Assembly: GCF_006345805.1 (NCBI RefSeq)
Contig: NC_043010.1
Span: 35,588,001-35,652,000 of the forward strand
DNA: 64,000 nt
Direction of reading: 5' to 3'
DNA from: Octopus sinensis
Lineage: Eukaryota
Under the pieces are notes generated by a model. That model searched no databases and had not been told where the DNA came from. It saw nothing but the letters and a program-made list of their open reading frames with translations. The position numbers and the translations under genes were made by a program. This document shows positions 1 to 64,000 of this stretch, piece by piece (within the stretch, counting starts at the first letter, position 1; each line of letters opens with the position of its first letter).

Positions 1-813
1 TTAAGAACCTACTTTCGCATGCTAGATAGAATTAATTGTCAGCTAAGATCACTGTGAAGTTAACATCGCTACCACTTGGTATACAATGGTATATAATCTT
101 TCTCTTTCAGCTGGTTATGGTGGAAGTTGAAACTGATTAGAATGGCATTGTTTTCAATGAAACTCTCGTCAGCCTTGTTGACTATCATCCAAAGCAGTAA
201 TATGGGAGTTATGAGAAAAGTCATGACATCGATTATATGCCATGAAAAATAGGTGAAAAAGATATATTGGAAGGAACGAAATGGCAGAGCTCTCGGGTCA
301 AAGACAGAAGTAGATATTTTATTTAATTCTGAGAATAATTAAAGTTTTGGGGTACCATGATTTTTTCTGCGTGCAGTTGTCCTGCTATATTTCATATTAT
401 TACAAACTAATTTATATTACTTATATGTATCATTGTGTGTGTATGTTCCTTTATAATACTGCAATTAAAACTTTTGATTTTTCCATGGTGCCAGCAATGG
501 AATATTTCAACTAATGTACCTTTACACACCTGCCATTTTTGTCTGACATGAATTGCAGTACATTTTTAGACTCTACAACCCTTGGAACTGGAAACAATTT
601 TTTTTGTGTATTAATGCAGAAAAGCAACTTTCAGCCATTCTTGAAATAATCAGTCATGAATGACGTTAAAGATACAAACACAAAATTTTATAATATATAT
701 ATATATATTTACGAGGATGAAGGAGTAAGTTGACTCTGGTTAAATTTGAGATTCATAATAATAAATGAATGTAAAATTTTCCGCCTATGATAAAAAATAA
801 AAACCAACAGCTG

Positions 814-1372
814 TAGCTGTGTGGTAAGAAGCTATCTTACCAATTACATGGTTCAAGGTTCAGTCCTACTGTGTGGTACCTTGGGCAAGTGTCTTCTACT
901 ATAGCCTTTGGCTGACCAAAACTTTGTGAGTGGATTTGGTAGGCGGAAACTGAAAGAAGCCTCTTGTGTATATCATCATCATCATCATCGTTTAACATCC
1001 ACTATCCATGCTAGCATCGGTTGGATGATTTGACTGAGGACTGGCGAACCAGATGGCTGCACCAGGCTCCAATCTGATCTGGTAGAGTTTCTACTGCTGG
1101 ATGCCCTTCCTAACATCAACCCCTTTGAGAGTGTAGTGGGTGCTTTTATGTGCCACCAGCACGATATATATATATATATGTGTGTGTGTCTGTGTTTGTC
1201 TCCATCACTGCTTGACAATCGGTGTTGGTGTGTTTACGTCCCCGTAACTTAGTGGCTCGGCAAAAGAAACCGATAGAATAAATACTAGGCTTAAGAAATA
1301 AGTCCTGGGGTCAAGTTGGTCATTCAGCATGGCTGCAGTCAAATGACTGAAACAAATAAAAGCATAAAAAAA
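814..1372 (+). mobile_element. tRNA-derived SINE, family 2 (head gtggctgtgtggtaag...), interrupted by an RTE-related fragment at ~985-1130
   Basis: Head gctgtgtggtaagaagc...ggttcaaggttcagtcc, and body shared with copies at 4672, 42060, 44700, 48700 and 56960. Confidence 0.75.
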
Positions 1373-1454
1373 TAAAAGAACAATAAAAAATAGTATTACA
1401 ATGTTGCCTTTATTCATGTCTCTCCTCTTTATTGACAGTAGTGTTGTTCTTGGC

Positions 1455-1460
1455 TTTATT
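1455..1460 (-). promoter_or_regulatory. Candidate poly(A) signal (AATAAA) of FAS-L
   Basis: First AATAAA about 50 nt after the stop. Further copies lie near 1409-1433. Confidence 0.5.
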
Positions 1461-1509
1461 TTGATGGTTGCTATAGCCATTGCAGTATCATTAGTAATTG
1501 TGGCAGCAT

Positions 1510-16238
<14,729 letters not shown>

Positions 16239-16336
16239 GACTTTTTTTTCCTGATTTTCGTTGCCCTGCTTTTCTGATTCTTTTTTCTTTGTTATTGGTT
16301 TATTTCTAGCATCTAGCAGGCGATAGTAATTGAATA

Positions 16337-16344
16337 TTTTTATA
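16337..16344 (-). promoter_or_regulatory. Candidate TATA box (TATAAAAA) of FAS-L
   Basis: About 100 nt upstream of the ATG, at the edge of an AT/AC microsatellite block. Confidence 0.45.
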
Positions 16345-16483
16345 AGTGTGTCGAAAAGTGTGTATATATATATATTTATTTATTTATTTATATATAAATA
16401 TGTGTGTGAGTGTATGTGCGTGTGTGTCTGTGTGTATACACATATACATGTATACATATATGCACACACACATGCGGACACAC

Positions 16484-16521
<38 letters not shown>

Positions 16522-16899
16522 ACACGCACATATAAGTACATATATGCGTATCTATGTATATGTATGTACGTATACATGTATGCGTATATACATATGTATG
16601 CATATATATATATATATGAATTTATATGTGTATATGTATATGGGTATATATGTATATGTATATATTGAAACAATTGTAATATTGTTTTTGGTAGTGTCGT
16701 TGTTTTCCTGCTGTAGTTAGTCTTATTACGAGATATTAACAGATACAAAAACACACACACACACACATACATACACACACACACATACATACATACATAC
16801 ATACATACATATGTGTGTATGTGTATATGTATGCATATGCATATATATGTATATATGTACACACATATATATGCACACACGCACTCAATCACTTTTGCA

Positions 16900-16932
<33 letters not shown>

Positions 16933-18089
16933 ACACACACACACAGACTTACGGGTATAGGTGTACTCACGCCAGTACACACTATATTTTTACAGACCTA
17001 TTTATTCCCGAACTATCTATGTCAACCTGATAAGCGATGTGAGATTTCCAGGTGGTTAGCAAACTTTTCACTTCAATTTGTAATTGCGTTTCATAACAGT
17101 TTCTTCTCTCAAGCATCGCAGCCCGTTGTAAATCCCCAAAACTACGTGAACAAGCCTATATTCAAAACAACTTGAAGAATTCTGTCAAAAAAGATGGAAT
17201 TCTTCATAATATCCCTCACCATGATCTCGCCCCCGATGTGATTACGTACCTTATTAGATTGGATTGGGTTGCCTATGTTCTCTTCACTGCAGAACGGAGG
17301 CCTCAGCATGTTCTTTCCACCAAACACGGTCTGATATGGAGGCCGTGAATTTGAGCTTGAAGTCATACTGGTTTGATGAATCTATTCTGCCACACTACCT
17401 CGACATGACTTGGCATAAAAATTCTATATAATTCTGAATGTTATTAAGTTTCCATAATAGGTTATGAAGTAAGTTGCTCCGTTAAACACACAGGTTGGTT
17501 CGGGTTAAATACCTTTTATATTAATATCTATTTATTTATTCGTGTTGGTGAAGATAACAGGTAGAAGAATCAATCATATGACGAGACGAATCGTGTTTGC
17601 AACACGTTTTCAGTTAATCTTTGAGGCCACTTCATGAATCACATCCCCATGGCTCCTTTTAATGCAACGTTGATAGATCCCTCTGTAGCGAGGCTCTCAC
17701 TGAGTATTGAACCATCGCGTTCAGTTTCCTCAGTTCAGAACTACAGCCTACCATACTGCCATAAAAGGTATGGCGAGTTATGAAAAATTAATTTTGTCAT
17801 CATAGAATGCATTAGCGCCTACGTGAAGATGGCTAATCAGAGCGGTTAGTGTGGAATCTGGCAAAACACTCTGGTGAACCTTCGAGAAAAACTCCTTTGG
17901 ATAATAACAAAAAGTTGGCGAACTGTATCCTAGTTAGAGCTATCCAGTAGCTCACATGGAGCCTTGTGATCCTCCTCTTCGAAGTTTCTTTACAGAACAA
18001 CCTCTGGCGTTAGACGGGACTATGTCACTCAGTTTCATGACCAGCATTCTTTTTCTACTTGTTCTGCTTATCATTGTGACTTTGAACAG

Positions 18090-18233
18090 TTTGATTCGGC
18101 CCCATGCAACTTAAAGTTTCGTAGGGTCGTCACAGAACCCAAGCTCGTCGGGCTCAGACGGTCCTCTGAACCCGACGAGTTAGGTACCTGTGACGACTCT
18201 ACGAAAATTTAAGTTGCATGGAGCCGAATCGAA
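18090..18233. repeat. 144-bp near-perfect palindrome (MITE or foldback)
   Basis: Arms of ~69 bp (18090-18158 and 18165-18233) around a 6-nt loop. Confidence 0.9.
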
Positions 18234-19769
18234 TTATTATTTTAAGTAATAATATATATAATTCCTACTAAATATGTTGAGTGCCTCTTTGTTTCGTTTG
18301 TTCATTCATTCGCACACACACGCACACACACACACACTGTTGAAAGCCGTCTAAACTGTTGTGTTGTCTCGAGAAAGCTTCTCTTGTAGGCATGTAGTGT
18401 TAAATACAGAGAAATATATCAGCAGCAGTCGAAAATAGCCCAGCACCGGAGGTGGTATTACTAGATCCGTATTTCTGCTTTTTAAAAGCTTCATCAATCG
18501 TAAATATCTACTGGTAACCGCATGTCAAGCGAACATCAGCTGCTAGCTGATATAGTTAAGCAGTAAATAAAAGGTCTTTGATGACGTATTCATTTGGCAG
18601 GTCGAAAAATACTATTATTATCGACGGAAGCAGTATATACTCAATATTTGCGATCTGTATATCAACTTAGTGCCTATATGATGTTGAAAGCCTTCTAAAC
18701 AATGGTTTTCGTCTCTAGAAAATATCTCTTATAACAAGTATAGTGCTAAAATACGCAGAAAATATCAGTAGCAGGCGAAGACTGCTCTTGTTATATCAGC
18801 ATGTCTCCAACTCGTTTCTTTCACAGCAGTGAAATTCAGTAAAAACTTGCTGATCTTGGTTCACGTATCCTGGCATAGATTTATGAAACGATGGCAAGTC
18901 AGTGCACAACTTTTAAGTTTATGATTTTAACTGCGTTCTTGTATTACTGCTATTAACTCTGGAATTTTTTTAATGCTCACTTTTAAGAAAACGTTGCAGT
19001 CATGCATGGATAACTCTCCGAAGACTAGAAAGGGAGTCGCTGAGCAAAATCAAAGAATGGTTGGGGAAGGAGGCGATGAAGAACAGGTTAACTAATAAGC
19101 TGAAATGATGGAGGGAGGCGGCCGTGTCTTTTGCTGTACATCTACGGCCTCTTAAATATATAAATTATGATTAATAGAGCAAACATAAAAAAAAACTATA
19201 TTTAATTTTTAATTGTGATATGTCTCAAATTTTGCAATGCAGGATAACATTGCTTAAACCGATCCTCAGTACTTGATTGGTTCTTAGTCATTGAATTCTA
19301 TTTCACAAACAGATCCTTAGTTTTTGACATAAGGGAACGGAACTACATATACACCCGTGCACACACACACGAATTCTGTGCTGTTTCCACCTACCAAATT
19401 CCACCCAAGGTACTGACCCACTCAAATTAACTGTAGAAGACACTTGACCAATGCACCGCGTCGTGCGATCGAACCGGAAACCGCGGGATTACAAAGTAAA
19501 ATTCTTAACCCACGGTCAGAAATATTAAAAAAAAATTCTTTGGTATAAGGTTACAAGTTTATGGCAGAGATGTCGTTAGTTCAAATGATTTATAGGATTT
19601 CATCAACCTCCGAGTGAAAGGTAAAGTTGATCTTGACTGGACTTGATCTCAGAACGCAAAGTGAAGAACCTAAATACCTCGAATAATTTTCTCTGTCGAT
19701 TTCCACGATTCTTAACTAAGAGGCTTCTATATGGTTGATTGATCTACCGGAAATAGTTGCCAAATCTTT

Positions 19770-19925
19770 CTAACTAACTAACTAACTAACTAACTGACTA
19801 ACTAACTAACTAAACTGACCGACCGACCGACCGACCGACCAACCAACCAACCAACCAACTAACTAACTAACTAATTAATTAATTAATTAATTAATTAATT
19901 AATTAATTAATTAATTAATTAATTA
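19770..19925. repeat. Compound tetranucleotide array (TAAC)-(GACC)-(AACC)-(TAAC)-(TAAT)
   Basis: Read directly from the sequence. Confidence 0.95.
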
Positions 19926-19969
19926 AAGCGAAAACTCCCTACTACAACAATGATTTTAAATGGGCACAA

Positions 19970-22065
19970 GGCAGGAAGAGGACAAACAGTGCACATGTTC
20001 TGTAGATTCCCAAAACTAACGAGAGCGATGTGCTTGACGTTCAGCTCGAACATCTGTTATTGTTTGCTTTTATCTCTTACTTGTTGCTGTGTTTTCATGC
20101 TGTCGTTGATGATGTTGCTGTTTTTGTAGTTGTTGTTCTTGTTCTTGTTGTTGGAGTGGTTGTGAACTGAGCTGCTGTTGTGGTTTTTTGGTATCTTTTT
20201 GCTGTGTTCTTGGAGTAGGACTGTGTACCTTCCTCCTCTTTCTCCAATCCCCTTTTGTCGCAGTGATCCATTGTTCAGTCAGCTCTTCTTTCTCCATGTC
20301 ATTGCTGTTGTTTCTGCAAAAAACAAGAAAATATTTCCAAACTACAGGCGAAATATGTCCATCAATTTCACTGTTGTGAACAAATGCAACAGTGAATTGA
20401 TGGATTTGGTGAAGGGTATAGTCAATTATAGCACTCGAAGTACTTGAGTGGTGTGTCATTTTATCGACTCTCGGAAGAGAGAAAGTCACAGTTGATCACG
20501 ACGGGATTTGAACTTAGAACGTAGAGAGCTCGTACAAATACCGCAAAGTATTTATTCCCGGCGCTCTAACGATTCTGCCAACCCACCAGTTTCCACGCTA
20601 CGGTAAAGACTTCAAATATATGAGAAGGTGACATGGTGATATGGAGGACTCACTGACTGACGATAAAACAAGTACTATTGTGTATTGTTGTTGTTTAGCC
20701 TCCATGTTGATCAATGAATGAGCATACCCATGATTTAAGCCAATGCAACCGTGACCACTCAGTCCTTTTGTATATTTAGGGCAACTATGTCTCAGAGAGC
20801 AGAATGTGATTTGAGGGAATTTGGCAGCTACTTTTAGCAGCAGATGGAGGGTGCGTGTAGGCGCTCCGTCTTTGGCTTATATACGATTAGTGATAACCTT
20901 CTGTGCTGTCCCACGTTGAATTATTGCTTACTTGTGTTATTTTGAAACTGCACTTAAAAGATATTCAGATTTAGATAACATTGTCGTCACCTTACAGACA
21001 AAACAGATGGTGTTTTTGTTGCTTTATCGTATTTCGGTGTAGGTGCTATTTTAAAAAAAAAAGCGGTGGCCAGAGGAGGAAGAGATCAAGCAGTGCACAT
21101 GTCCCGTAGATTCCCCAAACTAATGAGAATAATGAGGTTGGCGTTCAGCTCCAACTTCTGTTAGTATTTGCTTTTATTATCTTTTATTTGTTTCAGTCCT
21201 TGGACTGCGGCCATGCTGGGGCACCACCTTGAAGGGTTTTTATTGAGCGAATCGACCGAGTACCTTTTAATTTACAAAAAAAAAATAAAAATCGGTATTT
21301 ATTCTGTCGGTATTTTTTTTTGCCGAAGCACTAAATTGCAGGGACGTATACAAACCAACATCGGTTGTCAAATGGTAGTGAGGGACAAACGCAAACACAA
21401 AACTGGTCGAAATGAGCTGACAATGTAAACAAAACTATATCGACGAGCTACCTGACATAACAGATCTCCTGGATGGTACTCAACTGTCAGTGTTAGTGGA
21501 AAGTAGAAAACCAAATTGGCTCACTTAAGGGCTTTCTGCCCGCAAACAAGGAAAACAAAACTCCCACCACTGCAAACGCTACAAACACCACAAACACAAA
21601 ATCATGAGGACTTGCTTTAAGCCTGTTACACCTACACCCAAATCAAGAAAACGAAGGAGTTTACTCCCAGCTTCAACGGAAAACCAAGCTCCTTCTGAAC
21701 GCCCAACCCCGCAAACCAACAACAACAGCAATGACACGGAGAAAGAAGAGCAGACCGAACAACGATCACTGCGTCAAAAGGGGGTTGGAGAAGAGGAGGA
21801 GAGTACATAGTCCTACTCAAAGAAGATAGCAAAAAGATACACAAAAACCACAACTGCAGCTCAATTCACATTCACTCCAACAACAAGAACAACAACTACA
21901 AAAACAGCAACATCATCAACGACAGCATGAAAACTCAGAAACACAGAAACAACAAATAATGGAACTGCAAAAACAAGAAAATACTTCCAACTACAGGCGA
22001 AATGTATCCATCAATTTCACTGTTGTGAACAAATAAATGCAGCAGTGAATTGATGGATTTTGTAA
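19970..22065. repeat. Two diverged copies of an unclassified CAA-rich element, one internally inverted and deleted
   Basis: 19970-20060 matches 21070-21170 (direct), 20075-20310 matches 21720-21950 (inverted), and 20314-20410 matches 21966-22065 (direct). Confidence 0.75.
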
Positions 22066-22074
22066 ATCAAAGTA

Positions 22075-25000
22075 AAAGCAAAACTGAGATAGAGAGAAAA
22101 GAATTTGAGGATTTCATCCTCAAAACCCCGAAGGACAGGTTATCAGTTAAAACATCCTAGTCATTTATAAAACAATCCACGAAAAATTCCCATGTGGTGT
22201 GGGAATTTAAAATACTCAATTGACAAAAAGCTTTTGGAAGGGCCTTTTAAAAATCTTTCGGCAGTAGAGAGGCCCGGAACTTCTGGGTTTCTCGAAAATC
22301 AAGTTGAATGACCTCTTTTGCTTTCTCCGACTAGTATGACTGTGCTGAGAGTGGGGTGTGTGAATGTGCGTGGCCTGGGATCAGCTTGGAAGCAAGATCA
22401 CCTGTCCAACGATCTCAGGTCACTTCTGACGGGTACCGACGCGATTTCCCTGATGTGCCAGTGTGGACATAGAGCAACTACAACGAGTCATCCCGATTGT
22501 ATTTAGACAATATTTGTTAGGTCAGAGGATAGGTTGTCCACGATTTAAATTGGTCGGCTACACAAATCACAAATTTGTGATATGCACAATCGATTTAGGT
22601 AGGAACCGTAGACAAGGACCCGGTTACCGACACGCAAATACTACAGGGACCAAATTAGCGTGTTAGTTAAGCTGCAATTAACAGGGGTAGTCGTCAACAA
22701 CTGGTGGTGAATCGCTCTGAAGAGGGCGATTAGAGTAGAATCGATAGCGTTTAGCAAATATTTAGCAATAGAAAGAAATATATTAGAGAGAGAACTAGTT
22801 AGCAAACTAGAAGAGGCTATTAGTAAAAGCATTGTGACCGACTTGTTAGCGGTGAGAATGGTTCTTGATCATTTCTTTAAGGCGCAACACGAAGGAACTA
22901 AAGCCGTCCGATGGGTCCAAACGGTACAGGCACGATATGGTAGCAAAACGACGATCAGGTCTTTGACGGATCAGGACGGGTGCGTGCTACTCGGTCCCGA
23001 GCAGATGTGTGCGACATTCCAGCAGCACTTTGAGCGGATTTTGGGGAAGGAAGATGGCTGAACGACGGTAGCAGACTTTAGTTAGTACCTGGACGAACGC
23101 GAGATGCCGTGAGAAGTCGATGACGGTCACTGAAATACAGGAGGCGATGAGCGATTGCAAATCGCAAAACACCTTGTTTGGATGGTCTACCTCATGAATT
23201 CTATGTATTCATATCAGATTTGATTGGCAGCTTCTTATTTCTTTATTGCCCACAAGGGGCTAAACATAGAGGGGACAAAAAGGACTGACAAAGGAATTAA
23301 CTGGTCCTTAATTTATCGACCCCGAAAGGATGAAAGGCAAAGTCGACCTCGGCGGAATTTGAAGTCCGAACGTAGCGGCAGACGAAATACCTATTTCTTT
23401 ACTGCCCACAAGGGGCTACACACAGAGGGGACAAACAAGGACAGACAAACGGATTAAATCGATTATATCGACCCCAGTGCGTAACTGGTGCTTATTTAAT
23501 CGACCCCGAAAGGATGAAAGGCAACGTTGACCTCGGCGGAATTTGAACTCAGAACGTAACGGCAGACGAAATACCTATTTCTTTATTACCCACAAGGGGC
23601 TAAACATAGAGAGGACAAACAAGAACAGACATAGGTATTAAGTCGATTACATCGACCCCAGTGCGTAACTGGTACTTAATTTATCGACCCCGAAAGGATG
23701 AAAGGCAAAGTCGACCTCGGCGGAATTTGAACTCACAACCTAACGACAGACGAAATACCGCTAAGCATTTCGCCAGGTGTGCTACCTTTTCTGCCAGCTC
23801 GCCACCAGCTGATTGGCAGCTTCTTGGCAGACGTCAACCACAACTGGCAGTAGAACGGAAGAATTCTTAGTGCTGTTAGCCGGAGTGCTGAAAAAAGGAC
23901 TGACAATGGGGACATACTACAGAATTTTCGGCCCATAAACCTGTTAAACACAGAATTTAAGGTTTTGGCCGAGGTGTTAGCAAAAAGGTTGGCGTTTGTT
24001 GTCGGTAGTCTGGTCGGAGAGGCGCAAACGTGCGCAATCCTGAATAGGTCTATCCACGACAACCTCCACATCGTAGATAGTGCTGGAACTAAAGCTGGCT
24101 ACGGTGGGGTCCTGATCAAATTAAGTCAGTTGAAAGCATTCGATAGGGTCGACGATTGCTACTTGGACGTCCTTAAAGCGGCCGGTTACGGACTTGTTTT
24201 CAGTGGCTGGAGTGCTGCAATGTACAGTGGTACTTGCTCGGTGGTAAAAGTAAACGGCCACCTATTGGATCGCACGTTCGGTCCGTTAGAGCTGCTTGCT
24301 GTCACCTCTCCTGTACGTGCTGGCCCTCAAGCCGCTGCTGCGGAAGTTAGAACAGTTAAGGGGCATCCCTTTCGAAATTGGACTAGAGATGGCAGTGTTG
24401 GCGTACACGGACAATGTCACCATCATGGTGTCGGATACCTCAGAAGTGGAGACGGTCGGCTTCATTGTAAAGGAATATGAGTCGGTTGCAGGGGCCAAAA
24501 TAAAAGTCGACAAGTCGGTGGGGTTGCGACTGGGCACCTGGAGAGGCAGATCAATGCCGTCGGATGGTGTCGTCGAACGCTGGACTGATAGACCGTTTAA
24601 ACTGCTCGGGGTCTGGCTCGGTCCCGACCTCCAGGTGGATAAGAATTGGGACGAGGTGACGAACAGGGTGACAAGACTTATCCATAAATGGATAAAGAAG
24701 AAGCTGTTCTTGAAAGGTCGGGCAGAGGTGGTGAATGCCTTCATCGCTGTCGTCACCATTTACCACCTGAGCGTTATCCCATGTCCCAGTTACTATTTGA
24801 TTAGGTTGGAGTGTTTCTTGTTTATTTTCTAATGATCAGGCGGTCAATCTTCTGCCAGCTCCCTCTGCATGGCGGTTTAGGCATGCCATGGCTTTTGATG
24901 CGCAGATACGCACTCTGCAACGATTTCTAGACGTTGAACATGTGTGGGATCCCATTGCGAGACACGTCATTCTGCAGCTTGTCTCTTTGACGGAGCTGCA

Positions 25001-25830
25001 GTCCTGGATGAAGGATAGACTGAGGCTGGGTGCTTGGCACCTAGAATGTCGTCAGGCACTCACAGTGCTCTACCAGACGGGACATAGGATCATTAGATGT
25101 TCCACTTTAGCTATATTTTGAAGATTAGTGGCAGAGAAGTGCGACGACGTTCTCAGAGAGATCCTGGATGTCGACGAAAACAAACTGGCTACTCTGTTCC
25201 GGAAGGCTTTCCAACCGGGGACAACTATGGATAATCTCCACCTGTCTTTGACCTGGTCGTTCTACCAGGGGGTAATACTGGTTCGAGATAAACTCTACAG
25301 GCACGGATTTGCTGTCAGATGGGTTCGTCCGAGATGTGTGCAGAGCGACGGAACCGTTCTGCAAGCACTCGTTCAGTGTTCTGGCACTGTTGACTTGCGG
25401 AGTTATGTCGAACAGCTGCTATCATGTGTAGGACGGATCCGTCTGTCGTCCGAGTCCACAGTAAGGATTGCCTCTCCGCCCTCTGGTGGATAAAACTGAA
25501 AGGGATGAGGACAGAGGCATTCCTCTTTGATAAAGCACTCATTAACTTTTCAAGTTTCACTTGAAAAGGAAAGTGAGGGTGGAGAGGGAGGTGCTGTCCT
25601 TGAGTGGACGAAAGTTGCGAAAATGGCAAGAGTGGATTGTACCACTCTAAGTGTAGACCTGTGAGTCGGAGGAAAAGAGTTGATATTCCTTGTCCTTGGT
25701 ATTCAGGGAGACTTCGATGGTGAGATTCAGGGAAATCTTGGATGGTGGGGTCCCTCGATCATCCCTAGAAGTACTGCTGTATCAGGAGAACCAATCACTA
25801 TCACCTTTTCTTTAACTCTTTTATTCTCTT
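22075..25830 (+). mobile_element. Degenerate Tx1/L1-clade LINE (ORF1 tail, APE endonuclease, RT, C-terminal Cys region, 3' UTR), with a SINE array inserted
   Basis: APE start LRVGCVNVRGL; RT FRPINLLNTEFKVLAEVLAKRL, GVLIKLSQLKAFDRV, LSPLLYVLAL and AYTDNV (degenerate YADD); C-terminal RPRCVQS...ALVQC. There are many stops and frameshifts. Confidence 0.9.
23237..23809 (-). mobile_element. Trimeric SINE family 1 insertion with a 16-bp target-site duplication
   Basis: TGATTGGCAGCTTCTT at 23221-23236 and 23810-23825. Units of 155, 184 and 184 bp plus a single head. Confidence 0.9.
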
Positions 25831-25880
25831 ACTGTCATATACTGTGTATACTTCTCTTCTTTTAGTGTATATCGCGTATG

Positions 25881-25922
<42 letters not shown>

Positions 25923-26073
25923 TATATATAAAACCAATAATATACTGGTCGACGATATAATATATATCATAATATAATTACTCTATTTCTCATATCGAGT
26001 ATGGATTTTTTCCTGATTTATGGACAACTAACTTATTTTACATACGCACGCACACACACACACACACAACACA

Positions 26074-26104
<31 letters not shown>

Positions 26105-26105
26105 C

Positions 26106-26136
<31 letters not shown>

Positions 26137-26439
26137 ACACAATCCCCCCACATACAGATATAGGGGTATTAGCGACAGAAGCTGTATTCATATTGAAAAG
26201 CAATCTTTATATATAGGCTCAACTTACTTTAAGAATGCCATAAATTGCGGTATTCGCCCCATGAAAGCATCTCATGCAGATGTACAGTGCTAAAAAGCAC
26301 AGAATATCGCTAGCAGACAGAAGAATGTCCACACCAGTGGTGGAACTACTAGATCGCGTTATTTCAACGTGTTTGCATTTCATCAGCTCAGGTATCCACT
26401 GTCATCGTCTGCTATACGACACACACACACGCACACGCA

Positions 26440-26486
<47 letters not shown>

Positions 26487-26834
26487 CACATCACATCACA
26501 TCACACACACACGCACACACACACACACATCTGAAATGTACAGTATTATATATCCATCACGGCTGATCTTACCAATCGGTTTCTCGCTAGGAATACAACG
26601 GAGTGTTAGGTAACAATCTGGCTATATAACCTTACGCTCATCAGAGTTAGCAGATATGGAAAGTAATATGGCGACTGCTCTCTATTGTCGGAGATGAATG
26701 GACACATCCGATTTGCGGTTGCTGTGTGTATGTATGTATGTATGTATGTGTGTGTTTGCATATATATATATATATGCACACACACATACATACACATGTA
26801 TTATACATAGTATAATATATGTGTGTGTGCGTGC

Positions 26835-26868
<34 letters not shown>

Positions 26869-26934
26869 ACACACACATAGATGCTTACACACACATATAA
26901 TACATTCATAGAGACACACATACACACGTATCGA

Positions 26935-27767
26935 TAGTATTTGCCTGTGTATAGAGTGCACTCGCGCATAAGATGCACTCCTATTTTACGAGCATATTTT
27001 GTAATTTTGTGGGGAAAACGAATTTAGCATGCACTAATTCAAAGATATTTCTAAGTATTTTTGTGAGGGAAAATGTTTGATTCTGTTCATGTATATGTAG
27101 TGCTGTAACAGTATATTCGAACAATAAAGTACGAAACCATAAATTTATACAGAAACTAAATATATGAGTACCGTGTTTCAATGTTATCTTCTTTCAGAGC
27201 GACTGTAGTTGCTTATATTTTGGTAAAGAGTTGTATGGCCATAAAGGATGTAAGACTCGTATTTATGTCTGTGATGTCCTGTGTTGCCGCTAATTGCCAC
27301 CCTCTTGGTCCATCACCGCTGAAGCTTAAATACTCCTTTCCTCTTTCTAGGATAATCTTCACTTAGATATTTTTTTCAAATGTTTCTTAAAGGTAACACA
27401 GTCTTTAAATAATGTTAAACACATATTAGGTGGGGTTATGTATGTTGGAAAAGAAGGTTTAATGAGATGATGCGATCTCCCCACATAACTGCCGACACAC
27501 TGTAAGCGATTTTCCTTAAGTTAACAGATTGTGGTAAATCCATTTATCTGTCCTTGTTTGTCCTATCTGTGTTTAGCCCCTTGTGGGTAGTAAAGAAATA
27601 GGTATTCTGGTTTATTTTCAGTATTTATTTTGTTAGTAACAGTGGACTGATACTTATTCGGCTCCCTAACATGCGACGCACGGTCTCCCATCAGTAAATA
27701 CGGCTGCAGATAAATTTTTTGATACATATAAAAGTAAAAAGCGCGTCTTATATGTCTGCAAATACGG
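26935..27767. mobile_element. Degenerate Tc2/pogo-like non-autonomous element
   Basis: The left end gtatttgcctgtgtatagagtgcac and right end gcgcgtcttatatgtctgcaaatacgg resemble mutually inverted CCGTATTT-type TIRs. Confidence 0.45.
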
Positions 27768-27989
27768 CGCGCGCCCGCGCACACACACAGACACACACAC
27801 GCGCACACACACACACGTGTGTATGTATATGTATAAATATTTAATCCATAATCGTTAGTCCGACAAAATATGTGTTGTCGGAATAACGATTATGGCTTAA
27901 ATGTTTATTCATTCTTCTTGAGCTCTATATTCTAAGTCACCGGACGGAGGTTCTCGGAATTAGACATCTCTTGGAATACATACGTATAT

Positions 27990-28945
27990 AGATACATACA
28001 TACATACATACATACATACATACATACATACATACATACATACATACATACATACATACATACATACATACATACATACATTATGGCTGCCCCCTCGTTA
28101 TCGAGTATGGCCATTGCACGAAGCTTAACTGTTACTGGTGCTGTGATCGAATGTGACTTTTTAGCCCTGCTAAAGATCTACAATGTCTTGTACAAAATTG
28201 GCAACTAAGGCCTTTACTAGTAATAGCCGGCTGTAGTTGTAACTGGGCTTCATGTACCTTTGCATGTCGTTTAAGTCCTCCTGCCGAATTACACTCTCTT
28301 CCACACGCCCGACAGATATGATTAGTATGGTATGTTACATCACCACCAGTGGCCAGGTTGTCACTCATCTGTCTCGCTTTATGACTACGAAGATGACTCT
28401 TGAGTTCAGCTTTACTGAGGCAGGGTCTTGCACAGGCATTGCATGTCAGAATCAAAGGAAGACCCTTCCCTTCTGGAAGTGTAACATCGATGCCCTTCCT
28501 GACATCCCTCCTTACTTTCTCATGTGCAACTCGAGATACATACATACATACATACATACATACATACATACATACACATACATACATACATACATACATA
28601 CGTATATACATACATACATACATACACACACATACATACATACATACATACGTACGTACGTACATATATACATACATACATACACACACACACATACATA
28701 CATACATACATGCATACAATCATACATACATACATACATACAACACACACATACATACATACATACATACATACATACATACATACATACATACGTACAT
28801 ACATACATACATACATACATACATACATACATCATACAATCATACATACATACATACACACATACATACATACATACATACATACATGCATACAATCATA
28901 CATACATACATGCATACAATCATACATGCACACCATATATACACA
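27990..28945. repeat. Large (TACA)n array, representative of dozens of (CA)n, (TA)n, (GA)n, (AAT)n and (TACA)n tracts across the window
   Basis: Read directly from the sequence. Confidence 0.95.
28081..28537 (-). mobile_element. 5'-truncated RTE-clade LINE 3' end encoding three C2H2 zinc fingers, inserted in (TACA)n
   Basis: CNACARPCLSKAELKSHLRSH, CRACGRECNSAGGLKRHAKVH and CQFCTRHCRSLAGLKSHIRSQH, followed by a short UTR and a (tgta)n tail. It has no splice signals or start codon of its own. Confidence 0.75.
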
Positions 28946-29399
28946 CATATGCACAGAGGTGGTTATGTGGGAAGAAGTTTGCTTCCCAACCTCATTTTTA
29001 AACAATAACCAAAGCTCCTTCTCCCAAAGGGGAAGGGTTACAGTTTACAATTATTTAACAAATGCAACACAACAACGTTTCCCTTACGAGGAACCAACAC
29101 ACGTGATAACAATAGTTAAACAGTGAATCAAAAAGTAGTACGCAGTTGAAGCTATAGTCCTTTATGTATAATAGTCTATCTGGACTATTCCATTTCTGCA
29201 CGCTAATTTTATTTTTAATTTATTCCCATTCATGTGAAACCACTTATTCAAGTTCAAGTCATTGATGCAATTTTATACCAATTGCTATTTTTACTTTTGT
29301 TATGTTACGATTATATTATACTTTAGTTTGAGATTTTAATTATTACTTACTACATAATTCAATTGTTATTATTATCTCTAATTTTTATTGTTAAGTGAA

Positions 29400-29640
29400 G
29401 TATCTGACATAAAATAGAGAAATGTTTTTGTTTCACTTTTAACACGTAATACTGAAATAGTGGAGAAGATATGATATTGCTATGGGCTCGCCCAAGGCAA
29501 GAAGTTGAAATTTTTTTTGCCGATGACACTCCCCCGACCCTAAGTAGGCATGTGTAAAATTTGAATGAAATTGGTTGTATAGTTCTCAAGTTTTAGGGAA
29601 ACACACAGACAGACAGACAGACAAAACACATTCTCAGTTT

Positions 29641-29645
<5 letters not shown>
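29400..29645 (-). mobile_element. Helentron/HINE-like non-autonomous fragment
   Basis: On the minus strand, tataaaa is followed by (gtct)n, an architecture similar to 63266-63560. Confidence 0.5.
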
Positions 29646-29703
<58 letters not shown>

Positions 29704-29704
<1 letters not shown>

Positions 29705-30384
29705 GAAGGGGTACCCAAATGTAACCGGAAACATTCTCTGTATAACAAACTTGCTGTAGTTCAGGCTTCCGCCGCTGGAAGCCACTTGGTGCAACTCTCA
29801 GGCATCAGTCTGCCGACCGGCGGCGTCTGCTACAGTCATATTGCTACGTGGTGCATCTTTGTTTTGCAGTGCTTCTTTCCTGTTCGTCGATTTTGCGGTC
29901 GCTGAAACAAAGGAACAGCGTGCTTCCGTGATATTTTCTTTTCTGCTGGGGAATACGGCCGCCGAAACAGTTGTCATTCTTCAAACAGCTTACAAGGACG
30001 CCGCCATAAACAAAACACAAGTTTACGTGTGGTTTCCACCCTTTAGGAATGGGCACTTGTCGCTTGAAGACCAACCTCGTTCAAGACGACCGTCGACCTC
30101 CCGAACGAATGGAAACATGAAAATTCATGAACTGATCTTGGAGGACAGTCATCGAACAATTGACGTACTTGCTGATATGACTGATGTGTCCTGTAGCTCC
30201 TGCAACGGATTTTCAGCAAGGAATTGCGAATGAAAAGAGTTGCAGCAAAATTTGTGCCTCGCTTACTCACGGAAGATCAAAAGCAGTCATGACTGAATAC
30301 TCTGAAGGCAATAAAAGTGTAAATATGTAAAACTAAATGAATAAAATAATATTGCTAAATTCCGATTTCTTTTGGGTACACCCC

Positions 30385-30388
<4 letters not shown>
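29704..30388 (+). mobile_element. Internally deleted mariner element
   Basis: TA|cgaaggggtacccaaa left TIR and an inverted tttgggtacacccctt right TIR. Transposase N-terminus EQRASVIFSFLLGNTAAETV...LEDQPRSRRPSTS and KRVAAKFVPRLLTEDQK. Confidence 0.9.
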
Positions 30389-30431
<43 letters not shown>

Positions 30432-30441
30432 CGTATTTATT

Positions 30442-30507
<66 letters not shown>

Positions 30508-30905
30508 TATATATATATAATATATATATATGTAAAAGTAAAAAAATATACAAACTTGGACAAGAACGTGAAACATTTAGAAGACTACACAAAAAACACG
30601 GACGGGACATTCGAAGCCCTCAATCATCAGTCAAGAACCGGATCATCTTCGCAATTTCGGCTGATTAATCTTGAGTATGCTCGTGTGTGTGTATGTAAAA
30701 TGTGACCGCGTGTGTACCGTTGGCGATTTTTTTCCTCCATCTTCTCTTCTTTGGATCTTTCCTTTCCCTATGTTTCTGACGAAGAGCTCCGCTCGAAACG
30801 TTAAACTCTCCTTCTTTCCTTCCTTACTGGGCGTCCAATAATACTATATTTGTTCCACGTCTTCGCGTTGTTGTGTTTTCTCTTTGTGTTTTCATGTTTG
30901 GATTA

Positions 30906-30969
<64 letters not shown>

Positions 30970-30970
<1 letters not shown>

Positions 30971-31710
30971 TACGTGAAGTCATTTACATATCTTGGTGGT
31001 AAAGTGAATTTGAGCGCTTCCCTTGATGAAATAGTCAACCGTCTTGCAAAGACAACAAACGCATTTGGCAAACTCCGTCATCGCTTATGGAATGAAAGGG
31101 GCATCAAACTTGACACCAAAGCGCAAGTCTATAAAGCAGCCATTCTTACTACTCCCTCGTATGGCTCAGAATCATGGATGCGCTATAGACGACATATTAA
31201 CCAACTAGACATCTTCCACAAAGACTGTCTGAGGACAATCTGCGGTTATTCACTAAAAGACAAAGTTTCTAATGCCGACTTGTTTAGCAAGTGTAAGAGT
31301 GGTGGAATCGAGAGCTTCCTTATACAATCACAATTGCGCTGGACTGGCCATGTCGTCAGAATGAGTGAGGAAAGAGTACCCAAAGTCCTCATGTACAGCC
31401 AGCTTGAGAGTGGGCACTGGAATGTTGGTCGACCATGGCTCAGATATAAGGACAAGCTGAAGAGTAACCTCTTAGACATGAAGATAGCTCACAACATTTT
31501 TGAGCGAACAGCCTTGGAACGAACAAAATGGAGATCGTTGTGTCAAAATGGTATTAAAAACTTTGTTGCAATCAGTATTAACGGGCTTCGGGGTGCAAGG
31601 CAAAGGAGAAAAGCGGCTGCAAATATACCACCTGCACTGACCTGTAATTCTCATACTTGCAACGTCTGTGGCGTTTTTTGCAAATCATTCGAGTGACAAA
31701 AAAAAAAAAA
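30970..31710 (+). mobile_element. RTE-clade LINE 3' fragment (ORF2 C-terminus with A tail)
   Basis: YVKSFTYLG, AFGKLRHRLW, QLRWTGHVVRM, GRPWLRYKD and a terminal CxxC. Confidence 0.92.
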
Positions 31711-31774
31711 AGTACGTTGTCAGAGCCTCATATGTCGAAACCAGCGGTAGGATCCATCATATATATTTGTATAT

Positions 31775-32570
31775 CTGAGGTCTGATCAATAGGTATCCGG
31801 ACAATTGCCATTGTAACGAAGTTACAGCACACAGAGTAAAGCCGCTAAGAAACGATTGACCTTGAACTCTGCTGTGCATGCGCACTAAGTTTTAGCGTTC
31901 TAGCTCACTTCCGCTGTTTACTGCAGTGCTTGGGAGGAAGGTGTGTAGCATGTGATCGTCACATTGACCATGACAAAGAAAGTTGTCATGGCGATACCTG
32001 CTCAGAGGCCAAGGCAAAGTTCTGACAAACGTTCTGGGAGTCATGCAACCAGCAGAATTGGGAAAAAACATCACAGATGTGCGTGCAACTGCGAGGGGAA
32101 ATCGTCGAATCACCATCTGTGAGTTATCAGAGGATGTGCAGATTAATTACGCTTCAGTTCAGTCCATTTTCAATGAAGATTTGGATATGAGACGCGTGTC
32201 TGCCAAATTTGTGCCAAAACTGCTTCCAGCTGACCAAAAAGACACTCGAGTTTCAGTTGCACAGAATATCCTTGATTGTATCAAGATCGATGAAAACTTT
32301 GCGTAGGCCTCTGAGCAGGTATCGCCAAACTTTTGGCAAAATTTGATGCAGATTCTCTTCCCAAATTTCTCTGTTATGGTTAATTCGACTATCACGTACT
32401 ACACACGTTCCTTCCAAGCACTGTTGTAAACAGTGGAAGTGAGCGAGAACGTCAAAACTTATTGCGCCTGCACTGCAGAGTTGAGAGTCAATCTGTGCCA
32501 GCGGCTTCACTCTGCGCGCTTTAACCTCATTACTATGGCAACAATCCAGATAGTTATTGATCAGACCACG
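31775..32570. mobile_element. Mariner derivative made of two inverted left ends
   Basis: The plus-strand left end and partial transposase (RRITICELSEDV...RVSAKFVPKLL) are followed by an inverted second left end at 32305-32570, which includes the ORF start (KRICIKFCQKFGDTCSEAY). Confidence 0.85.
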
Positions 32571-32607
32571 TATATAAATATACATATTATATATATTTAT
32601 GTATGTG

Positions 32608-32645
<38 letters not shown>

Positions 32646-32862
32646 AAAGCACACATACACACACAAACACAAAAACACACACACAAAAATACACACACAT
32701 ACATGCAACGAAGATATATATATGTTGATATAGGGCCTTAGGATTTCCACAGGGCAGGGCATACACACTTATTTAAGCTTGAAAATTCTATTAATTTCAT
32801 TTTAACCAACACTGACGATTATTTGTTTACTGAAACTGTTTTTTTTTTAAAATTTTCATATA

Positions 32863-32868
32863 TTTATT
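32863..32868 (-). promoter_or_regulatory. Candidate poly(A) signal of FAS-M
   Basis: AATAAA at a position conserved in the FAS-R 3' UTR (57650-57655). A second AATAAA lies at 32904-32909. Confidence 0.55.
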
Positions 32869-32943
32869 TACAACGGAAATACACAGATAAACATGCTCCG
32901 GATTTTTATTAGTTCACAAGATTAGAGCATCTAGACGTTTGTT

Positions 32944-33059
32944 TTAACTGATTAAATCTACATCCTTGGGTTTCAACATTCTGGATATTTCATGGATGAC
33001 ACCGTTGTTTGCGGGAATGTCTCGGCTGACGATGTGGGCTCTCTCCACTGTGATGGTAC
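32944..33059 (-). CDS. FAS-M exon 6 (terminal): (G)TITVERAHIVSRDIPANNGVIHEISRMLKPKDVDLIS*
   Basis: Acceptor ctcttcacag|GT, H2 motif, TAA at 32946..32944. Confidence 0.93.
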
Positions 33060-33108
33060 CTGTGAAGAGTTTAAGTAAAAAAGTATTATTTGCATGCATA
33101 TGTAGGTA

Positions 33109-33171
<63 letters not shown>

Positions 33172-34414
33172 GTATATATATATATATATATATTCCGTTT
33201 TTGTATTTGGCCTGCAAGATTCTTTATGTGAATTCGTGTGTTGAAGTCTATTTTGCTGTGTCTGTCGTGAGACTTGGAATCGAATCTCTCATTTTCAGTT
33301 GCCATGTCGCCACCACACATAGATCACGCTCATGTCACACGTTGAGTTTTGATTATCAACTAATCTATTTGTAGCGATATCATGCCATATCACGAACATC
33401 ATCTACAATGTTCTTGAAGTTGCCGCACTTGTTATTTAGAGAAAGTTGTGGACAGGCATGCAAGAGGCAAGTTAGACTTCATTGAAGGTACAATCAGCCC
33501 TCAGCAAGTAAGCATACGCACAGAGCGTACGGCAGTATTAATGAAGTAATTAGTCGTTTACAGCGTCCTTTTAAGACTACGCGCACTCCATTGTTCAGTT
33601 AAAGTTTAGACAGTGTCACGTGACAACTTGCTGGGGCTGCCTGCTGGAGCTTTGCAGCGGGTATTTAAAGGGAAATTTGACAAGATAGTCAGTCGCCCGC
33701 TGACACCCGTTGACGCTACATCGAAGAGACCAGGGAACAGAAGAAAGAAGGTTTCTATGGCTTGAAAAGGGCGCATAAATAAAATAAATGTACAATAAAC
33801 CTTATAGTAAATATACTCTATTATGTTTACTTTTGTCATGTATGAATAACATGCAGCAAAGCCTAGCTTATAAACAACAATTCATAAAACATTACATGAA
33901 AATGGCGACAAAGGCGACGCATCTATAGCTTACTGTCTGGTAGAAAATGCGTGGAATAGAAGAGAAACTAACAGTGGGTTTGATCTAATCCAGGTGCTTT
34001 TAACAGAATGTTGTGCGCTCAAGGATCAGATGACAATCTGTTGGTGTTAAACGGAGTAGCGTGTTTGGATGATTCATAAAAGAAATGGTGGTCGTTTATC
34101 TGCGATCTCGCGACTTGAAGGTTCGGCAAAAGAGACTGATAGAATAAATGCCAAACATAAACTAAAATGTACTGAGTTTTGTTTGTTCGACTAAACCCTT
34201 CAAGGCAATGCCCCAGGACGACCGCAGTCCAGTGACGTGAATGTGGTAAATATGAAAAAAGCTAAAATTTAAGACGTTTGTATAGTTCTGTATTTAAGAG
34301 TTGAGGAATAATGTATATTATTTACATTATTTACATTTGATGGATATTTGTCCTCATCAGGTGTCTTGGGGAAATTTCGAACCTGGGTTCTCATTCCTAA
34401 GGTATTTTTCGATG

Positions 34415-34480
<66 letters not shown>

Positions 34481-34610
34481 ACACTGCCGGGAATCAAACT
34501 CGGAATCTTGGGGTTAGTAACCTGCGCTCTTAACCACGGGCATATGACGTAGTAGTTAAGAGCGCGGGCTACTAACCCCAAGATTCAGAGTTCAATTCTA
34601 GGCAGTGACC

Positions 34611-34674
<64 letters not shown>

Positions 34675-35204
34675 CAACAACATCGTAAAATACCATAGGA
34701 ATGAGAACCCAGGCTCGAAATTTCCCCCAAGACATCTGATGAAGGCTGGTGGGTATATCAGCCGAAACGTTGTGTTAATAACAAATGTAAATAATGTAAA
34801 TTAAGACGTTTGATATCTCCATTTGGAGTCGGCCAGTTTCCAACTAAATGTATATCCTCTATGGATAGACTCCATTCACCACGGCTCATCTTTTCGATAG
34901 GTAGCTAACACAAGGTTCTCGAATGGAATAAAGAGAAGGCATGCCAACAACAATATTAAAATCAACAGCGAAAACAACAAGTACAAAAACAACACTACAC
35001 ACACAACCATAAAGAAGGAGCAAATGAGGGAAACTATCAGTAGTCTACGTTGTAAAATGATCTGATCTAGGTTTAGGGTTTAGGGTTAGGGCTAGACTTT
35101 ATGCTGAAGGGTAAATGGTCAAGTAAACTGCTCGCTAAAGTGTCACGGAAAAGAGAATGTGTTGTGTATGCACATGTATGTGTGAGATAGACAACATATA
35201 TATA

Positions 35205-35253
<49 letters not shown>

Positions 35254-35257
35254 TATA

Positions 35258-35334
<77 letters not shown>

Positions 35335-38300
35335 GGTGGTGAGAGAGAAACAAAGAAAGGACGATTGAAGAAATTAAAAAGTGATAAGAAATGAAAGTAA
35401 CAATGGAATTCTTACCGAAAAAGCCTTCTCTGATGAGAAGTTTGTCACCGGTTGCAAGAGTTTGCAGGTATGTTGTGTGCATTCCAGCCCTCCACAGGAC
35501 TCCGTGAACAATGTGGTACCTCATCAGAACTGGATGGCAGAAAGGAAGAGTGACAACATTTCATGCTTAATGTTCTTTATTCTTTAATGTATTTAGAAAT
35601 GAAATGATAATTTCTTAATTATTGATAAAAATAATTTTATGTATACAAGCCATTGATATACTGTACTAGACAATATTTATTAAGATTTTCAGTATGCCAT
35701 TAATAATTGTGGGTTTATACATTAGAGAATACGTGAACATCTGAAGTCGCTAGTCAGTCATTGAGAAAATCCCACTGTTGGATTTAAAATGGTTTTACTG
35801 ACCCCTCATTTTCTGCCCACGAAGTTATTGTGTATAAAGGTAAGGCGTTTAGAGTTCTCAGTACACGTAGTGTTGATTAAAATCTTTAGACATATTCACT
35901 GAAATAAAGCACTGTTAACGCATTAGTAGTAATTTAATAACCCGTTGAGCGTGACCCAACCCAAAATGTTGCCAATGATTATTTTATCATCTCTGGAGAA
36001 ATGAAATGCAAATGTCTGCGGCTGGATTTGAACTCAGGACGAAAAGAGACACTGGTAATTACTGTTTTGCATTTAGCATGGTAATCCAACGTGTGTGATT
36101 TTTCGAAGGGAAATTGTGGGGGAATTTGATTTCCATGTGTTTCTCGACAGCATTAGTAAAAGTGTAAGTAAAGCGAAATGATTTTAAACCAGGAATTGAA
36201 ACCTGGAACTTACACGCGGCTTACGAACTCGATGAGGTTCAACATCGTGATGGCGTTCAGTTAGATTTCTCCTCTGATGCACTCAATTAAATTATAAGCC
36301 GGATATGACGTAGAAGGCATGGAATTAAGTGAGATTAAACACAAAAATTAAACAATTTCTCGGTTGAATAATTTCTCCATTTCCTTCAGAAATACGTTAC
36401 CGTCTGCAGGATTGATAATTCAATAAGATAGCGCTACTTTTCATGATTATGCTTAACAGCTCTATTTCGTTGATTAGCTTGGTTTCCTTGGCTGTATATA
36501 TAATCATATCGGAGAGTATGATGATGATGGTTGCTTTGTCGTTTTCTGTGACTGTTGTATATTTATGCTATTTCTTTTCTATTGATATTTCTTAATGCTT
36601 GCATAATTTCCAGTGTATGAAAGCCTCATTACATTTAAAATTAGAATTAAAATTATTATTATTATTATTATTATTGTTGTTGTTGTTGTTGTTATATATG
36701 GTTTGAGAAATATATCACGAGTTTCCAACAAGCCATCAATTGTCAAGAATCTATGTTACAAGAGGTGTTCGTGTATTTATGTTTCGGAAGCTTCGTCCGT
36801 TGAGATTGTAGATTCTTGTAATTTGTTTCACAAAATGTGCACTGAAAATTCTCAGTGAACGTGTGGACGAAGGCTTTATGTACTCATTTCGCGATGCATT
36901 ATGGGGATGCATGTTAATGTGAACGTATAAAGGCACAAACTAAAGGGCAACATTTCAAAATGGCGCTAAGAGCGACTGGGTTTCGATTCTTACCTTCGGA
37001 TAGAGCAACATCGCCTTCGATACGCTGCAGAGTGGTGTTGCTGTAACGGTTAAATGCATCGTTGTTCGGTACGAAGACAGTGTAGGGACCATCTGAAAGG
37101 TTGAGAAGAATTGTAGCAGTTAGTTTATTTATTACAACGAATATGAGTCCCTTCCCCAGTTACTCAATAAATGTAGTTGAGTGTATTTATTTCAATCTGA
37201 GTTTTCAGTCTATCGCTACTCTAAGGTTATTGTTATAACGTGCTAACGATTCTGTCAGCTTGCCATCTTTAAACAATGTTTTATATTGGTTTCAAATTTT
37301 GGCACCAAGCCAGCAATTTCGAGGAGGGGTTAAGTCGAATACATCGACCCCAGTGCTCAATTTTTACTTATTTTATCGTTCTCGAAAGGTTGAAAGGCAA
37401 AGTCGACTTCGACGGAATTTGAACTCAGAAAGTAAAGATGGACAAAATGCCGCTAAGTGATTTGTCCGGCGTGCTAACTTGGTTTTGTAAGTAAATGCCT
37501 AACTGTTAGTCTGGATAAGCTTGAATTTTCAGAAAAGGAAAATCAACCAACTAATTCGCACATTGCAAATACTATTTGTGAGTGGAACAGTAAAAATATG
37601 CAAGACTTTTTTCAGGTTTAAAATGTGACATTGTTTTCGTTATTCACATTCCAATGAGGGAGCTTTGTATCTTTGTTAGAAGCCAGCTCCTTCAGAGGAA
37701 GAAAATAATTTAAATGATTAAATATAGAAGATATACCATAAATCCTCGAGTATAGTCCCTTAAATACAGAAGATATACCATAAATCCTCGAGTATAGTCC
37801 GCCCTTGAGTATAATACGCAGGGGATTTTAGGAGGCTGTACCTCTGAAAAACCTAAACATTGTGTATAATACGTACCCCTTCTCTAACTTGAGTCGTGCG
37901 TAATTAAGCCAGCAGCACCTAGTCGAACAAACACTTCCGTGCATGCGTAATACAACAATGATGTTCTTAACTGTTATATGGGAATGTAAATATGTTTGCA
38001 AATTGCAGGAAGTGGGGGTGAACCCTACTGTACTCTTTCACCACAACTTTCACTCATTCTTCCTGCTTCTATTGTACCTGTATTCCAAAGGGTCAGCCTA
38101 GTCACACTCTGTGTCTCGCTGAATCTCCCGAGAACTACGTTGAGGGTACACGTGTCTGTGGAGTGTTCAGCCACTTGCACATTAATTTCACGAGTAGGCT
38201 GTTCCGTTGATCGGATCAACTGGAACCCTCGTCGTCGTAATCGACGGAGTGCCACGATGTATATATGTACACACACACACACACGCGCGCGCGCATACAA

Positions 38301-38596
38301 TTATACTGTGTGGATTAATAAGGCAACCAATGGTTTTAGGTTCATCTCATTCAAAGTATTTGGGAATGTTGGTACACGTCTCCTTTTTGGATGAGAGTAT
38401 GTGTGTAAGTATGTATGTATCTACGTGTGCGCGCGCGCGTTCACACAAACTATTCTATATATAACATACTTTACTTGTCGTTTAACCCTAGGCTAGTTCT
38501 TTTCGGGTAAACTTATGAAAAAAGGCGCCTCAGATGTGACCGTCTGTCGTTCTGTATATGGATTGCATTGTCCAATGTGTTCAGTTTGTGAAGTTT

Positions 38597-38659
<63 letters not shown>

Positions 38660-39211
38660 CGCGCGTGTGTGTGTGATTGAGTGAGATTTGGCTCCTACTT
38701 ACTCTCTAATTCTTTGTGCAAGTTAGTGTTCTTAAGCAGATGTGCCATGATGGAAAATCTAGGAGTGTTGAGTATAGTGTCGTACAGGTTGTCTGTTGGC
38801 GCGAGCATCACTTCATCTATGATGTGTAAAACACCATTAGTGGCCACATTGTCAACGCTTACTAGCTCACAGCCTTCAACAGTGACAGCCTACAGAAAAG
38901 AAAGAAAGAAATATTCATCACCAATAGTAGCTATCACAAACAAATTGAAACCTCGAACAGATGTAAATCTTAAAAAAAAAACACACACAAAAAACCAAAC
39001 ACAAAAAACCAAACAAAAGCAATAAAGCAGTTTAGTTTCTTAAGATGAGTTTCATACTCTGAGAACGATAATCTTATAAGCCAATACATCCATACACAAT
39101 AATGCGGAAATGAAACCAATAAAATAGTGAAATGATGACGATGATGATGATAGTAAAAAAAAAAAAAAAAAAAAAAATAATAATAATAATAATAATAATT
39201 ATAATTATAAT

Positions 39212-39251
<40 letters not shown>

Positions 39252-39259
39252 TAATAATG

Positions 39260-39312
<53 letters not shown>

Positions 39313-39560
39313 CCTTTAATATTAATAATCCTTTCTACTATAGGCACAAGGCCTGAAATTTTGAGGCAGGGGACTAGCCGATTACATCGACCCCAGTGTT
39401 TCACTGGTACTTTATGTTATCGACTTCGAAAGGATGAAAGGCAAAGTCGACCAAGGAGGAATTTGAACTCAGAACGTAACGACGGACGAAATACCGCTAA
39501 GCATTTCGCCCGGCGTTCTAACATTTCTGCCAGCTCACCGCCTTAATAATAATAATAATG

Positions 39561-39619
<59 letters not shown>

Positions 39620-39780
39620 CTATTGTGTCTGAGGAGAGTCATTCACTTTTAGTGCCTTATTATTTAACACACACAAATAATAAGGCACTAAAAGAGAATG
39701 ACTCTTCCCAGACACAACAGAATATGCTTCAACACACGAACTCATATAAAGAATCTTGCAAACCAAATCCAAAAACGAAA

Positions 39781-39820
<40 letters not shown>

Positions 39821-40010
39821 TAATAATAATAATAATAATAATAATTTCTAACATTGGCAGAATGCTACGAATTCTGATGGTTGAGAGCAGTAGATAAATC
39901 TTCTGAATATCTGAGTGGTCCTTATGTTATGGAATCTTGAAAGCAGAGTTGATTTTTGTATGATTTGGGATTTGAATTCAGAAGATAATGAAACAATGTG
40001 TGTGTGGTGC

Positions 40011-40081
<71 letters not shown>

Positions 40082-40722
40082 TAGCGTTTATGTGTATGAT
40101 AGCGTGTGTGTGGCAGTAACAGCGCGTGTGTGTGCATGCGTGGTATCATGTGTGCGTGTGGTGGTGGTGGCGTGTGTGTGTGTGTGATAGCGAGTGTGTG
40201 TATGGAAATTTGGTCAATGCTCTTCTAGTTTTGACAATTCACTAAAATTGGATTCCGGATCTACTCGTGTATAAGTCACTCTATGTTATACTCAAATTGT
40301 AGCTAAAAAAATAAAAAATCGAGGGTGCGACTGATACATGGGGCGAAACTAAAGCCATTATTAAGAAAAAATATTTGGTACTTAGATTTGACACTAAATT
40401 AAGGTACGATTTAAACCCGAGTAAATATGGTATATATGTATATATATATATTTTACCCGATTCGCTCGGTAAACATTCACACGGATCTTCGGCCCAGCTA
40501 CGGAAGTTAATTCCATATCATTTTTCTGAAGGTCTTTGTACATAACTATGCCTTGTACAACATGGTATTTGAGAAAGGCTTCCAGTGCAACAGAATCGTT
40601 TTTCAACTCTTGAAGAAAGGTATGACCCATTTCGTCAAAGGCCTCGTCAGTGGGTGCAAAGATAGTCCATTGTCCTTTAAATAAATAGAGAGAATTATTA
40701 ATATATATATATATATACATAT

Positions 40723-40761
<39 letters not shown>

Positions 40762-40764
40762 ACG

Positions 40765-40796
<32 letters not shown>

Positions 40797-40915
40797 CATA
40801 TGCACACACATATAAATACATACATATATACATACATGCATGCATACATACACATACACACATATATACACACACATACATGCACACACAAATATATATA
40901 ATATACACGTACATA

Positions 40916-40956
<41 letters not shown>

Positions 40957-41041
40957 GTGTATATATATATATGCATATGTATGTGTGTATATTTAAATAT
41001 ACATGCAAATGTATGTGTGTATATATGTATATATATATGCT

Positions 41042-41072
<31 letters not shown>

Positions 41073-42209
41073 GATTAATTAAAAAACAAAAAAGACAAGA
41101 AAAAACAACGTGAGGACGTAGCACATACAAAGTATTAAAACGCTCAGAGAAGGAAAGAGTGGTTGTTTTACGTTTCGAGCATAGCCCTTCTTCGGAAACA
41201 GGAGACAGGAAAGTCTGAAAAAAAATGGAGGTATGAGAAAAAAATCCCCAACAGTTCACGTGTAGTTTCATTTTTGAAATGACCGGAAGTAGATGGACAA
41301 ATTGCTTTCTGGGACAAGAGAGTGTGAAGAACGGTTGGTATGTGTGTGTATGTGTGTGTGGTGCCATGTGTGTGTATGTGTGTGTGATAGCATTTGTGTG
41401 TATGATAGCGCGTGTGTGTGTGTTGCAGTAACTGAGTGTGTGTGTGTATGTGTGTGTGATAGCATTTGTGTGTATGATAGCGCGTGTGTGTGTGTGGCAG
41501 TAACTGAGTGTGTGTGTGTATGTGTGGTAGCATGTATGGTGGTGGTGGTGTGTGTGTACGTAGTAGCGAGTGTGTGTATGGTAGCGTGTGTGTAAGGCAG
41601 TAACTGAGTGTGTGTGTGTGTGCGTGGTAGCATGTGTGCGTGTGGTGGTAACTGTGTGTGTGTACACACATGCATACGCCACGCACACAAAAATAATGAC
41701 GCACACACACATATATATATATATGCATATACCATACCAACTATATATACATATACCATTGCACACTACTCAGTAGGCATCAACTTTATCTTTCCGAGAT
41801 AATTTCAGGTGACGCAGGGAATATATTCGAATATTTTCTGTTTCATTTCGTCTTTCCAAATAATTGATTAAGAAGGGCTTGTTTCCTAAAGTGTAGCAAT
41901 TACCTAAACACCGACCGTCATGGCTTTCGAAGAAGGAGTGACTGCTTAACACTGCTTCTACACCGCTTTTGATAATGTTTAAATGATTCGAGAGAGGGCT
42001 AAAACACAGATGCCAACCACAGCATTCGATTTCAAGACGTTTTCCGTAGAAAAATTACGCGTGGCTGTGTTTTAAGAGGCTTTCTCCCTAACCACATGGC
42101 TCCAAGTTCAATCCCACTGTCTAGCACCCTGGGCAAATGTCTTCTACTATAGTCTTGGGCCGACCAAAACCTTGTGAGTGATTTGGTAGACGAAACTGAA
42201 AGAAGCCTG

Positions 42210-42260
<51 letters not shown>

Positions 42261-42279
42261 TTATATATATGTATGTATG

Positions 42280-42319
<40 letters not shown>

Positions 42320-42347
42320 GTATTATACTATATATATATGTATATAT

Positions 42348-42380
<33 letters not shown>

Positions 42381-42446
42381 TATATATAATATATACATAC
42401 ATATACATATATATAAGCCTTCTGTAGTTTTTCGCTCTTTTTATTG

Positions 42447-42481
<35 letters not shown>

Positions 42482-43456
42482 CTTTATTTAAAGCAGCAGA
42501 AAATTCAACAAAACCTGTATGTATGTATGTATGTATAATATATATATATATAAATAAAACTTACTTGGAAGAGGACGCGTGGCGTTCAATCATATAATAA
42601 GAATTTAATAAATAAAACATTTGTATACATACAGACATATATGTACATACCTACATCTATATGTATATATACATGCATATATGGGTACAGGACACCACAA
42701 GAGAACGTAGAACACAACGAGAAACGAAAATATAAAAGCAAAACATGGAAACTGACTTTTTTTAACAACGAAAAAACAGAGGACGAGACATACAACACAA
42801 GGAACATTCCCCTTCTTCAGCTGCCCCTGTTTCGACTTATTACGTGTTTCGAAGGTAAGGGCAGGACACGACTTCGTTGAAACAGTCCTTCCCGCAAAGC
42901 AAATTAAATAAAATTTGGGATTTTTTTGCGGAGGGGTAAAAAAGGTGACAAGAACAGGACAGTAAAAGCAATACAAATAAAGATAAAAACAGTACAAATA
43001 AAGCGTTTTTATCTTTATCTGTACTAAGGAACTGAAGCCGTTTAAATTCATAGGAGAGGTCAGATGGGATTAATGGGATCCGTGGAATGAAGACATCGTC
43101 ACCATTATATTTCCCAAGAGTTTTGCTATGTCTATAAACAAATCGCAAGCACAATCTCCCAATGTTGTTGGACTTAACTTTGCTTCTTTCAGGGGCAGCT
43201 ATATGTAGGGTGTTTGCGAATTGGAAGCCCCAAAACTCTTTTCCTTTGTACACCAATTAAAGGACTCACTGAAAACATTGTATATTTAGAAGTTCTACAA
43301 AATTAAATTGTGATTGATTTCAGGATTTCCTTTAATAACTTTGTTTATACTCACGTCATCGGAAAATATCTTTTTTTATCAGAATAAATATATTTATCTC
43401 CTTTAACATTCTTAAACTTCCGAGCATTGCCAGGTACTTAGGGATAGTATATATAG

Positions 43457-43499
<43 letters not shown>

Positions 43500-44655
43500 A
43501 CGTAAGGGTGAGACCTCCTCGATTCGAACTGTTACGGAAATCCTCACACAGGCCCGTTCGATGCAGCGAATAAGCTACGGAAACTCGTCGGAGAGAGGAG
43601 AGAGAGGAGACATACACAACAACAACAACAGCAGCAGCCCAGAGAGATACAGAGGCACAGAGGCAAGGCAACAACTGGTAACAACTACTGGCTTACATTC
43701 AACAACAGTTTATATGACAATCAATTGTTACAACATCAAAGCATTTAAAGGAAACATGCAAGTAACAATATAACAGTCCGGTAACGACACAACAAGTCAT
43801 ATATATCAGCATTTCAAAGGTACACGTCCGAAGACACAGTTCTTTTTCAGATCACATCAACAGATAACGTTCACAGTTCTTTAAAGTCCTTTAAAGTCCT
43901 TTTCTGAACATAAATACCACAACTCAATAATCGACACATCGACAAGTCCTCTACTCAATTCACAATGTTCTTTATCGACTACATCAGAGTCCTTCTTTTC
44001 ACTGTCTCTTTACATCGTGACACGTATCAATACATAATCAAATACCTTAATTCCTAATTGAATCGCCAGTGTCCCATATTGCACCTCATCTCTCCGTACC
44101 GCCAATTCCTCTGTACATATTCCCTTCTGTGCCGCCAAGCTCTCGCATCCCAACTTGCTCCCAAAATTCCAACTCCTTGCCGACTTCCAAGATCCGTCTG
44201 TGCTCTCTGACGACCGACTACCAACTCCCTCAAACCTCACTTGCTCTCTGTCCTTCCACTACCCTAATCTCCCTCTGTCTCTATGGCTTATACCCTCTCC
44301 ATCTGCCCTGGTCCCAACTGCCTATCTCTATCGCCTCAATCTGTCCCTTAGCCTTATACTCTATCTCTCTCACTACTTTTCTTCTCTCTGCCCCTCATCC
44401 TCTCTTACTGCCAATACCCTCTCCATCTGCTCTTAGATTCCTTACTCTATCTTTTTCTCACTACTGCTAGATTCTTCCTCACATATTCAAGGGGTGTCTA
44501 GGACGACCTCCAATCGACCGCACAAGGTCAAGAGGTCCCTCCAAAACCCCATTAATCTCCCAGTAAACAAAGGGCTGTCTCTTTTCTTCCAGTCCTGCCG
44601 GCACCATCATTCACAAAGTGGGTCACCAAGAACTGCACTAGCCAAACTCATAACA

Positions 44656-44686
<31 letters not shown>

Positions 44687-44900
44687 CGTATATATATATG
44701 TTTTATCATTTGCTAATTTTAGTCATTAGACTGGGGTCATGCTGGGGTACACCCTTGACGTTTTTAGTCGAATGAATCGACCCCAGTACTTACCTTTTTA
44801 AAGCCTGGTATTTATTCTACCGATCTCTTTTGCCGAACCGCCAAGTTACGGGGACGCAAACCAAAACCGGTTGTCAAGTTGTGGTGGGCAGAGAAACACA

Positions 44901-44970
<70 letters not shown>

Positions 44971-46160
44971 CAGCTTCTTTCAGTTTTCCGCCTACAAATC
45001 CACTCACAAAGCTTTGCTCGGCGCGAAACTATAGTAGAAAACACTTAGCCAAGGTGCCACGCAGTGGGACTGAACCCGGAACTATGTGGTTGGGAAGCAA
45101 ACTTCTTACCACACAGTCACGCCTATAAACACACAGGCATAAATCTTACAGTGACCTATAAGGGTTATTGTCAAAAGTGTCCACTGTACTTCGTGCTGAA
45201 TTTAGACTTTGGCGTAATTAAAAAACAAAAAATAACAACCACTACTACTTCGTTGTTTTGTTTTCTTATTTTATAGATATGTCAACAGCCCCAGATTCGA
45301 CTTTTGTCTCTGAGTATGTATCATTAGATCTGAAAACAGATTATAACCAGATTACATCATGACACTGCTAACTATGAGACATGCAATGATATATCAGAAC
45401 ATCTTTCACAATTTTTCGTTACCAGAAACGAGAATAATTACCCAATATCATCCACAGCTATATTATTGAGTGAACTTAATAATTATGATGAACTTCTGAA
45501 TTTTTGGTCGGTGCACAGCGCTCTTGCAGCACATACAAAGAATATACGTACCTAATATGTGTGTGTGTGATTCAAAACCTTACTGCATTTCAGTTTTAAC
45601 TGACCTACTGATAAAAACCTAACATCAACAACCATTCCAGCAATAAATAAATGGGAAACATACGTAACATTAGTCGCTAAAATCTCGACCACAATGAATC
45701 TCCAATAATTGTCACTAAAACAACATCACTCAGAATTTCAGCCAGAAGAAATTCTTGCAACCGATGAAGAGTTTTCAAATCGAATATCCATCCCAACGTA
45801 CACAAAAAACCAAACCAAAAAAAATAATTTTTTTTTCATTAGCTTTATACCGTTTATTACAGGTTCATCAGGATATGTGCAAAGTCGAAATTGAATTCTC
45901 AGAAAGACAATGAAGCCTTATAATACATATCGCTACAGATGATCACGTTAACTGGGATAACAAAAGTCTTCAAGTCGTTCTTAAAATTTAGAAGTTGAAT
46001 GGTTACGCAAAGTGAGGCAAAAATAGTGAGTCAAACTCTTTCCCGCTTTTCAAATTATCATTTCTTTGCAGTCTTGTCACCGAGCTAATGACCAGTCAAA
46101 ATAAGCGCTAAAATTCCAACCGTACAGAGAAGATACATACATACATGTATGCATGCATAG

Positions 46161-46203
<43 letters not shown>

Positions 46204-46250
46204 CATATATATATATACACACACACACATGCATAATACATACATACATT

Positions 46251-46302
<52 letters not shown>

Positions 46303-47164
46303 CATATAGACAGACACATAAACATTAACATATCTATATACCTATCATCTATCTATATAATAATGGAGAGAGCCGATTACTAATTGGTATATAGCAGTTA
46401 CTAAAAGGAAGAAATTATTAAAGGCTTGGCCATCTGGAATTTTTTTATAAATTCATGTTCAAAGAAATTTCCTGTAATTTCGATTCTGAAGTTCATTGAA
46501 TATTTGAACTCAAGTTTTTCACAAATTTAAATATTCATTATATTCACTGCGGAGTAGATTTAATAAACAATATTAATTCTTTGCAGGCGAAATTTTCCGC
46601 TTTCATTTGCAACAGTGTCTCAGTCTCTTTCGCCTCTATTTTCATTAATGATAATTAAATACATATTCATTTCAATGTTTTCAAAACCCACAGTTTATTC
46701 TATATACGTAATGTAAAGAATATTATTTATTGAATGCACGAATGAATGCTGTTAGATAAAACAGCTGTATAACTTTGAGGCTTCCATGATTTATTATACT
46801 GGTATAATTAAAAAAAAATTAAGTGATTTTTGTTGGTATGGCTGCTTGGAACGCTATAAGCCTTACAATAATAACTACGTGATCGCTGCTATGTTTAGCT
46901 TGCTAAACGTCTGTTTAAATTAGAGATATAGTACAACTACAATAAATTACCAATAGAAATATTTACTAAGCAAGTGAGATATTTTATGAATTGAAGTTTT
47001 CAGGAAAAGTTACTCTCTGAATTTCCTTTTATTATTGAATATTTCAAGTTCACAAATTTAAATATTCGGTACTAGATAGTTGTTTTTAATGAGTTTTTAT
47101 TTTCTCATTTCAATGATTTATTTCATTCATTGTTTGCAATGTTCTCCCCCCAACACTCACTCAC

Positions 47165-47242
<78 letters not shown>

Positions 47243-47830
47243 GTTTGACTAACAAAACCGCCCGGGGACGTTCTTTCTGATAGTTGGAAGCACTCCGTCG
47301 GTTACGACGACGAGGCTTCCGGTTGATCCGATCAACGGAACAGCCTGCTCGTGAAATTAACGTGTAAGTGGCTGAGCACTCCACAGACACGTGTACCCAC
47401 GGGGATATTCAACGTGACACAGAGAGTGACAAGGCCGGCCCTTTGAAATACAGGTACAACAGAAACAGGAAGGAAGTAAGAGTGAGAGAAAGTTGTGTTG
47501 AAAGAGAGCCTCGTGGAGCTTTAGGTGTTTTCGCTCAATAAACACTCACAACGCCCGGTCTGGGAATCGAAACCGCGAGTCCTACGACCGCGAGTCCGCT
47601 GCCCTAACCACTGGGCCATTGCGCCTCCACTTTCTGATAGTACATATAATAGCTTGTGTAAAATGCATACCTGATTCGTTAAGTTTCTGAGCTAAGCCAG
47701 CTGTTTCTCCGAGATCCACCAAGATGTCGTGCAGGCCATATTTCTTTGCGATTTCTAGCAAAGTTAAATTGAAGTGACTGTATGCGGAAGCACCAACCAC
47801 ACAGAGAACAATTAAGAAAAGGGCTTTCAT
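32944..47830 (-). CDS. FAS-M: complete 6-exon gene for a secreted protein with two FAS1 domains, 297 aa
   Basis: GT-AG introns with phases 1,0,1,1,1. The protein has a signal peptide MKALFLIVLCVVGASA, H1 motifs WTIFAPTDEAF and YTVFVPNNDAF, YH motifs KYHVV and RYHIV, and H2 motifs NGVLHIIDEVM and NGVIHEISRML. Confidence 0.94.
34311..34800. mobile_element. Two tRNA-derived SINEs joined head-to-head, with (AAT)n middles and a Penelope-like tail
   Basis: 34311-34537 (minus) and 34538-34800 (plus) are inverted copies. The head is gggcatatgacgtagtagttaagagcgc...gagttcaattc and the tail is ctgatgaaggctggtgggtatatcagccgaaacg. Confidence 0.85.
35069..35095 (+). repeat. Short telomere-like (TTAGGG)n tract
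   Basis: aggtttagggtttagggttagggctag. Confidence 0.8.
35416..35529 (-). CDS. FAS-M exon 5: (V)LMRYHIVHGVLWRAGMHTTYLQTLATGDKLLIREGFF
   Basis: Acceptor ccatccag|TT, donor G|gtaaga, 114 nt. Confidence 0.93.
36994..37092 (-). CDS. FAS-M exon 4: (N)GPYTVFVPNNDAFNRYSNTTLQRIEGDVALSE
   Basis: Acceptor cctttcag|AT, donor G|gtaaga, 99 nt, H1 motif. Confidence 0.93.
37296..37478 (-). mobile_element. SINE family 1 copy
   Basis: B box and core match the other copies. Confidence 0.8.
37722..37890 (+). mobile_element. pogo/Tigger-like terminal fragment with a duplicated 5' end
   Basis: taccataaatcctcgagtatagtcc occurs twice, 41 bp apart. Confidence 0.5.
38000..38250 (+). mobile_element. SINE family 3 (3' part)
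   Basis: Reverse-complement match to 47265-47520. Confidence 0.8.
38703..38889 (-). CDS. FAS-M exon 3: AVTVEGCELVSVDNVATNGVLHIIDEVMLAPTDNLYDTILNTPRFSIMAHLLKNTNLHKELE
   Basis: Acceptor ttttctgtag|GCT, donor A|gtaagt, 187 nt, H2 motif. Confidence 0.94.
39322..39543 (-). mobile_element. SINE family 1 full monomer inside an (AAT)n array
   Basis: Head ggtgagctggcagaaatgttagaacgccgggcgaaatgcttagcgg, B box, and tail gcctatagtagaaagga, flanked by (aat)n. Confidence 0.88.
40457..40674 (-). CDS. FAS-M exon 2: (G)QWTIFAPTDEAF...KYHVVQG...KIRVNVYRANR
   Basis: Acceptor tatttaaag|GA, donor CGG|gtaaaa, canonical H1 and YH motifs. Confidence 0.94.
41340..41690. repeat. Cryptic (GT)-based minisatellite (~60-bp units), with a homologue at 40005-40200
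   Basis: Recurring gatagc and gcagtaactgag landmarks within GT runs. Confidence 0.8.
43020..43270 (-). mobile_element. Helitron PIF1-helicase C-terminal fragment
   Basis: GKYNGDDVFIPRIPLIPSDLSYEFKRLQF is a hallmark Helitron helicase motif. Confidence 0.85.
43496..44655 (+). mobile_element. Solo-LTR-like element (1160 bp)
   Basis: TGTTACG...CATAACA termini with ATAT on both flanks, inside (TA)n. There is no internal coding region. Confidence 0.65.
44700..45125 (-). mobile_element. SINE family 2, near full length
   Basis: Matches 4672-5055. Confidence 0.85.
47265..47628 (-). mobile_element. SINE family 3, near full length, ~40 bp downstream of the FAS-M exon 1 donor
   Basis: Intact tRNA-like head with A and B boxes. 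Confidence 0.88.
47671..47830 (-). CDS. FAS-M exon 1: signal peptide plus first FAS1 helices (MKALFLIVLCV...AQKLNES)
   Basis: ATG at 47830 and a phase-1 donor G|gtatgc in frame with exon 2. Confidence 0.9.
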
Positions 47831-47888
47831 TTCTGGTGTGTTCTTGCCGTTCTGTCTTCTACCTTTCTAAAATATGACTTTCAATCGA

Positions 47889-47909
47889 ATTTATATGCGA
47901 TTTATATGC
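47889..47909 (-). promoter_or_regulatory. Tandem TATA-like boxes (GCATATAAAT x2) upstream of FAS-M
   Basis: Two identical 10-mers 60-80 nt upstream of the ATG. Confidence 0.5.
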
Positions 47910-48251
47910 AGGTGTGACATTGTGTGGGAGTTCGCGTTTGTGTATGTGTGTGTATTTGTGTGTGTGTGTATGTGTGTGCATGTGTGTATCTAGAGGTAGA
48001 TATATGTGTGAGTGGGTGTGCATGGTGTTAGCATGACGAATGTATCACTAGCGATAAGATATGTGATTAGAAACATAAGAGCCGAAACATCGGTATACAC
48101 TATTGTGTTCCCACCGCTTCCTCTCCTTCTCCCTATCACCACGACTCCTACTCCGCCTCTCTTGCTTTTCTTCCATGTGACTTCCTACACATACCATCAT
48201 CACCTACTAATCAAACCTCCCCTTCAACGTCCGACCTCTAACCAAATCCCA

Positions 48252-48617
48252 TTGCCGCCGCCCCATCCGCTCCGCCACCCGCCTCCACCCCGCCACCATC
48301 ACCGCCATCACCTCCACCACCGCCTACGCCACCACCACCGCGTACGCCACCACCACCGCCTACGCCACCACCACCGCCTACGCCACCACCACCGCCTACG
48401 CCACCACCACCGCCTACGCCACCACCACCGCTACCACCACTGCCACCGCCGCTACCACCACCACCACCACCACCACCACCACCACCACCACCGCCACCAC
48501 CACCACCACCGCCACCACCACCACCACCGCCACCACCACCACCACCGCCGCCACCGCCACCGCCACCGCCACCGCCACCACCGCCACCGCCACCGCCACC
48601 ACCACCACCACCACCAC
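48252..48617. repeat. (CCA/CCG)n trinucleotide-type GC-rich array upstream of FAS-M
   Basis: Read directly; it includes 18-nt subunits accaccaccgcctacgcc. Confidence 0.95.
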
Positions 48618-49376
48618 ATGAACTCACCACATTTCATCACATTTTTAGTTGAGTACAATGAGATTTGAGGGTGATTTGACTGTCATGTCTAACAAACAGT
48701 TCGATCACGTAGTGGTCCACATGATTCCAGGTTCAGTCCCACTGTGTGGTACTTTGAGCAAGTGTCTTCTACTATAGCCTCTGGCAGACCAAAGCCTTGT
48801 GAGTGGATTTGGTGGACGGAAACTGAAAGAAACCCGTCGTCGGTATTGTTCATTGTATGTGGATCTGATCAATAATTGCTTTCAACTTTCCGGTCAACAA
48901 ACACTCCATCGGGTACATAAGCAAATAAGAAACCTTATACCCAGCTGTTGATATGGTGTTTCTGCGCTTTTCTGGTAGTATTGCACGCGTATGTGTGTGC
49001 GAGAGAGAGAGAGAGAGAGAGAGTGTGTGTGTGTGTGTTTATGTGTGTATTTTGATGTATATATGTATATTATAGATGGTCTATTATGGGTATAACTGTT
49101 GTAAAATATTTATGTAATGCAGCGTGAAAATTATAATTTATAAGCAATGAAACAAATCCATTTTTAAAGGTGTATCCTTTAACTAGTTTTGATTATATCG
49201 TTATTTCTATTCCATTTTAACAAAGCTGTCCGACGAACGGGAACGTGAAACTCTGAGTAACAGCTTTTGTTATATTTCTGCTGCTTTTAAATAAAACATA
49301 CTACACTACCGCTGGTATTTGAGTACTCTTTTTTCCACCTTGTTTCACATTTATGTGCTTACTTCCGTGTATATAT

Positions 49377-50358
49377 TGATATGAAGGTCAAAATGGAAAG
49401 TGCTATGACTCAGTTTCGTGGTTTGGTGCCGGACAGACTGGGGAAACAAGTTATTTGGCTTTGTCCTGTCATCTGTAGGGAAAATTAATGAGTTAGGAAG
49501 TGACATTTTGGTCCCTACGGTCAGGGAAAGTTTAACAAAGAAATAAAAATGCTACCCTTTATAAATGCGGCTGGCATTGGGGTTAGCGGTCAGTTTGGGC
49601 AGAGACAGTGAATGTGAGAGATGTCAGGCGAGAGGCAACGACAAGGATGACAAGCGTGGCGAGAAAGACAGACACAGGGGATTGAGGACTTGTCAATAGA
49701 GAGGAAGTGAGGGAGATTACAGCGAGAAGGCTATTTGTAGTGGGAGCTGAGGTTGTTGCAAACTCGGAACGTGCGGTAATGTTTATATTTTTGTTGTTGA
49801 ATTTTGGATATTGATGTGAAATGTAAAAGAAAAGAGAAAAGAACTTGTGAACTGTGTTAAAAAAGGGAAAAGAACATTGTGTCAAAAGAACTGTAAAAAG
49901 AGAAGGAAAAAGAAGGAAAAAGAACATTGTGACATAAACTGTAATCCATTGAAGTGTAAAAAGAATTGAAGTGAAGAGAAAGACTTTAATTTGAACAGTT
50001 TCGAACTCTGTATTGCGTTGAACATTAATGTGGATTGTTTTCGGACGTTCTGTATTGTGCATGCATTGATTGTTGTTTTTCTTTTTAACTCTGTATTTTC
50101 TTTAATGTATCTGCAATGTATTACGTTTTGATTGATGTTGTAACAATTGTATAAACTGTTGTTAAATGCAAGCAACTGCCTTCCGTTGTGTCTCTCTCTT
50201 CCTGTTGTTGTTGTTGTTGTTGTCTCCGGTCACCCGTCTGCGTTCGCTGCCACCTTCCACCGCATTCTGTGGCGGATTTCCGTTTGACTGAGCGTGGTCG
50301 TCGTCGTCGCTCGACTTAGGGTCCCAAGTTAGAGTTGAGCGACGGCAGGTTCGTAACA
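49377..50358 (-). mobile_element. Second solo-LTR-like element (982 bp), a diverged relative of 43496-44655 in the opposite orientation
   Basis: TGATATG...CGTAACA termini with ATAT flanks. Shared blocks include caacagtttata..caattgttacaacatcaa and ggtgccgg.c.gactgg. Confidence 0.6.
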
Positions 50359-50869
50359 ATATATATTTTCCCTTATTTACTTTTCTTTCTCTCATCCCAC
50401 TTTTTCCAAAACAACAAAAATATTTTTCTCTTCTAAACAAAGCGGAAAACATCCGATTCACATAAAAGAGCAAGAAAACGTTGTTTTTATCGTTTTGATT
50501 TTAATTTTGTCTTGGCGAGTTCAATAAACGAACGAAAGAGCTAATATCCAAAATTCTGACTGCCTCCTTTTTCTCAATATATATATAAATCCGCCACAGA
50601 ATGCGGTGGGGGGGGGGTGGCAGCGAACGCAATGTTTTCTCTTCATCCATCATCATTACTAAATAAAATGGTAAGAAGGCCATGAAGAAGCTTTCTCGAC
50701 ACGCACCAAAACCATGAAACATGCATTGATGTCACCTTACATGGTATGTGAATATTGTTAGACAGCAAAATAGCATTCATTGGAGCATTCATTTGCATTA
50801 CTTCATCCCGGTCGTATTAGCTGGACTCAGCGTCTGTGTAAACTAACCATATAGTGTTCACAGTTTGTT

Positions 50870-52140
50870 TCATTTGAAGGGGTGTTCATGCATGTTGTCT
50901 CTGTTTCTATTTCCAATCTTTTTGACAAAATGTAGTTCTGCTTCTCTTTCAAACATCAAAGTTTTTGATGAAGTGTAGCGCCGTTGCTTTTCAGAACATT
51001 TGTAAAAAGGGGAGATTTTGAACTTTCCTTCACTGCATGTTTCTAGATGTTTGTTCAGTGGAATCTTGCGCAATTCCTCTTGTCAGATGTGTTGTCTGTG
51101 GATTCTTGCACGTTGGCAGAGGGAATTGTTTGTTTCGCTAATGTAATTTTCTTTTCAGTTGGGGCAAGTAATAGAGTATATAAGATTCTGTGTCTTGCAG
51201 TTCACAACTGCATTTACTTTGAACGAGAATCTGCTCTTGAATTTTATGTGGGGACCACTTTCTAAATATTTGAAGTTGTTGTAGCATATTCCACATCTGC
51301 TGTCTCCACATTCTTCTGGTGGAGAATTCTGATTCAGTTTCCTGTGAGGTGATTTTTGAGAAAATTTGGCTCGCGCCTACTTTTTTCTTAGAGGTTTTTA
51401 TCAATCAGATTTTTCATTTTGGGGCTTTATAGAAGTACAGGTAAGTTTACTTTTATAGTGTGAAAGATGTTTGCTACCCCAGGATTATGCGTATTGATAA
51501 ATGCCATCGTGTGTTCATTAATTTTCTCCTTTGGTATCCTTAGCTGTGTGATATTCATCTTCATCGCCTTTTTAATTCCATCGTTTATTAATGCTAAGGG
51601 GTATTTCTGTTTTGTTAGTAAGCTTTTGTACTCATTGAGCCGGATTTGACGTATTTTGGGGCCAATAAATCTAGTACAGATACGTCTTGCCATGCTGTAT
51701 GAGATGTCTCTTTTGATGTGCGAGGGATAGCAAGAATAGAAATTCAAATTTTGGTGTGTGTCCGTTTTTTTAATATGCCAGTTGTGATTGTGGAGTTGTG
51801 TATTTTTATGTGAATAAAACTGGTTTCTCTCGGATGAGTGAAGTATGTTGGATGAATGAAGTATGTTGAGTATATTATTAAATATATGTAGCCCCTCATT
51901 TGATTTGTCCCAAAAGATGAAGCAGTCATCGAGGAAACGTTTCCACTTTTTAATTAAGTATTTCTTGCAATCATGATTAAAAGCTCTCTCTACCTTCTCG
52001 TAAATCTTTTCTTCCAAGTATTTTATGTCTAGGTTAGCATATGAGGGTGCAAACCCCGTACCCATAGCCGTACTCGTTTTTTGTCGATATGTTTTATTAT
52101 CGAATCTAAAGGTGTTTTCTTCTAGTACCAGACGTGCGGT
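50870..52140 (-). mobile_element. Penelope-like element, 5'-truncated (RT C-terminus plus GIY-YIG)
   Basis: NTFRFDNKTYRQKTSTAMGTGFAPSYANL and WKRFLDDCF (RT); LYSITCPN..NYISETNNSLCQRARIH (GIY-YIG). Confidence 0.92.
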
Positions 52141-52488
52141 CTTGGTAATGATATATAAATATATATGTGCTTGTACATACGTGTTTATCTTCTGAATATA
52201 TTTAGTTATATATATCTCTATATATCTCTCTCTACGTATATATGTGTATATCTACCTGTGTATATGTATATGTGTATATTTATATCTATTATCTATATAT
52301 TATCTGCATCACTTTCACCATATCAGCTCACCTGGCTTTCTCTTATATTCAACCATTACCTCGTGGACCTAGTTCTCGATAAAGATTTCGGAGTTTAAGT
52401 TCAACTCATTTTAGTACCACTATGTGTTCCTATATCTAGCATCTCTAGCTCTCACTTTTTGGCTGTATATACCTGAAGTAATGACATA

Positions 52489-53529
52489 CGAGGTGCATTT
52501 CAAAAGGTCTGAGACTTTTTTTAGAAGAGGAGGTTATAATTCTCCTAGAATATTGTGATCTGAGTATACCATTACTATACATCTAATAAGCTGTCGTGCC
52601 AACTTTTGTTATTCCAGACTGAAGGAGACAGCTATAACAGCACTCTGAACACACTCTACAAAGCTCTGTTTGCCACAGCTGAGTAGTTTACTGAATGAAG
52701 TCGGGACGTGAAGGCAATTTGGAAGTTCTTTATGCAATGAAGTTTTGTGTTAAACTGAGCAAAAATACCAAAGAAACTCATAAAATGCTCCAGACAGACT
52801 GATTATGGATTAACTGGTATGAGCCAAGCATCTGTTTTTCGCTGGCGCAATAGGTTCAAAGATGGTAGAGAGGACATGAGAGGGGGAAGGACGTCAGAAG
52901 TTTAGAACTGGTTGAGAAAATTCGTAATTTTCTGGATGAAGACCGCTGTGTGTCAATAAAGGCAATAAGCATATAGCTTGGTGTGACAGCTGTACAGAGA
53001 AATATTCATGAAGATCTAAACACACACAAGATTTGTGCAAAGCTTGTTCCCAGGGTGCTCTATGACATACAGAAGGAAAGACGCATTGGTGACAACAAGG
53101 AGATGGTTAAGCTTATTACCGCTAATCCAAGAGTACTTAAGTGTCTGGTGACATGGTCAAAAGCTGAATTTATTGTTATGATCCAGAGACCAAGGGACAG
53201 AGTGCCCAATGGAAGCACCCTGGCTCCCGTAGACCTAAGAAAGCCAGGAAAATCAAATCCACTAGGAAGCCTATGATGAAAGGGCATCATCTATTTCCAC
53301 TGGGTTCCCTCTGGCCAGAAAGTTAACTATGAGCACTTTGTGAAGGTTTTGAGGGAGGTCAGGAAGAGATCCCATCGCAAAAGACCAAAGCTCTTCCACT
53401 CGGGTCTGTGGTACTTTTGACAGGATAATGCACCAGACCACAATTCCATCCTGGTAATCAGCTAATGGACAGAAATGAATATGAAAATTGTCCCTCGCCC
53501 CTCTACAGTCCAGTCCCGGTTTCTGTGAC
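52489..53529 (+). mobile_element. Degenerate mariner transposon lacking its 3' end
   Basis: TA|cgaggtgcatttcaaaagg TIR; KICAKLVPRVL, YDPETKGQSAQWKH, QDNAPDH and PLYSP motifs, with stops. Confidence 0.9.
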
Positions 53530-53999
53530 GTATGTGTTACCCCCAGCTGGACAGGACGCCAGTCCATCGCGGCGTTACTCAAGAAAGAGTGAGAGAAAGT
53601 TGGGGCGATAGAGTACAACAGGGTTCGCCACTACCCCCTACCGGAGACTCGTGGAGCTTTAAGTGTTTTCGCTCAATAAACACACACAACGCCCAGTCTG
53701 GGAATCGAAACTGCGATCCTCCGACCGCGAGTCCGCTGCCCTAACCACTGGGCCATTGCACCCTTTTAAAGCCTAGCCAGGCTCATGGGCCCGGTTTCCC
53801 GGTTTCAATGGCGTATGTGTTCCCCAGCTGGACGGGATGCCAGTCCATCGCAGCGTTACTCATTTTTGGCAGCTGAGTGGACTGGAGCAACAAGAAATGA
53901 AGTGTTTTGCTCAAGAACACGTGTCACCCGGTCCAGGAATCGAAACCACAATCTTACGATCATGGTGCTGACACCCTAACCACTAAGCCACGCGCTTCC
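53530..53999 (-). mobile_element. Two adjacent tRNA-derived SINEs with different heads and a shared core
   Basis: Heads at ~53700-53760 and ~53935-53999. The core ccccagctggac.gga.gccagtccatcgc is present in both. Confidence 0.75.
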
Positions 54000-55095
54000 A
54001 CAATTAAAATAATAATAGGAAGTAATATACATACAAAAATATATGCGCAAAATATCCCAAAGTAGGAAAATCTATCTCTTTATTTGACCAATTTTAAGGG
54101 AATCTTTTTACTTAACATTTCATTCAATATGTATCTTTATCCTGATGGACTGACGATTTGTCTTGAAAATTCGATAAATCTTTCTATAACCATGTCAGTT
54201 TGAATATAGCTTATATTCTTATTTGAATGACACTTACTTTCCGAATTCTGCAGATGCATAAAAACCTTCCCTAAAGATTTTAGGATGAAGACATTCTATG
54301 ACAAATTGTTATTTTTGTTTAGACCAGAATTCTAGGACATAATGTTATTATCTATATTTTTAAAAAATTGCTATAGTCAAATTTACTTTTACGCTCTGAT
54401 TTTTGTTTGTTTAGATTTGTCTCAGTTTCCATGTTTTTCTAACAGACTGGCAAAAGTGTGACCATTGTGTCAGGCGCACATTCTTATTGTTTATCCTACG
54501 TAGAGCCTCTCCTGCCTTCTTTGGCTCGTCTGGTGTTTGTTACAAGAGTATGTTGTGTTTAAAATAAGATTTTAACATAAAATATTTTGATAAGACATAT
54601 GTGCCACCAACTAATGTTTCTTTTCGATCTGGTTTTGATGTGTTTTCTCTAAAACCTATTGTGATGAGTCAAACGCTTTGCAATATTTTGGAAAGTTATT
54701 TGCTTTACTCGTCACGTTACAATAAAACCAGCCTAGCATTAAATGCAGAGACCATCGAGTTCCACCGTATGAAGTTGCCTTTCTGCCAGTTCTTTGATCC
54801 CACGCTGATACTACGACGAGCGAGGTTCCTTCAACGGGTGTGCGAAACTTTAAGGTGTATGTTGAAATGTTTTTAAAGAATGTACATACATAATATATAT
54901 ATATATATTTGTTGAGATGTATATCACTGGTTATGGCATATAAACATAGTAGAATACTACCACCAGATTGCGCTGACTGTCTGAACTGTTATATATACAT
55001 AACGAATAATATACAGCACGATGATATAAAAATATAGTCACTCTATTTTTCTGATACTGAATATAATTTTTTCCTGGTTTATGGACAACTAACTG

Positions 55096-55151
<56 letters not shown>

Positions 55152-55933
55152 TATATATATATATTATTATAAAGGCATTTTTATCTGCCTCCCTTTGTCA
55201 GTTATAGAAATCTACAATATAGGATTTCTTCAATTACAATTTACCTAGCATTTTTAAGAGTAGAATGCATCGGGTTTTGCCAGTCCAGTTTTTAAAATTT
55301 AAACTCCAATTAAGCAAAATTTACAGAAAACTCACATTCTGGTGTGTATGTCAAATGCTTTTCTTAGTCTGGTTTACAGCACACGCAAACGCACACACAC
55401 AGTGTGCAACGAATAAAGTGAAACTAGATGTAATATTTGTTTCTGTCTATCACGCTGATAGATACATGAGTAAAATGTATGGCAAGCTAACAGATAAGAG
55501 TGAGTGAAAATGTTCTTGGAAGAGAGTAAATAGCGACAGAGTGATTTGAGGAAGACTAAACTGAAAGTATGAAACAGTGTTTATGTATAAACAGACGACA
55601 CTTATATAACCCTTTCATTACCAAACCGCCCGAATTTACCTATTCATATTTAAATGAGAATATCAGAGTAAATCTCTTTAGTACATTCGTGAAAACACGT
55701 ATTATACTTCGTAACACTTCAAATACAGTTTTGTACAAAAATCGAAGTGTAATTTTAATTCCGTGAATTATGGGAGATTTTTTTCCGAAATTTGTTCCTA
55801 TTGTGTTTTCAAAATTTGTAATTCTGACAAAAAATGGATACGAATTTCATTATATGAAGCAGCGAGTCAGAATTCGAAGGATTTTCTACTGAAGACCTTC
55901 ATAAATCTAACTCTATGACTGAAAAAAAAAGCA

Positions 55934-56326
55934 TCTTTATATAAGAGTGAAGTTGTGTGTCTGTCTCCTACGATTTAGATTCGTAACTACTCCCACATTT
56001 TGCGGTGCAGTTTAACCAAAAGCGGGTATCTTATAGTCGTGATTCATATCGAGCCCTTCTGGGTATTAGCGCGCGTCTACGATGAGTCCACGATTTAAAA
56101 AAAATTTACCATCATATTTTTCCATTTTAATGCACTTTTTCGCTTTTATATAAGGGAAGTAACTCTCTAAAAATAGCTACGATGTGTCAACGATTTAAAA
56201 AAAAATTTACCTTAATTTTTTTCAATTTTTAATGCATTTTTTTGCTATTTTTTGGCTATAACACTCTAAAAATGCTTATATAGTTATTTCCCTTACAACC
56301 CGAGCAACGGCGGACGATACTGCTAG
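55934..56326 (+). mobile_element. Non-autonomous Helitron
   Basis: A|TC...CTAG|T termini and a subterminal GC-rich cccgagcaacggcggacg. Confidence 0.8.
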
Positions 56327-56378
56327 TATATATATTATAATATTATATATATATATATATATATAATATATCTATATT

Positions 56379-56411
<33 letters not shown>

Positions 56412-56413
56412 TC

Positions 56414-56448
<35 letters not shown>

Positions 56449-56476
56449 GAAGAGAGAGAGAGAGAGAAGAGAGAAG

Positions 56477-56589
56477 GATTAGTGACAGAAGAGCAGTGTC
56501 ATTACTGAATAGCAACCTTTATATGGCATACAAGTTAAGGTCGCTATACAGGTTGCTATTCAGTACTGATACTGTTTCTGTTGCTAATC
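56477..56589. repeat. Imperfect ~40-bp inverted repeat; a related half copy lies at 26165-26260
   Basis: gattagtgacagaag...gaatagcaacct against aggttgctattc...ctgttgctaatc. Confidence 0.75.
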
Positions 56590-57182
56590 CACCTTAACTT
56601 GTATATACTTTAAGAGTGCCATAAATTGCGGTATTTGTGCCGCCTCTCCCAACTGAACCCTTTTCCGGCCCTTCGCTGTCTGACGCGCTACCACCAGTCC
56701 GTCGCATTTTAAAGGGTGGCATTTTTATTTTTTTATAACCTTTCCCTGGCCGTGTAAGGATCAGAGGTTACTTCCGAAACGCATTAATTTTTACCGTTGC
56801 CGGTGGCAGGACAAAAGATTATTTTCGTCGTCCCGAACAACTGGAGCGCTGGTTCAACTCCAACCAAAGGAACTAGAGCACAATGTTCCCCTGTTTATTC
56901 ACCTCCGTAACAATATCTATGTGTGTGTGTGTGCGTGTCTGTGTGGATGTATGTATACATCTATGTGTGTGTCTGTGTTTGTCTCCCACCATCGCTCTAC
57001 AACCAGTACTGGTTTGTTTTCGTTACCGTAACTTAGCGTTCCGGTAAAAGGAAGCCGATATGATAAGTACCAGACTTTAAAAAAATAATTACCAAAGTAG
57101 ACTTGTTCAACCAAACCCTTGAAGGCAGTGCCCCAGCATGACCGCAGTCCAATGACTGAAGCAAGTAAAAGATAAAAGATAC

Positions 57183-57227
<45 letters not shown>

Positions 57228-57235
57228 GTTTGTGT

Positions 57236-57282
<47 letters not shown>

Positions 57283-57341
57283 GATAAAGAGCCTTACTCA
57301 AAACGATAGAATTTATATTTCCACAGGGAGATATGAATTCT

Positions 57342-57541
57342 GGAGATGTACTTGCATAGCAAGTGATTTGATCTGAGATCGTGTGCTGAAACGAAAACAA
57401 TTGCAGCGTGGAAGGTGTTTGTAAGCCATTTAAGAAACACACAAAAGCCATTCGATTCACTTCAACATTTAAGTTTAATTTGTCAAAATATTTTCGTCGC
57501 TTTAAGACCGCGACCTGTTCACTGACAAAAATCCGTGCTGC
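57342..57541 (+). mobile_element. Young ~200-bp repeat with a 9-bp target-site duplication
   Basis: ATGAATTCT at 57333-57341 and 57542-57550. Confidence 0.85.
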
Positions 57542-57645
57542 ATGAATTCTATCGCATAGAAACCATTTAAACTTGAAAACTTTAATAAATTCACTTTACC
57601 GACACTGACAACTATGTTTTTTGCTGAAGCTGTTTTATTCTTTCA

Positions 57646-57655
57646 TTTATTTATT
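57646..57655 (-). promoter_or_regulatory. Candidate poly(A) signal of FAS-R
   Basis: Overlapping AATAAA hexamers within a 3' UTR homologous to FAS-M. Confidence 0.55.
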
Positions 57656-57730
57656 TACAACAGAAATATACAGATAATGATGCCCCAAATTTTTATCAGT
57701 TCACAAGACAAGAACAAGCAGACGTTTCTT

Positions 57731-63942
<6,212 letters not shown>

Positions 63943-64000
63943 CTACAAAAAGACAAAGAAACAAAAGAAAAACAAAAGAAAGAAGTATATAACACGAAGG

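What the first reader, a model, noticed from the sequence alone, without database searches (positions are those of the whole stretch)
36943..37235. FAS-M vs FAS-R exon 4 is an island of divergence inside near-identical introns
Seen (hand alignment with 61066-61360): exon 4 differs at 28 of 99 nt (~72% identity; 11 of 33 aa change, with several 2-3-nt codon swaps and about 9 silent changes). The intron on the acceptor side differs at ~15 of ~144 nt (~90%), and the donor-side 51 nt differ at 1 position. Elsewhere (intron 3 donor side) the introns are only ~75% alike. Known: introns more conserved than exons is a pattern seen in diversifying venom and recognition gene families. Inference, three options: gene conversion homogenised the flanks while selection purged conversions of the exon; the exon was swapped in from another paralogue; or the flanks are constrained as splicing or ADAR-editing structures, which is relevant in coleoids.
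Basis: partly seen in the sequence, partly recalled or inferred. Interest (0 to 1): 0.78.

Follow-up and report, generated by a model that had tools for sequence, protein, structure and literature searches.

The report
Old exon between near-identical intron flanks
Two neighbouring octopus fasciclin-domain genes have almost identical intron sequence for about 50 bases on each side of their fourth exon, although the exon is as diverged as the rest of the genes; this is most likely patchy copying between the two genes and is a modest curiosity.

Summary
The window is Octopus sinensis. It holds three tandem minus-strand genes, R, M and L, each encoding a secreted protein with two FAS1 domains (TGFBI/periostin-like). 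Exon 4 of M and R differs at 28 of 99 nt. The 50 intron bases on each side differ at 1 of 50. Other splice-proximal intron sequence in the pair is 64-88% identical.

The emphasis needs reversing, because the flanks are the anomaly and the exon is not. Exon 4 has dN/dS 0.45, like exons 3 and 6. Its excess divergence sits in three multi-nucleotide blocks. Outside them it looks ordinary and old (pS 0.34).

Similar tracts of about 55-60 nt cover the start of exon 5 and, in O. vulgaris, the signal-peptide codons. The flank sequences are absent from paralogue L and from the single Argonauta co-orthologue. No RNA structure, Rfam family or flank-to-flank pairing was found.

Best reading (about 0.45): short-tract gene conversion between M and R produced a mosaic, and exon 4 was left out. 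Main rival (about 0.28): Octopus-specific splicing elements under strong constraint. Intron sequence from other octopods would decide between them, and I could not obtain it.

The parts
36994..37092 (-). M gene exon 4 (99 nt). It encodes (N)GPYTVFVPNNDAFNRYSNTTLQRIEGDVALSE, the H1 motif and following helices of FAS1 domain 2.
   Evidence: Splice sites read directly. The sequence matches O. sinensis protein P0001. 28/99 nt differ from R.
37093..37144 (-). T1 (M): the last 52 nt of intron 3, holding the branch-point-like CTAAC, the polypyrimidine tract and the AG. One mismatch to R.
   Evidence: 52-nt segment with at most 1 mismatch, paired with R 61216-61267.
37145..37235 (-). Rest of the alignable acceptor-side intron, about 87% identical to R with a 2-nt indel. 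Homology stops at 37235. M has a SINE-like repeat at 37290-37478, and R has a CA/CG microsatellite at the matching place.
36943..36993 (-). T2 (M): the first 51 nt of intron 4, with one mismatch to R. O. sinensis M has an 8-nt deletion at its distal end. In O. vulgaris M the tract runs to about +56.
36732..36942 (-). Distal donor-side intron, still alignable with R at background identity (78%).
61117..61215 (-). R gene exon 4 (99 nt), encoding (S)[32 protein letters not shown].
   Evidence: Identical peptide in O. vulgaris protein P0004.
61216..61267 (-). T1 (R), counterpart of M 37093-37144.
61066..61116 (-). T2 (R), counterpart of M 36943-36993.
35474..35533 (-). T3 (M): the last 4 nt of intron 4 plus the first 56 nt of exon 5. 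It includes a 46-nt perfect run with R and has no synonymous difference. Counterpart: R 60075-60134.
60075..60134 (-). T3 (R).
38703..38889 (-). M exon 3 (187 nt), 80.7% identical to R exon 3 (63756-63942).
35416..35529 (-). M exon 5 (114 nt), 88.6% identical to R exon 5 (60017-60130); dS 0.06.
32944..33059 (-). Coding part of M exon 6, ending at the stop codon. 79.3% identical to R 57731-57846.
7809..7907 (-). Exon 4 of the older paralogue L (99 nt, same phases). Its flanks are unrelated to T1/T2.

Best explanation
M and R are tandem duplicates of a secreted two-FAS1-domain gene. They are old (dS about 0.33) and diverged by 19-27% wherever they still align. On this background lies a mosaic of short tracts (52-61 nt) that are 98-100% identical: the last 52 nt of intron 3, the first 51-56 nt of intron 4, the first ~56 nt of exon 5 and, in O. 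vulgaris, the first 54 nt of the coding sequence.

I read these as products of short-tract interlocus gene conversion, or template switching, between M and R that took place before the O. sinensis/O. vulgaris split.

Exon 4 was not converted. Its synonymous divergence is as old as that of the rest of the gene. It also carries three multi-nucleotide blocks (7, 5 and 3 consecutive mismatches).

Inferred, not shown:
- Tract ends fall at the splice junctions because the junction consensus sequences are the best microhomology in otherwise diverged DNA.
- The dense mismatches of exon 4 block heteroduplex extension, and/or converted exons were removed by selection.
For: 1. Near-identity is statistically real and patchy. 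Three disjoint tracts in the window: 0 of 5,000 permutations. A fourth tract lies at the ATG in O. vulgaris.
2. Tracts occur in coding and non-coding DNA alike and have similar lengths and divergence.
3. In exon 5, M equals R at synonymous sites where Argonauta differs freely, so that tract is specific to the pair and not deeply constrained.
4. The signal peptide is identical at nucleotide level between M and R but unrelated in Argonauta.
5. T1 and T2 have no counterpart in paralogue L or in the single Argonauta co-orthologue, although both have the same 99-nt exon and intron positions.
6. Tract divergence (2/100) is close to the O. sinensis/O. vulgaris divergence (0.7-1.3%) and far below the pair's dS of 0.33.
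7. Exon 4 outside its three blocks has pS 0.34, so it did not share the flanks' recent history.
8. A diverged exon between flanking introns kept at low divergence is documented for duplicates under conversion, for example red/green opsin exon 5 (PMC3924837).
Against: - Both inner tract ends coincide with splice sites to within 5 nt, which random conversion endpoints would rarely do.
- Identity falls with distance from the exon (98, 90, 84% upstream; 98 then 68% downstream). That looks like splice-linked constraint.
- Local background identity of about 80% is low for efficient homologous exchange (my knowledge of other animals, not tested here).
- No site shows a species-specific state shared by both paralogues, so there is no direct trace of conversion since the species split.
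- The rest of the gene is not homogenised, unlike the classic opsin and RH cases.
Confidence: 0.45

Rival explanations
1. Purifying selection on intronic splicing elements. T1 and T2 would be Octopus-lineage exon-definition or regulatory sequences for a 99-nt, frame-preserving exon whose own sequence is free to change. They would have been kept nearly invariant in both copies since before the duplication.
For: - Tracts abut both splice sites, and identity decays with distance from them.
- The exon length is a multiple of 3, so skipping would keep the frame.
- The conserved flanks are about 50-100 nt long. That is the scale I recall for flanks of alternatively spliced exons (own knowledge, Sorek and Ast 2003; only listed papers on the topic and none was read).
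- There were no substitutions in T1, T2 or exon 4 between O. sinensis and O. vulgaris in either gene, though about 2 were expected, so this carries no weight.
Against: - It needs about 98% of 100 intron positions to be constrained while the pair's dS is 0.33, which is far stronger than I would expect of splicing elements.
- The sequence is absent from L and from the Argonauta co-orthologue, which share the exon and intron positions.
- O. sinensis M tolerates an 8-nt deletion at the end of T2.
- It does not explain the synonymous identity in exon 5 and in the signal-peptide codons.
- No transcript evidence for exon-4 skipping was available.
Confidence: 0.28
2. The whole segment from about -52 to +56 was homogenised recently. 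Exon 4 of one copy, probably M, was then overwritten, either from a third paralogue or by exon-limited segment replacement (ASSET-like).
For: - Exon 4 mismatches are clustered in runs of 7, 5 and 3, together 15 of 28 (permutation p = 0.006). Other exons have runs of at most 3-4.
- The relative rate reverses. In exon 4 the M lineage carries 12 derived changes against 6 in R. In the other exons the counts are 17 against 44 (Fisher p = 0.005).
- Exon 4 has the highest dS (0.63).
- Replacement of short exon segments while intron segments stay similar is described for snake three-finger toxin genes (PMC2474615).
Against: - Outside the three blocks pS is 0.34. Single synonymous changes are therefore as old as the gene pair and do not postdate the flanks.
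- No donor was found. L exon 2 and the first-domain exons of M and R match M or R variant states at chance level. L's own exon 4 was not tested this way; its peptide is about 45% identical to those of M and R. The protein search found no other Octopus paralogue with an M-like or R-like exon 4.
- dN/dS of 0.45 gives no sign of positive selection.
Confidence: 0.1
3. The flanks are held by RNA secondary structure, for example a duplex that loops out exon 4 or an ADAR editing-complementary sequence.
For: Only the general fact, from my own knowledge, that coleoids edit RNA heavily and conserve sequence around edited sites.
Against: - The exon plus flanks folds no better than shuffled sequence (z = +0.5 for M, +1.25 for R), and the two copies fold differently.
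- Each flank alone, on either strand, gives z between -0.65 and +0.61.
- Pairwise duplexes among T1, T2, T3 and exon 4 all have |z| below 2.
- No Rfam family matched.
- Exon differences are 13 transitions to 15 transversions, which is not an A/G signature.
Confidence: 0.03
4. Chance clustering of differences, or an assembly or polishing artefact.
For: A single tract of at least 52 nt with at most 1 mismatch is only marginal on its own (p = 0.055).
Against: The joint configuration has p of about 5e-4, and three tracts occur in 0 of 5,000 permutations. The independent O. vulgaris assembly has the identical pattern.
Confidence: 0.02

Closest known systems
Peak of divergence in duplicated genes undergoing interlocus gene conversion (red/green opsin exon 5; RHCE/RHD; reviewed in PMC3924837)
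   Same: Tandem paralogues, with one exon clearly diverged while the introns directly beside it are almost identical.
   Different: In those cases most of the gene is homogenised and the peak marks selected amino-acid changes. Here only about 50 nt on each side is near-identical, the rest of the gene is 19-27% diverged, and the exon shows dN/dS 0.45.
Islands of divergence despite conversion in Tigriopus californicus GOT1 paralogues (PMC3728101)
   Same: [quoted passage not shown]
   Different: I saw only the abstract, so the scale was not compared. Here the identical tracts are very short and anchored at splice sites.
ASSET and 'introns more conserved than exons' in snake venom three-finger toxin genes (PMC2474615, PMC2711939)
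   Same: Short exon segments are replaced by unrelated sequence, intron segments stay similar, and signal peptides are nearly identical among paralogues.
   Different: This is not a toxin family. Intron similarity is limited to splice-proximal tracts. No accelerated non-synonymous evolution was found.
Conserved intronic flanks of alternatively spliced cassette exons
   Same: About 50-100 nt conserved on both sides of a short exon whose length is a multiple of 3. The typical scale is from my own knowledge (Sorek and Ast 2003); only listed papers on the topic.
   Different: Conservation there is between orthologues and usually includes the exon. Here it is between paralogues, excludes the exon, and is absent in Argonauta and in L. 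No alternative splicing of exon 4 has been shown.
Periostin / TGFBI (beta-ig-h3) FAS1-domain extracellular proteins
   Same: P0001 aligns along tandem FAS1 pairs of periostin and TGFBI (E about 1e-49), and Pfam Fasciclin matches twice.
   Different: The octopus proteins are short (296-297 aa: signal peptide plus two FAS1 domains). They lack the EMI domain and the four-domain array of the vertebrate proteins.

Membership tests
FAS1 (fasciclin) domain proteins | Significant match to Pfam Fasciclin PF02469 | tested here: met
   P0001 (M) scores 201.7 bits with two stretches. P0004 (R orthologue) scores 144.9 bits. P0002 (Argonauta) scores 199.1 bits.
FAS1 (fasciclin) domain proteins | Sequence relatives with solved FAS1 structures | tested here: met
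   Periostin 5yjh (E = 1.3e-49) and TGFBI 5nv6 (E = 4.4e-49), aligned over residues 44-292.
Conversion with a selected peak of divergence (opsin / RH type) | Identical fragments longer than expected from the distribution of differences (GENECONV-type test) | tested here: met
   Three disjoint tracts of at least 50 nt with at most 1 mismatch: 0 of 5,000 permutations. The core-versus-flank contrast peaks at exon 4, reached by 10 of 20,000 permutations.
Conversion with a selected peak of divergence (opsin / RH type) | Paralogues within a species more alike than orthologues between species in the converted parts | tested here: inconclusive
   O. vulgaris is only 0.7-1.3% diverged. All M/R differences are fixed paralogue differences, and no species-specific shared states were seen. 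No intermediate species could be reached.
Conversion with a selected peak of divergence (opsin / RH type) | Low divergence over most of the duplicated unit | tested here: not met
   Alignable blocks are 73-81% identical, and intron interiors do not align.
Conversion with a selected peak of divergence (opsin / RH type) | Evidence of selection on the diverged exon | tested here: not met
   dN/dS is 0.45 for exon 4 against 0.49 and 0.58 for exons 3 and 6. The functional effect of the changes cannot be tested here.
Conserved flanks of an alternative cassette exon | Frame-preserving exon with about 50-100 nt of conserved intron on both sides | tested here: met
   The exon is 99 nt. The flanks are 98% identical over 50 nt on each side, between paralogues.
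Conserved flanks of an alternative cassette exon | Flank conservation in orthologues of other lineages | tested here: not met
   The Argonauta co-orthologue has the same exon, but its flanks are a tandem repeat and a microsatellite. Paralogue L has unrelated flanks.
Conserved flanks of an alternative cassette exon | Transcripts with and without the exon | not testable with these tools
   No transcript data were available. The only variant annotation seen (P0003) uses an internal donor in exon 3 and keeps exon 4.
ASSET-type exon segment switching | Short exon segments changed to unrelated sequence | tested here: met
   Runs of 7, 5 and 3 consecutive mismatches, p = 0.006.
ASSET-type exon segment switching | Introns highly similar throughout, and accelerated non-synonymous change | tested here: not met
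   Intron similarity is restricted to splice-proximal tracts. dN/dS is below 1.
ADAR / dsRNA-constrained sequence | Stable, conserved double-stranded structure involving the conserved tracts | tested here: not met
   Fold z-scores range from -0.65 to +1.25, and duplex z-scores are all below 2 in magnitude.
ADAR / dsRNA-constrained sequence | A-to-G differences between RNA and DNA | not testable with these tools
   No RNA reads were available.

The most novel reading that the evidence does not exclude
T1 and T2 are lineage-specific, almost invariant splice-proximal elements (about 50 nt on each side) that carry the exon-definition information for exon 4 in both genes. The exon's own sequence is thereby freed to change, including by multi-nucleotide block replacement. 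This would be a case of splicing information moved from exon to intron in a young gene pair.
Probability: 0.2. Interest if true: 0.6.

Novelty: new member of a known kind. Interest (0 to 1): 0.35.

Why it matters
If the conversion reading holds, this is a clean small example of duplicates that have mostly escaped concerted evolution but still exchange about 50-nt patches. It also shows that exon/intron junctions can end up as tract boundaries. That is useful as a caution for dating duplicates and for reading 'conserved non-coding' sequence in cephalopod genomes. If the constraint reading holds, it would be an unusually strong intronic element specific to Octopus. In both cases the finding gives no evidence of diversifying selection on this FAS1 family.

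Tried and rejected
1. The third 'exon 4' copy at 12459-12554 is L's exon 2 (first FAS1 domain). My early statement that L lacks intron 4 was wrong. L's real exon 4 is at 7809-7907.
2. A 43-nt 'tract' upstream of exon 2 is an (AT)n microsatellite, so it is an artefact.
3. A mutually exclusive exon pair is ruled out, because there is no further exon-4-like sequence in the introns.
4. RNA structure, small-RNA hairpins and Rfam families were all negative.
5. Reaching other octopods failed three ways:
   - The protein search returned only O. sinensis, O. vulgaris, Argonauta and two distant transcript-derived proteins.
   - A search with the open frame that reads through exon 4 and both flanks found nothing.
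   - A metagenome scan for the T2 core found nothing.
6. A constraint test using O. sinensis against O. vulgaris has no power. It gave 0 substitutions where about 2 were expected, and M has a 2.5-kb low-divergence stretch that also covers deep intron.
7. The open reading frame through both flanks (81 and 77 codons) is probably chance in AT-rich DNA (my rough estimate, about p = 0.03), and it is shared only because the flanks are identical.
8. No ORF or tandem repeat explains the flanks.
9. In one search I printed the flank divergence as 2/139. The correct figure is 2 mismatches in the 100-103 nt of T1 plus T2.

Full report
**What is there.** The window is identical to Octopus sinensis chromosome CM016872.1 (locus L001). 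It carries three tandem genes on the minus strand.
- R runs from 57.7 kb to beyond 64 kb.
- M has its coding exons at about 47.8, 40.6, 38.8, 37.0, 35.5 and 33.0 kb.
- L has exons at about 12.5, 10.0, 7.9, 5.7 and 1.6 kb.

M encodes P0001, a 297-aa protein named 'transforming growth factor-beta-induced protein ig-h3-like'. It has two Pfam Fasciclin domains and aligns along tandem FAS1 pairs of periostin and TGFBI (E about 1e-49). Exon 4 encodes the H1 motif (TVFVPNxDAF) and the following helices of the second FAS1 domain. An N-x-T sequon in it is kept in M (NTT), R (NAT) and Argonauta (NST), as read.

**The observation.** M exon 4 (36994-37092) and R exon 4 (61117-61215) are both 99 nt and differ at exactly 28 positions. 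The acceptor-side 143 nt has 13 mismatches and a 2-nt indel, and the donor-side 51 nt has one mismatch. In 50-nt bins counted outward from the exon, identity is:

| Side | Bins (nearest the exon first) |
|---|---|
| Upstream | 98%, 90%, 84% |
| Downstream | 98%, 68%, 80% |

The first 50 nt of the other exons' flanks are 77-88% identical, and deeper bins are 41-86%. Intron interiors do not align at all. The exons themselves are 80.7%, 71.7%, 88.6% and 79.3% identical (exons 3 to 6).

Tests of significance:
- Flanks (2/100) against exon (28/99): Fisher p = 6e-8.
- A scan of all 1,731 alignable columns for a divergent 99-nt core with conserved 50-nt flanks peaks at exon 4. Only 10 of 20,000 permutations reach that value.
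- The independent O. vulgaris assembly shows the same pattern, and every M/R difference is fixed in both species.

**The exon is not the oddity.** Nei-Gojobori estimates for M against R:

| Exon | dS | dN | dN/dS |
|---|---|---|---|
| 3 | 0.38 | 0.18 | 0.49 |
| 4 | 0.63 | 0.29 | 0.45 |
| 5 | 0.06 | 0.14 | 2.46 |
| 6 | 0.37 | 0.215 | 0.58 |

Exon 4 therefore shows no sign of diversifying selection. Fifteen of its 28 differences lie in three runs of 7, 5 and 3 consecutive mismatches (permutation p = 0.006), while other exons have runs of at most 3-4. Outside these blocks pS is 0.34 and pN is 0.10, like the rest of the gene. If each block counts as one event, exon 4 has about 16 events in 99 nt, close to the 19% background.

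With Argonauta as outgroup, the M lineage carries more of the exon-4 changes (12 against 6), whereas R is the faster copy elsewhere (17 against 44; Fisher p = 0.005). The outgroup is distant, so this polarisation is rough.

**The flanks belong to a mosaic.** Across the window's alignable M/R sequence there are three tracts of at least 50 nt with at most one mismatch:
- T1: the last 52 nt of intron 3.
- T2: the last 5 nt of exon 4 plus the first 51 nt of intron 4.
- T3: the last 4 nt of intron 4 plus the first 56 nt of exon 5, including a 46-nt perfect run.

The complete O. vulgaris genes add a fourth tract, the first 54 nt of the coding sequence, which encodes the signal peptide MKALFLIVLCVVGASAYS.

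In T3, M and R agree at synonymous sites where Argonauta differs freely. The Argonauta signal peptide is unrelated. These tracts are therefore specific to the M/R pair and are not deeply constrained.

**Are the flanks an old element?** No. Argonauta hians has a single co-orthologue of M and R, with the same 99-nt exon and intron positions. Its flanks are a tandem repeat and a microsatellite. Paralogue L also has a 99-nt exon 4 in the same phase, with unrelated flanks. T1 and T2 occur nowhere else in the window.

**Structure and RNA explanations.**
- The exon with its flanks folds no better than shuffled sequence in M or R, and the two predicted folds differ.
- Each flank alone on either strand is unremarkable.
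- Duplex energies among T1, T2, T3 and exon 4 are within 2 sd of shuffles.
- Rfam gives nothing.
- Exon differences are 13 transitions and 15 transversions, so there is no A/G bias.

**Age.** O. sinensis and O. vulgaris differ by 1.2-1.3% across these loci and by 0.65-0.73% in the alignable blocks. Tract divergence between M and R (2/100) is of that order, against dS 0.33 for the pair. Both tract mismatches are shared by the two species. If the tracts are conversions, they predate the species split, though not by much.

The species pair cannot test constraint. It gave 0 substitutions in T1/T2 where about 2 were expected, and M has a 2.5-kb low-divergence stretch that includes deep intron.

**Interpretation.** Two readings survive.

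*Conversion.* Short-tract conversion or template switching between M and R explains:
- the near-100% identity;
- the presence of tracts in coding and non-coding DNA;
- their similar size and age;
- their absence from L and Argonauta.

It does not by itself explain why both inner ends sit on splice sites, or why identity falls away from the exon. My inference is that junction consensus sequences supply the best microhomology in about 80%-identical DNA. I also infer that the dense block mismatches of exon 4 stop heteroduplex extension, or that converted exons were selected against. The opsin exon 5 case shows that a diverged exon between flanking introns kept at low divergence does arise under conversion (PMC3924837). 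There, however, the whole gene is homogenised, which is not so here.

*Splice-linked constraint.* This explains the boundaries and the gradient. It requires almost every one of about 100 intron positions to be constrained, in an element that L and Argonauta lack. It also leaves the synonymous identity of exon 5 and the signal-peptide codons unexplained.

A mixed model is plausible: mild constraint keeps junction-proximal sequence similar enough for conversion to continue there after the rest of the gene has escaped.

I give conversion 0.45 and constraint 0.28. I give 0.10 to replacement of the exon after homogenisation, because no donor was found and the single synonymous changes are old. RNA structure gets 0.03 and chance or artefact 0.02. 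The remainder is unassigned.

**Limits.** No transcript or editing data were available.

Noticed in passing
window 35474-35533 (M) and 60075-60134 (R): The first ~56 nt of exon 5 are almost identical between M and R. There is a 46-nt perfect run and exon 5 dS is 0.06, while Argonauta differs at many synonymous sites there.
   Followed up: partly
L003:10001-10054 vs L002:5700-5753 (O. vulgaris M and R exon 1; M exon 1 is window ~47669-47830): The signal-peptide codons are near-identical at nucleotide level between M and R (54 nt, 1 mismatch, starting at the ATG). The mature part is 70-80% identical. R's exon 1 lies outside the window.
   Followed up: partly
window 3265-3636, 6546-6764, 9211-9319 (inverted), 23236-23806 (three tandem units), 37290-37478, 39320-39542, 59108-59226: A SINE-like interspersed repeat of about 150-190 nt with 74-89% identity among copies. 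One copy sits just upstream of where M/R homology ends on the acceptor side of exon 4. ARAGORN finds no tRNA in the window.
   Followed up: no
window 813-1368, 4671-5052 (inverted), 42056-42219, 44680-45125 (inverted), 48717-48840, 56920-57198, 21180-21399: A second interspersed repeat family, 70-90% identical, present in both orientations.
   Followed up: no
window 47506-47625 and 53644-53762: A 120-nt repeat, 93% identical, just inside M intron 1 and in the R-M intergenic region. In O. vulgaris the corresponding sequence looks tRNA-like to the eye (GGCCCAGTGGTTAGGG...). This was not tested.
   Followed up: no
window 36943 (M, O. sinensis) vs L003:~20860: O. sinensis M lacks 8 nt (CTTGTATA) at the distal end of T2. 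The 8 nt are present in O. vulgaris M and in R of both species, and the site is flanked by a short CTT repeat.
   Followed up: partly
L004:15656-15850 (Argonauta hians): The intron upstream of the Argonauta exon 4 is a tandem repeat in which each unit carries TACTAAC, a perfect branch-point-like motif.
   Followed up: no
L002:5700-5861 and L003 (O. vulgaris annotations P0004, P0003): The O. vulgaris gene models look incomplete. P0004 (R) starts inside exon 2, although an exon-1-like sequence lies 4.1 kb upstream. P0003 (M) uses an internal GT in exon 3 and drops 44 residues.
   Followed up: partly
window 40454-40675 (M exon 2) and 12345-12554 (L exon 2): In the first FAS1 domain of M and L, the stretch matching exons 4 and 5 of the second domain is one uninterrupted exon. 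The intron after exon 4 is therefore specific to the second domain, and M, R, L and Argonauta all have it.
   Followed up: partly
window 22001-26000: GC content rises to 44-47% against a window background of about 36-38%. This partly overlaps the tandem SINE-like units.
   Followed up: no
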